62,633 nucleotides of DNA from Dehalococcoidia bacterium (GTDB lineage Bacteria > Chloroflexota > Dehalococcoidia > Tepidiformales > Tepidiformaceae): NCBI GenBank assembly GCA_041910095.1, contig JAYRRO010000297.1:1-62633 (forward strand). Direction: 5' to 3'. Position numbers and translations under genes: made by a program. Below are positions 1 through 62,633 of this stretch, piece after piece; within the stretch, counting starts at the first letter, position 1, and each line of letters starts with the position of its first letter. The notes under the pieces are model-generated. The model had not been told where the DNA came from, did not search any database, and saw only the letters and a program-made list of their open reading frames with translations.

Positions 1-15
1 AGCGGCTGTCTCGAA

Positions 16-924
16 GTGGTCTCGGAGGAGCTGCGCGGCGCAATCCTGTTCGCCGCCGGCCAGCCGCTGAACGCGTACGCGGACCGGGGCGGGCAGCGCG
101 TAACGGGCATCAAGGCCGCCGACGCCGTCGCGCATCGCGGGGCGGCAGGCGATGCCGTGCTGAACGTCTACGCGCTCACGCCCGCGTTGGCGGAACTCAT
201 CGCGCAGTCCCTCGATGGCGAACTCGTCTATGGCGGGCTCTCGACCGCGTTCACGAGCCTGGACCGGCTGCTCGAGAAGCTGCAGCAGGAGGCGCACAGC
301 GGCTACCTGGAACTGGATCTGGCTTCGGGCGGCCAGGCGGCGATCTTCCTGTCCAACGGTGCGATCGTCGATGCGGCGTGCTGGGCGGCCGATGTCCACA
401 GCGCGGGCGCCGCCGCGACGAACGAGATCATGGCGCTGGCGGCCGCCACGGGAGCGACCTGCAATGTGTTCCGCACGGCCGGTCCGCGCGCGGCGGGTGC
501 CGCGCCGGCGCCGGCCGCATCGGTCGCGAGCACGCTCGAAGGCGGCGACGTGCTCGGCGTCTGGGAGGAGATCCTCTCGGGCACCGAGGAGGTCGTCGAT
601 GGCATGAGCCGCCCCGGGCAGTTCGTCCTGGCGTTCAAGGAAGTGCTGGTCGACCGGGCGGATATCTACCCGTTCCTCGACCCGTTCGCCGCGGAGTTCG
701 AGTACCGCGACGGGAAGGTCACCTTCCACGGGCAAGTGCCGGAGGAGTTGAGCGAGGCACTCGGCGCATGCCTTTCCGACACGCTCGCGAAGCTGGCGTT
801 CCAGCTCCGGCGGGCGGACCTGGAATCCCGCGTGAGGGCGCACCATGCGGGGCTGTATGAGCGCCACAGCGCCGTCATCGAGCGGTTCCACCTGCGTGCG
901 GCGACGCAGGAGTTCGTGGCCTAG
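16..924 (+). CDS. Hypothetical protein with DUF4388/PATAN-like segments, possibly 5'-truncated by the window edge
   Basis: The frame is open back to nt 1, so the GTG at 16 may not be the true start. The segment 'SGYLELDLASGGQAAIFLSNGAIVDAA' resembles the DUF4388 core of the gene at 1414. It sits directly upstream of a Roadblock/LC7 gene. Confidence 0.5.
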   Translation: MVSEELRGAILFAAGQPLNAYADRGGQRVTGIKAADAVAHRGAAGDAVLNVYALTPALAELIAQSLDGELVYGGLSTAFTSLDRLLEKLQQEAHSGYLELDLASGGQAAIFLSNGAIVDAACWAADVHSAGAAATNEIMALAAATGATCNVFRTAGPRAAGAAPAPAASVASTLEGGDVLGVWEEILSGTEEVVDGMSRPGQFVLAFKEVLVDRADIYPFLDPFAAEFEYRDGKVTFHGQVPEELSEALGACLSDTLAKLAFQLRRADLESRVRAHHAGLYERHSAVIERFHLRAATQEFVA

Positions 925-936
925 CGGGAGATTGAG

Positions 937-1383
937 ATGGAGGGGGACCTGCAGCAGATCGCCGGTATTGCGAACGTCGCGGGCGCCTTCGTCTGTGACA
1001 ACGGCGGCGAGGTGATCGCAAGTTCGGAACCACCGGTGCTGGCGACCGTCGCGATGGCGTCGCTCGGCAAGGAGGCGGCACGGGCGTTCAGCGCGCTCGA
1101 TGCCGCGGGAACGCGCGCCTCGCGGGTGGAATTCGACTTCGATACGTGGCGGCTGGTGGCGCGCGACCTCGGCGAAGGGCTGCTGCTGGTGGTGTGCCGG
1201 CCGGGCGTCGATGCGGCGCTGCTGCGGATGTCCGCCGATATCGCGATCAGCGCGTGGAAGGCGGACGCGCGCGCTCAGAAGCGGCTGACGAAACGCAAAG
1301 CGCAGCGCAGTCAGTTGCTGGCGCAATCGCAATTGGATGCGCCGGCATGGACTTCGTGGCGGCTGCTGGAAACTCGCGCCTGA
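937..1383 (+). CDS. Roadblock/LC7 (MglB-like) domain protein
   Basis: The N-terminus 'LQQIAGIANVAGAFVCDNGGEVIASS...LLLVVC' matches the Roadblock/LC7 fold pattern. A GGGAG Shine-Dalgarno precedes the ATG. The basic C-terminal tail is not typical of the family. Confidence 0.7.
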   Translation: MEGDLQQIAGIANVAGAFVCDNGGEVIASSEPPVLATVAMASLGKEAARAFSALDAAGTRASRVEFDFDTWRLVARDLGEGLLLVVCRPGVDAALLRMSADIAISAWKADARAQKRLTKRKAQRSQLLAQSQLDAPAWTSWRLLETRA

Positions 1384-1413
1384 GCGCACCGAACGGGCTG
1401 AGGGAGGATTGCC

Positions 1414-2211
1414 ATGCCGGAAGGGTTGACCGGGAACCTGGCGCAGATGCCGATAGGCGACATGGTGCGCATGCTCACGGCCGCCGGTCAGAGCGGGCGG
1501 CTCGACCTCGCCGACCGCGGCGACCGTGGCGCGATCTACCTCCGCGACGGCAGCATCGTGCACGCGACGCACGGCCCGGCAAGCGGCGAGCTGGCACTTC
1601 GCCACCTCATGACGTGGACCTCCGGGGCGTTCCGCTTCGAAGCACAGGCAGCGGCCCCGGAAGCGACCATCCACCGGCCGGCGAGCGAGCTGCTGACGGA
1701 AATCGCGGCGATGGCCGCGGAGCGCGACGCCATCCGCCGGGCGATCCCATCGCCGGATGCGGTGCTGCGGCTTCGCGGGGCCGAGCTCGCGGGCCCGGTG
1801 ACGCTTCAGCCCCTCGACTGGCAGATCATCGTCCGACTGGGTGAGGCGACGACTGCCTCTGAGCTCGTGGGTTCGCTGGGGCGGGACGAATTCACGGTCC
1901 TGCGCGCGCTGAAGGGGCTCGTGACGGCGTCACTGGTGGAAGTGGAAGCCGAGGCGCGTCCGAACACACGGCCCGTGGCGCCGGCGGCGTTTTTCGCGAC
2001 CCTGCGGCAGGCGGCGGCCGCCGCGCTCGGTCCGTTCGCGGCCGTGATTGTCGAGGAAGAAGTCGCCGCGATGGGCGCCACCCTGGAGGCGTTCCCGAAG
2101 GACCAGATCTCGGCCCTGGTGGAACGCATCAGCGGCGAAATCCAGGACGACGCGCGGCGCGTGCAATTTCAGCAGCGGATGATCCAGGTCATCCGTCAGC
2201 TCGCGGCCTAG
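1414..2211 (+). CDS. DUF4388 (PATAN-type) domain protein
   Basis: 'GNLAQMPIGDMVRMLTAAGQSGRLDLADRGDRGAIYLRDGSIVHATHG...GELALRHLMTWTSGAFRFE' is the canonical DUF4388 signature. A GAGGGAGG Shine-Dalgarno lies upstream. Confidence 0.75.
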   Translation: MPEGLTGNLAQMPIGDMVRMLTAAGQSGRLDLADRGDRGAIYLRDGSIVHATHGPASGELALRHLMTWTSGAFRFEAQAAAPEATIHRPASELLTEIAAMAAERDAIRRAIPSPDAVLRLRGAELAGPVTLQPLDWQIIVRLGEATTASELVGSLGRDEFTVLRALKGLVTASLVEVEAEARPNTRPVAPAAFFATLRQAAAAALGPFAAVIVEEEVAAMGATLEAFPKDQISALVERISGEIQDDARRVQFQQRMIQVIRQLAA

Positions 2212-2249
2212 CGAATCGACGCGGCCGGGGGAGCGGGTATACTGCGGCG

Positions 2250-2645
2250 ATGCACGTTGACGCGCAGCCGTGCCCCGATTGCGGGACGCTCTTCGACCTC
2301 CCCGACAACTACTGCCGCCACTGTGGGATGTACCTCGCCGCGCTCAAGGCCGCGCTGCCGGCGCCGGCCCCCGAACGCGCCGTCGTGACTTCGCGGCCGG
2401 GGATGCCCGCGCCGGTGAAAAAGGCGGCGACCGCGCTTGCCATCGGCACGGCCCTGCAGGTGGGAGTGACCCTCGCGGGCAAGTACCTCGCCTCGCAGGC
2501 CGCGCGGGGCGCCTCGCAGGCGGTGCAGGGCCCGCCCCCGAAGCGCCGCGTTGTGCCGCGAAGGCAGCCCGACCCGGAGATCGAACGGGCGGCCGCGGTG
2601 AGCGAGACTGTCGTCATCCGGCGGGAGTGGATCCGGCGGGATTAG
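2250..2645 (+). CDS. Zinc-ribbon protein with a central hydrophobic segment
   Basis: 'CPDCG...CRHCG' is a CxxC-x13-CxxC zinc ribbon. A hydrophobic stretch 'ATALAIGTALQVGVTLAG' follows. A TATACT hexamer ends 6 nt before the ATG and there is no SD, so the mRNA looks leaderless. Confidence 0.55.
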   Translation: MHVDAQPCPDCGTLFDLPDNYCRHCGMYLAALKAALPAPAPERAVVTSRPGMPAPVKKAATALAIGTALQVGVTLAGKYLASQAARGASQAVQGPPPKRRVVPRRQPDPEIERAAAVSETVVIRREWIRRD

Positions 2646-3183
2646 ACCCGGCGTCCCTGGACTTCGTCGCGAATACGGCGGGCAGACATGGCCGCCGCAT
2701 TGGGTGCGCCCCAGAGAGGGCGACGAATGAGACGCGACGAGCCGCTCTTGTTCGAACTCCCACCGCCCGCCGCAGTGGAGCGCCTTCACGAGGCCGTGCC
2801 ACGGATGCAGGCGGGCGTTTTCGCCGAAATCCCGGGGAAATCCAGGGCTGATCGCACCCGAGAGCCCGGTGGCGTTTATGCCGCGGCGCGACCCGTTCAC
2901 GCCGACGCTCAATTCGCGGCGAACGGCGGGTCGCATCTGCCGGCGACGGCGCACAGCCGCCACTGCCGGGGAGATGGACGCCCCCACGGCTTCGCTGAAC
3001 GAACGGAGAGTCGTACGCGCACGTGTATTGTAAGGGCGCGGCCGGTTGCGCGGACTCGGAGAAGGTGCGACGGTAGGTAAACCGTTGGACGTGCGTTTCC
3101 CCACCGGAAGACGTGCGCACGGTGAGCGGCGGGATGGCCTCGGGGAGGGCCTGCGGCGAGGTTATGGCGAGTAGCCGTGACGC

Positions 3184-3211
3184 TTGTCGGCGGAAGTCCC
3201 CATGGTATACT
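3184..3211 (+). promoter_or_regulatory. Candidate sigma70-type promoter for the tRNA-Lys/tRNA-Leu unit
   Basis: TTGTCG (3184-3189), a 16-nt spacer, then TGG-TATACT (3206-3211, extended -10). It lies 20 nt upstream of the tRNA 5' end. Confidence 0.5.
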
Positions 3212-3231
3212 CCCGCCCGTTCCCTTTTGGG

Positions 3232-3307
3232 GGGCCGCTAGCTCAACTGGCAGAGCAGCTGACTCTTAATCAGCCGGTTGAAGGTTCGAGTCCTTCGCGG
3301 CTCACCA
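3232..3307 (+). tRNA. tRNA-Lys (anticodon CTT), CCA encoded
   Basis: Hand-folded cloverleaf. Acceptor GGGCCGC/GCGGCTC, D arm GCTC..GAGC, anticodon stem GCTGA/TCAGC with loop CTCTTAA, T arm GAAGG-TTCGAGT-CCTTC, discriminator A, then CCA. Confidence 0.9.
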
Positions 3308-3362
3308 GTCTGGTTCCGTGCCGGGTGGCACCCCGCGAGGGGAATCGCGCGGCAGCACTTGT

Positions 3363-3444
3363 GGGGAAGTGTCGGAACTGGCAGACGAGCATGACTTAGG
3401 ATCATGTGCCGAAAGGCGTAGGAGTTCGAGTCTCCTCTTCCCCA
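3363..3444 (+). tRNA. tRNA-Leu (anticodon TAG), class II with a long variable arm
   Basis: Acceptor GGGGAAG/CTTCCCC, anticodon stem CATGA/TCATG with loop CTTAGGA, variable arm TGCCGAAAGGCGT, T arm AGGAG-TTCGAGT-CTCCT. CCA is not encoded. Confidence 0.88.
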
Positions 3445-3513
3445 CGAACTCGGTTCAGGGCATACTCCGGCGTTGCCGCGACCCGGGTGCACCGGGTGGA
3501 GGAAGGAGAAGGG

Positions 3514-4498
<985 letters not shown>

Positions 4499-4515
<17 letters not shown>

Positions 4516-5530
4516 TACTTCGGGGACGCGCCAGCGCGTCGGGACCATCGGCGAGACGCTCGTCGATGTCCAGGACATGCAGATGTACTTCCCGGTCTCG
4601 GCCGGCCTGATCTTCCAGAAGAAGGTCGCCGACGTGAAGGCCGTGGACAGCATCAGCTTCCAGGTCAAGCGCGGCGAGACGCTCGGGCTCGTGGGCGAAT
4701 CGGGCTGCGGCAAGAGCACGACCGGCAAGGCCGTGCTCCAGCTCATCCGGCCGACCGCGGGAAAAGTCATGTTCGAAGGAACGGACCTGACGAAGATCAA
4801 GGGCGGCGAGCTGCGCCGCTTCCGCCGGAAGATGCAGATGATCTTCCAGGACCCCTACGCGAGCCTGAACCCGCGTATGTCGGTCGGGAGCATCATCAGC
4901 GAGCCGATCACGATCCATAAGCTGGCATCCGGCAAGGAGAAGAAGGACAAGGTCCAGGAGCTCCTGACGACGGTCGGCCTGAACCCGTACTTCGCGAATC
5001 GCTTCCCGCACGAGTTCTCGGGTGGCCAGCGCCAGCGCATCGGCATCGCCCGGGCGCTCGCGGTGCAGCCTGACTTCATCGTCTGCGACGAGCCGGTTTC
5101 GGCGCTGGACGTTTCCATCCAGGCGCAGATCATCAACCTCCTCCAGGACCTGCAGTCGCAGTTCAACCTGACGTACCTGTTCATCGCGCACGACCTTTCG
5201 GTTGTGCGGCACATCAGCGACCGCGTGGCCGTCATGTACCTCGGGCACATCATGGAGCTGACGGACCGGGACTCGATCTTCGAGAACCCGCTGCACCCGT
5301 ACACGAAGGCCCTGATGTCGGCGGTGCCGATCCCCGACCCGGAGATCGAGCGCAAGCGCGAGCGCATCATCCTGCTCGGCGACGTGCCGAGCCCGCTGCG
5401 CCCGCCTTCGGGCTGCGTGTTCCACACGCGCTGCCCCATCGCCATCGACGAGTGCCGCTCGCGGCGCCCCGATTGGCGCAACGTGGGCACGGCGGACAAG
5501 GAACACTGGGTCTGGTGCCACCGCGTCTAG
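4499..5530 (+). CDS. oppF: Oligopeptide/dipeptide ABC transporter ATP-binding protein (OppF/DppF type)
   Basis: 'GESGCGKST', 'FSGGQRQRIGIARAL' and 'VCDEPVSALD'. The start is inferred as TTG 4499, which has GGGAGGA 6 nt upstream and overlaps the oppD end. ATG 4574 is an alternative. Confidence 0.88.
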
Positions 5531-5618
5531 CCGGGTGGGCGAAGAACATTTCCCGCGAAGGGCCGGCGACATCGCCGGCCCTTCGCACGTTCAGGGCAGC
5601 CCCGGGAAGGGAGGCCGT

Positions 5619-6269
5619 ATGCGCGCGGAGACGCGGGCGCTGATCGCGGCGATGGAACCCGGCGACCCGGCCGAAGCCGCAAGCCTCCGATACGCGCTCG
5701 ATTGGGTCGACTCCGGGGCGCGCATCTGGCGCGAGGGCGGGCCCGCCGACCCGCCGGTCCACCTGGTCGTCTACGTCGCGCCGGTGGACTTCGCCCGTGA
5801 GCGCGTGCTACTGGTGGACCACCGCAAAGCGGGGCTCTGGCTGCCCCCGGGCGGCCACATCGAACCGCGCGAGTTGCCGGAGTCCGCGGCCGTGCGCGAG
5901 GCGCGAGAGGAACTGGGGATCGACGTCCGCGGCCGGCTGCGAGGCCCGCTGCTGTTGACCGCGACCCGCACCGTGGGGCCGGGACCCCGCCATACCGATG
6001 TCTCGCTCTGGTACGCGGCGGATGTGGACGAGCACGAGCCCATGCGGCTCGACACCGGCGAGTTCGCAGGCGCGGAATGGCACCGCTGGGCCGGTTTGCC
6101 GGGCGCGCGGCTGGGCACCGGCATCGACCGGTTCGTCGCGCGGCTGGCGAGCGAGCGGCCCCGGACGGACACGCGGGAGCAACGTAAAGGAGTGGCCAGG
6201 GCCGGGGTTCTGGAATCGACGGGCGATGCGCGATCTTCTACTGTGAGGGGACGAGGCAAGCATGGCTGA
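5619..6269 (+). CDS. NUDIX hydrolase
   Basis: NUDIX box 'GGHIEPRELPESAAVREAREELGI'. The ATG at 5619 is preceded by GGGAAGGGAGG. Confidence 0.8.
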   Translation: MRAETRALIAAMEPGDPAEAASLRYALDWVDSGARIWREGGPADPPVHLVVYVAPVDFARERVLLVDHRKAGLWLPPGGHIEPRELPESAAVREAREELGIDVRGRLRGPLLLTATRTVGPGPRHTDVSLWYAADVDEHEPMRLDTGEFAGAEWHRWAGLPGARLGTGIDRFVARLASERPRTDTREQRKGVARAGVLESTGDARSSTVRGRGKHG

Positions 6270-6693
6270 TCGGATCGAACGCGAGATCGAGGAGATCCTG
6301 GCGAAGCTCGACGAGGAGGCGCCGCGAGAGACGCGGAAGCCCATTTCCATGCTCGCCCACAAGGACCGTAAGCAGGCCCCGGCCGCGGCCGCCCCGAAGC
6401 CAGCGGCGCCACGCTCAACGACCCGCGTGACGCCCGCACATCTCCTGCTGGCCGGCGCCGGGCTGGTCATCGGCGGGCTCGTGCTTTCGGGTTTCTTGGA
6501 TGCGTTCATCTGGGTCTCGTTCGCGGGCGTGGTCGTATTTCTCTCCGCCTTCGGCTGGTCCTTCTTCCGTAGCCCACGTCCGGCGGCCGGTGCTGCGGGC
6601 GCCCGGGGCCACTACTGGCGCGACCGCTGGATCGAGTACGAGCCCTCGACCGCGAAGCCGTGGGACCGCATGAAGCGGCGGTTCCGGCGGTAG
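6262..6693 (+). CDS. Hypothetical membrane protein (two predicted TM helices)
   Basis: Charged N-terminus, an Ala/Pro-rich linker, then 'LLLAGAGLVIGGLVLSGFLDAFIWVSFAGVVVFLSAFGW'. It overlaps the NUDIX stop by 8 nt. Confidence 0.5.
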   Translation: MADRIEREIEEILAKLDEEAPRETRKPISMLAHKDRKQAPAAAAPKPAAPRSTTRVTPAHLLLAGAGLVIGGLVLSGFLDAFIWVSFAGVVVFLSAFGWSFFRSPRPAAGAAGARGHYWRDRWIEYEPSTAKPWDRMKRRFRR

Positions 6694-6733
6694 TTTTCGG
6701 CTGCTTGACGCTCTCGGCCCTACGGTGGAGGCA

Positions 6734-8053
6734 ATGACGCCCCATCGGTTTCGCGCCGCCGCGCTGGCGGCATTCGGCCTGGTCTCCATCGTCTTGGCAG
6801 GATGCACCCGGCCAACGGTCGGACCGGCGGCCACCGATACCCCCGGCGCCTCTTCGACGTCCACGTCGGTTCCCACGCCCACAGCGGCACAATCGGCAGC
6901 CAGGCCCGAATTCGAAGGCGTCCGCGCGTTCGAGCACATCCGCGCGCTAAGCACGGACATCGGCCCACGCGTGGCCGGCACCGATGGCGAACGGAAGGGC
7001 GCCGAGTACGTCGCCAACGCCTTCCGGGCGAGCGGATACAGCGTCGAGGTCTCGGACTTCGGGTTCTCGCACGAGCTGACCACCGCGAGCATCGACTTCG
7101 GCACGACACGCACCGATGCGACCGTGCTCAGCGGCAGCGGATTCGCGTCGGTCAGCGGGCCAGCCGTTTACGCGGGCACCGGTTCGGAGTCCGCCATTGC
7201 GGGAAAGAAGCTCACGGGCGCTGTTGCGGTCGTGGAACGCGGGCTCGTGTTCGGCGACACGCACGATCGGCTGAAGACGGCGGGCGCCATCGCCATGGTC
7301 ATCCTGAACCCGGCCGGGGGGCCGATGGAAGGCAACCTCGGGAAGAAGGTCGAGATGCCGGTCGTGCTCGTCGATACGGCCGCCGCCGAGCCCGTCCGCG
7401 CCGCCGCCCGCTCCGCAACGCGTCTCACGGTCACGGCAGCGCAGACGAACTCGATTCGCTCGGTGAATGTGCTCGCCCGTCCCTCCGCTGGAGAGGCGTG
7501 CCAGGTGCTCGTGGGAGGCCATCTGGACACCGTCCCGGGCGCGCCGGGCGCGCTCGACAACGGCAGCGGCACGGCGACAGTGGTCGAGCTCGCACGCGCG
7601 TTCGCGGCCGACGGGCTCGACGCGGGGCTTTGCTTCGCCGCATTCGGGAGCGAGGAAGAGGGCCTCTATGGCAGCGGCGCGATGGTTTCGGCCTTCCGCT
7701 CCGCGAACGCGCTGCCGAAAGCGATGATCAACCTCGATATGACGGGCCTCGGCACGATTGAGGTGGTCGGGAGCGCCGACCTCGCGCAGCAGGCCGAAAC
7801 CACCGGCAAGGAGATCGGAATCCCGGCGGCGCGCACGACCTGGCCGTCGAACTTCGGCAGCGATCACCAGAGCTTCCAGCGCGCGGGCGTCGCCGCGATC
7901 ACGGTCACGACAAGCGAGCTCGGGGAGTTTCACACGCCCGCTGATGTGCTGGCGACCATCGACGCCAGGGCGCTCGAGGACTGCGGTGACCTCGCCTATG
8001 CGCTCATCGCGCGGACGTGGAAGCGCGTTGCTCAGGGGCGGGTGGGCTCCTAG
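6734..8053 (+). CDS. M28 family metallopeptidase (aminopeptidase) lipoprotein with a PA domain
   Basis: Lipobox 'VLAGC'. 'GGHLDTVPGAPGALDNGSGTATVVELARAF' and 'FGSEEEGLYGS' are M28 zinc-ligand motifs. ATG 6734 is preferred, with GTG 6725 as the alternative. Confidence 0.85.
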   Translation: MTPHRFRAAALAAFGLVSIVLAGCTRPTVGPAATDTPGASSTSTSVPTPTAAQSAARPEFEGVRAFEHIRALSTDIGPRVAGTDGERKGAEYVANAFRASGYSVEVSDFGFSHELTTASIDFGTTRTDATVLSGSGFASVSGPAVYAGTGSESAIAGKKLTGAVAVVERGLVFGDTHDRLKTAGAIAMVILNPAGGPMEGNLGKKVEMPVVLVDTAAAEPVRAAARSATRLTVTAAQTNSIRSVNVLARPSAGEACQVLVGGHLDTVPGAPGALDNGSGTATVVELARAFAADGLDAGLCFAAFGSEEEGLYGSGAMVSAFRSANALPKAMINLDMTGLGTIEVVGSADLAQQAETTGKEIGIPAARTTWPSNFGSDHQSFQRAGVAAITVTTSELGEFHTPADVLATIDARALEDCGDLAYALIARTWKRVAQGRVGS

Positions 8054-8054
8054 C

Positions 8055-8681
8055 ATGGCCAACGTGAAGCCGGCGCTGCGTCCGCTCGGGATCGGGTTTC
8101 TCTTCGCGACGGGACTGGTCGCGTTCGTGGCGGGCGCGTGCGGGGGCGGCGGCGACGATGGCGCGCAGGGCGGCGGCACGCGCATCACGGACCCGGCGAA
8201 GGTCGCGAGTTCCACGCCCATCCAGAACCCCCTGCTGTACCAGATCAAGGGCGACACCGTGTCCACCTCGGGGGGCGCGACCGCAACCGTGCAGCCCGGC
8301 ACGAACGCGGGCGCGACGCCGACGCGAACAGGGGCGCAGACCTACAAAGTGGTAGCCGGGGACACCTGCTCGACGATCGCGGCGAAGTTCAACGTGACGG
8401 TGGACGCGCTGCTGCGCGCGAACACGCGGATCAACGCCGACTGTTCGAACCTGAGCGTGGACGACCAGCTGCGCATCCCCTCCGCGCCGACGACCGTGCC
8501 CGTGGTGGGCGGCAGCGCGACCGCGAAACCGAGCGGGAAAACGTACAAGGTGGTCTCCGGCGACACCTGTGACTCCATTGCGCGAGCCAACGGCGTGGAC
8601 GTGGGCAAGCTGATCACGCTGAACGGGCTCGATGCGAACTGCACGCGGCTGCAGATCGGGCAAACGCTGAACCTGCCCTGA
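8055..8681 (+). CDS. Lipoprotein with two LysM domains
   Basis: Lipobox 'VAGAC'. Two LysM repeats: 'YKVVAGDTCSTIAAKFNVTVDALLRANT...' and 'YKVVSGDTCDSIARANGVDVGKLITLNG...'. Confidence 0.8.
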   Translation: MANVKPALRPLGIGFLFATGLVAFVAGACGGGGDDGAQGGGTRITDPAKVASSTPIQNPLLYQIKGDTVSTSGGATATVQPGTNAGATPTRTGAQTYKVVAGDTCSTIAAKFNVTVDALLRANTRINADCSNLSVDDQLRIPSAPTTVPVVGGSATAKPSGKTYKVVSGDTCDSIARANGVDVGKLITLNGLDANCTRLQIGQTLNLP

Positions 8682-8741
8682 GTCTATTCCGCCAGCGGGG
8701 TGGCGCGCGCCGATGCGGCGCGTAGGATTCGCGCCATCCCA

Positions 8742-9566
8742 ATGGCGAGGAACCGCGTGGACGACCTGAAGTTCTGCCGCTACGAAAAGAAGGGCCACGT
8801 GGCCTACGTGACGATCACCAGGCCAGAGGTCTTCAACGCCCTGCACGTGTACGCGAACGAAGAGCTGGCGCGAGTGTGGGACGATTTCGCGGCGGATGAC
8901 GAAAGCTGGGTGGCGGTGCTCACGGGTGAGGGCGAGCGCTCGTTCTGCGCGGGCAACGACCTGAAGTTCACGGCCGAGATGTCGCGGCTGCCGCGGGAGG
9001 AACGGCCACCGGCGGGGTTCCCTCCCAGCGGGTTCGGGGGGCTGACAAGCCGCTACGACCTGTTCAAGCCGATCGTGGCCCGGGTGAACGGCTATGCGCT
9101 CGGCGGAGGGCTGGAGCTGGCGATGGCATGCGACATCATCGTCATCGCCGAACACGCGGAGATCGGGTTGCCAGAACCGCGCCGGGGCCTCATCGCCGGG
9201 GCGATGGGTGTCCATCGGCTTCCGCGACAGGCGCCGCTCAAGGCCGCCATGGGGTATATGCTCACGGGCCGCCACATCCCGGCCCGCCGGGCGTACGAAC
9301 TCGGGCTGGTGAGCGAGGTCGTCGCGTTGCAAGATCTCGACGCCTCCGTCGATGGATGGGTGCGCGACATCCTGCGCTGCGCGCCGCTCTCGGTCCGGGC
9401 GACCAAGGAGGCCGCTATGGTCGGCCTCAACATGCCGCTTGAGGAAGCCGGAGTGGCGAATTACGAATGGGAACAGCGCCGCCGCCGGAGCGACGACAAC
9501 ATCGAGGGTCCGCGGGCGTTCGCGGAAAAGCGCGAGCCCCGATGGACAGGCCGCTGGCGGGAGTGA
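8742..9566 (+). CDS. Enoyl-CoA hydratase/isomerase (crotonase) family protein
   Basis: 'VAYVTITRPEVFNAL...FCAGNDLK...NGYALGGGLELAMACD'. The start is uncertain; GTG 8700 is the alternative. Confidence 0.85.
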   Translation: MARNRVDDLKFCRYEKKGHVAYVTITRPEVFNALHVYANEELARVWDDFAADDESWVAVLTGEGERSFCAGNDLKFTAEMSRLPREERPPAGFPPSGFGGLTSRYDLFKPIVARVNGYALGGGLELAMACDIIVIAEHAEIGLPEPRRGLIAGAMGVHRLPRQAPLKAAMGYMLTGRHIPARRAYELGLVSEVVALQDLDASVDGWVRDILRCAPLSVRATKEAAMVGLNMPLEEAGVANYEWEQRRRRSDDNIEGPRAFAEKREPRWTGRWRE

Positions 9567-9575
9567 CCCGAAGCC

Positions 9576-9594
9576 CCGGGCCGGTGCGGCCCGG
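9576..9594. terminator. GC hairpin between convergent genes
   Basis: CCGGGCC-ggtgc-GGCCCGG lies between the crotonase stop (9566) and the ctaG stop (9595). There is no U-tract. Confidence 0.3.
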
Positions 9595-10581
9595 CTAGCC
9601 CTCGGAGGGGGCCGTCGCGGCTGCCCGCGCGGCCTTTTCGCGCGCGAGCTGGCGGTCGATGCGGCGCGCCGCCCGTTCTTCGTGTTGCACCCAACCGTAG
9701 GCGATGAAGCCCATGGCGACGAGGAAGAGGAGGTCGCCGCCGACCCACATCGTGATCCCTGCCAGTTCCTGGTCCTTCAGGGGCGAAGGGCCCCACGTCC
9801 GGGCGAGTTCGGCGTAGTGGCGATAGCGCACCGTGCCGGCTTCGTAGATGGCGTTCGCGAGAAACGCGTTCTGGGGCATCTGCATGAAGAGGTACAGCAG
9901 GCGCGTCGGGTGGTTCATGCGCCATGGGCCGGGGTCGGCGTTGAGCACGGGCCACCAGAAGAGCAGCGCCGCACTGAGATACCAGGTGTGCTCCATGCGG
10001 TGCAGCCATGGGTTGTCGAGGGCCGCATTGAACAGCGGCGTGAAATGCGACCACCACATCGTGACGGCGAAGAGAACCCAGGCCAGCACCGGGAACGAGA
10101 GCACCTTGAGCGGGCGGCTATGGAGCATCGGCAGGAGTACGCGCCGGCGCGACCGCAAGGATACCGCGCGCAAGGCGAGCGTGATCGGTGCCCCGAGCAA
10201 CAGGAGCGGCGCCGCCACCATCGTAAGGAGGACGTGCTGCCACATGTGCACGGCGAAGAGGTCGCCGTCGTAGGTCGCGAGCGGTGACATGAGCGCGAGC
10301 GCCATCACGGCCATCCCCAGCGCGAAGTACACCACCCGCCGCCGAGGGAACCGGGACGCGGAATGCATGGCGGCGACGCGGCGGACCCCCGCGTAGTACA
10401 GCCAGGCGATGCCGCCGAATGGGACCAGGAACAGCGGGTCGAACTCCCACGCGGTGAGGAGCGTGGACGGCCCAGGTGCCGGGCTGGCGCCGCCATGGGC
10501 GAACGCGAGACCGGGCACCAGCGCGATGCCCGCGGCGGCCAAAAGTGCGAAAAGGCGGGTATGAACGCGGATTCGCGGCAT
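9595..10581 (-). CDS. ctaG: Cytochrome c oxidase assembly factor CtaG (Bacillus/Caa3_CtaG type membrane protein)
   Basis: Polytopic membrane protein with 'HMWQHVLLTMVAAPLLLLGAP' and 'WVGGDLLFLV' motifs typical of Caa3_CtaG. It is divergent from the oxidase operon. ATG 10581 is preferred because a GACACT hexamer lies 6 nt upstream. ATG 10629 is the alternative. Confidence 0.8.
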   Translation of the reverse strand: MPRIRVHTRLFALLAAAGIALVPGLAFAHGGASPAPGPSTLLTAWEFDPLFLVPFGGIAWLYYAGVRRVAAMHSASRFPRRRVVYFALGMAVMALALMSPLATYDGDLFAVHMWQHVLLTMVAAPLLLLGAPITLALRAVSLRSRRRVLLPMLHSRPLKVLSFPVLAWVLFAVTMWWSHFTPLFNAALDNPWLHRMEHTWYLSAALLFWWPVLNADPGPWRMNHPTRLLYLFMQMPQNAFLANAIYEAGTVRYRHYAELARTWGPSPLKDQELAGITMWVGGDLLFLVAMGFIAYGWVQHEERAARRIDRQLAREKAARAAATAPSEG

Positions 10582-10663
10582 GGGCTGAGTGTCGCACCGC
10601 GCGGCCGGGACGGCGAGAGCAGCGCGCATGCGAATGAACCGTATGAACGAAATTTGTCGTTTC

Positions 10664-10693
10664 TTGACGCCTTCAGCGGCCCGGGGCTATAAC
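10664..10693 (+). promoter_or_regulatory. Candidate promoter of the coxB-ctaD-ctaE-cupredoxin operon
   Basis: TTGACG (10664-10669), an 18-nt spacer, then TATAAC (10688-10693), in a locally AT-richer divergent intergenic region. Confidence 0.45.
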
Positions 10694-10786
10694 TGCTGTG
10701 CGACGCCGTGCCCAAGAAAGGGGCGGACGGCCACCGTGTGGTAGCCGTTCGGCCATGGCCGGTAGGGAAGCAGGGAAGGGACGCAC

Positions 10787-11605
10787 ATGCGCATCGCCGC
10801 TCGGCGACGGCCCGTCCGGGCCGCTCTGTTCGTTTCGCTCATTACCGCGCTGTCACTCATGGCGACGACCGGCATCGCGCTCGCGGACGCAAGCGGCCAG
10901 CCCAAAGGCATCACCGACGAAGCGAACACGATGCACGACCTCTACCTCCTCGTGCTCGCGCTGGCGGTGGTGGTGTTCGTGGCCGTCGAGGCGGCACTGG
11001 TGTTCACGCTCTTCCGCTACCGCAGGCGCGACGACACGCTGCCGCCCCAGACCCACGGGAACAACCTCCTTGAGGTCATCTGGACGAGCATTCCGATCAT
11101 CATCGTGCTCGTGCTGTTCGTGTTCTCCTTCATCACGCTGGTCGATGTCGAGCACGACCGGGACGACGGGAACCTGACCGTCGAAGTCCAGGGTTTCCAG
11201 TACCAGTGGCAGTTCACCTACAACATGAACGACCTCGGGCGGCGGCCGCAGGGCGCGGCAGCGTTGCCCGAGGGCCAGGTGGTCGTCATCGGCAAGGCCG
11301 GTCAGGAGCCCGAGCTCGTGATCCCCGTCGGTGAACCTGTCGAGTTCGCGCTCAAATCGAACGACGTGATCCATTCGTTCTACGTGCGGGACTTCCTCTA
11401 CAAGCTCGACGTGATCCCCGGGCGCGACAACCGCTTCACGGTTACGGCGAACGAAACCGGGGTGTTCCGGGGGCAATGCGCGGAGCTCTGTGGGCTGGAT
11501 CACGCGCTGATGCGCTTCACGCTGAAGGTGGTCGAGCGGAACGAATTCGACGAGTACCTGCGGCAGGTCGCGGCGGGCGCGAACGCATCGGCGCAGCGGC
11601 CCTAG
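10787..11605 (+). CDS. coxB: Cytochrome c oxidase subunit II (CuA subunit, no fused cytochrome c domain)
   Basis: Two TM helices, then the CuA ligands 'HSFYV' and 'CAELCGLDHALM'. The protein ends shortly after the cupredoxin domain. Confidence 0.93.
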   Translation: MRIAARRRPVRAALFVSLITALSLMATTGIALADASGQPKGITDEANTMHDLYLLVLALAVVVFVAVEAALVFTLFRYRRRDDTLPPQTHGNNLLEVIWTSIPIIIVLVLFVFSFITLVDVEHDRDDGNLTVEVQGFQYQWQFTYNMNDLGRRPQGAAALPEGQVVVIGKAGQEPELVIPVGEPVEFALKSNDVIHSFYVRDFLYKLDVIPGRDNRFTVTANETGVFRGQCAELCGLDHALMRFTLKVVERNEFDEYLRQVAAGANASAQRP

Positions 11606-11684
11606 GGCCGCTGTTTTCACGGGCCGGCGAAGACGCCGGGGCACGAGGAGGACGCCGCGGCGGCGGCGTGAGGAGGAGCAAGCA

Positions 11685-13298
11685 ATGGCGACTATCGCAG
11701 TCCCGCGGCCGGGCGAGTTGCGTCGGCCCGCCATCCTCGAGTGGCTGACGACCGTCGACCACAAGAAGCTGGGCATCCTCTACCTGTATTTCACGATGTT
11801 CTTCTTCGCGGTCGGCGGCATCCTGGCCCTGCTGGTGCGCACTCAGCTGGCGGTGGCGGACAACGACTTCGTCGATAACCACACGTACAACCAGATCTTC
11901 ACGATGCACGCCTCGGCGATGCTCTTCCTGTTCATCATTCCCGTGTGGGCCGCCTTCGGGAACTACGTGGTGCCACTGCAAATCGGCGCGGCCGATATGG
12001 CCTTCCCCCGGATTAACGCGCTCTCGTTCTGGCTGCTGCCGCCGGCGGGCCTGCTGATGTTCTCGGGCTTCCTCGTCGATGGCGGGTCGGCGCAGGCGGG
12101 GTGGACGGCGTACAGCCCCCTGGCCCGCACGCTGGGCACGGGCATGGACCTCTGGATCATCGCGGTGGTGCTGCTGGGCATCTCCTCGACGATCGGCGCG
12201 GCGAACTTCCTGGTGACGATGCTCCGCATGCGGGCGCCGGGCATGACCATGTTCCGGATGCCGATCTTCTGCTGGACGGTGTTCGTGACGGCGCTGCTGC
12301 AGCTGCTCGCGACGCCGGTGCTGGCGTCGGCCCTGGCCATGCTCTACATCGACCGGAATTTCGGCGGCTCCTTCTTCGATCCCAGTGGCGGCGGCAACGC
12401 GGTGCTCTGGCAGAACGTGTTCTGGTTTTATTCGCACCCGGCCGTCTACATCATGATCCTGCCGGGGATGGGGATCGTCTCCGAGGTGCTGCCGGTGTTC
12501 AGCCGCAAGCCCCTCTTCGGGTACAAGGCGTTCGTCTTCGCAACGCTCGGCATCGGAGGACTGGGCTTCAGCGTGTGGGCGCACCACATGTTCACGACGG
12601 GAGCGGTGCTGAAGCCGTTCTTCGGGTTCATGACGTTCATGATTGGCGTGCCCACGGGCGTGAAGATTTTCAACTGGTTGGCGACGCTCTGGCGCGGTTC
12701 GATCACCTTCGAGCCGCCGATGCTGTTCGCACTGGGCTTCGTCAGCATGTTCCTCATCGGGGGCATCAACGGGACGTTCTCGGCGGCGGTGCCGGTGGAC
12801 TTCGCCATCCACGACACGTACTTCGTCGTGGCGCACATCCACTACGTGTTGTTCGGCGGCTCCGTGTTCGCGGTGTTCTCGGGCATGTACTACTGGTTCC
12901 CGAAGATCTTCGGGCGGCGCCTGAACGACACGCTGGGGAACTGGCACTTCGTGCTCATGTTCATCGGTTTCAACCTGGCCTTCTTCCCGATGCATCTGCT
13001 CGGCCTGGATGGCATGCCGCGGCGCATCGCCACCTACAACAACACGGACTGGGAGTTCCTGAACATGCTCTCCACCACCGGGGCGTTCCTCATCGCGGTG
13101 TCGATGATCCCGTTCCTGATGGCGGTCGTGAAGGCGTTCATGAGCCCGGCGGACCAGCCCGCCGACCCCTGGCAGGCCAACACGCTCGAGTGGTACACGA
13201 GTTCGCCCCCGCCGGTGCACAACTTCGATGAACTCCCGGACATCCACTCGGAGCGGCCGCTGTTCGACCTGCGGCACGGGACCCCGAGCGGGCACTGA
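11685..13298 (+). CDS. ctaD: Cytochrome c oxidase subunit I (heme-copper oxidase catalytic subunit)
   Basis: 'WFYSHPAVYIMILPGMG', 'WAHHMFTTG' and 'VAHIHYVLFGG'. A GAGGAGGAG Shine-Dalgarno lies upstream. Confidence 0.97.
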   Translation: MATIAVPRPGELRRPAILEWLTTVDHKKLGILYLYFTMFFFAVGGILALLVRTQLAVADNDFVDNHTYNQIFTMHASAMLFLFIIPVWAAFGNYVVPLQIGAADMAFPRINALSFWLLPPAGLLMFSGFLVDGGSAQAGWTAYSPLARTLGTGMDLWIIAVVLLGISSTIGAANFLVTMLRMRAPGMTMFRMPIFCWTVFVTALLQLLATPVLASALAMLYIDRNFGGSFFDPSGGGNAVLWQNVFWFYSHPAVYIMILPGMGIVSEVLPVFSRKPLFGYKAFVFATLGIGGLGFSVWAHHMFTTGAVLKPFFGFMTFMIGVPTGVKIFNWLATLWRGSITFEPPMLFALGFVSMFLIGGINGTFSAAVPVDFAIHDTYFVVAHIHYVLFGGSVFAVFSGMYYWFPKIFGRRLNDTLGNWHFVLMFIGFNLAFFPMHLLGLDGMPRRIATYNNTDWEFLNMLSTTGAFLIAVSMIPFLMAVVKAFMSPADQPADPWQANTLEWYTSSPPPVHNFDELPDIHSERPLFDLRHGTPSGH

Positions 13299-13313
13299 CG
13301 ACACAACGGCGCG

Positions 13314-13347
13314 CCGGCCGGGCCACCCGTGTGGTGCGCCCGGCCGG
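13314..13347 (+). other. Intercistronic stem-loop between ctaD and ctaE
   Basis: CCGGCCGGGC/GCCCGGCCGG (10 bp) extends by CACC/GGTG around a 5-nt loop, with one bulge. No U-tract follows. Confidence 0.35.
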
Positions 13348-13383
13348 TGAGCCGGATCGAATAGAGACGAAGGAATCAGCGTA

Positions 13384-13995
13384 ATGGCGGCGTATGGCGT
13401 GGCGGTCCCTCACAAGAAGCAGCTGAGCAACGGCATGCTCGGCTTCATCCTCTTCCTGGCGTCGGAGGTGATGTTCTTCGGCGGGCTGTTCGCCGCGTAC
13501 TTCATCGCGCGGGCGGACGCGCCCGAGTGGCCGCCGGAGAGCCTGCTCACGGCCGAGCAGGTGGCCCGCGGCGTCGAGTTGCACCTTGAGTTTCCGCTCA
13601 CGTTCATCGCCACGATCCTGCTGATCCTGAGCTCGGTGACGATCCAGTTCGGGGTGATGCAGATCGCGAAGGGGAACCGCTCGGGGATGGTCTGGTGGTT
13701 CTTCGCCTCCATTGTCCTCGGCGTCGTCTTCCTCGCGATGCAGATGTACGACTACAGCCAGCTGCCGTTCGGGTCGGGGGACACGGTCTACGGGACGACC
13801 TTTTACACGCTGACGGGCTTCCACGGGGCGCACGTGGCCGGGGGCGTGATCTTCATGATGGTGGTGCTGGTGCGCGGTTTAGGGGGGCAATTCTCGTCCG
13901 AACACCACGAAGCGGTGGAAGCCTGCTCGTTCTATTGGCACTTTGTCGATATTGTGTGGATCGCCCTCTTCACGACGCTGTACATCGTCGGCTAA
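13384..13995 (+). CDS. ctaE: Cytochrome c oxidase subunit III
   Basis: 'GFILFLASEVMFFGGLFAAYF', 'FYTLTGFHGAHV' and 'YWHFVDIVWI'. Confidence 0.95.
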   Translation: MAAYGVAVPHKKQLSNGMLGFILFLASEVMFFGGLFAAYFIARADAPEWPPESLLTAEQVARGVELHLEFPLTFIATILLILSSVTIQFGVMQIAKGNRSGMVWWFFASIVLGVVFLAMQMYDYSQLPFGSGDTVYGTTFYTLTGFHGAHVAGGVIFMMVVLVRGLGGQFSSEHHEAVEACSFYWHFVDIVWIALFTTLYIVG

Positions 13996-14028
13996 GGGGA
14001 CCCGGGACACACAGGAGAGACGCACCGC

Positions 14029-15393
14029 ATGGACTCACAGCACAATGAACATGGCGGCCACGGAGAGGGGGCCGGGGTACACCTGCCCGACCCGAGCGTG
14101 TGGCCGCTGATCGTCGGACTCGCCGCGCTGGTGGTGGGCCTCGCGCTCATCTGGTGGTCGCGCGACCGGAACAACGACTTCTCCGGGCCGATCCTTGGGG
14201 CGGCGGTGGTGTGCGCGCTCGTGGCCGCGGCTGGCTGGGCATACGACGACTCGCGCATGCGGAAGAAGGCGGAGACGGGCCACGGCGGACACGCCGAAGG
14301 GCCGGTGCGCTTCACGCAGGTGCTGACCTTCGCAATCCCGGAAGGCGAACTCGCGGCCGCGCGCGGCGAGGGCGGTGTGATCCAGGCGCTCGAAAAGTCA
14401 GACCTCCGCGACGTGGACGGCTTCCAGGACCTGCGCGTGGTTGTCACCCCGGCGGGTTCGGGCCCGGCGCAGGCGCTCGCCGAGACGACGTGGTCGGCGC
14501 GCGAAGGGCTCGCGGCCTACGACGCCACGCGCCAGACGCTGCTGGACGTCGTGACAGGGCATTCGAGCCAGGTCGTGCCCGGCTCGGTGCAGGTGTTCGA
14601 CATGGAAGTCGTGCGGGACACGAAGGACGTGACCTTCAAGTTCGGCCTTGGCGCCGCTGGTGCGCTCTTCGGGGCGCTGATCGCGGGCGGCTTCATGATT
14701 GGCGCTGGCCTGACGCTGTTCCAGGACGATGCGGTCGTCGTCGCCAACGGCGGCGGCGAAGCCCCTGTTGAGAACCCGTACGCGGTCACCGCGACGGACA
14801 ACAAGTTCGACAAGGCTACGCTGACGGCGCCCCCGGAGACCGAGGTCACCTTCGACTTCACGAACAAGGGCAAGGCGAAGCACAACCTCAGCTTCTACCA
14901 GGCGGCCGGCGGCGCGGTGATCAAGGAAGGCGGCATCATCGACGGCGGCGCCACCGAAAAGGTGACCTTTAAGACGCCGGCGGCGGGCACGTACTACTTC
15001 CAGTGCGACCTCCACCCGACGGAGATGAAGGGCACGTTCGAAGTGAAGGCCGGCGCGGCGGCGCCCGGTGCGGCCGCAGGCGGCGGGGGAGGCGAAGGCG
15101 CGGGCGGGGTCACCGTCACCGGAACCGACAATAAGTTCGACAAGACGAGCCTGACAGCGTCCGCGGGCAAGGAGTTCGCCGTCACCTTCGCCAACAAGGG
15201 CAAAGTCAAGCACAACCTGTCGTTCTACGACAAGCAGAACGGCTCCATCCTCGTGCCCGGTAAGTCCGAGGGCGCGATCATCGACGGCGGGAAGTCGGAG
15301 ACGCTGAAGTTCACGCCGGCCGCGGCGGGCAAGTTCTGGTTCCAGTGTGACCTCCATCCGACGGAGATGAAGGGCGAGCTCGTCGTCAGCTAG
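14029..15393 (+). CDS. Fusion protein: N-terminal two-TM module in the subunit-IV position, an ABM-like alpha+beta domain, a third TM, and two tandem type-1 copper (cupredoxin) domains
   Basis: It is the last gene of the oxidase operon, with an AGGAGAG Shine-Dalgarno. The two cupredoxin repeats (aa 251-340 and 361-454) each carry 'KHNLSF' and 'FQCDLHPTEMKG', giving His, Cys, His and Met ligands. HGGH motifs flank the first TM pair. Confidence 0.8.
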   Translation: MDSQHNEHGGHGEGAGVHLPDPSVWPLIVGLAALVVGLALIWWSRDRNNDFSGPILGAAVVCALVAAAGWAYDDSRMRKKAETGHGGHAEGPVRFTQVLTFAIPEGELAAARGEGGVIQALEKSDLRDVDGFQDLRVVVTPAGSGPAQALAETTWSAREGLAAYDATRQTLLDVVTGHSSQVVPGSVQVFDMEVVRDTKDVTFKFGLGAAGALFGALIAGGFMIGAGLTLFQDDAVVVANGGGEAPVENPYAVTATDNKFDKATLTAPPETEVTFDFTNKGKAKHNLSFYQAAGGAVIKEGGIIDGGATEKVTFKTPAAGTYYFQCDLHPTEMKGTFEVKAGAAAPGAAAGGGGGEGAGGVTVTGTDNKFDKTSLTASAGKEFAVTFANKGKVKHNLSFYDKQNGSILVPGKSEGAIIDGGKSETLKFTPAAAGKFWFQCDLHPTEMKGELVVS

Positions 15394-15419
15394 CCGGCGT
15401 CCGTTCCCGGGACTCTCAA

Positions 15420-15448
15420 GGAGCCGCGCGATGCGCGGCTCCTTTTTT
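15420..15448 (+). terminator. Rho-independent terminator of the oxidase operon
   Basis: GGAGCCGCGC-gat-GCGCGGCTCC (10-bp perfect stem) followed by TTTTTT. Confidence 0.85.
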
Positions 15449-15486
15449 GTGCGCGGGGGTAGCACGAATGCGCCCAACGCATCAGG

Positions 15487-16410
15487 ATGGCGCCACCAGA
15501 TCCCGGGAGGCAGCGGGTGCACAGCGAGACCATCATCGACGAGGGCACAGGCCGGAAGTTCACTCTGGATGCCCCTTCGGACATCCGTCCCGGCGACCCA
15601 CTCGTCTTCCTGCTCAGCCTGCACGGCGGCGGGTCCGTCGGGGCCTGGCAACGGCTCTATTTCCCGGCGTTCGAGTATGCCGACCGGTACCGGCTGATCA
15701 TCGCGACGCCGTCGGCGGCGACGAAGGAGCCTTCGCGCCGCTGGGTGGCGGAGGCCGACGACGACCACCTGCGGAACGTGGTCGAGTACGTCGTCTCGCG
15801 CTTCGGGCGGGAGAACATCGTGTCGTTCTGGCTCGTGGGCCATTCACAGGGCGGGATGACCTCGAATCGGCTCCTTCAGCAGCCCTACTGGCAGGAACGC
15901 GTCGATGGCTGGCTGAGCCTCTCTGGCGGGCGCATCGGGCCGATTGAGTTGCCCGCGTCGTTCTTCGCGCCGGTGCGGAACGTCGCTCAGCCGCCAGCGG
16001 CGGGAAGCGGCCCGCGGCCCGGGCGGGCGGCGATGGTGGACTGCGACATCTCGTTCATCTTCGCGACGGGCGAGCACGAGATGGTGTCGTTGCCGGCGAC
16101 TTCGCCCTGGGCGGAGAAGTACGGTGCCGGGGCGCGCGTCCAACAGCCGGACATCATCGACGAGCAGCCCGGGCAGATCCATGACACGTCGCGCGAGGGG
16201 CGATCAACGCCGGCCTGGGGGCTTTCGCCGCGGCCGGGCACGGCGCGCCTGTGGCTCTACCCGGGTGCGCGCGACGGCCGCGTCATCGCCGACGTGGTGC
16301 GGCTCGATAAAGGCCACACGGAGGGCATCGAGCCGCGTGTTACGGAGAAGCTCATCGAACTGGTGGTGTCGGCCCCGGGCGGGAAACTTCGAGGGCTCCC
16401 GGGCGAGTAG
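15487..16410 (+). CDS. Alpha/beta hydrolase (esterase / PHB-depolymerase-like)
   Basis: 'LHGGG' and the nucleophile elbow 'GHSQGG'. GTG 15517 has a GGGAGG Shine-Dalgarno and is an alternative start. Confidence 0.65.
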   Translation: MAPPDPGRQRVHSETIIDEGTGRKFTLDAPSDIRPGDPLVFLLSLHGGGSVGAWQRLYFPAFEYADRYRLIIATPSAATKEPSRRWVAEADDDHLRNVVEYVVSRFGRENIVSFWLVGHSQGGMTSNRLLQQPYWQERVDGWLSLSGGRIGPIELPASFFAPVRNVAQPPAAGSGPRPGRAAMVDCDISFIFATGEHEMVSLPATSPWAEKYGAGARVQQPDIIDEQPGQIHDTSREGRSTPAWGLSPRPGTARLWLYPGARDGRVIADVVRLDKGHTEGIEPRVTEKLIELVVSAPGGKLRGLPGE

Positions 16411-16458
16411 CGACGGCCAGCGGCGGAGCGGACAGCCCGCCGTCCGGGCGCGAAGCCA

Positions 16459-16483
16459 AACGGCGCGAATGATTCGCGCCGTT
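16459..16483. terminator. Bidirectional hairpin between convergent genes
   Basis: AACGGCGCGA-atgat-TCGCGCCGTT, a 10-bp perfect stem between the stops at 16410 (+) and 16516 (-). Confidence 0.45.
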
Positions 16484-16515
16484 CGAAGGTGTGCGATGCA
16501 CGGGATGGCCCGTGG

Positions 16516-17808
16516 TTACTCGAAGGCACCGTCCGCGAGGAGGTCGATGAACTCCTCCTCCGAGAGCCCCACGATTTCGCGGTAGACGCGCTCGTTGTCT
16601 TCGCCCAGGCAGGGCGCGGGCTTCGACGGGCCGCCAGGGGTCTTCGAGAGCCGGAAGGATGGGCCGTCGTACGAACGGTGACCCATGACGGGGTGGTCGA
16701 GGAAGTGGTAGTGGCCCCGGTGGGTTAGCTGCGGGTCCTTCCGCAGGTCCGAAGGCTTCTGGACGATGCCGCAGGGCACGCCAAACGACTGGAAGTGCAG
16801 CACGAGCTCGTCCGTGGTGAAGCGCCGGATGGGGGGCGCATCGGAGCCTTCGGGAGCTTCGTCGGGCGGCGGGCGGAGCGGGTCCAGGGTGTAGTCGTCG
16901 AGCCAGAACTGGAGATGGCGGTCGATCTCCTTCTGCTCGTTATGACGCGTCCAGCGTCGGCGCATGCGCTCCAGGTCGCACCATTCGGGGCGCCCGAGGG
17001 CCGCCTTGAGCGCCTCCCAGTGCTTCTCGGTTTCGCATGCGATGACGACGTAGCGGCCGTCCTGCGCGCGGTAGCAGTTGTGGGGCGCGGCCTCGAGGTC
17101 GTGATTGCCCATGCGCGTCTGGTTGTGGCCGTTCACGGTCCAATCGAGGATGGCGGTCCCGAGGCCGTGGACAGCGGCTTCGAACTGGCTGAAGTCGATG
17201 TACTGGCCCTTGCCCGTGCGGCGGCGGTAATCGAGCGCGGCGATGAGGCCGATGGCGGCGAAGTGCGGCACGAGGAAGTCGGTGTAGGCGATGCCGGTGC
17301 CGATGGGCGGGTCCTCGGGCCAGCCGGTGAGGTGATTGATGCCGGAGGCGGCCTGGAGGACGTGGCCATAGCCCATGTAGGGCCCCCACGGGCCGGTCTG
17401 TCCGTAGAGCGGCATGGAGATCATCACCAGGTCTTCGCGGCCCTTGCTGAGCGTGGCGTAATCGAGCCCGTAGCGCGCCATGATGCCGGGCGTGTACGAC
17501 TCGGTGACGACGTCGCACTTCTCCACCAGGCGGCGGGCGATTTCGGGCCCGCGCGGGTGCTTGAGGTTCACGGTCACGCCGTACTTCGAGCTGTTGAAGT
17601 TGGCGTAGTACCCGGAGTTGTCGATGCCGGGGATGCCGTTCACGAAGGGTCCGACGCGCCGTAGCGTCTCCGGGTAGGTCGAGGACTCGATGCGGATGAC
17701 TTCGGCGCCGTGGTCGGCCAGGTACTTCGACACGAGCGGGCCGACGCCCACCCAGGCGAAGTCGGCGACGCGGAGACCGGCGAACGGCTTCTTCAGTGCT
17801 TCGGACAT
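16516..17808 (-). CDS. Family III CoA-transferase (CaiB/BaiF family)
   Basis: 'GLRVADFAWVGVGPLVSKYLADHGAEVIRIE' is the family III N-terminal signature. Its ATG overlaps the upstream gene's TGA (ATGA). Confidence 0.85.
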   Translation of the reverse strand: MSEALKKPFAGLRVADFAWVGVGPLVSKYLADHGAEVIRIESSTYPETLRRVGPFVNGIPGIDNSGYYANFNSSKYGVTVNLKHPRGPEIARRLVEKCDVVTESYTPGIMARYGLDYATLSKGREDLVMISMPLYGQTGPWGPYMGYGHVLQAASGINHLTGWPEDPPIGTGIAYTDFLVPHFAAIGLIAALDYRRRTGKGQYIDFSQFEAAVHGLGTAILDWTVNGHNQTRMGNHDLEAAPHNCYRAQDGRYVVIACETEKHWEALKAALGRPEWCDLERMRRRWTRHNEQKEIDRHLQFWLDDYTLDPLRPPPDEAPEGSDAPPIRRFTTDELVLHFQSFGVPCGIVQKPSDLRKDPQLTHRGHYHFLDHPVMGHRSYDGPSFRLSKTPGGPSKPAPCLGEDNERVYREIVGLSEEEFIDLLADGAFE

Positions 17809-19085
17809 CAGATCACCATCTTCATGCGGAGGCGGCGGAGTTCGGCGGGTTCGAGGCCGAGGAGTTCGCCGTAGACGTCTTCGTTGTGCTCGCCGAGGTG
17901 CGGAGCGCGGCCGCGCTGCATCCAGGGCGTGGCGCTGAGCTTGAAGGGCGCGCCGGGGTAGGTGAACGCCTCGCCCAGGTCCTCGTGGGTGACGCGCGTG
18001 TAGTAGTCCCGGGCCGCGAGCTGCTTACTCTCGGCGATATCAGCAGGGCTGAAGACGGGCGCCCAGCCGGCATTCCGGGCCTGTGCTTCGCGCACCAGGT
18101 CTTCCTTCAGCTTCGTCCGGCAGAAGGCGATCATCGTCTCCTCGACCTTCGTGCGGTCCTCGACCGAGAGGGGAACGAGGGCGGTGAGCTTCTCGCGCCA
18201 CTCGGGGGCGTCGAGGCCGTTCGCCTCGCCGGTCTCGGCGAGCCAATCGATGATGGCGTTTGCGCCCGGGCCGATGAGGTGTCCGACCTGGAGGGCAGCG
18301 ACCCAGCCGTCCCTCGTCTCGAAGAGGTAGCGAGCGCCCATCTGGCCGTTGTTGATGCGGCGGATGCCCGGCCCGAACATGTCGAACCCGGAGATGTCCC
18401 AGGTCGGTGAGGCATGGTCCAGGGCGTTGACGACGGCTTCCTGCATCGAGGCATCGACGTGCTGGCCGATGCCGCCGTTGACGCCCCGCGCGTAGAGGGC
18501 GGTCATCGCGCCCACGCCGGCCTGGATGTTGACCTGCGTGAGGGCCTGCGGGGCGAGGATGTGGACGGGACCGCGATCCGGGTCGCCGGTGACGGACATG
18601 AGCCCGCCCATGGCCGCGCCGACGATGTCGGTGGCGTGCCAGGAACGGTAGGGCCCGGTCTGGCCGAAGTTGGTGATGCTGACGACCACGATGCCCGGGT
18701 TCACGGCGCTCAGCGTGGTGTAGTCGAGGCCGACGCTCTCGGCCGTCGGCGGCATGCAGGTCTCGATGACGATGTCGGCGGTGGCAACAAGCCGCTGGAC
18801 GAGTTCGCGGCCGGCGGCCAGCTGCAGCTGGCAGGTGATGGACTTCTTGCCGGCGTTCATCGCCCACCACCAGAGGCTCGTCTCCATGCCTTCCTCGCCA
18901 CGGAAGAAGGGGCCGCGAGCGCGGGCGGGGTCCCCGGCACGGGGTGGTTCGATCTTGATGACGTCAGCCCCGAGTTCGCCGAGGAGGCGGGCGCAGAGCT
19001 GGCCCTTTTCGTCGGAGAAGTCGAGCACGCGATAGCCGGCGAGCGGGCCAGCAGGATGAGGAAGCGGGACGGGCGAAGAGGCCAT
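17808..19085 (-). CDS. Family III CoA-transferase (CaiB/BaiF family)
   Basis: 'GYRVLDFSDEKGQLCARLLGELGADVIKIEPP'. Confidence 0.85.
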   Translation of the reverse strand: MASSPVPLPHPAGPLAGYRVLDFSDEKGQLCARLLGELGADVIKIEPPRAGDPARARGPFFRGEEGMETSLWWWAMNAGKKSITCQLQLAAGRELVQRLVATADIVIETCMPPTAESVGLDYTTLSAVNPGIVVVSITNFGQTGPYRSWHATDIVGAAMGGLMSVTGDPDRGPVHILAPQALTQVNIQAGVGAMTALYARGVNGGIGQHVDASMQEAVVNALDHASPTWDISGFDMFGPGIRRINNGQMGARYLFETRDGWVAALQVGHLIGPGANAIIDWLAETGEANGLDAPEWREKLTALVPLSVEDRTKVEETMIAFCRTKLKEDLVREAQARNAGWAPVFSPADIAESKQLAARDYYTRVTHEDLGEAFTYPGAPFKLSATPWMQRGRAPHLGEHNEDVYGELLGLEPAELRRLRMKMVI

Positions 19086-19097
19086 TATCCGGTTGTT

Positions 19098-20330
19098 CTA
19101 CCCCGTCGGGACGGCGTGTTCAAACGCACCGGGCTCGGGGGAGCGCCGCCGGGCAACGACATCGGGCGCCGGGGCGGCCTGTCCGATGAGGCCGTCGAGG
19201 CCATCGGCGATGCGCTGGCGCAGGTTGTCGAGGCCCCAGCGCTTCTCGGCGGCCACCAGCACGACGTTCGGCGGCGGGAGACCGGCCGAAACGATGGCGT
19301 CGCGGGCATCGTCGAAGCTTTCGACGCTGGCGCCGTCTTCGTCGCGCACGAGGTCCACCTTGTTGAGCACGAGCAGGGCGGGCTTCGCGCCGACCCCCAG
19401 CTCGGTCAGTGTATCCTCGACCGTGCGGGTGTGCTCAAAGGCGTTGGGATGGGCGATGTCGATGACGTGGAGGAGGAGGTCCGCCTCTTCGAGTTCCTCG
19501 AGCGTCGCGCGAAACGAGGCGACCAGGTCGTGCGGGAGCTTCTGGATGAAGCCCACGGTGTCCGTCAGGAGCACCGTCTCGCCGGTTGGGAGGCGGAGGC
19601 GGCGGGTGACCGGGTCGAGGGTGGCGAAAAGCTTGTCCTCGGCGAGCACATCGGCCCCCGAGAGCGCGCGCATCAGGGTCGACTTGCCGGCGTTCGTGTA
19701 CCCCACGAGCGCGACGACGCGCATGTTGTTTCGCTGGCGATTCTGGCGGTAGAGCGCGCGCTGCGTGCGGACATCCTCGAGGTCGCGCTTGATGCGGCTG
19801 ATGCGGGAACGGATGAGTCGGCGGTCGGTTTCGATCTGGGTCTCGCCCGGGCCGCGGGTGCCGATCGCGCCTTCCATGCGTTCGAGGTGGGACCACTGGC
19901 CGGCCAGGCGGGGGAGCAGGTACTGCATCTGCGCGAGCGCGACCTGCATGCGGCCTTCACGCGTCTGCGCGCGTGTCGCGAAGATGTCGAGGATGAGCGC
20001 GGTGCGATCGATGACCTTCGTGCCGAGCGCGCGTTCGAGGTTGCGCTGCTGCGAGGGCGAAAGTTCGTCATCGAAGATGACGACGTTGGCGCGCAGCCGT
20101 TTCGTCTCCTCGACGACCTCCTCGACTTTGCCCTTGCCGATGTAGGTGGCGACGTTCGGGTGTTCCAGGCGCTGGCTGGTGCTGCCCACTACCTCGCCGC
20201 CGGCCGTCCGGGCCAACTCCGCGAGCTCGTCCAGCGACTCTCGGGCGGGGAGCAGGGTGCCATGGATATCGGCGGCAACGAGGAATGCGCGGTCGCGCTG
20301 GCGTTCCGTGGAATGGAGGGGCGAAGGCAT
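19098..20330 (-). CDS. hflX: GTPase HflX
   Basis: HflX N-domain 'YIGKGKVEE...VIFDDELSPSQQRNLE...DRTALILDIFA', G1 'GYTNAGKST' and G3 'DTVGF'. The start is set at ATG 20330. The 841-aa track ORF is an artefactual upstream extension. Confidence 0.93.
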   Translation of the reverse strand: MPSPLHSTERQRDRAFLVAADIHGTLLPARESLDELAELARTAGGEVVGSTSQRLEHPNVATYIGKGKVEEVVEETKRLRANVVIFDDELSPSQQRNLERALGTKVIDRTALILDIFATRAQTREGRMQVALAQMQYLLPRLAGQWSHLERMEGAIGTRGPGETQIETDRRLIRSRISRIKRDLEDVRTQRALYRQNRQRNNMRVVALVGYTNAGKSTLMRALSGADVLAEDKLFATLDPVTRRLRLPTGETVLLTDTVGFIQKLPHDLVASFRATLEELEEADLLLHVIDIAHPNAFEHTRTVEDTLTELGVGAKPALLVLNKVDLVRDEDGASVESFDDARDAIVSAGLPPPNVVLVAAEKRWGLDNLRQRIADGLDGLIGQAAPAPDVVARRRSPEPGAFEHAVPTG

Positions 20331-20386
20331 GACCTCCAGCGTACAGGCTCGGGGGTACCGGCGCGCGGGCAAGCGGGCCTTCGCCG

Positions 20387-21073
20387 CTAGACGAACGGCC
20401 CCGGGAAGAGGAGGACAGCGAGCGCACCCGCGGCGAGGTAGGGCCCGTAGCTGAAGTACGTCTTGCGGCGGCCCGTGAGCATGAGGAACGCCGACGGCAC
20501 GGCCGCCAGCAACGCGCCGAAGACGATCGCGGGGAGAAACGCGGGCCAGCCCGTGAGGAGCCCGATGAGGACCGCCAGCTTCACGTCGCCGAGGCCCAGG
20601 GCGTTCCCAAGGACGACACCCAGTGCGAAGACAGCGCCGGCCCCGATCACGGCGATGCCACCGCCGAGCAGAATCGCCGCGACGTCGCGGTCGGGCCAGG
20701 CCCAGCAGAACGCGAGCGCCGCCGCCATGGCCGGGTACGAAAGGCGATTGGGGATGATGCGGCGTTCGAAGTCGGTGCTGGCGAGCACGCAAAGGATGGC
20801 GCCGAACGCGGCCGTGAGTAGCCCGGGGCCGATGGCGTAGTGCCCGGGCCGGAGGGCGACGGCCGCGACGAGCGCGCAGGCCAGTCCCAGCCCGGAGCGA
20901 ACGCCGAGTGCGCGCCTGCCGGTGGCGGCGGCGCCCCGGTACTCGGGCTGGCGATAGAGCAGGTGCTGCCGCGTGCCGGCCAGCCAGCCAGCGCCGAAGC
21001 CACCGATGGTGCCGGCGCCCGCGAGGAGGAGTTCCATGCCTTGAATGTCGGCCGGTTGGGGTTGCAGGCGCAT
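20387..21073 (-). CDS. Prepilin (type IV leader) peptidase, A24 family, peptidase domain only
   Basis: Polytopic membrane protein with the two catalytic Asp contexts 'STDFERRIIPN' and 'GLGDVKL'. ATG 21037 is an alternative start. Confidence 0.7.
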   Translation of the reverse strand: MRLQPQPADIQGMELLLAGAGTIGGFGAGWLAGTRQHLLYRQPEYRGAAATGRRALGVRSGLGLACALVAAVALRPGHYAIGPGLLTAAFGAILCVLASTDFERRIIPNRLSYPAMAAALAFCWAWPDRDVAAILLGGGIAVIGAGAVFALGVVLGNALGLGDVKLAVLIGLLTGWPAFLPAIVFGALLAAVPSAFLMLTGRRKTYFSYGPYLAAGALAVLLFPGPFV

Positions 21074-21129
21074 CGGGGCCTGCCCTCAGCGATGTCGGGC
21101 GGCTACACTCCGCGTCCGTGGGAGGGCGC

Positions 21130-22425
21130 GTGAACGACGGCATCGATTGGGATGGGGCCGCCCGGGAGGCGACCGAACTGCTCGCCGAGTACCTGCGCAT
21201 CGACACCTCGAATCCTCCCGGGAACGAGGCGCTCGCGGTCGACTTCCTGTCGCGCATCCTGGCAAAGGACGGCGTGCCGTTCGAGGTCGCGGAATCGGCG
21301 CCGGGCCGTTCGAACCTCATCGCCCGCCTCGGGCCCACCGAACGGGTGGTGACGCTGCTGAACCACACCGATGTCGTACCGGTCGAGCGCCAGTACTGGG
21401 ACGTGGACCCGTTCGGTGGCGAGGTGCGCGACGGCTTCCTGTATGGGCGAGGCGCGCTCGACATGAAGAGCATGGGCATCATCGAGTTGATGACGCTGCT
21501 GCTCCTGAAGCGCCAGCGGGTGCCGCTGCGCCGGGGCCTGGCCTTCCTCGCGGCGGCCGACGAGGAGGCGGGGAGCGACTTCGGCGTGACGTGGCTCGCC
21601 GCGCACCGCCCGGACTGGCTCACGACCGACCTGGTGATGAACGAAGGCGCCTACGGGCTGACCGGCAAGAACGGCTCGGGCTTCGTCTTCGAGCTGGCCG
21701 TGAGCGAGAAGGTGCCCGTGTGGGTTGAGCTGACCGTCACCGGCCGCCCCGGCCATGGGTCGGTGCCGCACGCCGACAACTGCGCCGAGCACCTGGTGCG
21801 GGCCCTCACCCGGGTGGCGAACTGGAACCAGGAGCTGCGCATGACGCCCGTGATGCGCGCGCACCTGGATGCCATGGCGAAGGCGGGCTTCTCGGCGGCG
21901 ATGGACGATGCCGCCGCGTTGCGGGCGGCAGGGCGCGCGCCGGGGCTGCGTGCGCGCCTCGGGAGTTCCATTTCGCTGACCACGATCGAGACCGGGATCA
22001 AGGTGAACGTCATCCCGGCCACCGCCCGGGCGACGCTCGACTGCCGCCTTCTCCCGGATGTCGAACCGGAAGCCTTTCTCGCGGAGCTGCGAGACGTGAT
22101 CGATGACGAGCGCGTGAGCGTGCGCGTGCTGAACCGGCTGTACGAAGGTGGCGAGTCCGCATTCGATGGCGAGTTCGTGCGAGTGGTCCGGGAGGTGATC
22201 ACCGAGCTGGTCGAAGGCGCGCACCTCGCCCCCGAACTGACAACGGGGTTCACCGACTCGCGGATCTACCGGCTGCGTGGCGTGCCGGCGTACGGTTTCA
22301 TCCCCTGCCTCGTGGAACCGGAGGACCTTGCGGGGATCCACGGGCACAACGAACGAATCAGCATCGAAAACCTGCGGTTGGGGATGCAGGTGCTGTACGA
22401 GGTCGTGCGGCGGCTCTGCGCGTAA
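21130..22425 (+). CDS. M20 family metallopeptidase (ArgE/DapE/ACY1 type)
   Basis: 'LLNHTDVVP', 'GRGALDMK' and 'AADEEAGS'. GTG 21130 is preceded by GGGAGGG. Confidence 0.85.
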   Translation: MNDGIDWDGAAREATELLAEYLRIDTSNPPGNEALAVDFLSRILAKDGVPFEVAESAPGRSNLIARLGPTERVVTLLNHTDVVPVERQYWDVDPFGGEVRDGFLYGRGALDMKSMGIIELMTLLLLKRQRVPLRRGLAFLAAADEEAGSDFGVTWLAAHRPDWLTTDLVMNEGAYGLTGKNGSGFVFELAVSEKVPVWVELTVTGRPGHGSVPHADNCAEHLVRALTRVANWNQELRMTPVMRAHLDAMAKAGFSAAMDDAAALRAAGRAPGLRARLGSSISLTTIETGIKVNVIPATARATLDCRLLPDVEPEAFLAELRDVIDDERVSVRVLNRLYEGGESAFDGEFVRVVREVITELVEGAHLAPELTTGFTDSRIYRLRGVPAYGFIPCLVEPEDLAGIHGHNERISIENLRLGMQVLYEVVRRLCA

Positions 22426-22428
22426 GGG

Positions 22429-22758
22429 TCAGGGCGCCTGGGCCAGGGCATCGAGCTCCGCGATGAGAGCTTCGAGCTGCGCGGTTGAGAGCTCGGCGGC
22501 GGGGTCGTCGCCGAGGGACGCGTACCAGCGCCGGGCGAGATCACGCACGCGGGCATCGGCGCCGCCAGCCGTGCCCGGCGGCGCGCGCCGGACCAGTGGC
22601 GAAAGCGGCCTCCCGAGGTCGTCCAGGGTCTTCTCCCCGCGCAGGATGGCGATGGCGTCGCGAACGTGCGCGGGAGTGACATCGGCCACGCCGACGTAGT
22701 TTGCGACAGCGGAGGCGGTCGTGAGGATATCGAGAAAGCGGATGGCGTCCGGTTCCAC
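22429..22758 (-). CDS. Hypothetical small protein
   Basis: GTG 22758 lies 2 nt after the stop of the upstream tri-domain gene. No family was recognised. The coding call rests on position and codon usage only. Confidence 0.4.
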   Translation of the reverse strand: MEPDAIRFLDILTTASAVANYVGVADVTPAHVRDAIAILRGEKTLDDLGRPLSPLVRRAPPGTAGGADARVRDLARRWYASLGDDPAAELSTAQLEALIAELDALAQAP

Positions 22759-22760
22759 GC

Positions 22761-25223
22761 TCAGGCCTCGCGGACGGCCTGCTCGAGTGTGGCGGTGGCG
22801 TCGGTGTAGCTGGTGCCGGGCTCGAACACAACAGGCTGGCCGACGCTGACGCGCACGCGGGCGCGCGGGTGCGGGAGCCACTTGCCTTCATAGAAGCCCG
22901 GGCGCTGGACATCGATGCGCATGGGCAGCACAGGCACGCCTGTCTCGACCGCGAGCAGGCCGACGCCGCTTTTGAAGCGCTGGGTCGGGCCCATCACCGT
23001 GAGCTTGCCTTCGGGGAAGATGAGGACGTTCCAGCCGCCATCGAGCATGCGGGCGACGTACTCGAGGCTTTCGCGAACGCCACTACCCTCCTTGGCGAAG
23101 GGGAAGGCGTTGCCGAGAAGGCTCGCCCAGAAGCCCCGGAAACGATTGCCGAAGATGTCGCTGGCGGCGGCGGCGATGGCCACGCGCTGGCGGAGGCCAT
23201 GGGGCATTGCCGTGAGCAGCATCGCCTGGTCCAGGTGCATGTTGTGGTTGGAGATGATGAGGCAGGGCTCCTTGAGCCCCGCGAGGTTGGCTCGGCCCCG
23301 CACCTGCACCGAGTACAAGGGCCGCAGCGCGGGCAGCACGAACCCGGCCATCATCAGGCGGCGGGCCAGGCGCGCCGGGCGCGTGCGCGGCCAGGTTGGG
23401 AAGTTCGGGGCTTTGCGCCGCCGCTCGCTGCGGCTCACCATCTGGCGAAGCTCGGCGAGGGTGGTGTTGGGGAGCACTTCGGCATCATCGATGAAGGCGC
23501 CCAGCTCTTCCTCGATCGCGGAGAGCAACTCGACCCGGCCCAGGGAATCGAGTCCCAGGTCGCCCGCGAGTTCCGCGTCCTCCCGGATTGCCTCCGCGCG
23601 TTCGGCACCGGCGCATTGTGCGACCAACCGCAGCAGTGGGTCACCTTCGACAGCGGCCGGGCTGCTGCTGGCCCCCTGCGGTTCGTGGCCCGCGAGGGCT
23701 TCGAGGACGAGGTTGCGGCGAACCTTAAGGGTGTGGGTGCGGGGGAAGTCCTCGCCCTGCCATGTAGAGAAGCTCATCACCTGCTGGCGGCTATCGAGCT
23801 CGCGGTTGGCCTCGCGCACGGCATCGGCGGCGGCGCCGGGAGTATTTTCGAGGAGCACGGCGTGGAGGCGCACGAGGCCGTCCTTTGGGAGGCCCACGAC
23901 GACGGCTTCGGTGATGCCGGGCTGGTTGCCGAGCACGCGCTCGATGTCCTCGGGGTACACGTTCTGGCCATCCGAGAGGACGATCAGGTCCTTCTTGCGG
24001 CCGCGAAGGTAGAGGTAGCCGTCGTCCAGGTAGCCGATGTCGCCGGTCTGGTACCAGCCGTCATCGAAGGTCGCGGCGGTAGCGGCTTCATTGCGCCAGT
24101 AGCCGCTGAAGACGCCCGGTCCGCGGACCTGCACTTCGCCATCGCGGGCGATGCGCACCTGCGTGCCAGGGAGGGGCTTGCCCACGCTGCGGCGGCGCCG
24201 GTCGTGGCGGGGATTGAGGGAGACGATGGGGGAGCACTCGGTCGTGCCGTAGCCTTCGACGATGTCGATGCCCATGGCCTCCCACTTCGCCTGGAGCGCG
24301 GGGTCGAGCGCGGCGCCACCGCTGGCCATGAAGTCGAGTTCGCCGCCGAAGCGCTTGAGGACGCTGCCGAAGAGACGCCGGCGGGCGGGACCCGGCAGTC
24401 GCTTCGCGACCCGCCGGAGGCGTTCGAGCAGCTTCGTCCGGCCGGTGTTTGCGGCTTCGCGTTCGATGGCGCTCATCAGCAGCTGCAGCGCCTGGGGCAC
24501 CATGATCATCACGGTGGGCTTCCAGTCCTGCATGGTGCGGGCGAGTGCCGACGGCTGGCGGCTCGTCGGGTATGCCACGGCGGCGCCGACGGCGATGGGC
24601 GCGAAGCAGCCGCCGGTTTGTTCGAACATGTGACTCAGGGGCAGGAGCGAGAGCAGGCGCGTGTTCTCGTCCAGGTGGATGGCCTTCAGCCCGGCGCGCA
24701 CGTTGGAGGCGATGTTCCCGTGCGTGAGCATCACGCCCTTCGGGTCACCCGTCGTGCCAGACGTGTAGATGATCTCGGCGAGGGTGTCCGGGGTGATCGG
24801 GGCCGGTTCGACCTTCCCATCGAGGGGGACATCGAACGCGCCGAATTCGAGCACCGGCACTTCCAGGGCGCGAAGGACCTCCGCTTCAGCGCGGCCCGCG
24901 AACGCGAGCTTCGGCCCGGTGAGCCCCACGACGCGTTCGACGAATTCGCGGCCGCTGCGCACGTCGAGCGGGACGACGGCGGCGCCGCAGAGGAACGAGC
25001 CGAACATCGCGGCAACCCAGTCGGGCTGATTGGCGGCCCAGATGACGACGCGGTCTCCGGGACCGGTCTGCCGTTCGCGCAGGAGGCGCGCGTAGGCATG
25101 CGAGCGCTGCTCAAGCTGCGTGTAGTTGAGACGGAGGGTGCGGATACCCGCGCGAATGACGGTCGCGGTGTGGTTCGGGTAGCGCCGGGCCGACTCCTCG
25201 AGGAGGGCCGTCAACGTGTCCAT
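22761..25223 (-). CDS. Tri-domain protein: acyl-AMP/CoA ligase, phosphopantetheine carrier and lysophospholipid (PlsC-type) acyltransferase
   Basis: Adenylation motifs 'YTSGTTGDPKGV' and 'GYGTTE'. Carrier motif 'GDLGLDSLGRVEL'. Acyltransferase motifs 'NHNMHLD' (HX4D) and 'FPEGK'. The start is ATG 25223. Confidence 0.85.
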   Translation of the reverse strand: MDTLTALLEESARRYPNHTATVIRAGIRTLRLNYTQLEQRSHAYARLLRERQTGPGDRVVIWAANQPDWVAAMFGSFLCGAAVVPLDVRSGREFVERVVGLTGPKLAFAGRAEAEVLRALEVPVLEFGAFDVPLDGKVEPAPITPDTLAEIIYTSGTTGDPKGVMLTHGNIASNVRAGLKAIHLDENTRLLSLLPLSHMFEQTGGCFAPIAVGAAVAYPTSRQPSALARTMQDWKPTVMIMVPQALQLLMSAIEREAANTGRTKLLERLRRVAKRLPGPARRRLFGSVLKRFGGELDFMASGGAALDPALQAKWEAMGIDIVEGYGTTECSPIVSLNPRHDRRRRSVGKPLPGTQVRIARDGEVQVRGPGVFSGYWRNEAATAATFDDGWYQTGDIGYLDDGYLYLRGRKKDLIVLSDGQNVYPEDIERVLGNQPGITEAVVVGLPKDGLVRLHAVLLENTPGAAADAVREANRELDSRQQVMSFSTWQGEDFPRTHTLKVRRNLVLEALAGHEPQGASSSPAAVEGDPLLRLVAQCAGAERAEAIREDAELAGDLGLDSLGRVELLSAIEEELGAFIDDAEVLPNTTLAELRQMVSRSERRRKAPNFPTWPRTRPARLARRLMMAGFVLPALRPLYSVQVRGRANLAGLKEPCLIISNHNMHLDQAMLLTAMPHGLRQRVAIAAAASDIFGNRFRGFWASLLGNAFPFAKEGSGVRESLEYVARMLDGGWNVLIFPEGKLTVMGPTQRFKSGVGLLAVETGVPVLPMRIDVQRPGFYEGKWLPHPRARVRVSVGQPVVFEPGTSYTDATATLEQAVREA

Positions 25224-25263
25224 GGCGGTCAGCCTACGCCTTTCGGGGGGTGAGCAGGAACCT

Positions 25264-26058
25264 TCAACTCGCGGCGGAGGCGGCGAGCGTGCGGGCGAAA
25301 TCGCGGGCGCGCTGGTCGGCGCCGCCGAGGATGGGACGGAAGTGGCTGAAGACGAGGGTTTCGAACTCAAGCCCGGCCATTTTGCGAATCGAGGCGGCCG
25401 CTTCCGTCATGTCCTCGCTGAAGAGGCGGCTGGGCAGCATGAGGCGCCCAAACTTGTACTGCATGGAATCGCCCACCAGGAGGACGCCGCGGTTGGGGAA
25501 GAGGATGGAGATGTGGCCCGCCGTGTGCCCTGGCGTGTGCACGATGCGGAGCCCGCCCAGCGCGGGAAGTTCGTCGCCGTCCTGGAGTACGACATCGACG
25601 CGGGCGCGGCCGGGGTCGTTGCGGAGGAGGTAGGGCTGGATGACTTTCGCGAGCAGCGGGTGCTGGAACGGATTGGGCAGGGGCTGGTCGCTCTCGACGT
25701 GGGCGGCTTCGGCGATGTGGACGCCCGTCTTGCCCGGGGCGAACTTCTGAATCTCCGGCAGGCCGCCGACGTGGTCGATGTGGTAATGGGTGATGAGAAT
25801 GCGCGCGATGTCAGCCGGGGAGCGGCCGAGCTCCTTGAGAGCGGTGAGGATGCGCTCGCCGGAGCCGGGGTTGCCGCTGTCGATGAGGGTGATCTCGTCC
25901 TCGACGATGAGGTAGCAGCGCGAACCGCGCGTGCGAACCTGGTAGAGCCCGGGCACGATTTCCCGGGCGAGGCGAAAGGGCGCGGGCTTCACCTCGTCCC
26001 AGCGGGCGCTCCATTCGGCGCGCCGCTCGTCGAGTGTCCTCCCGGGCTTTCGTCCCAT
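25264..26058 (-). CDS. MBL-fold metallo-hydrolase
   Basis: 'ITHYHIDHVGG' (HxHxDH) and downstream His motifs 'TPGHTAGH'. Confidence 0.85.
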   Translation of the reverse strand: MGRKPGRTLDERRAEWSARWDEVKPAPFRLAREIVPGLYQVRTRGSRCYLIVEDEITLIDSGNPGSGERILTALKELGRSPADIARILITHYHIDHVGGLPEIQKFAPGKTGVHIAEAAHVESDQPLPNPFQHPLLAKVIQPYLLRNDPGRARVDVVLQDGDELPALGGLRIVHTPGHTAGHISILFPNRGVLLVGDSMQYKFGRLMLPSRLFSEDMTEAAASIRKMAGLEFETLVFSHFRPILGGADQRARDFARTLAASAAS

Positions 26059-26273
26059 CGTTGTAGCTTACCAGCCGGAAAACCGTCCGCGTGTGGGGAT
26101 TCCGGGATGGGAGCGACGGGCATGCGAGTACGACTGCCGGCCGCATGCGGAGCGGCTGGCTCGCGGGCGGGCTGCTCGCACACGCGCAAGGAGGGACGGC
26201 CTATAATCGGAGTTCGCACCTCCCCGGGTGTCCCGGGAATGTCCGATTCTTTAGAGCCAGGAGCACCATCGCC

Positions 26274-26717
26274 ATGAACCTGTTCCGCAGCCTGTTCCGC
26301 CCCGGCAAATTCGCTGACGCGCACTGCGACGGCCCCTGCGGGGTGTATGACCCGGCATCGGCGCGCATCGCGGCCGAGGCCGTCCTTTCGATGGAGAAGA
26401 AGATCGCGGCCCTCGGCGACGCCCAGGATATCGCCACGGTCAACACGCGCACCCGCTTCATCGCCATCAAGGAGCAGCAGGCCGAAGTCTGCAAGCACGA
26501 GCTCGACGTGCTCTGGCACGACTACTTCAAGCCGGAGCACCTGGAGAAGTACCCGAACCTCCACGACACGTTCTGGAAGGCGGCGAAGCTCTGCTCGAAG
26601 AACAAGACGGAGCAGGACCCGGCGAACGGCGAGGCCCTGCTCCAGGCCGTGGAGGAGATCCACGGCATGTATTGGGGCTCGAAGGGCAAGGACGTGCCCT
26701 TCATTCGCGCCAGCTGA
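26274..26717 (+). CDS. sodN: Nickel superoxide dismutase precursor
   Basis: A 16-aa leader 'MNLFRSLFRPGKFADA' is followed by the Ni-hook 'HCDGPCGVYDP'. A TATAAT at 26202-26207 lies upstream and an AGGAG Shine-Dalgarno is present. Confidence 0.9.
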   Translation: MNLFRSLFRPGKFADAHCDGPCGVYDPASARIAAEAVLSMEKKIAALGDAQDIATVNTRTRFIAIKEQQAEVCKHELDVLWHDYFKPEHLEKYPNLHDTFWKAAKLCSKNKTEQDPANGEALLQAVEEIHGMYWGSKGKDVPFIRAS

Positions 26718-26721
26718 AGCC

Positions 26722-27159
26722 ATGACCGCCGGAGTGATTCCGGAACTCGTGACGGCGGCGCCGGGCAGGCGCCGCCGTTCCGCATCTCCGGCGATCGCCG
26801 GTTCGCTCGTCACCTTCGCGGCCACCCTCGCCGCGGGAGCGCTACTCGCGCGGCGGTACACGCGGTACTGCATTCGCGGCGCGAGCATGGAGCCCGCCTT
26901 CCACGATGGGGACTTCGTCGTGGTCGACCGGGCCGCCTACCGCCGTGCGGCGCCGCGGGCAGGCCAGGTGGTCATCGCGACGGACCCGCGCGAGCCCGCG
27001 CGAACGGTCGTGAAGCGCGCCGCCGAAGTGACCGGCGCGGACGTGACGCTGCTGGGTGACAACGCCGCGCACAGCACCGACAGCCGCATGTACGGCCCGG
27101 TCCCGCGCGAGGCGGTCATCGGGCGAGTAGTCTTCCGGTACTGGCCGCTGCGCCGTTAG
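26722..27159 (+). CDS. sodX: S26-family signal-peptidase-like NiSOD maturation protease
   Basis: 'GASMEPAF..GD.VVVD' and 'GDN...S.DSR..GPV' are S26 motifs. It sits immediately downstream of sodN. Confidence 0.8.
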   Translation: MTAGVIPELVTAAPGRRRRSASPAIAGSLVTFAATLAAGALLARRYTRYCIRGASMEPAFHDGDFVVVDRAAYRRAAPRAGQVVIATDPREPARTVVKRAAEVTGADVTLLGDNAAHSTDSRMYGPVPREAVIGRVVFRYWPLRR

Positions 27160-27992
27160 CCGAGTTCGATGTTATCCAGCAGGCGCGTGGCCCCGAACTT
27201 CACCACGAGGGAGAGCAGCGCAGGGCGCCGGGCGCGGCCGTGTATCTCGTCCAGGGTTTCGTCGTCGGCCAGGCTGATGTAGTCGATCTCCGCGCGCGGT
27301 TCGGCCGCGATCCGTGCCGCAACGAGACCGCGCAGGGCGGTGGCGTCGCGCTCGCCCCCCGACCAGCGGTCGCGTGCCTCATGGAGTGCGCGGTAGATGA
27401 CTGGAGCGGCGGCACGCTGTTCGGGTGTGAGGTACACGTTGCGGCTGCTCATGGCGAGCCCGTCCGCTTCCCGGACGATGTCGCAGGGGACGATCTCAAC
27501 GGGCAGGTCAAGGTCCGTCGTCATGCGGCGGAGAACGCGGAGCTGCTGAGCATCCTTGCGGCCGAAGTAGGCGCGCGTGGGTTCGCAGGCATTGAAGAGC
27601 TTGAGCACAACCGTCGCGACGCCACGGAAATGGCCCGGCCGGGCTTCGCCTTCGAGGCCCCGCGAGACCCCTTCGACGCTCACATAGGTCTGGTAGCCAT
27701 CGGGATACATGATCGCGGGCGTGGGGAAGTACACGGCGTGGACGCCGGCCTCGCGGAGGAGGTGAAGGTCCCGCTCCTCGTCGCGCGGGTAGCGGGTGAA
27801 GTCCTCGTTGGGGCCGAACTGCGTGGGGTTCACGAAGATGCTGACCGCCGTGCGATCGTTTTCGGCGAGCGAACGGCGCGCGAGGGTGAGATGGCCTTCG
27901 TGGAGGTAGCCCATGGTGGGCACGAACCCAACCGAACCGGGATCGGAACGGCGCCACGCGCGCAGGGCGGCCGGGGTGTGAATGATCTCCAT
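27156..27992 (-). CDS. panC: Pantoate--beta-alanine ligase
   Basis: 'GFVPTMGYLHEGHLTLARRS' and 'VSIFVNPTQFGPNEDF'. GAGGAGG lies upstream of ATG 27992. Confidence 0.95.
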   Translation of the reverse strand: MEIIHTPAALRAWRRSDPGSVGFVPTMGYLHEGHLTLARRSLAENDRTAVSIFVNPTQFGPNEDFTRYPRDEERDLHLLREAGVHAVYFPTPAIMYPDGYQTYVSVEGVSRGLEGEARPGHFRGVATVVLKLFNACEPTRAYFGRKDAQQLRVLRRMTTDLDLPVEIVPCDIVREADGLAMSSRNVYLTPEQRAAAPVIYRALHEARDRWSGGERDATALRGLVAARIAAEPRAEIDYISLADDETLDEIHGRARRPALLSLVVKFGATRLLDNIELG

Positions 27993-28011
27993 CGTGGGGG
28001 CCTCCTCACGC

Positions 28012-28039
28012 GGAGGGCCCTCCCGGGGGAGGGCCCTCT
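28012..28039 (-). other. Intercistronic panB-panC stem-loop (CCCTCC/GGAGGG type)
   Basis: On the minus strand GAGGGCCCTCC-cccg-GGAGGGCCCTC forms an 11-bp stem, just upstream of the panC SD. Confidence 0.4.
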
Positions 28040-28060
28040 GGACATGCGAACAGGCGCTTC

Positions 28061-28900
28061 TCAGGCGTGCGAGAGCTCGGCGAGCGAGTCCTCGGCCATT
28101 TCGAAGCTGTGTTCGGCGGTCGGGAACTGGCCGCCCTCGACCTCCGCGATGTAGCTGCGGACGGCCTGGCGGATTGTCTCGCCGAGGCGGGCGTATTGCT
28201 TCGCGTGCTTCATCTTCCGCTGGTCGTCGTAGATGCCGAGCATGTCGTGGAAGACCTGCACCTGGGCATCGCAGTCGGCGCCAGCGCCGATGCCGATCGT
28301 GGGCACGGTGAGCCGTTCGGTGACCATGCGCGCGAGGGGCGCGGGAATCGTCTCGAGGACAATGGCGAAGGCGCCGGCCTCCTCGAGCGCGCGGGCGTCG
28401 TTGATGAGCTTGGCGGCCGCGGCGGGCGTCTTGCCCTGGACCTTGTGGCCGCCGAATTGGTTCACGCTCTGTGGCGTGAGGCCGAGGTGCCCCATCACGG
28501 GGATGCCGCATTCGACCATGCGCCGGACGAGCGGGACGACGTGGCTGCCGCCTTCGAGCTTGACCGCGGTGGCGCCGCCCTCCTGCAGGAGGCGCCCGGC
28601 GTTTCGCACGGCTTCGTCGGCGTTCGCCTGGTAGCTCATGAAGGGCATGTCGGCGACAACGATGGCCTTGCTCGTGCCCCGAACGACGGCGCGGGTGTGG
28701 TGGATGATGTCGTCCATCGTGACCGGCACGGTGGAGTCGTAGCCAAGGATGACGCTGCCGAGGCTATCGCCGACGAGAATGACGGGAACGCCTGCCTGCT
28801 CGACGAGGCGGGCGCTGGGGTAGTCGTAGGCGGTGATCATGGCGAAGCGCTGACCGTTCGCCTTGAGCTCGCGGAGCTTGTGGATGGAAAGCCGGCTCAT
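28061..28900 (-). CDS. panB: 3-methyl-2-oxobutanoate hydroxymethyltransferase
   Basis: 'MITAYDYPSARLVEQAGVPVILVGDSLG' and 'VKLEGG'. Confidence 0.95.
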   Translation of the reverse strand: MSRLSIHKLRELKANGQRFAMITAYDYPSARLVEQAGVPVILVGDSLGSVILGYDSTVPVTMDDIIHHTRAVVRGTSKAIVVADMPFMSYQANADEAVRNAGRLLQEGGATAVKLEGGSHVVPLVRRMVECGIPVMGHLGLTPQSVNQFGGHKVQGKTPAAAAKLINDARALEEAGAFAIVLETIPAPLARMVTERLTVPTIGIGAGADCDAQVQVFHDMLGIYDDQRKMKHAKQYARLGETIRQAVRSYIAEVEGGQFPTAEHSFEMAEDSLAELSHA

Positions 28901-28910
28901 GACACCCTCT

Positions 28911-29309
28911 TCAGACAGCGGCCAGTTCGCGCGGGTAGGCGGCGATGCCATCGCCGAGCTCCGTCCGCACGATCCGGTTTTGCGCATCGACGAAGACCTT
29001 GCGCGGCTTGAAGCCGTGCACGTCCGCGTCGGTCAGCTGCTGGTAGGCGACGATGATGACGAGATCCTGTTCGCGTACCAGGTGGGCAGCGGCGCCGTTG
29101 ATGCAGATCTCGCCGCTGCCGCGGCGTCCGAGGATGGCGTACGTCTCAAGGCGTGCGCCGTTGGTGACATCCAGGATGTGGACCTGTTCATACGGGAGGA
29201 TCCCCGCCGCCTCGAGGAGGTCGGGGTCCACGGTGACGGAGCCCTCGTAATTGAGGTTCGCCTCGGTGACGGTGGCGCGATGGATCTTTCCAGACATCAT
29301 CGTGCGCAA
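28911..29309 (-). CDS. panD: Aspartate 1-decarboxylase
   Basis: '[21 protein letters not shown]', containing the self-processing Gly-Ser. TTG 29309 has GGAGGG 8 nt upstream. Confidence 0.93.
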
Positions 29310-29536
29310 GGAGCTGTCCCTCCGTGGCGGCCGTCGCCCGCGAAAAACCCCGCCGGTTCGGGCGGGGCTGTTGGGTCGGCAAGTGGCCGCTGAGGCGGGT
29401 CGTTGCTCGATCCGTACCGGCCGCGCGCGGTCCAGGCGGATGCTCTTGCGTGGGATCGGGTCGCCAGACTTCCCAGGCTCGCCTTCCTCTCGGATAGACG
29501 GCAGCGCGATCTTCCCCCTTGTACGGCGAATGTCAA
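29310..29536 (-). promoter_or_regulatory. Long 5' leader of panDBC with a candidate promoter and an internal intrinsic terminator (riboswitch/attenuator candidate)
   Basis: On the minus strand: TTGACA (29536-29531), a 16-nt spacer, GAAGAT (29514-29509), about 140 nt of GC-rich leader, then a terminator hairpin plus TTTTT ending 34 nt before the panD start. Confidence 0.45.
29343..29367 (-). terminator. Intrinsic terminator inside the pan leader
   Basis: Minus strand CCCCGCC-cgaacc-GGCGGGG followed by TTTTT. Confidence 0.7.
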
Positions 29537-29575
29537 TACCTCGCGCGGAAAGGCCAGGGATTCGTCAGGAAAGGC

Positions 29576-29607
29576 GCGCGGCCCCTCCTTTTCAGGAGGG
29601 GCCGCGC
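29576..29607 (-). terminator. Terminator hairpin downstream of the tandem-cupredoxin gene
   Basis: GCGCGGCCCCTCC-(6 nt)-GGAGGGGCCGCGC, a 13-bp perfect stem starting 24 nt after the stop at 29632. Confidence 0.6.
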
Positions 29608-29631
29608 TGTTTCAACCGGAGGGGCGGGCGG

Positions 29632-30744
29632 CTAGCGGGCGGCCCGGCGCCGCGCCACCAGGACGGATCCACCGCCCGCGACGATGGCCGCGACGATGGC
29701 TCCCGCGAGAAGCATCCAGCCGTCGCCGCCCTGCTGCCCGGAGCCCGTGTTCGGCGGGCCAGGCGCACGGGTCGACGGCGTTGGGGCAGCCTCGACCGTG
29801 ATGGTGCCCACCATCGCCTGGTCGGCGTGGAGGATGCAGTAGTACTGGTAGGTCCCGGCCTTGGTGAACTTCAGTTCGAAGCTCTTGATCTCGTTCGGAT
29901 CGGCCGGGGCACCCGGAGGCGACGCGGTCATGATGCCGCTGTTGACGAAGCCAGAGCCGTCATAGCCGGCCGCGGGCTTGTTGGGCGGGAGGGCGAACGG
30001 ATCGAAGCCCGGGCCCGGTGGAGGCGTGATGGGACCGAACGAAACGGTATGCGGCGTCGGGGCCGTGGCCTTCCATTCGACCGTGTCGCCGGCCGTAATC
30101 TTCGCGGCGGCCGGGAAGAACTGCATGACATCATCGCCGCCGCGCGTGGCGGGGCCGATGCTGAGCGTGTACTTGTTGCCGCCGCTGGCCATCGGCGTGA
30201 CGGCGGCGGACTGCGCCCCGAGCCCGGCGGCGATGGTCTTGAGGGCGCCCAGGCGATTCACGTAGTTGTTCGTGCGGCGCTCGTTGACGGTGGACTGGGA
30301 GTCGACGTTGCCGCCGTTCACAACGGTGACGGAGCCCGTCATGAAGGGGTGAATTTCGCAGGCGTACTTGAAGGTGCCCGCCTTCGTGAACTTGACCTCG
30401 AACGGCTTCACGCTGCCGTTCGGGTTCCCGAAGATGAGGTCGCTGGTAAGGACACCCGTGCCATCGTAGGTCGCGGGGGACGTGGCCGGCTTCGTCGTCG
30501 CCGTGACGGTGCCAAAGGTGATGGTGTGCGGTTCGAACCAGGGGAAGTGCCAGGCGACGGTGGTGCCGGTGGCGATGGTGAGGGTCTCGGGCAGGAAGGC
30601 GTTCACGGCGTAGCCGGGCTCGCCGTTGCCGGCATCGACGTGGATGGTGGCCGCCTGCGCGCTCGCGGAATGCGCGCCGCCGCCGCCCACAAGGGCAAAT
30701 GCGCCAATGGCCGCGGCCATGAGCCCGGCCAGAATCCGTTTCAT
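29632..30744 (-). CDS. Secreted tandem cupredoxin (two type-1 copper domains) with a C-terminal membrane anchor or sorting-like signal
   Basis: Signal peptide 'MKRILAGLMAAAIGAFALVGG'. Ligand sets: 'PHTITF...YACEIHPFM' and 'PHTVSF...YYCILHADQAM'. The C-terminus is 'PPNTGSG...GWMLLAGAIVAAIVAGGGSVLVARRRAAR'. A GGGAGG Shine-Dalgarno precedes ATG 30744. Confidence 0.8.
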   Translation of the reverse strand: MKRILAGLMAAAIGAFALVGGGGAHSASAQAATIHVDAGNGEPGYAVNAFLPETLTIATGTTVAWHFPWFEPHTITFGTVTATTKPATSPATYDGTGVLTSDLIFGNPNGSVKPFEVKFTKAGTFKYACEIHPFMTGSVTVVNGGNVDSQSTVNERRTNNYVNRLGALKTIAAGLGAQSAAVTPMASGGNKYTLSIGPATRGGDDVMQFFPAAAKITAGDTVEWKATAPTPHTVSFGPITPPPGPGFDPFALPPNKPAAGYDGSGFVNSGIMTASPPGAPADPNEIKSFELKFTKAGTYQYYCILHADQAMVGTITVEAAPTPSTRAPGPPNTGSGQQGGDGWMLLAGAIVAAIVAGGGSVLVARRRAAR

Positions 30745-30786
30745 CGGCAATGAACCTCCCCGTTCTGTCTCATTCGACAACGCGCA

Positions 30787-30815
30787 AATCTACGCGTCTG
30801 AACCGCGCAAAACAA
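30787..30815 (-). promoter_or_regulatory. Candidate promoter of the tandem-cupredoxin gene
   Basis: On the minus strand: TTGTTT (30815-30810), a 17-nt spacer, then TAGATT (30792-30787). Confidence 0.4.
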
Positions 30816-30866
30816 TCCATCGAAGGGCGGAGGCGGCAGCCCTGCCGAGGGCGGAGGGCGAAGGGT

Positions 30867-31859
30867 TCAGCCCAGGGCGGGGATGCCGGCGACCGGCTTC
30901 GCCCGCTGGACGCTCCTGAGGATGGCGATCTCCACGGCGCGGGCCGCCATCGCGCCGATTGTCAGCGTGTCCGTCTCGCGCACCTCGAGGCTGCCCATGG
31001 AGAGCGCGAAGGCGATGTCGCCATCGGCGAAGCTGTGCACGGGGACGATGACGCGCGCCATGCCGTCGTGAGCCTGGTAGGCGATGCGCTGGAGGTGGTG
31101 GTGTTCGAGCTTCGCGTTGGTCGCGACGGCCACGAGCGTGGTGTTCGTGGGCTCGAGGAGAGCGTCCAACTGCGCGGTCCGGCGTTCGAGCATCTCCGGG
31201 AGCGAGGCCATGCGGCCGTCGGCATCCCGCGGGCCGGCAATGAGCGCACCCGAGTCCGGGTCGTGGATGGACCCGACCGCGTTCGTGACGGCGAGTGCAC
31301 CGGCGACGATCCCGCGTGGGCCCACGAGGCTGCTGGTACCGAGCCCGCCCTTGATGCGGCCCTCGGAGCCGAGGAGCTTGGCGACGGTGGCGCCCGTACC
31401 GGCGCCGACGCTGCCCTCGGCGACGCGTCCGCCGGTCGCCCGGCTGGCGGCCGCGTAACCCGCGTCCTCGCCGGGGAAGGCAGTCTCGCTGCCGGCGGCG
31501 AGGTCGTAGATGACGGCGGCGGGCACGATCGGCACTTTCGCCATCTTCGTGCCGAAGCCGACCCCCTGTTCGCGGAACCAGCGCATGACGCCGGTGGCCG
31601 CGGCCAGCCCGAAGGCACTCCCCCCGGCGAAGAGGATGCCGTGGCAGGTACGAACCAGGTTCGCGCCCGCGAGGACGTCGGTTTCGCGCGTCCCGGGGGC
31701 GCCGCCGCGTGCATCGACGGCGGCTGCGGTGGCGGTTTCGCAGCGGATGACCGTACAGCCGGTGGCGCCGCGGCGGTCGGTCCAGTGGCCCACGCGGATG
31801 CCTTCGACATCGGTAATGGCGTCGCGAGGGCCGGCCTGCCAGCCGGGTTCGCGGCTCAC
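30867..31859 (-). CDS. P1/S58 family peptidase (DmpA / L-aminopeptidase-like)
   Basis: 'ITDVEGIRVGHWTD..GATGCTV', 'GGSAFGL' and 'NTTLVAVATNA' are typical of the DmpA/S58 family. GTG 31859 overlaps the upstream TGA (GTGA). Confidence 0.8.
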   Translation of the reverse strand: MSREPGWQAGPRDAITDVEGIRVGHWTDRRGATGCTVIRCETATAAAVDARGGAPGTRETDVLAGANLVRTCHGILFAGGSAFGLAAATGVMRWFREQGVGFGTKMAKVPIVPAAVIYDLAAGSETAFPGEDAGYAAASRATGGRVAEGSVGAGTGATVAKLLGSEGRIKGGLGTSSLVGPRGIVAGALAVTNAVGSIHDPDSGALIAGPRDADGRMASLPEMLERRTAQLDALLEPTNTTLVAVATNAKLEHHHLQRIAYQAHDGMARVIVPVHSFADGDIAFALSMGSLEVRETDTLTIGAMAARAVEIAILRSVQRAKPVAGIPALG

Positions 31860-32497
31860 TGCCGCCCGGCCGGCGCGCGGCGCGCATCGAGATACGAACC
31901 GAGAAAGCCCCGGGCGACCGAGGAAAGGTCCGCGGTGAGGTCGGCGAGCGCCGCCGCGTCGTGCTCTTCGGTGCCGAGGCTGGCGGCGACATGCCCGCCC
32001 GACGGAGTCGGCCCCGCGAACCAGCACTCCTCGCTCAGGCGGCCATTCGGAAGCAGGAGCATGGGACTGCCGAGCTCGGCGGCGGCAACGAGGTCGGAGA
32101 GGGTGGCGAGCCCGGGCTGGGCCCGCAGCATTGTCGCGCTGCCCAGGGCATCGCCGCCGAGGCCGAGTTCGCGCAGCATCTGCTCGGGTGTCAGCGTCCC
32201 GGCGGCCTGGATGAACGCGGTCCACTGCTCGAGGCTCGGGAGCGGCTTCGCAAGCGAACGCGCCACCGGATAGCGGCGGTCAGCGAGGGCGAGGTAGACG
32301 CCCGTAAGGCGGCGGCATGCCTCGGCGAGCTGCTCCGCGAGCAGCCCCGAGAGGATCAACCGGTCGTTGTAGCTCGCGAGCACGAGCGAACGGAGAAGCG
32401 AATCCGCGACGACCTGGGGCTTGCGCAGCGCGCCCTGGAGGTACGCCTCCACGAAGGCGAGCTCGCCCAGTGCGCCCGGGTAGGCATGCGCGTCCAT
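31856..32497 (-). CDS. Hypothetical protein
   Basis: 213 aa with no recognised motif. It sits between the APH-like kinase and the DmpA-like peptidase and is coupled to the latter by a GTGA overlap. Confidence 0.5.
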   Translation of the reverse strand: MDAHAYPGALGELAFVEAYLQGALRKPQVVADSLLRSLVLASYNDRLILSGLLAEQLAEACRRLTGVYLALADRRYPVARSLAKPLPSLEQWTAFIQAAGTLTPEQMLRELGLGGDALGSATMLRAQPGLATLSDLVAAAELGSPMLLLPNGRLSEECWFAGPTPSGGHVAASLGTEEHDAAALADLTADLSSVARGFLGSYLDARRAPAGRQ

Positions 32498-32506
32498 GCG
32501 CGGATT

Positions 32507-33406
32507 CTACGGCCAGAGGGCGGCGCGCAGCGCGGCCGCCGTGGCGTCGGCACCCGCCGCCCGGCGCAGGGCATCGTGCGTCCGCGCCGCGAGCACGGAG
32601 ATGCGCTCGGTGGCGGCGTCATCGCCACGTGCGAGGACCTGGCGGCGGGGCAGCTCGACCAGCCACGAGAGGCCCCACGGGATGGTCGCCAGGTCGATCG
32701 CGTCGGCGGTCGCGGCAGGGTCGAGGGCGAGCCGCCGGGCATACCGCTCGGCGAGGTCGCGGCGAAGGGGCGGTTCGAGCCCCGCCGTCGCGAGGAAGGC
32801 GGCGATGTCAAGCAGCTGGTGGCCGTGTCCCGCGGCCCCGAATTCGACCAGCCGCGGGCCCCCGGCGGTGAACACGACATTCCCCGCGTGCAGCTCCCCA
32901 TGCACGAAGCCGACGGGGCCCGCGCCAAGTGCCTCGCGGGCGGTTGCGAGGAGCTCGGCCGCAGGCTCCCGCTCGTGCGCGGCGAAGCCGAGGCGGTGCA
33001 GGGGCAAGTCCGGACCGGGCACCGGCGCGGCCTGTTGGAGTCCCGAGCGGAGCTTGTCGCCGGCCGGGAGCTGGTGCAGCGCCGCGATTACGTCGACCGC
33101 TTCCTCCAGCGCGGTTGCAGGGGGCACGAGGGCGAGCGCGGTGAGGCCCTCGAAAGCGGTCTCCGCCATCAGCCCGCCGGTGAACGCGAGCAGCCGCGGC
33201 ACGGGTGCGAACCCCAGGCGAGCGAGGGCGTCGAGCACCGCGGCGTGGTTCTGAGCGGCGATGGACCCGGCCCCACGAACGAGCACCTCGCGACGGGCGC
33301 CATCCTGTTCGATCGCGACACGAAGGATGCCGGGCTCCACGGTCTCGGCGCCGGTGATGGCGTCCAGGGGGACCCCGAGGATGGCGGCGAGGTCTTCAAG
33401 CTCCAT
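32507..33406 (-). CDS. Aminoglycoside-phosphotransferase/choline-kinase-like fold protein (atypical catalytic residues)
   Basis: 'FVHGELHAGNVVF' aligns with the HGDxxxxN catalytic loop, and 'LVEFGAAGHGHQLLDIA' with the metal-binding D-x-G region. ATG 33406 overlaps the mutM end by 11 nt. Confidence 0.6.
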   Translation of the reverse strand: MELEDLAAILGVPLDAITGAETVEPGILRVAIEQDGARREVLVRGAGSIAAQNHAAVLDALARLGFAPVPRLLAFTGGLMAETAFEGLTALALVPPATALEEAVDVIAALHQLPAGDKLRSGLQQAAPVPGPDLPLHRLGFAAHEREPAAELLATAREALGAGPVGFVHGELHAGNVVFTAGGPRLVEFGAAGHGHQLLDIAAFLATAGLEPPLRRDLAERYARRLALDPAATADAIDLATIPWGLSWLVELPRRQVLARGDDAATERISVLAARTHDALRRAAGADATAAALRAALWP

Positions 33407-34250
33407 GGGGCTGGCTCCTCTGGCGTGCGCGACGCTGGCAGTGTGGGCAGTAATGCGTGCCGCGGCCACCGACGACGGTTCGCAGGATGGTGGCGCCGCA
33501 GGTATAGCAGGGCTTGCCGTGGCGGCGAAACACCTGCACGTGCATGTGCTGTTGGCCCGGCTGCCCCTGGCCGTCGACGTAGTCCTTGAAGCTGGCGCCG
33601 CGGTTTTCGATGCCGCGTTCGAGGACGCTGCGGGCCGCGGCCCAAAGCCTCCGCGCGGCGGCCGGCGAGACGTCGGACGCGGGCGTATCGGGGCGAACGC
33701 GCGCTTCAAACAGCGCCTCGTCGACATAGATGTTGCCGAGCCCGGACATCCGGCGCTGGTCCAGGAGGACGGCCTTGATCGGAGCCGACCGCCCCGCGAG
33801 CGCCGCGCGAAACGCCCGGAAGGTGAACGCGTCGTCGATTGGCTCGGGGCCGAGCTTGCCGACCGCCTCGGCCGGGTCATCGACGATGCGCCAGGTCCCG
33901 AACTTACGCAGGTCGCCCCAGCGGAGATCGTGCCCATTGTCGAGGCGGATGCGTGCGCGTTCGTACGGTTCCGGCGGCGCATCCGATGGCCTCCAGACGA
34001 GGCGGCCCGTCATGCGCAGATGGACGACGAACGTGCGGCCGTCGTCGAGCGCGAACAGGAGGTATTTGCCACGGCGGCCGGCAGCCGTGATGGTCCGGCC
34101 GATCAGCGCGTGCCGGAGTGCCTCGATGGGGAGGCCGCCGGCGAGCAGCCCGAGCGTGGCAGGGTCCACATCAACGGCGGTGATGCTGCGGCCGGCCACT
34201 AGCGGTTCAAGGTCGCGGCGGATGGTCTCGACTTCGGGGAGTTCGGGCAC
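33396..34250 (-). CDS. mutM: Formamidopyrimidine-DNA glycosylase
   Basis: N-terminal 'PELPEVE' (GTG start) and C-terminal zinc finger 'CYTCG...CPHCQ'. Confidence 0.93.
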   Translation of the reverse strand: MPELPEVETIRRDLEPLVAGRSITAVDVDPATLGLLAGGLPIEALRHALIGRTITAAGRRGKYLLFALDDGRTFVVHLRMTGRLVWRPSDAPPEPYERARIRLDNGHDLRWGDLRKFGTWRIVDDPAEAVGKLGPEPIDDAFTFRAFRAALAGRSAPIKAVLLDQRRMSGLGNIYVDEALFEARVRPDTPASDVSPAAARRLWAAARSVLERGIENRGASFKDYVDGQGQPGQQHMHVQVFRRHGKPCYTCGATILRTVVGGRGTHYCPHCQRRARQRSQPHGA

Positions 34251-34256
34251 GGCCCA

Positions 34257-34306
34257 AGCGTACCAACGGCGGCGCGCTCGCGGCAGCCCGCGGCAGCGGC
34301 GATACT
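34257..34306. promoter_or_regulatory. Back-to-back candidate leaderless promoters for mutM (-) and ruvA (+)
   Basis: On the minus strand TGG-TACGCT (34262-34257) lies 6 nt before GTG 34250. On the plus strand GATACT (34301-34306) lies 6 nt before GTG 34313. Neither gene has an SD. Confidence 0.5.
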
Positions 34307-34312
34307 GCGGCC

Positions 34313-34969
34313 GTGATTACGCACCTGCAGGGCCGTCTCGCGCGCATGGACATCACCGGCCCGGTAGTTGAGGTAGATGTCGCGGGCGTGCGGTACGAGG
34401 TGCTCGTGCCGCTGTTCCTCTGGCCGGAGTTGCAGGGCATCGCGGGGGGAAAGGAACTCGACGCCGCAGCGCCGGAGATCGGGCTGCACATCCACTATTC
34501 GGCGAGTGCGAACCAGCCGGTGCCCGTGCTCGTGGGGTTCCTGCGGCGTGCCGAGCGCGACTTTTTCCGCAAGTTCATCACCGTCGAGGGCGTGGGGCCC
34601 GCGAAGGCCGCCAAAGCGATGAACGTCTCCGTTTCGACGATCGCGCGGGCCATTGAGCAGGAGGACCGCGCCGCGCTCACGCGCCTGCCCGGCATCGGGG
34701 CGCGGGGTGCGGACAAGATCATCGCGTCGCTGCGGGGCAAGGTGGTGGCGGAAGCATCGATGCACGATGGCGCCATCGAAAAGCCCGTGGACACGGCACG
34801 TCTCGAACGCGACCGCGTGCTCGCGGACGCGATCGAGACGATCGCGGCACTCGGGTTTCCCCGGGCGGATGCGCGGCGCTGGGTGGAGGACGCCCACGTG
34901 CGGGAGCCTTCGCTGCAATCGGTGGAAGCGCTCACGCTCGCGGTCCTGCGGGGAAGGGACCAGGGTTAA
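34313..34969 (+). CDS. ruvA: Holliday junction branch migration complex subunit RuvA
   Basis: 'MITHLQGRL....GPVVEVDVAGVRYEV', and HhH motifs 'FITVEGVGPAKAAKAM' and 'LTRLPGIGARGADKI'. Confidence 0.9.
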   Translation: MITHLQGRLARMDITGPVVEVDVAGVRYEVLVPLFLWPELQGIAGGKELDAAAPEIGLHIHYSASANQPVPVLVGFLRRAERDFFRKFITVEGVGPAKAAKAMNVSVSTIARAIEQEDRAALTRLPGIGARGADKIIASLRGKVVAEASMHDGAIEKPVDTARLERDRVLADAIETIAALGFPRADARRWVEDAHVREPSLQSVEALTLAVLRGRDQG

Positions 34970-35011
34970 CCGCCGGTTCCCCGGACCCGGGGCGGCACCT
35001 ACGATGGCCGG

Positions 35012-35869
35012 GTGACCGCCGAGGAAGCACCGCCGCCCATGCCCGCGCCGCCAGCGCCGCCACCCTCCGGGCGGCCGACGTGGAGCTATGTCCTCCTCCC
35101 GGGGGCCATCCTCGTGGCCGCCCTGATCGTCGCCACAGCGGTGCTCTACACCCGCCGCGACCCCGATAAAGCGACCCCGGACGCGGCTCCCACACCCGCG
35201 GCGGTGACGAATGTCTTCGCGACCCCGGGCGCCGCGAACCAGCCCGCGACCCTCGCGGCGGCGTTCCGCGCGTACGGCGCCCAGGCCGGAATCGATGACA
35301 CCCAGTTCGTCGCGTGCCTCGCCGACAAGGCGAACGCGGAGCTGGTGAATTCGCACCTCCTGCGAGGAGGAGGGCTCGGCGTGGATGGCACGCCAACGTT
35401 CTTCATCAACAACAAACGCGTCGTCGGCGACCAGCCCTGGGCGATCTTCGAGGAAGTGATCAACGCCGAACTCGCCGGGAGCCCGAAGTCGCTGGATGGC
35501 TATTCGGCGGCGGTGAAGGCGCTGGCGGCGAAGACCCCGCCGCAGTTCGAGATACTGGCATCGCGGGCCGACATCACGGGCGCGCACATCGAAGGCGACG
35601 CGAACGCGCCTGTCATGGTTGCGGAGTACTCCGACTTCCAGTGCCCGTTCTGCAAGCGGTGGGTAGAGAGTTCGCTGCCCAAGCTGCGCGCGCGGGAGAA
35701 GGATGGCGTCGCGCTCGCATTCCTGCACTTCCCCATCGTTCAGATTCACCCGAACGCCGGGTACGCGAGCCTCGCGGCGGCCTGCGCGGGACGCCAGGGG
35801 AAGTTCTGGCCGATGCACGATCTCCTCTTTGCCCGGCAGACGGAGTGGCAGAAGCTCCCAGCGCAGTAA
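35012..35869 (+). CDS. Membrane-anchored DsbA/thioredoxin-like oxidoreductase with apparently circularly permuted domain order
   Basis: An N-terminal TM comes first. The segment that is normally C-terminal follows ('AGIDDTQFVACL...GVDGTPTFFINNKRVVG...EEVINAEL'). The segment that is normally N-terminal comes last ('NAPVMVAEYSDFQCPFCKRW...HPNAG...QGKFWPMHDLLFARQ'). Confidence 0.7.
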   Translation: MTAEEAPPPMPAPPAPPPSGRPTWSYVLLPGAILVAALIVATAVLYTRRDPDKATPDAAPTPAAVTNVFATPGAANQPATLAAAFRAYGAQAGIDDTQFVACLADKANAELVNSHLLRGGGLGVDGTPTFFINNKRVVGDQPWAIFEEVINAELAGSPKSLDGYSAAVKALAAKTPPQFEILASRADITGAHIEGDANAPVMVAEYSDFQCPFCKRWVESSLPKLRAREKDGVALAFLHFPIVQIHPNAGYASLAAACAGRQGKFWPMHDLLFARQTEWQKLPAQ

Positions 35870-35939
35870 GGCGCCGGCTCTTGACCGTGGCCCGCGGTAA
35901 CGCTCGCGTGAACGGGAGGGTCGGGCTAGGGTTCGAAAC

Positions 35940-37193
35940 ATGACGCAGCGCGTGTCTGGCCGGCAGGAGATGGGGCTACGAGACCTGGGCCTCTCGGTCT
36001 ACGTGCCCACCTTCCTGTTCGCTGTCGGACAGGGCGCGGTCATCCCCATCGTTGGCCTCGCGGCGAAGGACCTCGGCGCGTCGATCGCCATCGCCGGCCT
36101 GGTCGTGACACTGCGGGGCATCGGCGTGCTTGCGTTCGATGTGCCCGCAGGGTGGCTGGTTTCGCGGTTTGGGGAGCGGCTCGCGATGGCGTTCGGCACG
36201 CTGCTTGTGATCGGCGCGCTCGCGGGCTCGGCGCTGAGCCCGCATTGGGCGGTGCTGGCGCTTTGCACCTTCATCATGGGATGCGGCTGGTCGGTGTGGC
36301 TGTTGGCGCGCCTCGCCTACGTGAGCGACGTGATGCCTGCCCACCTGCGCGGACGGGCGCTCTCGACGCTCGGCGGCATGAATCGCGTCGGGAACTTCGT
36401 CGGGCCGTTCCTGTTCGCGGGGCTCGCGGTGTTCGGCGGGATCACCGTCGCATATGTGATCCACATCGTGACGGCCCTGTGCGCCTGGCTGCTGTTGCTC
36501 GTGCTGGTGAAGGACGCCGACGACTCGAAGGGACTACCCCAGCACGAGCATGTGAACTTCGCCGCGGTCGTCCGGGAGCACTCGCACGTCTTCCTGACGG
36601 CCGGCATCGCGGCGACCACGATTCAGACGCTGCGCGCGACGCGGCAGCTGATCCTGCCGCTCTGGGCGGACCACATCGGCCTGGACGCGAGTGCGGTCGG
36701 TCTCGTGTTCGGGATTTCGATGGCAATGGAGATGACGCTGTTCTATCCGGCCGGGTCGGCGATGGACCGCTGGGGGCGGAAGTCCGTCGCGTTGCCGTGT
36801 CTCGGGATTATGTCCATCGGCATGCTCGCGCTGCCGCTCACCGGCGGCTTCCTGGCGATCACCATCGTGGGCCTGCTCATCGGCTTTGGGAACGGGCTGG
36901 GGAGCGGCATCGTGATGACGCTGGGGGCCGACTTCTCGCCGGATGTGGGGCGTGCGCAGTTCCTCGGCGCGTGGCGGGTGTGCGGCGACATCGGCACGGC
37001 CGGCGGGCCGCTCGTGGCCTCGGCGGCGATCTTCGCAATCTCACTCGCGGGGGCCTCGCTGATGATGGGCGCGATCGGCATCGTCGGCCTGGGCATCATG
37101 GTGCTGCGCATGCCGGAACCCCTTCACGCGGCGCGCAAGGCCGAACAGGCGAACCTCTCCGCGGAGGGCGCACCAGCCGGCGGAGGTTCCTAG
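35940..37193 (+). CDS. MFS transporter
   Basis: About 12 predicted TM helices, with 'G.L..RFGER' and 'D.WGRK' MFS loop motifs. Confidence 0.85.
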   Translation: MTQRVSGRQEMGLRDLGLSVYVPTFLFAVGQGAVIPIVGLAAKDLGASIAIAGLVVTLRGIGVLAFDVPAGWLVSRFGERLAMAFGTLLVIGALAGSALSPHWAVLALCTFIMGCGWSVWLLARLAYVSDVMPAHLRGRALSTLGGMNRVGNFVGPFLFAGLAVFGGITVAYVIHIVTALCAWLLLLVLVKDADDSKGLPQHEHVNFAAVVREHSHVFLTAGIAATTIQTLRATRQLILPLWADHIGLDASAVGLVFGISMAMEMTLFYPAGSAMDRWGRKSVALPCLGIMSIGMLALPLTGGFLAITIVGLLIGFGNGLGSGIVMTLGADFSPDVGRAQFLGAWRVCGDIGTAGGPLVASAAIFAISLAGASLMMGAIGIVGLGIMVLRMPEPLHAARKAEQANLSAEGAPAGGGS

Positions 37194-37202
37194 CCCCGCG
37201 GC

Positions 37203-38669
37203 TCAGGCGAGATCCGGGAGCCGGTTCGACCAGCCGAGCGCGGATTCGAAGGCGTAGGCAGCGCGCAGGATTCGGCCCTCATCGAAGAAGTTCCCAATGA
37301 TCTGCAGGCCGACGGGGAGGCCTTCGCTGAGGCCGCAGGGCAGGCTCAGCCCGGGGAGCCCGGCGACCGAGGCCGGCAGCGTGTAGACGTCGTTCAGGTA
37401 CATCGCGAACGGGTCGTCGACCTTGGCGCCGATGGGGAAGGCGACCGTCGGAGACGTCGGCGTGACGATCACGTCGTACTTCTCAAAGGCGGCCTGGAAC
37501 TCGCGATTGATGAGCGTGCGGACCTTCTGCGCCTTGAGGTAGTAGGCGTCGTAGTAGCCGGCGCTGAGGGCGTAGGTGCCGAGCATGATGCGCCGCTTCA
37601 CTTCATTGCCGAAGCCGCCGGCGCGCGTCTGCTCCATGTTCTCCCACATGCTGGCGCCCGAGCGGTCGCTGAAGCCGTACTTCACGCCGTCGTAGCGGGC
37701 GAGGTTCGCGCTCGCTTCGCTCGGGGCGATGATGTAGTAGACGGCGAGAGCGTGCTCCGTGCTCGGCAGCGAGAGGCTGGTATCGACCTCGCAGCCAAGG
37801 TCCTCGAAGAGCTTCAGGGCCTCATCGATGCGGTCCTTCACGCCGGGCTCCATGCCGGCGATGAAGTATTCGCGCGGGACGCCGATCTTCATGCCGCGGA
37901 CATCCTGGCCGAGATAGGCGCGCAGGTCGGGCAGGGGCTCGGGGTTGCTGGTGCTGTCGCGCGGGTCGTGGCCCGAGATGCAGTCGAGCATCGTCGCGAC
38001 GTCCTCGACATCACGGCCGATCGGACCGACCTGGTCGAGCGAACTGCCGAACGCGATGATGCCGAAGCGGCTCACCCGCCCATATGTGGGGTCGAAGCCG
38101 ACCATGCCGGTGAGCGAGGCGGGCTGGCGAATGCTGCCGCCGGTGTCGCTGCCGAGGGAGAGGAGCGCCTCGCCGGCGGCGACCGCGGCGGCCGAGCCGC
38201 CCGAGCTGCCGCCGGGCACGAGGTCCAGGTTCCAGGGGTTGTGGGACGCGCCGTAGGCCGAGTGCTCGGTGCTGGAGCCCATGGCGAACTCATCCATGTT
38301 CGCTTTCCCGACCATGACCGCGCCGGCCCGGCGAAGCTGCTCGTAGACGTGGCTGTCGTAGGGCGGGATGAAGTTTTCGAGGATGCGCGACCCGGCGGTG
38401 GTGCGAACGCCCTTCGTGACGATGAGGTCCTTCACGGCCACGGGGATGCCGGTGAGCGGCGTGGCGGTGCCGGAGGCGAAGCGCGCATCGGCCTCGCGCG
38501 CCTGTTCGAGAGCAACCTCGGGCGTGCGCGTGATGTAGGCATTCACCTTCGGCTCGACCGCTTCGATGCGCTCAAGGACCGACCGCGTGAGTTCAACGGA
38601 CGAGAGTTCGCGCGCGCGGAGCTTCTCGTGGGCCTCGTGCGCGGTGAGCCGCCAGGCCTCGGCCATCAT
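37203..38669 (-). CDS. gatA: Glu-tRNA(Gln)/Asp-tRNA(Asn) amidotransferase subunit A
   Basis: Amidase signature 'GGSSGGSAAAVAAG', and an N-terminus typical of GatA. Confidence 0.95.
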   Translation of the reverse strand: MMAEAWRLTAHEAHEKLRARELSSVELTRSVLERIEAVEPKVNAYITRTPEVALEQAREADARFASGTATPLTGIPVAVKDLIVTKGVRTTAGSRILENFIPPYDSHVYEQLRRAGAVMVGKANMDEFAMGSSTEHSAYGASHNPWNLDLVPGGSSGGSAAAVAAGEALLSLGSDTGGSIRQPASLTGMVGFDPTYGRVSRFGIIAFGSSLDQVGPIGRDVEDVATMLDCISGHDPRDSTSNPEPLPDLRAYLGQDVRGMKIGVPREYFIAGMEPGVKDRIDEALKLFEDLGCEVDTSLSLPSTEHALAVYYIIAPSEASANLARYDGVKYGFSDRSGASMWENMEQTRAGGFGNEVKRRIMLGTYALSAGYYDAYYLKAQKVRTLINREFQAAFEKYDVIVTPTSPTVAFPIGAKVDDPFAMYLNDVYTLPASVAGLPGLSLPCGLSEGLPVGLQIIGNFFDEGRILRAAYAFESALGWSNRLPDLA

Positions 38670-38953
38670 TCGAGCACCGCCCGGACGCGGAAGTAGCCGT
38701 CCTCCTGCTCCGGCGCGTTCGCGAGCGCGACCTCCCGGGGAAGCGACGGTGCAACTTCGTCGGCACGCATGACGTTGGAAAGCGGCAGGGGGTGCGCGGT
38801 GGGCTCGATGCCATCGGTGTTCACGGCCGCGAGCGCGGCGAAGTGCTCGAGGATGCCCGAGAGCTGGGTCGTGAAGCGTTCCACATCCGCGGGAGAGAGC
38901 TGGACGCGGGCGAGCCGCGCGATATGGAGGACATCGTTGGCCGTGAGCGACAT
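38666..38953 (-). CDS. gatC: Glu-tRNA(Gln)/Asp-tRNA(Asn) amidotransferase subunit C
   Basis: 'VLHIARLARVQLSPADVERFTTQLSGILEHF'. There is an ATGA overlap with gatA. ATG 38953 is preferred because a TACCCT hexamer lies 6 nt upstream. ATG 38971 is the alternative. Confidence 0.88.
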   Translation of the reverse strand: MSLTANDVLHIARLARVQLSPADVERFTTQLSGILEHFAALAAVNTDGIEPTAHPLPLSNVMRADEVAPSLPREVALANAPEQEDGYFRVRAVLE

Positions 38954-39082
38954 GGTCGAAGGGTACACCATGAACCCTTTACCGCCCGGGTGCCGGGTTG
39001 CGATGGCTTTGCTACGCTCGCTGGCGATGCGTCATATCGGTACCGCGGCGCTGCCTCCCCGGGCGGCCGGCCGGGCGGTTTT

Positions 39083-42000
39083 ATGAGCACGCTTCAGCAT
39101 CGTCGCAGGCTGCGGCAGCGGCGGCAGGCGAAGCGCGGCGGCGCGGGCCTCAAAATCGCCCTCTTCCTGGTGCTGGGGCTCGGGGCGCTCGGCGCGCTCA
39201 GTGCGGTGGCGGCCGTCGGCACGGTGTTCGCCGTCTACCAGAACTACGCCGACGAGTATGTGCCCATCGAGGACAAGCTCCGGCAGACACAGATCGGGCT
39301 CACCGAGATCTATGACCGTAACGGCGAGCGGCTGGGCGCGCTGCCGAACCCGGACGCGCAGCTGCTCGACCCGGTGACCCTGGACCGGATCTCGAAGTGG
39401 GTCATCGAGGCCACGATCTCCACCGAGGACAACACGTTCTGGGACAACCCCGGGATCAACTTCGCCGGCCTCATGCGCGCGGCGTGGGAAAACTACGTGG
39501 GCGGCGGCATCGGTTCCGGTACGGGCGGTTCGTCCATCACGCAGCAGCTCATCAAGAACGTGTACATCTGCCCGAACATCGCGACGGAGACCTCGGCGGC
39601 GTGCCTGGGTGCGGCGCGCGAGGGTAAGGCGGGCGTCGACCGCAAGCTTCGCGAAATCACCTACGCCCTGGAGCTGGAGAAGGACTATCCCAAGGAGAAG
39701 ATCCTCCAGTGGTACCTGAACCAGATCTCGTACGCCGACCGCTACATCGGCATCCAGGCGGCGGCGCAGGGGTATTTCCACAAGGACGCGGCGGACCTGA
39801 GCCTGGCGGAATCGGCGCTGCTGGCGGGTGTGCCGCAGTACCCGACCCTGTACCACCCTCGCCTGAACTGCGCGAAGGTGAATGGCGACCCCGAGGGCGA
39901 GTGCGCCGTTGATGGCGAAGGCCGGACCACGGTCGTGGGCGCGGCGAAGCAGCGCCAGGAAGAAGTGCTCGACCTGATGCTGGTTCACCGGCGGGCGACG
40001 GCGGAGGAAGTCGCCGCGGCCAAGACGGAGCCCTTGCTCGTGTACGCCGCCACCAACCCGATCAAGGCCGCGGCCTTCATCGACAACCAGGTTCAGCCGC
40101 GCCTGCAGCGGATGTGCGAGGCCGGAATCCTGCCGAAGCTCGAAGCCGCGAAGGATTGCGCGGCGAGCGTCGCCTCGGCCGGATACAAAGTGACGACGAC
40201 CCTCGATGCGAAGGAGACCGAGGTCGCCCTCGGGATGCTGCGGGACTTCGTGGCCGAGGGACTCAAGAACGGCTGCGAATGCTATAACGCCGCCGTCGTG
40301 ACCATCGAACCCTCGACCGGGCAGGTCATCGTGTACGCGCCCAACCGCGACCCGTCGTACCGCTCGGACCGGCGCGTGGCGGGCGAGATCGACCAGCTCA
40401 ATGAGATCAACCAGCCGGGGTCGTCCTTCAAGCCGGCCGTGTATCTGACGTGGTTCGACAAGCTGAACAAGGCGCCGATGTCCATCCTCTGGGATACCTC
40501 GCCGCTGCCCGTCGAAGGCACCGAGATCGTCAACCCCCGGCAGGGAGACCCCAAGTCCGAGGGCTTGATCACCGCGCGCGGGGCACTCGGCGGGTCGCAG
40601 AACGTGGGCGCGTTCCGCGCGGCACAGGAGGCCGGCGTCGATAACGTCATCGAGATGGCGAAGCGGCTCGGAATCACGACGCTGCACCAGCGGTTCGACC
40701 CGACGTTCCGTTCGCACCCGGACGTCACCTACGGGGCCTCGATCGCGACGGGAGGCGCGAACATCCGCGCGATCGACATGGCGTACATGGACGCGACGAT
40801 TTCGAACATGGGCGTGATGGTCGGGACGCCGAACCTCGTGCCCAAGGACAAGTACATCGACCCGAAGAACCTGAAATCGACGGCGCTGGACAAGGGTGCG
40901 GACTACGAGCTGGCGCTGCAACAGGCCCTGGACTTCGCGCATGGGCACATCCGCCTGCCAGGCACGCGCGAACTGGACCCGGTGGTCGTCCTGCAGGTGA
41001 CGGACCACGACGGGTACGTGGTGTACACGGAGCCAGAACCGCAGCGCCGCGAGATGGTCAACCCGGGTTCGGTGTGGCTGCTGCACAGCATCATGTCGGA
41101 CTGCACGGCGCGCTTCATCATCTGGAACTGCGGCGGGAGCAACAACGATCTTCAGCTGGACTTCTTCCTCGAGGGTACGAAGATCCCGGGCGGGGTGAAG
41201 ACGGGGACCCAGCAGGGCCCGAAGAGCGCCGCCGACACGCTCGAGACGTGGATGACGGGGTATTCGCGCTACGCCGCGACGGCGCTTTGGGTCGGCAATG
41301 CGACGAACGAGCTCGTGCGCGACGGCCCTCAGTACAACTACGCGGCCGCGAACACGACGGTGAAGCTCTTCAAGAACTGGATGGGAGAATATCACCGCTA
41401 CCTGCGCGACAAGGGCACATTCTCGACCCCCGCGGGCTTCGACCCGGTGCGGCCGCGAAACGTGGCGCAGCTGTCGTTCACCTCTCCGCACACGGAGCGC
41501 AAGGGACCGGGCGGGTGCGACCAGACCGTGACCGGCTGGCGGCGCACCGACGTGAGTTACGCCGACGAGTGCGAGGAGCGGGAGATCGACTCGCGGAACG
41601 GACAACTGGCGAGCGATGCGACGCCTTCGCAGTACCGCGTGAAGCAGAAGTTCCCGAAGCTCCCGTCGTTCAAGACCGACGCCGCGATCGAGCTCGCGAA
41701 GCAGTTGAAGATCCCGATCGCACCGACGGAGAAAAGCAGCGGCACCGCCGCGGTGGTGCTGACGAGCCTGAGCCCGGGGAAGACGGTGAACACCGTCACG
41801 AACGTCGTGGGGAGCGTCGCGAATACGGGGAACCTGAAGGGCTGGAAGCTCGAAATCGGGACGGGCGCGGCGCCCACGGAATGGAAGGCGCTGGGCCAGG
41901 GCACGAACCCGGTGACGGACGCGGTGATGGGCACCATCAACCCGGCGGAGTACCCGGCCGGTGTGTATACCGTGCGTCTCACAGCGGACGATCCGCTGCT

Positions 42001-42166
42001 GCGCGGGCTGTCCACCAGCGTGACCATCAACATCCAGACGGGTGGGACGCCAACCTCGGGGACGCCAACGGTGCCCTTCGGGAGCACGCCGCGGCCGCAG
42101 ATCACGCCGCAGCTCCCCGTGCCCAACACGCCGGTGCTGAACCGCACGCCCACGCCGCCGCCCTGA
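39083..42166 (+). CDS. Class A penicillin-binding protein (glycosyltransferase + transpeptidase) with a long C-terminal extension
   Basis: GT51 motifs 'EATISTEDNTFWDNPGI' and 'GGSSITQQLIKN'. Transpeptidase motifs 'GSSFKP' and 'KTGT'. The C-terminal ~250 aa is beta-rich, followed by a Pro/Thr-rich tail. Confidence 0.9.
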   Translation: MSTLQHRRRLRQRRQAKRGGAGLKIALFLVLGLGALGALSAVAAVGTVFAVYQNYADEYVPIEDKLRQTQIGLTEIYDRNGERLGALPNPDAQLLDPVTLDRISKWVIEATISTEDNTFWDNPGINFAGLMRAAWENYVGGGIGSGTGGSSITQQLIKNVYICPNIATETSAACLGAAREGKAGVDRKLREITYALELEKDYPKEKILQWYLNQISYADRYIGIQAAAQGYFHKDAADLSLAESALLAGVPQYPTLYHPRLNCAKVNGDPEGECAVDGEGRTTVVGAAKQRQEEVLDLMLVHRRATAEEVAAAKTEPLLVYAATNPIKAAAFIDNQVQPRLQRMCEAGILPKLEAAKDCAASVASAGYKVTTTLDAKETEVALGMLRDFVAEGLKNGCECYNAAVVTIEPSTGQVIVYAPNRDPSYRSDRRVAGEIDQLNEINQPGSSFKPAVYLTWFDKLNKAPMSILWDTSPLPVEGTEIVNPRQGDPKSEGLITARGALGGSQNVGAFRAAQEAGVDNVIEMAKRLGITTLHQRFDPTFRSHPDVTYGASIATGGANIRAIDMAYMDATISNMGVMVGTPNLVPKDKYIDPKNLKSTALDKGADYELALQQALDFAHGHIRLPGTRELDPVVVLQVTDHDGYVVYTEPEPQRREMVNPGSVWLLHSIMSDCTARFIIWNCGGSNNDLQLDFFLEGTKIPGGVKTGTQQGPKSAADTLETWMTGYSRYAATALWVGNATNELVRDGPQYNYAAANTTVKLFKNWMGEYHRYLRDKGTFSTPAGFDPVRPRNVAQLSFTSPHTERKGPGGCDQTVTGWRRTDVSYADECEEREIDSRNGQLASDATPSQYRVKQKFPKLPSFKTDAAIELAKQLKIPIAPTEKSSGTAAVVLTSLSPGKTVNTVTNVVGSVANTGNLKGWKLEIGTGAAPTEWKALGQGTNPVTDAVMGTINPAEYPAGVYTVRLTADDPLLRGLSTSVTINIQTGGTPTSGTPTVPFGSTPRPQITPQLPVPNTPVLNRTPTPPP

Positions 42167-42189
42167 CCCGTCGGGCGGAGCCGTCCGTT

Positions 42190-43104
42190 CTAGGTGAAGC
42201 GGCTGCCGGGTTGGAGATTCACGGCGCGGGCCCACTCGGCGGCGGGCACCTTCTTGCCGCCATCGGGCTGCACGCGCGTGACGCGAAGAACGCCGCCGTT
42301 GAGGCGAACGTCGAAGCCCTCGTCGTCGACCCGGAGGATGCGGCCGGGCATGCCGGGTTCCACCGTGCCCGTGAGGCGGCAGTCGAAGATGCGCACCTTC
42401 GCCTCCGCGAACGTCGTCCACGCCCCGGGCTGCGGATTGCAGCCGCGAATGAGCGCGTAGAGCGCGTCGGCCGGGCGGTACCAGCGGATGGCGGCATGGC
42501 CATCCCGGCACGGAGGCTCATAGGTCGAGCGGCCGTGGTCCTGGGGGATGCGGGGCGCATGGCCGCCGGCGACGAGAGCCACGCTCTCGGCCATCGCTTC
42601 CACGCCCATGGGAAACAGGTTGCTGAAGTAGAGGCTTGCCACCGTGTCGTCGGGACCGATGGGGACGGTGCGCTGGATGAGTACGGGCCCGGTGTCGATG
42701 CCGTCGTCGGGCCAGAAGATGGTGATGCCGGTCTTGCGGTCTCCGTTGATGATGGCCCAGTTGATCGCCGATGAGCCCCGGTGAAGCGGGAGCAGGCTCG
42801 GGTGGTACTGGACGGTGCCGTGCGCCGGCATGGCGAAGAGCTCCACCGGGAGGATCTCCGTCACGAAGGCCATCAGGCACAGGTCGCCGGCGAGCGGGCG
42901 CCAGGCGGCGAGGCCCTCGGGCGACTTAAGTGCCGCCGTGGGAACGCGCGGCAGGCCGGCTGCTTCGGCGGCGGCCCAGAGCGGGTCGGGACGGGCGCCG
43001 GGCGCATCGGGAGCGCTCACGGCGCTGACGGTGATGCCATCCTGGACCAGGCGCTTGAGGACGGCTTCGCCGAATGCCGCCTGGCCGATCACCGAGACCC
43101 TCAT
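42190..43104 (-). CDS. Formyltransferase family protein (Fmt / 10-formyl-THF dehydrogenase N-domain-like)
   Basis: 'MRVSVIGQAAFGEAV' and 'HPSLLPLHRGSSAINWAIINGDRKTGITIF'. GGGAGG lies upstream of ATG 43104. Confidence 0.8.
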   Translation of the reverse strand: MRVSVIGQAAFGEAVLKRLVQDGITVSAVSAPDAPGARPDPLWAAAEAAGLPRVPTAALKSPEGLAAWRPLAGDLCLMAFVTEILPVELFAMPAHGTVQYHPSLLPLHRGSSAINWAIINGDRKTGITIFWPDDGIDTGPVLIQRTVPIGPDDTVASLYFSNLFPMGVEAMAESVALVAGGHAPRIPQDHGRSTYEPPCRDGHAAIRWYRPADALYALIRGCNPQPGAWTTFAEAKVRIFDCRLTGTVEPGMPGRILRVDDEGFDVRLNGGVLRVTRVQPDGGKKVPAAEWARAVNLQPGSRFT

Positions 43105-43291
43105 GGTGGTCCTCCCGCCGCGTTGTGCGCCCTCGGTCAGCCTACCGTAAACTGGCGGGAGAGATGAACGCACACACGGCGCGAGAGGGAACCTGGGGCG
43201 ACGGCACGCACGTCGCCCCCGTGCGCGGCGGCTCCTGAGACCGGAGTCCGCGTTGCCCGTCCCCGGGCCCACCCCTGCAGGAGAAGATCCC

Positions 43292-43786
43292 TTGGTACGC
43301 GTCGAACCCGCACGGCTGAGCGATGCAGCCGCCATCCATGACCTGGTGACCTACTGGGCCGACCACGGCGACATGCTTCACCGCCCCATCGCCGAAATCT
43401 ACGAAGCGATCCGCGATTTCAAGGTCGCGCGCCACGAGGGCCGCGTCGTGGGCACCGGTTCGCTCCACATCATGGGTTCGGACCTGGCCGAGGTCCGGTC
43501 GCTGGCCGTGGCGGCGGACGCGCAGCTCAAGGGCGTCGGCGCCGCGATCGTGGCGGCCTGCGTGTCCGATGCGCGCACGTTCGGCCTCGAGCGCGTGTTC
43601 GCGCTGACCTACAAACCGGGATTCTTCGAAAAGCAGGGCTTCCGCGTGGCGAACGTGATGGAGTTCCCGCAGAAGGTCTGGAACGAGTGCGTGCGCTGTC
43701 CGTTCTTCACCAACTGCAAGGAAGTGGCCGTCGTGCAGGACCTCAACGGGGCCGATCTCTCGGTGCGGATGGCGCCCGGCGCCTGA
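43292..43786 (+). CDS. GNAT family N-acetyltransferase (amino-acid N-acetyltransferase-like)
   Basis: 'LAVAADAQLKGVGAAIV' is the acetyl-CoA binding motif. The start is taken as TTG 43292, which has GGAGAAG 5 nt upstream. TTG 43253 is the alternative. Confidence 0.75.
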   Translation: MVRVEPARLSDAAAIHDLVTYWADHGDMLHRPIAEIYEAIRDFKVARHEGRVVGTGSLHIMGSDLAEVRSLAVAADAQLKGVGAAIVAACVSDARTFGLERVFALTYKPGFFEKQGFRVANVMEFPQKVWNECVRCPFFTNCKEVAVVQDLNGADLSVRMAPGA

Positions 43787-43810
43787 AATCCCTCGCACCC
43801 GGCCAGCACG

Positions 43811-43834
43811 AAGGCCCTCCGGTTGGAGGGCCTT
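43811..43834. terminator. Bidirectional hairpin between convergent genes (CCCTCC/GGAGGG type)
   Basis: AAGGCCCTCC-ggtt-GGAGGGCCTT, a 10-bp stem. Confidence 0.5.
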
Positions 43835-43857
43835 TCTGCATTGCGGCGCGAGTTGGA

Positions 43858-44394
43858 TCAGGCGGGCTCGTCCTCGCCATCGAGCGTGGAGTCGAGGGCG
43901 GCGACAGGAAGCATGTCGGCGTTCACGCCGGTGCCGGTCGCGGCGTGCACGGAGACTTCGAGCCCGGGCGCGACGGCGGCCAGCCCGTGCCCGAGATGGA
44001 ACGTGAGGCGTGCGGCGACTGCGCTGGCGGCCGAGGCGCCGGTCCCCTGGAGGACGACGCCCACGCTCGTCGCCGTGAAGCGGCCAACGTGGTCGGTGGC
44101 GCGTGTCAGTTCGCGTACGCGGCGTGCGACGGCGCTCATCACGCTGGCACGGCTCAGGCCGCAGCCGCGGTCGCGAATCGACTCGAGGCCGTTCACCTTC
44201 ACGATGAGGAACGAAAGGGGCGCGTTCGGTGCCAGTTCGCCCACGAGGTCGAGCCGTTCGAGCAGCTGATGGCGCGCGACGACCATGGCCCGGGGTTCTC
44301 GCGAAGGAGCGCTGGCCGCCTCGCGGGCGCTTGCCGCGAGTTCAGCCGGCCGGAGAAAGACGAGGTTGGCGGGGACCGCGGTCATTGTCGCCAT
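43858..44394 (-). CDS. Degenerate GGDEF-like domain protein
   Basis: 'LSFLIVKVNGLESIRDRGCGLSRASVMSAVARRVRELTRATDHVGRFTATSVGVVL' aligns with the GGDEF domain core, with TATSV in place of GG(D/E)EF. Confidence 0.45.
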   Translation of the reverse strand: MATMTAVPANLVFLRPAELAASAREAASAPSREPRAMVVARHQLLERLDLVGELAPNAPLSFLIVKVNGLESIRDRGCGLSRASVMSAVARRVRELTRATDHVGRFTATSVGVVLQGTGASAASAVAARLTFHLGHGLAAVAPGLEVSVHAATGTGVNADMLPVAALDSTLDGEDEPA

Positions 44395-44494
44395 GGCATT
44401 ATTCCGTTCGTTTGGCTAGTGCGGATTCTCCGTGGCGGGTCATCAAGATTGTGATAGGGCAACCCCCAAGGGGGTGGCACCCCTTCCCCAATTC

Positions 44495-45274
44495 TTACGC
44501 CGGGCGTTTCGCCGGTGTTGCACCGGGAGCGCGCAGCTTGCCGCGCTTTCGCCAAAAGTGGGCTGCGCTGACCACGATGCCAAAGACCCAGAAGCCACCG
44601 AGCGCGAGCGTCACGCGCAGGTCCTTGCCCAGCTGGTCGCCCGCCGCGACGGCGACGAAGGTCGGCAGGAGCATGCCGAAGAAGCTCGCCACGAAGAAGG
44701 GAACGAAGCGGATGGAGGTCATCCCGGCGACGAAGGAGATCCAGTCGAAGTTCACCACCGGCATCATGCGCGCCCAGAACACGACGCGGCCGCCGAAGTT
44801 GTCAACCAGCCCATCGAGGCGGTTCGCCATCTTGCGGCCGACGAGGCGCGCGAGGTAGCGCCGGCCGAGGACGCGTGCGGTGTAGAACGCCATCACGGAG
44901 CCGAGCATCATGCCCGCCATCGAGTACACGGAGCCGAGCACGGGCCCCCAGGCCAGCCCGGCGGCGATGAAGATCGGCACGTTCGGGATGGGCGCGAAGA
45001 GCACGGAGATGGCCATCACGAGGATGAACACCAGCGGACCGAGCGCGCCCTGCCGGTCGACCCAGTCCTTGAACGGCTCGGCGTCGAAGGAGGTGGGCAC
45101 ATCGAAGATGGCGACCGCGGCGATGTAGGCGGCGAAGAGCGCGATGAAGCCGGCCACCAGCGCGGCGACGACGCCCCGGCGCATGAGCAGGGGCGTGGGC
45201 TCGTCCTCGAAGACGAACTGCTCCATGGGCGGGAGAGAAGGCACGTGGAGGTGATGCTGTTCGCGCTGGTCCAT
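44495..45274 (-). CDS. TVP38/TMEM64 (DedA-related) family membrane protein
   Basis: Polytopic membrane protein with 'FAPIPNVPIFIAAGLAWG' and 'R..PVVNFD.ISFVAG'. Its ATG shares one nucleotide with the upstream TGA. Confidence 0.75.
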   Translation of the reverse strand: MDQREQHHLHVPSLPPMEQFVFEDEPTPLLMRRGVVAALVAGFIALFAAYIAAVAIFDVPTSFDAEPFKDWVDRQGALGPLVFILVMAISVLFAPIPNVPIFIAAGLAWGPVLGSVYSMAGMMLGSVMAFYTARVLGRRYLARLVGRKMANRLDGLVDNFGGRVVFWARMMPVVNFDWISFVAGMTSIRFVPFFVASFFGMLLPTFVAVAAGDQLGKDLRVTLALGGFWVFGIVVSAAHFWRKRGKLRAPGATPAKRPA

Positions 45275-46140
45275 CAGGCGGCTCCCTTCGCGAACTGCTG
45301 CCGCAGGATGGCATTGACGGCGTCCGGGGTTTCCTGCTGGACCCAGTGGCCGATGCCTGGGAGGTAGTGCATCGCGAAGTCCGCGGCGTAGGCATGCGTC
45401 CCCAGGGTCAGCTCTTGGCCGAGGTAGGGATCGTTTTCGCCCCACGCGAGCGCCACGGGCATTTCAAGGATGGGCACGGGGTGCGGCAGGGGCACGGGAT
45501 GGCGCATCGCGGCACGGTACCAGTTGATGCCGCCGCCCAGGCCCTGGAGGCGCCAGGAGGCGAGGAAGACTCGCACGTCGTCCTTCGTGAAGGTGCCGGG
45601 AGCGCAGGCGCGAATCATGCCGCGCGCGAGCAGGTGGTAATCCCGCGCGGCGATGGCGCGCTCGGGGAGCCGGGGAACCTGGAAAGCGAAGATGTACCAG
45701 CTGCGTAGGAGCTGCCGTGGCCGGCGGAGGCCACGTTGCATCAACGCGGGGTGCGGCAGGTTGCACACCGTGAGCGTCTGGACCACGCCTGGATGCAGGA
45801 TTGCGAGCATCCAGGCGAGGTGGCCACCCCAGTCATGACCCACGATATGGGCGCGTTCGACACCGCGATGGCGAAGGAGCGAGAGGACGTCTTCGAGCAG
45901 CGTGCCCACGTGGTAGGGGCCGCGCGCCTCGGTTTCGCCGAAACCGCGGAGGTCGGGTGCGATCACACGGTAGTCCGGTGCGAAGTCCGCCATCTGGTGG
46001 CGCCAGGAGTACCAGCACTCGGGGAAGCCGTGGAGGAAGAGCACGCTCTCGCCGCGGCCCGCTTCGGCGTAGTGCATGCGGATGCCGTTGATGTCGGCGT
46101 ACTCATGGCGGAGGTCGGCGGGGAGCGTCGCGGGCGGCAC
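45274..46140 (-). CDS. Alpha/beta hydrolase (epoxide hydrolase / haloalkane dehalogenase-like)
   Basis: 'LFLHGFPECWYSWRHQ' and 'VGHDWGG'. Confidence 0.85.
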   Translation of the reverse strand: MPPATLPADLRHEYADINGIRMHYAEAGRGESVLFLHGFPECWYSWRHQMADFAPDYRVIAPDLRGFGETEARGPYHVGTLLEDVLSLLRHRGVERAHIVGHDWGGHLAWMLAILHPGVVQTLTVCNLPHPALMQRGLRRPRQLLRSWYIFAFQVPRLPERAIAARDYHLLARGMIRACAPGTFTKDDVRVFLASWRLQGLGGGINWYRAAMRHPVPLPHPVPILEMPVALAWGENDPYLGQELTLGTHAYAADFAMHYLPGIGHWVQQETPDAVNAILRQQFAKGAA

Positions 46141-46170
46141 GGCGTGAATCCTTTCGGCAACCGTATCAGA

Positions 46171-47019
46171 TCAGAGCACCCGAACCTGAAGAAAGGCGTA
46201 CAGGAGGGGAATCACGAAGACGATGGAATCGAGGCGGTCGAGGAAGCCGCCGTGGCCGGGGAGGAGGCCGGAGGCGTCCTTCACGCCCATGCGCCGCTTC
46301 ATCCCGCTTTCGAAGAGGTCACCCGCCTGCGCGGCGACGGGCATGACGAATGCGAAGTGGGAGAGCGTCGTCCAGGCGACTCCGGTCTCGAAGAGGGCAT
46401 TGAGGCCGAAGCAGGCGGCGACGCCGGCCGCATACCCGCCGATGGCGCCCTCCCAGGTCTTCTTCGGGCTGATCCTCGGCGCGAGCTTGTGGCGGCCAAC
46501 CATCCGGCCGACGGCATAGGCGCCCGTATCGACGGCGAAGGTGGCGAGGATCCCGAGGAAGACCCACTTCCGGCCCTGTTCGAGGTCGCGCGCGAGGACG
46601 AGCACGGCGATGAGCGCGCCCACGTACAACAAGGCCCACCCCTGGATCCGAAACGGGCGCCGGGGGCGGCGGCCGCCCGCGGGCAGGTATCCGAGAGCGA
46701 GCAGTCCGAGGGCCACGGCCACCCCGAAGAACAGAAAGGAAGGGGACGAGTGCGTGCCCGCGACCATCACGCCAACGGCCCCGGCGAACGGCGCGAACTG
46801 GCGAACGGCACGGGACACGGGCAGCGCCGGGAAGAGCCAGCCATGAAGGAATTCGATTGCGGCCAGGGTGGCGATTGCCCCGGCGACCACGGCGAACGGC
46901 CAGCCGCCGGCCCAGATCACGCCACTGACGAGGGGCAGGCCGATGGCGGCGGTCATCAGGCGGAGTTGGAGGTTGGAGCGCGGATGGCCGCCGGCGGCGG
47001 GCGCCGCGGTCGTGTTCAC
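46171..47019 (-). CDS. cdsA: Phosphatidate cytidylyltransferase
   Basis: 'SPKKTWEGAIGG' and 'KRRMGVKDASGLLPGHGGFLDRLDS'. GTG 47019 overlaps the uppS TGA (GTGA). Confidence 0.9.
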   Translation of the reverse strand: MNTTAAPAAGGHPRSNLQLRLMTAAIGLPLVSGVIWAGGWPFAVVAGAIATLAAIEFLHGWLFPALPVSRAVRQFAPFAGAVGVMVAGTHSSPSFLFFGVAVALGLLALGYLPAGGRRPRRPFRIQGWALLYVGALIAVLVLARDLEQGRKWVFLGILATFAVDTGAYAVGRMVGRHKLAPRISPKKTWEGAIGGYAAGVAACFGLNALFETGVAWTTLSHFAFVMPVAAQAGDLFESGMKRRMGVKDASGLLPGHGGFLDRLDSIVFVIPLLYAFLQVRVL

Positions 47020-47819
47020 CGGGTGCGGAGCGCTTCGATATCTTCGGGGAGGAGGCCGCCGAATTTGCGCTTGCGGCGGCCATAGTCGGCGAGCGCGATA
47101 TCGATGTCCTCGCGGCCGAAGTCGGGCCAGTACGCGTCGGTGAAGTAGAGCTCGGCGTAGGCCGCCTGCCAGAGTAGGAAGTTGGATATTCGGTATTCGC
47201 CGCCGGTGCGGATAAGCAGGTCGGGGTCGGGGCTGCCGCCGGTCGAGAGCCTGGCGGAGATGGCTTCCTCGGTTATCTCGTCGGGGCCGAGTTCGTCGCG
47301 GACGGCCTGGCGCATGGCCATCACGAGGTCGTCGCGGCCGCCGTAGCTGAAGCAGATGTTCAGGACGAGCCCGGTGTTTGTGCTGGTCACTTCGATCGCA
47401 TCGGCGACCTGGCGTTGGAGCCATTCAGGAAGGGTTTCCATGTGGCCAAGCATGCGCAGGCGGACGTTGTTCTTGCGGAAGTTGTCGAGCTCGCGCTTGA
47501 TGAAGTAGCGAAGGAGCCGGATGAGAGCGCGCACTTCGCGTTCCGGGCGGTTCCAGTTCTCGGTGCTGAAGGCGTAGAGCGTGAGGTACTGCACGCCATG
47601 GTCCGTGAAGCGCTCGATTACGCGGCGGATGTTTTCGGTGCCGGCGCGGTGGCCGGCGGCGCGCGGAAGGCCGCGCTGGGCCGCCCAACGGCCGTTGCCA
47701 TCCATGATGATGGCGACATGGCGCGGGACGCGGCCGCCCGAGATGGGGGAGATGAGGTCGCCGAGGAGCTCGGGCGGCGGCGGGTCCGCCGGCGCCGTGG
47801 GCGCCGTCTCAGACTTCAA
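47016..47819 (-). CDS. uppS: Isoprenyl transferase (undecaprenyl-diphosphate synthase)
   Basis: 'HVAIIMDGNGRWA' and 'LTLYAFSTENWNRP'. The only plausible in-frame start is TTG 47819, which overlaps the frr end by 11 nt. Confidence 0.88.
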   Translation of the reverse strand: MKSETAPTAPADPPPPELLGDLISPISGGRVPRHVAIIMDGNGRWAAQRGLPRAAGHRAGTENIRRVIERFTDHGVQYLTLYAFSTENWNRPEREVRALIRLLRYFIKRELDNFRKNNVRLRMLGHMETLPEWLQRQVADAIEVTSTNTGLVLNICFSYGGRDDLVMAMRQAVRDELGPDEITEEAISARLSTGGSPDPDLLIRTGGEYRISNFLLWQAAYAELYFTDAYWPDFGREDIDIALADYGRRKRKFGGLLPEDIEALRTR

Positions 47820-48372
47820 GGAGCTCCGCCTCTTTCTTCCGGGACTCGGTATCGATCGTCGCGACGTGGACATCGGTGAGCTTCTGGAGCTCTTCTTCGT
47901 GGCGGTGGAGGTCGTCCTGGCCCATCTGGCCGTCTTTTTCCGCCTTGCGCAGCTCGTCGTGGACATGCCGCCGGACGTTGCGGCAGGCGACGCGGGCCTC
48001 CTCGGCCTTGGTGTGGACGAGGCGCACGAACTCCTTGCGGCGCTGCTCGGTGAGGGGCGGGATCGGCAGGCGAAGGAGCTGGCCATCGATCGCGGGGTTG
48101 AGGCCGAGGTCGGAGGCCTGGAACGCCTTCACGATCGCCTGGACGGCACCGCGATCCCAGACCTGCACGGTGAGCAGGCGGGCCTCCGGGGCGTTAATCG
48201 TGCCGAGCTGCTTGAGGGGCGTGGTGGCGCCGTAGTACTCGACCGGGAGGGTCTCGATGAGGCTAGGATGGGCGCGCCCGGTGCGGATGCCCTGGAGGTC
48301 GCGCTTGAGGGCCTGGACGGCGCCGTCCATCCGTTCATCGGCGTGAAGCAGCATCTCTTCGGGGTCGGCCAT
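47809..48372 (-). CDS. frr: Ribosome recycling factor
   Basis: Full-length RRF with 'IRTGRAHPSLIE', 'PPLTEQRRKE' and related motifs. Confidence 0.95.
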   Translation of the reverse strand: MADPEEMLLHADERMDGAVQALKRDLQGIRTGRAHPSLIETLPVEYYGATTPLKQLGTINAPEARLLTVQVWDRGAVQAIVKAFQASDLGLNPAIDGQLLRLPIPPLTEQRRKEFVRLVHTKAEEARVACRNVRRHVHDELRKAEKDGQMGQDDLHRHEEELQKLTDVHVATIDTESRKKEAELLEV

Positions 48373-48396
48373 AGCGAAATCCTCCGGCGTCAGATG

Positions 48397-49672
<1,276 letters not shown>

Positions 49673-49680
49673 TGGGTGGG

Positions 49681-50574
49681 TTACTCCTGAACCGGTGCGT
49701 TGGCGGCGGCCTGCTGGGCAGCCGATATGACGGTGACGGACGCGGCTTCCTCGACGGGCGCGGGCGCCTCGTCGGCGGAAGCGGAGAAGCTGCCGGAGGC
49801 GATACCCGCTTCGGCGGCGGCGGTCATGCGCGCGGCGAGGTCATCGGCGTGGACGCCGGCGCCAGCGCCGGACTCACGGGCGGCGCGGCCCTCGATCGCG
49901 GCATCGGCCATCTTGCCGAGGATGAGCTTGATCGCGCGGATGGCGTCGTCGTTGCTCGGGATCGGGTAGCTCACCGGGTCCGGGTCGCAGTTCGTATCGA
50001 CCAGCGAAACAATCGGGATGTTGAGCCGGACGCACTCGGCGACGGCGATGCTCTCCTTGACCGTGTCGATGATGAACACGGCGGCGGGGAGGCGATCCAT
50101 CTTCTTGATGCCGCCGAAGTAGCGGTTCAGGCGCTCGATCTCGTTGGAGATATCGAGCTGCTCCTTCTTCGTGAGCCGGGTGAATTCGCCGCGGGCGACG
50201 TTCGTCTCGAGCGTGGTGAGATGCCGGATGCGGCTCTGGATGGTACGGAAGTTGGTGAGCGTGCCACCGAGCCAGCGGTTGTTCACGTAGGGCATGGAGG
50301 CGCGGGAGGCTTCGATCTCGACGGTCTCGCGGGCCTGCTTCTTGGTGCCGATGACGAGCACTTCGCCGCCGCCGGCGACGGTATCGCGAACGAAGTTGAT
50401 GGCTTCGTCCAAGCGGGTGACGGTCTGCTGAAGATCAATGATGTGGATGCCGTTGCGCTCGGTGAAGATGAACTGGCGCATCTTCGGGTTCCAACGGCGG
50501 GTCTGGTGTCCGAAGTGGACGCCGGCCTCAAGGAGCTGCTTCATGCTCACGGGCGTGACCAGGGGGTCCTCCAA
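49681..50574 (-). CDS. rpsB: 30S ribosomal protein S2
   Basis: '[23 protein letters not shown]'. The exact start is uncertain: TTG 50574, GTG 50550 or ATG 50544. Confidence 0.95.
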
Positions 50575-50766
50575 AGGTGCGGCTGCGTAGATTTGCCCGG
50601 GTTCACGGACATGCGGCCGCCATTCGCGAATAGCCGATCCACCGTACCGCGTGCGCCGCGTTCGGGATAGGCGGTGTGCGCGGTGGATTGTTCGCGCGAG
50701 GCTATCGTCTTCGCTTGATCTGCCTCACAATGGGCCGAAAGCTAAAAACCCGAAGGGGGTTCGACT

Positions 50767-51930
50767 ATGGCAATCACGCTCGCCGACAGCCCGGAAATGG
50801 CGGCATGGCGCCAGGAAGTCCGGAACTTCATCAAGACGGAGGCTCCGAAGATCTTCTCGGGCGGCGAAGAGCTGGGTGAAAACTCCCTCTTCGGCCGCAT
50901 GGGCGCGATGAAGGCCTGGCGCGAGAAGGTCGTGGAAAAGGGCTGGGTCGCCCCTTCGTGGCCGAAGAAGTACGGCGGCGCCGGCATGTCCGTCGCCGAC
51001 CAGTTCGTCATGAACGAGGAGTTCGCGGAGGCGGGCGTGCCCGGCAACGTGGGCGGCTTCGGCGTCATGATGATTGGCCCCACGATCATCGAGCACGGCA
51101 CGGAAGAGCAGAAGGAAGAGCACCTCGGCGCCATCCTTCGCGGCGAAGTGATCTGGTGCCAGGGCTACTCCGAGCCCGGCGCGGGTTCGGACCTCGCTTC
51201 TCTCCAGACGCGCGCGGTGCGCGACGGCGATGAGTACACCATCAACGGCCAGAAGATCTGGACGACGGGCGCGCAGTTCGCGGACATGATGTACATGCTC
51301 GTGCGCACGGACCCGGATGCCCCCAAGCACCGCGGCATCACCTACCTGCTCGTCGATATGCACGCCCCTGGCGTGACCGTGCGCCCGCTGACGACGCTTG
51401 CCGGCACGCAGACGTTCAACGAGGTCTTCTTCGAGGACGTGAAGGTTCCGGTGCGCAACCGCATCGGGGAAGAGAACCGCGGCTGGTACGTGGGCACGAC
51501 CACGCTGGACTTCGAACGGTCGTCGATCGGCTCGGCGATCGGCGTGCGCAAGAACCTCGAAAGCCTCATTCGCCGCACCAAGCGCGGCGACGACGGCGCC
51601 TCCTTCGAGCGCAACCCGAAGGTCCGCCTCGAATTCGTGGACCGCTGGGTGGAATGCGAAGTGGCGAAGATGCTGAGCTACCGCGTAATCTCGATGCAGC
51701 TTTCGGGGAAGATCCCGAACCACGAGTCGAGCATGTGCAAGATGTTCTCGAGCGAGCTGACGCAGCGCATCTCGAACCTCTCGATGCACCTCTGCGGGAT
51801 GCACGGGAACATCCGCAACCGGGCGTCGCAGGGCTACATGCAGAGCGTGAGCTCGACGATCGCCGGCGGCACGACGGAAGTGCAGAAGGGCATCATGGCC
51901 ACGCGCGGCCTCGGCCTCCCGCGCGGCTAA
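50767..51930 (+). CDS. Acyl-CoA dehydrogenase
   Basis: 'CQGYSEPGAGSDLASLQTRAV.DGDEYTINGQKIWTTGA', plus a C-terminal ACAD domain. A GAAGGGGG Shine-Dalgarno lies upstream. Confidence 0.9.
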   Translation: MAITLADSPEMAAWRQEVRNFIKTEAPKIFSGGEELGENSLFGRMGAMKAWREKVVEKGWVAPSWPKKYGGAGMSVADQFVMNEEFAEAGVPGNVGGFGVMMIGPTIIEHGTEEQKEEHLGAILRGEVIWCQGYSEPGAGSDLASLQTRAVRDGDEYTINGQKIWTTGAQFADMMYMLVRTDPDAPKHRGITYLLVDMHAPGVTVRPLTTLAGTQTFNEVFFEDVKVPVRNRIGEENRGWYVGTTTLDFERSSIGSAIGVRKNLESLIRRTKRGDDGASFERNPKVRLEFVDRWVECEVAKMLSYRVISMQLSGKIPNHESSMCKMFSSELTQRISNLSMHLCGMHGNIRNRASQGYMQSVSSTIAGGTTEVQKGIMATRGLGLPRG

Positions 51931-51968
51931 AGCGACACACCAGGCCTCGAATCAGGCCTCGCACGGCG

Positions 51969-51996
51969 GAAGCCCCTCCATCACTGGAGGGGCTTC
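51969..51996. terminator. Bidirectional hairpin between convergent genes (CCCTCC/GGAGGG type)
   Basis: GAAGCCCCTCC-atcact-GGAGGGGCTTC, an 11-bp perfect stem followed by ATTCGTTTCC. Confidence 0.6.
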
Positions 51997-52021
51997 ATTC
52001 GTTTCCGCTGCGCGTGGGAAG

Positions 52022-52807
52022 TCAGCGCGGGCGGAGGGGCGCGCCGCCGAGGTGGCTGCCGGCGTCGACGATGAGGAACTCGCCGGTGATGAGGTCCGCG
52101 CCTTCGACGAACCAGACGGCGGCCTGGGCCATGTCCTCGGGGGTGCCGGCCTTGCGCAGGGGCGTGTTGCGCTCCTGCGCGGCGACGGCGGCCTCGTAGG
52201 CATCGTCGCCCATGCCGCCGCGGAGCCAGCGGCCCTGGATGAAGCCGGGGCACACGGTGTTCACCCGGATCTCCGGGCCGAGCGCGCGAGCAAGCGAGAG
52301 GGTCATGGTGTTGAGGGCGCCCTTGGATGCCGTGTAGGCGACGGAGCTCCCGAGGCCCATGACTCCGGCGATCGATGAGATGTTGACGACGGCGCCGCGG
52401 CCAGCCGCCTTCATGTGCGGCGTGACGGCGCGCGTCATCTGGAACGGCCCGACGACGTTGACCGAGTAGATGCGCAGGAAGTCATCGGCGCTGAGTCCAT
52501 CGAGGTTGGCGTGGTTCACGAACTGCGTCGTACCGGCATTGTTGATGAGGCCATCGACGCGGCCCCATTTCGCCATCGTGGCCTCCACCATGCGGCGGCA
52601 GTCCTCGTCTTTGGAGACATCGGCCTGCACGAGCAGCGTCTCGACGCCGAGGGCCTCGCAGGCGGCGGCGGTCTCGCGGGCCTCGGCCTCGCTCTTCGTG
52701 TAGTTGATGACGACGTTGCAGCCCTTCGAGGCGAGCAGCTTCGCGCAGGCCGCGCCGACCCCGGTCGCGGAGCCGGTAACGATGACCACGCCACCCTTGA
52801 TGTCCAT
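52022..52807 (-). CDS. SDR family oxidoreductase (FabG-like)
   Basis: 'VTGSATGVGAA' (TGxxxGxG), 'NNAG', and the 'S...YTASK' catalytic triad context. Confidence 0.9.
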   Translation of the reverse strand: MDIKGGVVIVTGSATGVGAACAKLLASKGCNVVINYTKSEAEARETAAACEALGVETLLVQADVSKDEDCRRMVEATMAKWGRVDGLINNAGTTQFVNHANLDGLSADDFLRIYSVNVVGPFQMTRAVTPHMKAAGRGAVVNISSIAGVMGLGSSVAYTASKGALNTMTLSLARALGPEIRVNTVCPGFIQGRWLRGGMGDDAYEAAVAAQERNTPLRKAGTPEDMAQAAVWFVEGADLITGEFLIVDAGSHLGGAPLRPR

Positions 52808-52876
52808 GAACGGCTTCCCTCACAGCGAATTGGTGGGGCGCAGTCTACGGACCGGCGGCGGTGGCGTCGCGCGAGG

Positions 52877-53245
52877 TCAGACGGCAGGCGCGACGCTGCG
52901 AATGGTCGTGATGAGCTGGGTGGCGGCTTCGTGCTTGCCGACGAAGGCGCGGGCGCCGGCGTTCGATGCGAGGTCACGAGTCGCGCGGTCGTCCTGGAGG
53001 CTGAGCATGACGACGGCGGCGCCCGGGCAGCTCTTGCAGAGGGCGCGCGTGGCCGCGATCCCGTCCATGCCCTTCATGCGGATGTCCATGAGGATGACAT
53101 CGGGGTGGAGTTCGGGCGCCAGGCGGACGGCGGTCTCGCCATCGCCCGCTTCGCCGACGACGGCAACGTCGGGCTCAAGTTCGAGCTGCATGCGCAGACC
53201 CCGCCGCACCGAGAGCTCATCGTCCACCAGGAGCAACCGGATCAC
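52877..53245 (-). CDS. Stand-alone response-regulator receiver domain
   Basis: 'LLLVDDE', phospho-acceptor context 'DVILMDIRM', and 'K' in 'FVGKH'. There is no output domain, and no kinase in the window. An AGGAGG Shine-Dalgarno precedes the GTG. Confidence 0.8.
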   Translation of the reverse strand: MIRLLLVDDELSVRRGLRMQLELEPDVAVVGEAGDGETAVRLAPELHPDVILMDIRMKGMDGIAATRALCKSCPGAAVVMLSLQDDRATRDLASNAGARAFVGKHEAATQLITTIRSVAPAV

Positions 53246-53505
53246 TCGCCACCTCCTGCACTCACTGTGCGCGAGGCAGTGCCAGGCATCGTCCCGCTAT
53301 CGATGTGAACGCGCTTCGGTCTTTGGGCGGAGAGCGCCGGGGCCGGCCGGCCGCGGTTTACGGACCGCGCGGCGAAGTCCGGCTCCGCCGCTGATAGGCC
53401 GCAAAAATAGGTTCGAACGTGACGATAAATACGCTCACCCCTGACGGCTCGTGGTGTTGGCCGGTTCGCGAGCCGGAGGCGCGAGGGCGTTGGTACACTG
53501 CGCCC

Positions 53506-54279
53506 ATGCCTATCGATCTCAGCCGCTCCGGCAAGACGCTCATCATCACGCTCAACCGTCCCGAGGCGATGAACAGCATCGACCCCCTGATGTACGACCA
53601 GCTGGGCGAAGCGTGGAAGGAACTGGAAGGCGACGACTCGGTCCATGTCGCGGTCGTGACCGGCACCGGCGAAAAAGCATTCTGCGCGGGGCGCGACCTG
53701 GTGAAGAGCTCGGAGGACATGGCGAACGACTGGAGCCGCCGCCGGAGCGATGGCCGCGACCACCTCACGCCCGAGGGAATCTGGAAGCCGGTCATCGCGG
53801 CGGTCAACGGCCACTGCCTCGCCGCGGGGCTGGCGCTGGCGCTGGGCTGCGACATCCGGCTCGCATCGCCGAATGCGACCTTCGGGACGATGGCGGCAAA
53901 GCGCGGAATCGTGGCGGGCGGCGGCCAGACGCAGCGGCTCGCGCGGTACATCCCCTTCGGCAAGGCCATGGAGATGATCCTCTTCGCCGAGCGCATCGAC
54001 GCGGCCGAGGCCGAGCGGTACGGGCTTGTCAACCGCGTGTTCCCGCAGGCCGAGCTCCTGGACACGGCGCTGGAGTGGGCGCACCGCCTGACGCTGAACG
54101 CGCCGCTCGCGGTGCGCGCGATGAAGAAGGCGGCGTATGAAGGCGGCTGGGAGATGCCCTTCCGCGAGGGACTGCGCCTCGAGGGGAAGCTCTACACCGA
54201 AATCCTCAAGACCGAGGACGCCGCCGAGGGCCCGCGCGCCTTCGCGGAAAAGCGCCAGCCCGACTTCAAAGGCCGGTAG
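53506..54279 (+). CDS. Enoyl-CoA hydratase/isomerase family protein
   Basis: 'LIITLNRPEAMNSI', 'FCAGRDL' and 'NGHCLAAGLALALGCD'. A TGG-TACACT hexamer lies 6 nt before the ATG. Confidence 0.88.
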   Translation: MPIDLSRSGKTLIITLNRPEAMNSIDPLMYDQLGEAWKELEGDDSVHVAVVTGTGEKAFCAGRDLVKSSEDMANDWSRRRSDGRDHLTPEGIWKPVIAAVNGHCLAAGLALALGCDIRLASPNATFGTMAAKRGIVAGGGQTQRLARYIPFGKAMEMILFAERIDAAEAERYGLVNRVFPQAELLDTALEWAHRLTLNAPLAVRAMKKAAYEGGWEMPFREGLRLEGKLYTEILKTEDAAEGPRAFAEKRQPDFKGR

Positions 54280-54288
54280 CGCGCAGTC

Positions 54289-55071
54289 TCAGCCGTAGAG
54301 CGGCTTCGTTGCGGGGCCGGCGTCGCGCACGGTGGCGAGGTCGGCGCGCGCGCCCGCCGTCATCGCCGGGATGTCGCCGCTGACGGTGATCATCTGGTAC
54401 CCGGCCGCGGCGTGCTTCGCGGCGAGCGAGGCGTTCGCATGGATCCCGGGGGCGACGCCATGGCGCCGGCAGACGTCCGCAATGTGCACACGCGCTTCAT
54501 CGAAGGCGCCGCCGTTATCCATGCCGGGGGGAAGGCCGAGCGTGATGCTGAGGTCGGCCGGGCCCACGTAGACGGCGTCAATCCCCGGCACGGCCAGGAT
54601 GTCGTCGAGGCGTTCGACGGCATGGCGGGTCTCGATCATGGGGATGCAGGCGATCTGCTCGTTCGCGTGCGTGAAGTAGTCGGTGCCCGCGTAGTAGCCG
54701 GCGCGCGTCGGGCCGTAGCTGCGCGAACCCTGGGGGAAGTAGCGGCAGGCGGCGACGGCGGCCTTCGCTTCGTCCACGGAGTTCACCATCGGGATGATGA
54801 TGCCCATCGCCCCGGCGTCGAGCATCTTGCCGATGATGCCGAATTCGTTCCAGGGCACGCGCACGAAGGGGATGGTGGGCGTCGTGGCGATCGCCTGGAG
54901 CATGGTGACCGCGACCTGGTAATCGATGAGACCGTGCTGCATATCGAGGCAGAGCCAATCGAAGCCCTGGTGGGCCATGACCTCCGCGGCGAACGGGCTG
55001 GGGAGGGAAAGCCAGGCGCCGTGGGTGACCTCGCCGCGCTTCCAGCGGGCCTTCGGGGTGTTTTCGCGCAT
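54289..55071 (-). CDS. HpcH/HpaI family aldolase
   Basis: 'FDWLCLDMQHG', 'VRVP' and 'IETR' motifs of class II aldolases of this family. Confidence 0.85.
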   Translation of the reverse strand: MRENTPKARWKRGEVTHGAWLSLPSPFAAEVMAHQGFDWLCLDMQHGLIDYQVAVTMLQAIATTPTIPFVRVPWNEFGIIGKMLDAGAMGIIIPMVNSVDEAKAAVAACRYFPQGSRSYGPTRAGYYAGTDYFTHANEQIACIPMIETRHAVERLDDILAVPGIDAVYVGPADLSITLGLPPGMDNGGAFDEARVHIADVCRRHGVAPGIHANASLAAKHAAAGYQMITVSGDIPAMTAGARADLATVRDAGPATKPLYG

Positions 55072-55333
55072 CGCGGGCCTCCAGGTGATCTGCGCCGAAG
55101 GCTACGCCGTCGCGGTTGAGGAGGCCACGGGTGAGCGTCATTGGGCTTATGTAGGGGAGTTCCCCCGCCATTCTCGTTATCGTCACCTCGGTCCTTTGGC
55201 GGATGAAAATTGGGGATTAATCCGGCGCCGGGGCATCGAAAACGTATTGCCTGTGAAGTGCGACACGTTTACCTTGCCACGAAGCCCGCAGCCAGCGGGC
55301 GACAAGACGAGGAAAACCAGAACAGGTAAAGCG

Positions 55334-56209
55334 ATGCCGTTGTCCCAACACCGGCTGGCCCTGGTGGGTATCCTGCTCGCCATTGTCGCCACCTTCAGCG
55401 TCCAGGTCGCTTCCGCTGCGGAAGAAGCGAACACCCCTCCCTCCAACCCCATCGCCGCGCGCGCCCTTCGCGATCTCGGCACGTGGCAGGGCGAATGCTG
55501 GCTCTGGATGCAGCGCGTGGTGCTCGACGCGACCGGCCGCAAGATCGGCTTCGATTACACCGACGGCTTCTTCGAAGCGGGCGCCGTCGAGGTCTCGCTG
55601 AAGGACGCGCAGGCCGGCGATGTGATCCAGGTCGTCTCCGACCGCTTCCACGGCCCCGACGCCGACTACCGCGGGCTGCACACGCTCATCGTCCTCGAGA
55701 ACAACGGCGACGGCACCGTGAACGGGATCGATTCCAACCAGAACTGGGACGGGATGGTTGAGCTGCGGTTCAACTACAACCCGGCCGAGAAGGCCGCGGA
55801 GTACGGCCTGAACTTCCATGTCTACCGCTTCGGCGCAGTGCCGGGCACGACGACCCGGACTTCGCTCCCGCCCACCGCAAGCAAGGGCGTGCGCGCGGGT
55901 GACCTCGCGATCGTGAAGGCCGGACCGGAAGGGCTGAATCTCCGCTCGGAGGCGAGCACGGCGAAGGCACCGCTCGCGCTCCTCCGCGATGGCACGCAGG
56001 TGACCGTTCTCACCGACCCGGCGTCCGCGGGCGGCCGCCAGTGGGTGAAGATCTCCACGCCGGCCGGCACGGGCTGGGTGGCCGCCGAGTTCCTCGAGAA
56101 GCAGGCTGCGCCCACCGACGGCGGGCATACCTCGGGTTCGGGCGCGGGCACCACGGCGCCGCTGCGGCCGTTCCGGAACGTGATCATGATGGTCTCGTCC
56201 GGGTCCTGA
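55334..56209 (+). CDS. Secreted CHAP/NlpC-P60-like domain plus bacterial SH3 domain protein (putative cell-wall hydrolase)
   Basis: Signal peptide 'LALVGILLAIVATFSVQVASA'. Cys context 'QGECWLWMQRVV' and His context 'GLHTLIV'. The SH3b-like segment is 'GDLAIVKAGPEGLNLRSEAS....WVKISTPAGTGWVAAEFL'. Confidence 0.6.
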   Translation: MPLSQHRLALVGILLAIVATFSVQVASAAEEANTPPSNPIAARALRDLGTWQGECWLWMQRVVLDATGRKIGFDYTDGFFEAGAVEVSLKDAQAGDVIQVVSDRFHGPDADYRGLHTLIVLENNGDGTVNGIDSNQNWDGMVELRFNYNPAEKAAEYGLNFHVYRFGAVPGTTTRTSLPPTASKGVRAGDLAIVKAGPEGLNLRSEASTAKAPLALLRDGTQVTVLTDPASAGGRQWVKISTPAGTGWVAAEFLEKQAAPTDGGHTSGSGAGTTAPLRPFRNVIMMVSSGS

Positions 56210-56309
56210 GCCCCTTCCACTGACCATCCGGCTTCCACATGGCGGGTGACCACACCGGCACCTCCGTCGTACGCTCGACGTATTCTCGCGACCCGGGGGC
56301 GGCGCGTCT

Positions 56310-58043
56310 GTGACGACTCCAACAATGGCTCGGAAGCTGCGCCCGGGGCAGGCGGAGGCGCTGGCCCGCTGGGGCGATGCGCTGCGCCAGGGGTCCCGCT
56401 CCGAACTCGTCGTGGTGCCCGTCGGCTATGGGAAGACGGTCATCGGCGTGGGTTCGTTCGAGGTCGCGGCGAACGTGGCGGGTGCGGACACATGCCTGTA
56501 CCTGACGCCGACGGATGTCCTTCGCACGCAGGTCTATGGCGGCGTGGAGAAGGCACTGCGCGTGGCCGGATCGACCCGGAGCATCCGCAAGATCCTCGCC
56601 GACAACGCCGCGCCGGACCGCATCCGGAACACCGGCGCGAACTTCATCGTTGCGACCTATCAGCAGGTGGTGGCGGCGCCGGGGATGTATCAGCGGCTTT
56701 GCCGCGACCGCCGTGTCCACCTCGTCTGCGATGAAGCGCACCATCTCGGCGAGACCGGGCGCTGGGCGGCGACGGTAACAGCGCTGGGGGCCTTCTCGAC
56801 GCTGATGCTCTCGGCGACGCCGGTGCGGCTGGACCGCGACGCCATCGGCGGAGCCCGCTACGCCGAAACGGGCGACGGCTACCGGCAGATTGACCCGCTC
56901 GTGCTCGTGTCGATGCGGCAGGCGTGGAAGGAACGCCACATCCTCAAGCACCTGAACCTGCAGATGAAGGACTATGCCGTGCAGCTGCGAGGCAGCGACG
57001 GTGAAACCTACGAATTCACGGCCTCGGAGATGGCGGAACTGCCCGACTTCGACCAGCGATGCGTGCGGCAGCAGCTGCGCTGGAACGAGGACTACGTCGA
57101 GCCGCTCGTGCGGGAGTTCGCGCTGGCGCTCCAGGCGAAGATCGCCGCGGCGCCGGGACAGCACCAGGGGCTCGTCTTCGCGGCCACGACCGAGCACGCG
57201 AACCACCTGTGGCGGGAGTTCTCGCGGTGGCACCCTTCGCTGCGCTGCGTCGTGGTGCATAGCGGCGACATCGCCGATGCCGAGAACGACCGTCGGCTCA
57301 AAGGCTTCCACGGCGGCGAGTACGACGTACTCATCCAGGTGAAGAAGGCCAGCGAAGGGTTCGACGCCCCGACGGTGAGCGTGCTCCTGAAGCTGGACGC
57401 CGTCTTTAGCCGGGAGCCCGTGATCCAGCAACTCGGGCGGGGGCTTCGCTACAACCACAACCTCCCGGAGCGCCTGAACCTGCTGAACGTGTTCATCGGC
57501 CGGGACCCGCGGCTGGCGAGCATCATCGAGCACCTCGAGCGCGAGGTGCCACCAGCGCCCGTCGCCCTGCGCGCGGAGCCCGGGCTGTTCGGCCGCGATG
57601 AGGACGCCGCGGACGACGATGAGGATACCGTCCCGGGCGAGCTCTTCGAGGACGAAGGGATTGGCCCCGAGATCACGGACGTGGTCGAAGCCGGCGACCT
57701 GAACGTCGACCACACGGGGCAGCTCATCGAGGGGCAGCAGCTGACCATGTTCGGGGTGGCCGCGCCGGCGCCGGTCGCGCGCGCCCAGGCCGCGCCGGAG
57801 CCGCTGCCCGATGTCGTGGACCTCGCCGGGGAGATGCGCGACGCCATCGAGTACTGCAAGACGTGGACGAACCGTGCGGCGAAGGAGCGGGCGCGCCGCC
57901 GGGGGCCGATGGAGAACCACCACGCCGCGCTGAACCTCGCCTATGCCCGGGAGACGGGGAAGCGGGGGGCGCTGCGCACGGCCGTGGAGTACCGCGCCAA
58001 GGGCGACTGGATGAAGCGCCAGTACACGGCCCTGCTCGGATAG
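56310..58043 (+). CDS. Superfamily 2 helicase (ResIII/DEAH + Helicase_C) with an acidic linker and a basic C-terminal tail
   Basis: Motif I 'PVGYGKT', motif II 'CDEAHH', motif III 'SATP' and motif VI 'QQLGRGLR'. ATG 56325 is an alternative start. Confidence 0.8.
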   Translation: MTTPTMARKLRPGQAEALARWGDALRQGSRSELVVVPVGYGKTVIGVGSFEVAANVAGADTCLYLTPTDVLRTQVYGGVEKALRVAGSTRSIRKILADNAAPDRIRNTGANFIVATYQQVVAAPGMYQRLCRDRRVHLVCDEAHHLGETGRWAATVTALGAFSTLMLSATPVRLDRDAIGGARYAETGDGYRQIDPLVLVSMRQAWKERHILKHLNLQMKDYAVQLRGSDGETYEFTASEMAELPDFDQRCVRQQLRWNEDYVEPLVREFALALQAKIAAAPGQHQGLVFAATTEHANHLWREFSRWHPSLRCVVVHSGDIADAENDRRLKGFHGGEYDVLIQVKKASEGFDAPTVSVLLKLDAVFSREPVIQQLGRGLRYNHNLPERLNLLNVFIGRDPRLASIIEHLEREVPPAPVALRAEPGLFGRDEDAADDDEDTVPGELFEDEGIGPEITDVVEAGDLNVDHTGQLIEGQQLTMFGVAAPAPVARAQAAPEPLPDVVDLAGEMRDAIEYCKTWTNRAAKERARRRGPMENHHAALNLAYARETGKRGALRTAVEYRAKGDWMKRQYTALLG

Positions 58044-58109
58044 CTCGCCCGGGCACTTCGGGGCGAACGGCCCGGAAGTCTGGAGCCGCTCCAGCCATAT
58101 AATCGCGCC

Positions 58110-59144
58110 ATGCGCCTCGACTTCCTTCGCGCTCTGCCCCTGAGCACGCGCCTGCGCGTGGCGCTTTCACTGGTCGGGGCGACGATTTGCTGGGGCACAC
58201 TTGGGTACATGCTCTTCGGGCTGTCGCTCGTCGATGCGCTGTACCAGACGGTCACCACGGTGACGACGGTCGGCTTCCGGGAGCTGAAGCCGTTCAACAC
58301 GGCGGAGAAGGTGTTCACGATGTTCCTCATCCTCACGGGGGTGGGGACGGTGCTGTACACGCTCACGCTGGTCGTGCAGGAGTCTCTCGAGGGCGACATC
58401 GGGACGCGGTTCTACCGCAGGAGACGCGAGATGGAGATCAGCCGGCTGCGGGAGCACTACGTCCTGTGCGGATTCGGGCGCGTTGGCCAGGAGATCGCGC
58501 GAGAGCTGAACGAACGCGGCCAGCCGTTCGTCGTCATCGAGCAGACGCCGGAGCAGGCCGAGGTGGCGCGGCGCTTCGGGTACCTCGTCATCGAGGGCGA
58601 CGCCTCGAGCGAGCGCGTGCTCGTGCAGGCTCAGATCGGAACGGCGCGCTGCCTGTTGGCGGCGAGCGACAGCGACGCGGGGAACACCTACATCACGCTC
58701 ACGGCGCGCAACGTGAACCCGGGGCTGTTCATCGTGGCGCGCGCGGCGCTGCCGCACAACGAGGAGAAGCTGCGGCTCGCGGGAGCCGACCGGGTGCTTT
58801 CGCTCTACAGCCTGGGCGGGCGGCGCATGGTGCTGCTCGCGATGCAGCCGCTGGCGGCGGACTTTATGGACACGCTGGCAACGGGCCGCCACGGGGATCT
58901 CGTGCTGGCGGAGTTCGAAGTCAACGCCGAGAACGAGCTCGCGGGACAATCGGCGGGGCAGCTGGTGGCCGGTACCACGAACGCCACGCTGCTGGGCATC
59001 CGGCGGCGCGGCGGCGAGCTGCTCGTGGGGCCGCGGGAAACGGAGTGCCTGAACGACGGCGACATCGTCATCGTGCTCGCGGAAGAAGGCGACATCGCCA
59101 CGCTGACCACGACGCAGCCCAGGCGCGCGCGGGCGATGGGGTAG
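58110..59144 (+). CDS. Two-TM potassium-channel-like protein with RCK (TrkA-N/TrkA-C) domains
   Basis: Pore segment 'YQTVTTVTTVGFRE' and Rossmann motif 'VLCGFGRVGQEIA', plus a TrkA-C-like C-terminus. TATAAT lies 6 nt before the ATG. Confidence 0.85.
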   Translation: MRLDFLRALPLSTRLRVALSLVGATICWGTLGYMLFGLSLVDALYQTVTTVTTVGFRELKPFNTAEKVFTMFLILTGVGTVLYTLTLVVQESLEGDIGTRFYRRRREMEISRLREHYVLCGFGRVGQEIARELNERGQPFVVIEQTPEQAEVARRFGYLVIEGDASSERVLVQAQIGTARCLLAASDSDAGNTYITLTARNVNPGLFIVARAALPHNEEKLRLAGADRVLSLYSLGGRRMVLLAMQPLAADFMDTLATGRHGDLVLAEFEVNAENELAGQSAGQLVAGTTNATLLGIRRRGGELLVGPRETECLNDGDIVIVLAEEGDIATLTTTQPRRARAMG

Positions 59145-60323
59145 TCACGCCGCCGGGTCGAGCACGACCTTGACGCACCCATCGCGCTTTTCGCGGAACG
59201 TACGGTACGCCTGCGGGGCATCAGCCAGCGGGAGCCGATGGGTCACGAGGAACGAAGGGTCGAGCGTCCCGCCTTCGATCTCGCGGAGGAGCGCGGGGAT
59301 GTAGCGATGCACATGCGTCTGGCCCATGCGGAAGGAGAGGCCCTTGCCGAAGGCGGCACCGAGCGGCATCGAATCGATGAAGCCGCTGTAAACGCCCGGG
59401 ATCGATACGGTGCCGCCGGGCCGGCATGCCTGGATGGCCTGCCGGAGGGCGGTCGGCCGGTCCGTCTGCATCCGGACGGCCTGTTTGGCTTTGTCGTAGA
59501 GCCCCGAGATACCCACGGCATGCGCCTCCATGCCGACGGCGTCGATGACGGCATCGGGGCCCCGGCCGCCGGTCAGCTCTTTCAACGTCTCCACCACGTC
59601 TTCCGTCTCATCCAGGTTGACCGTCTCCGCGTGGCAACGTTCTTTGGCTAACTGGAGACGCTCGGGGACGCGGTCGATGACGATCACGCACTCGGCGCCG
59701 AGAAGGTGGGCGCAAAGCGCGGCAAGCAATCCGACCGGTCCCGCGCCCCACACCGCGACGCTGTCGCCCGGCCGAATATTGCAGTTCTCCGCCGCCATGT
59801 AGCCGGTGGGAAGGATGTCCGTGAGGAATAGGACCTGCTCATCGCGCAGGCCGGCGGGCACGGGGTGGGCGCCGACATCGGCGTAGGGCACGCGCACGAA
59901 CTCGGCCTGGCCGCCGGCATATCCGCCATAGAGGTGTGAATACCCGAACAGGCCGGCGCCGGTGTAGCCGTTCAGCGCAGCAAGCACCCTGCCAGACGGA
60001 TTCGTGTTCTCGCAGAGGGCGAACTCGGTGCGCGCGCAAAATGCGCACGACCCGCAGGCGATGGCGAAGGGCACAACAACCCGGTCGCCGGGGCGCAGGT
60101 TCGCTACTTCCGGCCCGCACTCCACCACCTCGCCCATGAACTCGTGGCCGAGGATGTCCCCCGCCCGCATGGACGGGATGTATCCGTCGTACATGTGAAG
60201 GTCACTCCCGCAAATGGCGGTGGAGGTGACACGGAGGATCGCATCGCGGCCGTCAAGGATGGCGGGATCGGGGACCTCGCGCACTTCGATGCCATTGCGG
60301 CCAGTCCAGCAAACGGCGCGCAT
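59145..60323 (-). CDS. Zinc-dependent alcohol/formaldehyde dehydrogenase family protein
   Basis: 'CGSDLHMY', 'GHEFMGEVVE', structural Zn 'CGSCAFCA....C', and 'VWGAGPVG'. Its ATG shares one nucleotide with the upstream TGA. Confidence 0.9.
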   Translation of the reverse strand: MRAVCWTGRNGIEVREVPDPAILDGRDAILRVTSTAICGSDLHMYDGYIPSMRAGDILGHEFMGEVVECGPEVANLRPGDRVVVPFAIACGSCAFCARTEFALCENTNPSGRVLAALNGYTGAGLFGYSHLYGGYAGGQAEFVRVPYADVGAHPVPAGLRDEQVLFLTDILPTGYMAAENCNIRPGDSVAVWGAGPVGLLAALCAHLLGAECVIVIDRVPERLQLAKERCHAETVNLDETEDVVETLKELTGGRGPDAVIDAVGMEAHAVGISGLYDKAKQAVRMQTDRPTALRQAIQACRPGGTVSIPGVYSGFIDSMPLGAAFGKGLSFRMGQTHVHRYIPALLREIEGGTLDPSFLVTHRLPLADAPQAYRTFREKRDGCVKVVLDPAA

Positions 60324-60865
60324 CAGGCGGCTCCTCTCTTCGCGGCGGACGGCCGGTTGCGGCCGTGGGATTGCCCCTCGGTAGTCGGCGCGCGGCCAGT
60401 CTCCATCAGTGCCTTGAACCTCCGGACATCTTCGTCGAGCTGTTGTGCCGGGTCCCCGCCAATCGGCCTGGCGATGCCCTTCGCCGCTTCGCCCGCCGGG
60501 GGATCGTAGGTGAGGACGGCGGTCATCTCGGTGCCGCGGCCGGCGGGCGCCGCATGAAACGCGACTTCGCCCGCGAGCGCGCTGCCGGGCCCCGGTAGCG
60601 AACGCCACGAGATGAATTCGTCCGGGATGTCCTCGACCACCTCCGCATCCCATTCGAGCGCCTCCCCGGCGGGCGCTTTCGCCACCCAGTGGGAGCGCCG
60701 GCCGGACGGGTCGACGGTGACGGACTCGAGCGCGTGCATGAAGGACGGCAGGCGGGCGAAGTCCCGCCAGAGGGCATAGCATTCGGCGGGGGTCCGAAGG
60801 AGGGTAACGGTGCGCTGGATACGGCGGCGGCCATCCGCCTCGCGGATCTCGAGAGCCACGGGCAT
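60323..60865 (-). CDS. SRPBCC (cyclase/dehydrase-like) family protein
   Basis: 'LLRTPAECYALWRDFARLPSFMHALESV....HW' is typical of SRPBCC proteins, followed by a disordered basic tail. Confidence 0.7.
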   Translation of the reverse strand: MPVALEIREADGRRRIQRTVTLLRTPAECYALWRDFARLPSFMHALESVTVDPSGRRSHWVAKAPAGEALEWDAEVVEDIPDEFISWRSLPGPGSALAGEVAFHAAPAGRGTEMTAVLTYDPPAGEAAKGIARPIGGDPAQQLDEDVRRFKALMETGRAPTTEGQSHGRNRPSAAKRGAA

Positions 60866-60956
60866 CTCCGTGTTGGAGTCCCCTCAGGCTGCGGTCCGGA
60901 GAATCAGAGGCGGACGCGTGCCCGGTCCGGCGGCGCGGCTAAACCATCGCAGATGG

Positions 60957-61973
60957 CTAGCCTTCCAGCGCGGAATGGTCCGGGACGATTTCAACCGGTT
61001 CCCCGGCGAGGGCCCGGTCACGGGTGCGCTCCCAGAACGCCCAGAAGGCATCGAGTGCCTCGTCGCGTGAACGTGCCGGGTGCACGGCGGCGCGCGCGGC
61101 CTTCGACCTGCGGAAGTTCATCGTGTACCAGCCGAGGTGCTTGCGGAGCTGGTTCAGCAGGTAGCGCGGGTTGTCTGCGTAGTGCTCCTCGATCAGGGCG
61201 ACGTGACGGCGGGTTGCGGCGGTCATCCGCTCCCAGCGCGCCGCCGTATCGAGCGCGTCGAGGGTTTCATCGAAGACCCACGGCCGGCCGAGCGCGCCGC
61301 GGCCGATCATGACCGACTGGCAGCTCGTCTCGGCCATCATGCGGCGGGCGTCGGCCATGGAGCGCACGTCGCCGTTGCCGGTCACGGGGATGTCCACGGC
61401 TTCGACCACGTCGCGGATGATCTGCCACGGCGCGCGGCCGGTGAACTGCTGGCTGCGGGTTCGGGGGTGCACCGTGAGGGCATCGACGCCCTCGTCCTGG
61501 AGCATGCGGGCGACCTCGACCGCGTTCAGGTGCTCGTCGTCCCAGCCGCCCCGGATTTTCACCGTGAACGGGACCGCGATGGCACGGCGGAGGGCCCGGA
61601 CCAGCAGCGCCGTCGCCGGGATGTCGCGCATCAGTGCCGAGCCCTTGCCCTGCCGAACGATCTTGTTGACGGGGCAGCCCATGTTGAGGTCGATGATGTC
61701 GGCGCCCGCCGCCTGCAGGGCCTCGGCTGCGGGCACGAGGACTGCGGCATCGCAGCCGAGGAGCTGCATCGCGAGCGGGCGCTCCTCCGGATAGAAGCGA
61801 GCGATCTCGCGCGCGACGGGGTTCTCGCGCACGAGCGACATGGCGTCGATCTCCTCGGAGGTGGTCATCGCGCTGCCGCATTCGCGCGCCACGAGCCGGA
61901 AGGGGGCATTGGAGATGCCCGCCATGGGAGCGAGCCGCGCGATGCCGGCCACGGGGACGGTACCGATCTGCAT
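60957..61973 (-). CDS. dus: tRNA-dihydrouridine synthase
   Basis: 'LAPMAGISNAPFR', 'DLNMGCP' and 'VKIR'. ATG 61973 is preferred because a GATACT hexamer lies 6 nt upstream. Confidence 0.9.
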   Translation of the reverse strand: MQIGTVPVAGIARLAPMAGISNAPFRLVARECGSAMTTSEEIDAMSLVRENPVAREIARFYPEERPLAMQLLGCDAAVLVPAAEALQAAGADIIDLNMGCPVNKIVRQGKGSALMRDIPATALLVRALRRAIAVPFTVKIRGGWDDEHLNAVEVARMLQDEGVDALTVHPRTRSQQFTGRAPWQIIRDVVEAVDIPVTGNGDVRSMADARRMMAETSCQSVMIGRGALGRPWVFDETLDALDTAARWERMTAATRRHVALIEEHYADNPRYLLNQLRKHLGWYTMNFRRSKAARAAVHPARSRDEALDAFWAFWERTRDRALAGEPVEIVPDHSALEG

Positions 61974-62173
61974 CAGACCAGTATCCGGGCAGCGGTGGCC
62001 GGTGCCCACCGCTGGCATGCGGTCGTCGCGATTTATGTCGTGTCCAACCATAGCCGGCATGGTTCGTCAACGGACCAAGGTACGGCCGCCCGGGTGCGAC
62101 CTCTGCAACTCCTTTACCCGCATGCCCGGACGGCAGGATGAGTGCATCCACCGGAGAGAAGGGAATCACACGA

Positions 62174-62617
62174 ATGAATCGGAAACTGCTGGTTGCACCG
62201 CTGGCCGCGTTGGCGGCGACTTCGGTGCTGCTCGCCGGCTGCGGCGCGGACGACTCGGCCGACGCCTCGGTCGAACTCGGAGACTTCAACTTCAAGTTCG
62301 ATGCGAAGGACATCAAGCCAGGCACGGGCTCGCTGGAGTTCGAGAACAAGGGCAAGCAGACGCATGAAGCCGTACTGGCGAAGGTCGCACCGGGCGTGAA
62401 CGTGCAGGAGGCGCTGTCTTCCGGCGGGCCGCCCGAGGGCGTGGAAGTGCTGTTCGTGGTCGCCGAGATGAAGCCGGGCGACAGGGCGACGTACACGGTC
62501 GGCAAGAACCTGGAGAAGGGGCACTACGTGATGGTGTGCACGTTCCCGGACACGAGCGACGCCCAGGGCACGCCGCACTTCGCGAAGGGCATGATCTCGG
62601 AGTTCGACATCAGCTGA
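62174..62617 (+). CDS. Cupredoxin-like lipoprotein
   Basis: Lipobox 'LLAGC'. Candidate copper ligands are 'THEAV', 'VMVCTFP', 'PHF' and 'GM'. GAGAAGGGA lies upstream of ATG 62174. Confidence 0.65.
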   Translation: MNRKLLVAPLAALAATSVLLAGCGADDSADASVELGDFNFKFDAKDIKPGTGSLEFENKGKQTHEAVLAKVAPGVNVQEALSSGGPPEGVEVLFVVAEMKPGDRATYTVGKNLEKGHYVMVCTFPDTSDAQGTPHFAKGMISEFDIS

Positions 62618-62633
62618 GTGTGGCCGAACCACC

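Follow-up and report, generated by a model that had tools for sequence, protein, structure and literature searches.

How electrons enter an aa3-type oxidase whose subunit II carries no cytochrome c is the question raised by the last gene of a coxB-ctaD-ctaE operon in a Dehalococcoidia genome of the order Tepidiformales. The gene, referred to here as the target gene, was examined within a window of 62,633 nucleotides (the whole stretch of DNA that was analysed), in which no cytochrome c gene was found.

The oxidase operon and its neighbourhood

The genes and flanking elements of the operon are the following.

9595-10629, minus strand: ctaG, caa3-type oxidase assembly factor, divergent from the operon (Pfam Caa3_CtaG, 245 bits)
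10787-11605, plus strand: coxB, subunit II with a CuA site and without fused cytochrome c (Pfam COX2_TM and COX2)
11685-13298, plus strand: ctaD, subunit I, assigned to the A2 type (Pfam COX1, 543 bits)
13384-13995, plus strand: ctaE, five-helix subunit III without the canonical helices 1-2 (Pfam COX3)
14013-14019, plus strand: Shine-Dalgarno-like AGGAGAG in the gap between ctaE and the target gene (direct sequence reading)
14029-15393, plus strand: target gene, 454 aa, ATG start
15418-15444, plus strand: intrinsic terminator at the operon end (12-bp stem with 9 G-C pairs, 3-nt loop, T-run)

A preliminary description of this DNA had placed the target gene last in the operon, behind a 33-nt gap containing a Shine-Dalgarno sequence and ahead of a strong terminator at 15420. 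Each of these points was borne out: the upstream genes match Pfam COX2, COX1 and COX3, the ctaE stop at 13995 leaves a 33-nt gap that holds the AGGAGAG element, and a stem followed by a T-run was located at the predicted terminator. As far as the sequence can tell, the target gene would be co-transcribed with coxB-ctaD-ctaE.

The segment 'FWFYSHPAVY' of CtaD contains Tyr-Ser and no Glu, and the form YSHPxVY is common to 65 of the 66 family CtaD proteins. Tyr-Ser in helix VI of subunit I, replacing the D-channel Glu, defines the A2 type, the class that includes the caa3 oxidases with fused cytochrome c, and by this motif the oxidase of the operon is assigned to the A2 type. The fusion of cytochrome c to subunit II, a trait of the caa3 class, is absent from CoxB here, as had been read from the sequence earlier: the protein (NCBIfam CoxB, 196.9 bits against a cut-off of 147.7) ends directly past its CuA motif CAELCGLDHALM, and CxxCH was found neither on reading this CoxB nor in any of the family CoxB proteins (0/61). 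Long C-terminal CoxB tails in loci L035, L036 and L039 look like out-of-frame read-through and were rejected as added domains.

A total of 109 genome relatives of the target protein were found, all but one labelled Chloroflexota, and 79 of the loci kept were scorable. The usual order in related loci is ctaA-ctaB-coxB-ctaD-ctaE-target; the homologue lies directly after ctaE in 71 of the 79 loci and directly after ctaA-ctaB, with no coxBAC between, in seven, and ctaG occupies the same position as here in many related loci. Co-occurrence with oxidase genes, which the preliminary description had named as a check on its proposal, extends to 78 of the 79 loci, all inside a cox/cta cluster, and the operon arrangement is kept across the order Tepidiformales. 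Across 84 related loci, only one ORF with a CxxCH motif was detected. The window also encodes a second anchored two-domain cupredoxin, at 29632-30780.

Related designs recur in other genomes. Proteins combining an ABM domain, three transmembrane helices and a cupredoxin adjoin cox clusters in three other Dehalococcoidia genomes, and in Ca. Limnocylindria subunit-III-like helices and a cupredoxin are encoded within cox operons, with one such contig also encoding a COX2 with an extra cupredoxin domain. Besides that of the target, two Chloroflexota architectures tie cupredoxins to cox clusters; the three architectures comprise at least 224, at least 339 and at least 462 sequence clusters, and the database labels for all three are only 'plastocyanin' or 'cupredoxin domain-containing protein'. 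At JGI, relatives bear the label 'heme-degrading monooxygenase HmoA'.

Domains of the terminal protein

The target protein was divided into the following segments.

Residues 1-83 (14029-14277, plus strand): His-rich N-terminus, 'HLPDPSVWP' motif and two helices, CtaF-like (profile search, chimera test)
Residues 92-196 (14302-14616, plus strand): ABM (dimeric alpha+beta barrel) fold, predicted cytoplasmic (AlphaFold2, Foldseek)
Residues 205-232 (14641-14724, plus strand): third transmembrane helix, predicted to run from inside to outside (hydropathy, model, flank charge)
Residues 248-340 (14770-15048, plus strand): cupredoxin domain 1, ligands H285/C326/H329/M333 (Pfam Cupredoxin_1)
Residues 341-359 (15049-15105, plus strand): Ala/Gly/Pro-rich flexible linker (composition; low pLDDT at 348-359)
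Residues 360-454 (15106-15390, plus strand): cupredoxin domain 2, ligands H395/C440/H443/M447 (Pfam Copper-bind at 362-453)

Three hydrophobic segments (about residues 23-45, 52-72 and 205-232) agree with the three transmembrane helices of the preliminary description, which had assigned the first two to the place of subunit IV. The helices stand, but the assignment is refined to helices 1-2 of subunit III specifically, rather than a generic subunit IV. When a profile of the N-terminal region was compared with PDB sequences, the 16 best matches were all in-register N-termini of COX3 proteins, with E 7.5e-4 for the first, and the target N-terminus matches about 65 N-terminal positions of PF00510, a stretch that contains the H-x-x-P-S-x-W-P motif and the hairpin of two helices. 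CtaE alone is matched by Pfam COX3 only at profile positions 68-256 of 258, and the 70 family CtaE matches all measure 190-211 aa. A chimera of residues 1-79 and CtaE is matched in one stretch over profile positions 4-256, scoring 151.2 bits versus 134.4 for CtaE alone (+16.8 bits); a control chimera with the segment reversed scored 133.9 bits, with no gain. By profile and chimera, residues 1-83 are identified as the two helices that the five-helix CtaE lacks relative to a seven-helix subunit III, which, like the A2 assignment, goes further than the preliminary description. Because the membrane module is thus a real piece of subunit III, the target protein very probably belongs to the oxidase as a stoichiometric subunit.

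Single-sequence Pfam searches with the N-terminal 91 residues and with 18 family members gave only weak matches to generic membrane families such as TctB and DUF4131, PF12270 and COX3 included, and did not discriminate between families. PF12270 (Cyt_c_ox_IV) reached 15.6 bits on the N-terminal module (E 0.017, positions 78-128 only), below its cut-off of 26.9, and matched only 3 of the 18 family members, at E 0.18 or worse. As to the HGGH motifs previously said to flank the helices, conservation is limited to the His-rich stretch at the N-terminus, with H8 and H18 found in 90% or more of the sequences, whereas the HGGH after the second helix falls in variable columns.

The third helix spans residues 207-232 in the structure model. 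Averaged over 26 homologues, the number of Lys and Arg residues is 5.3 after the second helix, 2.8 before the third and 0.2 after it. Because of this charge bias and the orientation given by homology to subunit III helices 1-2, the copper domains are predicted to face outward, on the CuA side as had been proposed, with the N-terminus and the ABM domain in the cytoplasm.

The two cupredoxin domains, each previously credited with a full type-1 copper ligand set, are identified as type-1 (blue) copper cupredoxins by their Pfam scores (96.7 bits against a cut-off of 27 for Cupredoxin_1, PF13473; 48.2 bits against 21.2 for Copper-bind, PF00127) and ligand residues. The domains can be aligned to each other over about 90 residues, and H285, C326, H329 and M333 are invariant among 26 homologues. 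The two-domain architecture holds for the target itself, whereas half of the homologues have one domain: 37 of the 76 complete homologues possess a second cupredoxin, and at least one C-x2-H-x(2-4)-M motif is kept in 75 of the 76 complete genome homologues, with a single homologue having no copper domain.

The solved sequences closest to the copper domain are auracyanin A (2aan, E 1.7e-5), auracyanin B (1ov8) and the Roseiflexus auracyanin (6kol); the matches have E values of 1.7e-5 to 8e-4 and cover parts of the domain. These auracyanins, from Chloroflexus and Roseiflexus, are likewise type-1 copper carriers and belong to the same phylum as the target. Auracyanin B, a membrane-tethered protein, has been proposed to serve respiratory alternative complex III (PMC3150298). 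They differ from the target in being stand-alone proteins encoded away from cox genes, none of them fused to an oxidase subunit. The ligand loop also differs, C-x2-H-x3-M in the target, with a 3-residue gap against auracyanin B and a shorter Cys-His loop, so that the target has neither the loop nor the stand-alone architecture of the auracyanin type.

The resemblance of the soluble middle segment to ABM/ferredoxin-like domains, suggested earlier, was recovered at the level of fold. The AlphaFold2 model of the domain (pLDDT 88, pTM 0.80) has the order beta-alpha-alpha-beta-beta-alpha-beta, and its best Foldseek matches are IsdI, IsdG, the ABM proteins 1tz0 and 4dn9, and MhuD (E from 2.6e-5, TM 0.55-0.67). 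At sequence level, Pfam ABM (PF03992) gave no match on the target up to E = 10, and a profile of the domain found only 1tz0 among PDB sequences, at E 0.056. The target thus resembles ABM/IsdG-like proteins in fold and differs from them in that its domain lies between two membrane-spanning stretches within an oxidase subunit and lacks a Pfam ABM match. By default, the domain may be assigned a role in dimerisation or a structural function in the cytoplasm.

Proposed electron delivery to CuA and competing explanations

The reading favoured here, with a probability of about 0.55, is that the target protein serves an A2-type aa3 haem-copper oxidase as a composite fourth subunit whose tethered copper domains feed CuA. 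The helix pair would dock at the subunit III position and fix the protein to the oxidase, and the copper domains would act at the outer face as tethered, auracyanin-like one-electron carriers. Electrons would be taken from a quinol-oxidising complex or from another anchored cupredoxin (e.g., the one at 29632-30780) and handed to CuA of CoxB, with the copper domains in the role that the cytochrome c fused to subunit II has in caa3 oxidases. Because the subunit III face contacts complex III in known supercomplexes, a carrier on this face would lie between the electron donor and the acceptor; the subunit III of M. smegmatis is made up of CtaE and CtaF jointly, and it is that surface that contacts complex III (PMC8361435). 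Tethering would also make sense because Tepidiforma lacks an outer membrane that could hold a soluble carrier; its envelope is described as consisting of a cytoplasmic membrane, a peptidoglycan layer and an S-layer (PMC10284905). The proposed electron donation to CuA, possibly in place of cytochrome c, fits both the predicted topology and the synteny.

Some features of known oxidases count against this reading. Subunits II and III are not known to be in contact in canonical oxidases, so the carrier would have to bridge the distance to CuA with its linker of about 17 residues. Additionally, the F. johnsoniae oxidase functions with a five-helix subunit III alone, and helices 1-2 are therefore not strictly required.

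Tepidiforma isolates are oxidase-positive, a phenotype that also counts against the carrier reading, being usually taken to indicate the presence of cytochrome c. This phenotype, the additional anchored cupredoxin in the window and the variable number of copper domains would suit an arrangement in which the copper domains form an oxidase-bound partner comparable to AcoP of Acidithiobacillus ferrooxidans, stabilising, tuning or side-branching the oxidase, with the main donor (either a cytochrome c anchored in the membrane or a distinct cupredoxin) encoded elsewhere. AcoP, itself from cox clusters, physically associates with the oxidase, binding both cytochrome c and the oxidase and maintaining oxidase activity (PMC4059628). 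Such an arrangement is nevertheless regarded as unlikely for the target protein, given the lack of a cytochrome c gene in the window, the single CxxCH ORF in the 84 related loci, the resemblance of the copper domains to auracyanin carriers, and the recurrence of cupredoxin fusions to oxidase membrane modules in three architectures, including the COX2-cupredoxin that mirrors caa3. AcoP and rusticyanin share with the target that they are cupredoxins encoded with cox genes, a comparison made by gene context only; AcoP differs in being a single-domain green copper protein with neither a subunit III fragment nor an ABM domain, and the A. ferrooxidans system differs in lineage and in chemistry (acidophilic iron oxidation).

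A further set of observations bears on the cytoplasmic domain. The best conserved part of the protein is the ABM domain (mean column identity 76%, 31 invariant residues, among them Q97, W155, Y164 and R168) and not the copper domains, which counts against the carrier model, as that model gives the ABM domain no role. A cupredoxin-free form consisting of two transmembrane helices and the ABM domain also exists, located directly after ctaA-ctaB, which implies that the core function may differ from electron delivery. These two observations would be expected of an assembly or maturation factor in which the ABM domain handles haem O/haem A for subunit I and the copper domains mature or protect CuA, and the same holds for the haem-degrading IsdI and IsdG as top fold matches, the full-length homologue placed after ctaA-ctaB without intervening coxBAC in 7 genomes, and the ctaG gene adjoining the operon. 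A maturation role is nonetheless judged rather improbable. In a weak hhalign alignment (E 0.09), Y164 aligns with the catalytic Trp67 of IsdG and no conserved His occurs at +10, the position of the haem ligand His77, and the middle domain was rejected as an IsdG-type haem oxygenase since the Asn/Trp/His triad is apparently not kept in this weak alignment. The missing Pfam ABM match points in the same direction. The invariant, complete His/Cys/His/Met set marks a redox type-1 site, unlike known copper chaperones, judged by the motifs of Sco and PCuAC, and adjacency to ctaA-ctaB is also expected from plain loss or relocation of coxBAC in the usual gene order.

A two-domain copper enzyme (a small laccase or nitrite reductase) that merely shares the oxidase operon is scarcely credible: two-domain laccases and NirK lead the Foldseek matches of the whole model, but these match the generic cupredoxin fold alone (TM-scores 0.16-0.18, rmsd 16-19 Å), each domain has only about 95 residues, only one domain occurs in half of the homologues, and the target contains no HxH anywhere and hence no type-2/type-3 copper ligands, on which ground multicopper oxidase and copper nitrite reductase identities were rejected.

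Building on the tethered carrier, a wider reading is advanced tentatively, as a possibility that is itself doubtful: the last step of the aerobic chain may be free of cytochrome c in non-phototrophic Chloroflexota (Tepidiformales, other Dehalococcoidia and Limnocylindria), running through a type-1 copper carrier built into the oxidase by way of a subunit III fragment, with the strictly conserved ABM domain as a second functional site. The copper domain would swing between CuA and a quinol-oxidising complex that docks at the subunit III face, and the ABM site might, for example, bind haem or quinone or dimerise the oxidase.

Relation to known oxidases and significance

The closest parallel for the split subunit III is M. 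smegmatis, in which a five-helix CtaE is likewise accompanied by a separate supplier of helices 1-2, CtaF (PMC8361435). The target N-terminus weakly matches the last two helices of PF12270, the family of actinobacterial CtaF, and the Limnocylindria relatives carry precomputed PF12270 matches. Actinobacterial CtaF differs in having four helices and no soluble domains, whereas the target adds the ABM domain, a third helix and the copper domains. The Thermus and Rhodothermus caa3 oxidases share with this operon an A2 subunit I with the YS motif, a caa3-type CtaG and, as proposed here, a covalently built-in carrier; they differ in that their carrier is haem c on subunit II, whereas the target would place type-1 copper on a subunit III fragment beside a plain CoxB.

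Oxidases with blue-copper electron donors are already known, as are cox clusters that contain cupredoxin genes. The preliminary description had not recognised this architecture as described, and the literature searches agree: no description of the target protein was found in work on Tepidiforma respiration, Dehalococcoidia cupredoxins or oxidase subunit fusions, and the design, common in Chloroflexota, was not found described in the literature searched.

Subunit III is usually viewed as passive, lipid-binding and stabilising. If the favoured reading is true, subunit III can also be the attachment point for an electron donor, and the complex, a haem-copper oxidase equipped with a blue-copper module of its own for electron entry, would be the copper counterpart of caa3. 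Since Tepidiforma is cultured and oxidase-positive, the biochemistry is feasible. The tethered carrier would offer a testable answer to how electrons are routed into the aa3 oxidases of abundant soil, wastewater and hot-spring Chloroflexota.

Operon setting and oxidase type

The open reading frame at 14029..15393 (+), referred to here as the target, reads as a real gene of 454 aa, and its setting agrees in every element with the preliminary description, in which coxB-ctaD-ctaE is followed by one more gene after a short gap with a Shine-Dalgarno sequence and then by a strong terminator. According to Pfam and NCBIfam, the upstream genes are coxB (COX2_TM and COX2), ctaD (COX1, 543 bits) and ctaE (COX3), with a divergent caa3-type ctaG upstream of the operon; the hairpin after the target is the sole strong terminator-like site across 10400-15800.

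13995: end of ctaE, followed by a 33-nt gap to the target
14013-14019: Shine-Dalgarno sequence AGGAGAG in this gap, 9 nt ahead of the ATG
14029-15393, plus strand: target
15418-15444: terminator hairpin (12-bp stem with 9 G-C pairs, then a T-run)

The oxidase of this operon is of the A2 type without a fused cytochrome c. The type is assigned because CtaD carries Tyr-Ser and no Glu in the motif FWFYSHPAVY, which is common to 65 of 66 family CtaD proteins; Tyr-Ser without Glu in subunit I is the A2-type signature, and the caa3 enzymes of Thermus and Rhodothermus belong to this type. CoxB contains the CuA motif CAELCGLDHALM and lacks CxxCH, in keeping with the earlier claim that it bears no cytochrome c, and CxxCH was likewise absent from all 61 family CoxB proteins and from the plausible genes of the 62-kb window. 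A ctaA or ctaB homologue was found nowhere in the window; ctaB lies within 7 kb of the homologue in 52 of the 84 related loci examined. The region downstream of the target, with 16516-19085 (-) and 15487-16410 (+), contains two CoA-transferase family III genes and an alpha/beta-hydrolase gene inserted between them and the target; among five related loci read downstream, the two CoA-transferase genes also occur in L001, L034, L050 and L065, and not in L003.

Domains of the target protein

Hydropathy indicated hydrophobic segments at approximately residues 23-45, 52-72 and 205-232, as expected from the proposed two N-terminal helices and a third one. The AlphaFold2 model (26 homologues, mean pLDDT 78.9) comprises helices at 25-45 and 52-83, a ferredoxin-like domain at 94-194 (pLDDT >90), one further helix (207-232) and two beta sandwiches (252-339, 361-453), with low-confidence linkers between the parts. 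Pfam found nothing significant in residues 1-240.

The first two helices had been described as lying where subunit IV genes usually sit; that position holds, and comparisons at the sequence level identify them more specifically as helices 1-2 of subunit III. Of the 258 positions in the Pfam COX3 profile, CtaE (203 aa) covers just 68-256 and is therefore a 5-helix form, and matches to family CtaE proteins are 190-211 aa long in 70 of 70 cases. All PDB sequences were compared with a profile built from the first 85 residues of 23 homologues; each of the 16 best matches was to the extreme N-terminus (~2-60) of canonical 7-helix COX3 chains (best E 7.5e-4), with the R. sphaeroides chain aligned over both helices. 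Additionally, joining target residues 1-79 to CtaE gave an uninterrupted COX3 match across profile positions 4-256 and a score of 151.2 bits, up from 134.4; the reversed-segment control scored 133.9 bits, with a match from position 67. A weak, sub-threshold match to the last two helices of PF12270 is consistent with the subunit III reading, single-sequence Pfam scans of the two helices giving otherwise noise. Of the two HGGH motifs said to flank the helices, the N-terminal His stretch is conserved (H8, H18), whereas the motif after TM2 shows no conservation among homologues. The conserved histidines align with a His-rich stretch at the N-terminus of canonical subunit III, for which a role as proton-collecting antenna of the D-pathway has been proposed. 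In the M. smegmatis aa3 oxidase, subunit III is split between CtaE and CtaF; CtaF provides the equivalents of helices 1-2, and the subunit III surface contacts complex III (PMC8361435).

The middle domain (residues 92-196), modelled alone, adopts the ABM (dimeric alpha+beta barrel) fold with a beta-alpha-alpha-beta-beta-alpha-beta order (pLDDT 88.3, pTM 0.80). Foldseek matched this model to IsdI, IsdG, the ABM proteins 1tz0 and 4dn9, and MhuD in the PDB (E from 2.6e-5, TM-score 0.55-0.67), so that the suggested resemblance to ABM or ferredoxin-like domains is borne out by fold, without a Pfam ABM match in the target. It is the best-conserved part of the protein (mean column identity 76%, 31 invariant residues, among them R94, Q97, W155, Y164, R168 and the FDMxVxRDTK tail). 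Identification as a haem oxygenase was dropped, since the Pfam ABM match is missing and a weak hhalign alignment with IsdG places Y164 opposite the catalytic Trp67 and no conserved His at the haem-ligand position.

The C-terminal domains, which are clear duplicates of one another, were recognized by Pfam as Cupredoxin_1 (96.7 bits) and Copper-bind (48.2 bits). As anticipated in the preliminary description, both hold complete predicted type-1 sites; an HxH motif is absent from the whole target.

Cupredoxin 1: H285, C326, H329, M333
Cupredoxin 2: H395, C440, H443, M447

The closest solved sequences are auracyanin A (2aan, E 1.7e-5), a Bacillus Cupredoxin_1 protein (4hcf), auracyanin B (1ov8) and the Roseiflexus auracyanin (6kol). 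In Chloroflexus, auracyanins are proposed to carry electrons away from alternative complex III, and auracyanin B is tethered to the membrane and linked to respiration (PMC3150298). Compared with auracyanin B, the ligand loop of the target (C-x2-H-x3-M) is shorter; judged by sequence, the copper domains are relatives, not orthologues, of auracyanins. A second two-domain cupredoxin (29632-30780, minus strand, 382 aa) has a signal-like N-terminus, the motifs CEIHPFM and CILHADQAM, and, at the C-terminus, a hydrophobic anchor with RRRAAR behind it; this protein is a candidate for an independent electron carrier anchored in the membrane, one that may act upstream of the target in electron transfer.

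Distribution and synteny

A word-indexed protein search returned at least 224 clusters, none bearing a more specific name than "cupredoxin domain-containing protein", "plastocyanin" or "plastocyanin/heme-degrading monooxygenase HmoA". Within a scan of one genome per species, 109 relatives were found, all labelled Chloroflexota (Dehalococcoidia, Tepidiformales, Tepidiforma and, loosely, some Anaerolineaceae) except for one MAG contig labelled "Hyphomicrobiales bacterium" (L016, JBLNCO010000279.1). On this contig, which is probably mis-binned, the whole ctaG/coxB-ctaD-ctaE-target cluster is present and of Chloroflexota type (53-85% identity). The best segment in Dehalococcoidia bacterium STL-CHL36 (L006) is 100% identical to the target, and the Ca. 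Amarobacillus elongatus homologue is 87% identical.

Synteny with oxidase genes is strict. The homologue directly follows ctaE, in the order coxB-ctaD-ctaE-target, in 71 of 79 loci with upstream DNA, and seven of the eight exceptions (L031, L034, L050, L059, L065, L074 and L017; match at ~7001 in most) place it directly after ctaA-ctaB with no coxB-ctaD-ctaE between. L008 is the only one of the 79 without a cox or cta neighbour. In several of the ctaA-ctaB exceptions the N-terminal PS-x-WP motif is degenerate, e.g., VHEESSVWPV and PQPEPRGWPV. A single copper motif occurs in 38 of the 76 complete homologues and a pair in 37, CxxCH being absent from all 76; the remaining homologue (L082, match 7001-7723, long-read MAG MFD05442.bin.2.62) has no copper motif and ends just past TM3 without a cupredoxin, perhaps because the gene is naturally truncated or carries a frameshift.

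Proposed role and the wider family

Across 26 homologues, mean Lys+Arg counts are 0.1 in the N-terminal tail, 1.7 in the TM1-TM2 loop, 5.3 after TM2, 2.8 before TM3 and 0.2 after TM3, and in canonical subunit III the N-terminus faces the cytoplasm (N side). Based on this bias and orientation, we infer that the ABM domain is cytoplasmic and that the copper domains lie outside, on the CuA side, the side previously predicted for them. The helix pair would complete subunit III and so anchor the target in the enzyme, and the copper domains, held outside on a ~17-residue linker and separated by one of ~19 residues, would shuttle electrons to CuA. Because subunit III is the complex III docking face in known supercomplexes, such a carrier would sit between donor and acceptor. 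Electron shuttling to CuA by the tethered copper domains is thus plausible; that Tepidiforma isolates are oxidase-positive counts among its weak points. The ABM domain surpasses the copper domains in conservation, also exists without them, and is associated with ctaA-ctaB. A role of the core module in assembly, or some other role in the cytoplasm, is a serious alternative to electron delivery or may complement it.

An exhaustive profile search with residues 1-235 over 1.84 billion representatives gave only 104 matches, whose sequences revealed four groups beyond the full form. Group A (~180-217 aa) consists of a subunit-III-like helix pair and an ABM domain without a cupredoxin; one example, with precomputed weak PF12270 and faint ABM matches, directly follows ctaA-ctaB. 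Group B (at least 339 clusters, labelled Dehalococcoidia) combines an ABM domain at the N-terminus (MEYVQ...) with three helices and one or more cupredoxins, and in three genomes its gene is convergent to a ctaA-ctaB-coxB-COX1-COX3-COX4_pro-ctaG cluster with a COX1 of ~640 aa. Group C (at least 462 clusters, labelled Ca. Limnocylindria or Chloroflexota, many with precomputed PF12270 and PF13473) joins two subunit-III-like helix pairs, a helix and a cupredoxin without ABM, and its gene sits after COX3 within cox operons; in one contig COX2 (369 aa) itself bears an extra Cupredoxin_1 domain. Group D comprises stand-alone helix pairs. A 60-aa ORF lies between COX3 and the group C protein in Limnocylindria-type cox operons.

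L087, 2376-2951: group A
L090, 248-793: group A
L086, L091 and L092, gene at ~6001 or 8001: group B
JGI 3300041965 contig, genes 762-1871 and 4433-5569, and L089: Limnocylindria-type cox operons

Precedents exist for blue-copper proteins that feed terminal oxidases, for oxidases with a fused carrier, for a split subunit III and for cupredoxin genes in cox clusters, e.g., AcoP (PMC4059628). The target fuses a subunit III fragment with a predicted cytoplasmic ABM domain and outward auracyanin-like domains, within an A2-type oxidase; the preliminary description had not recognized this architecture, and no description of it or of its sisters was found in the searchable literature. Given these several architectures, cupredoxins and the oxidase have become linked, physically or through gene position, on at least three occasions in the Chloroflexota.
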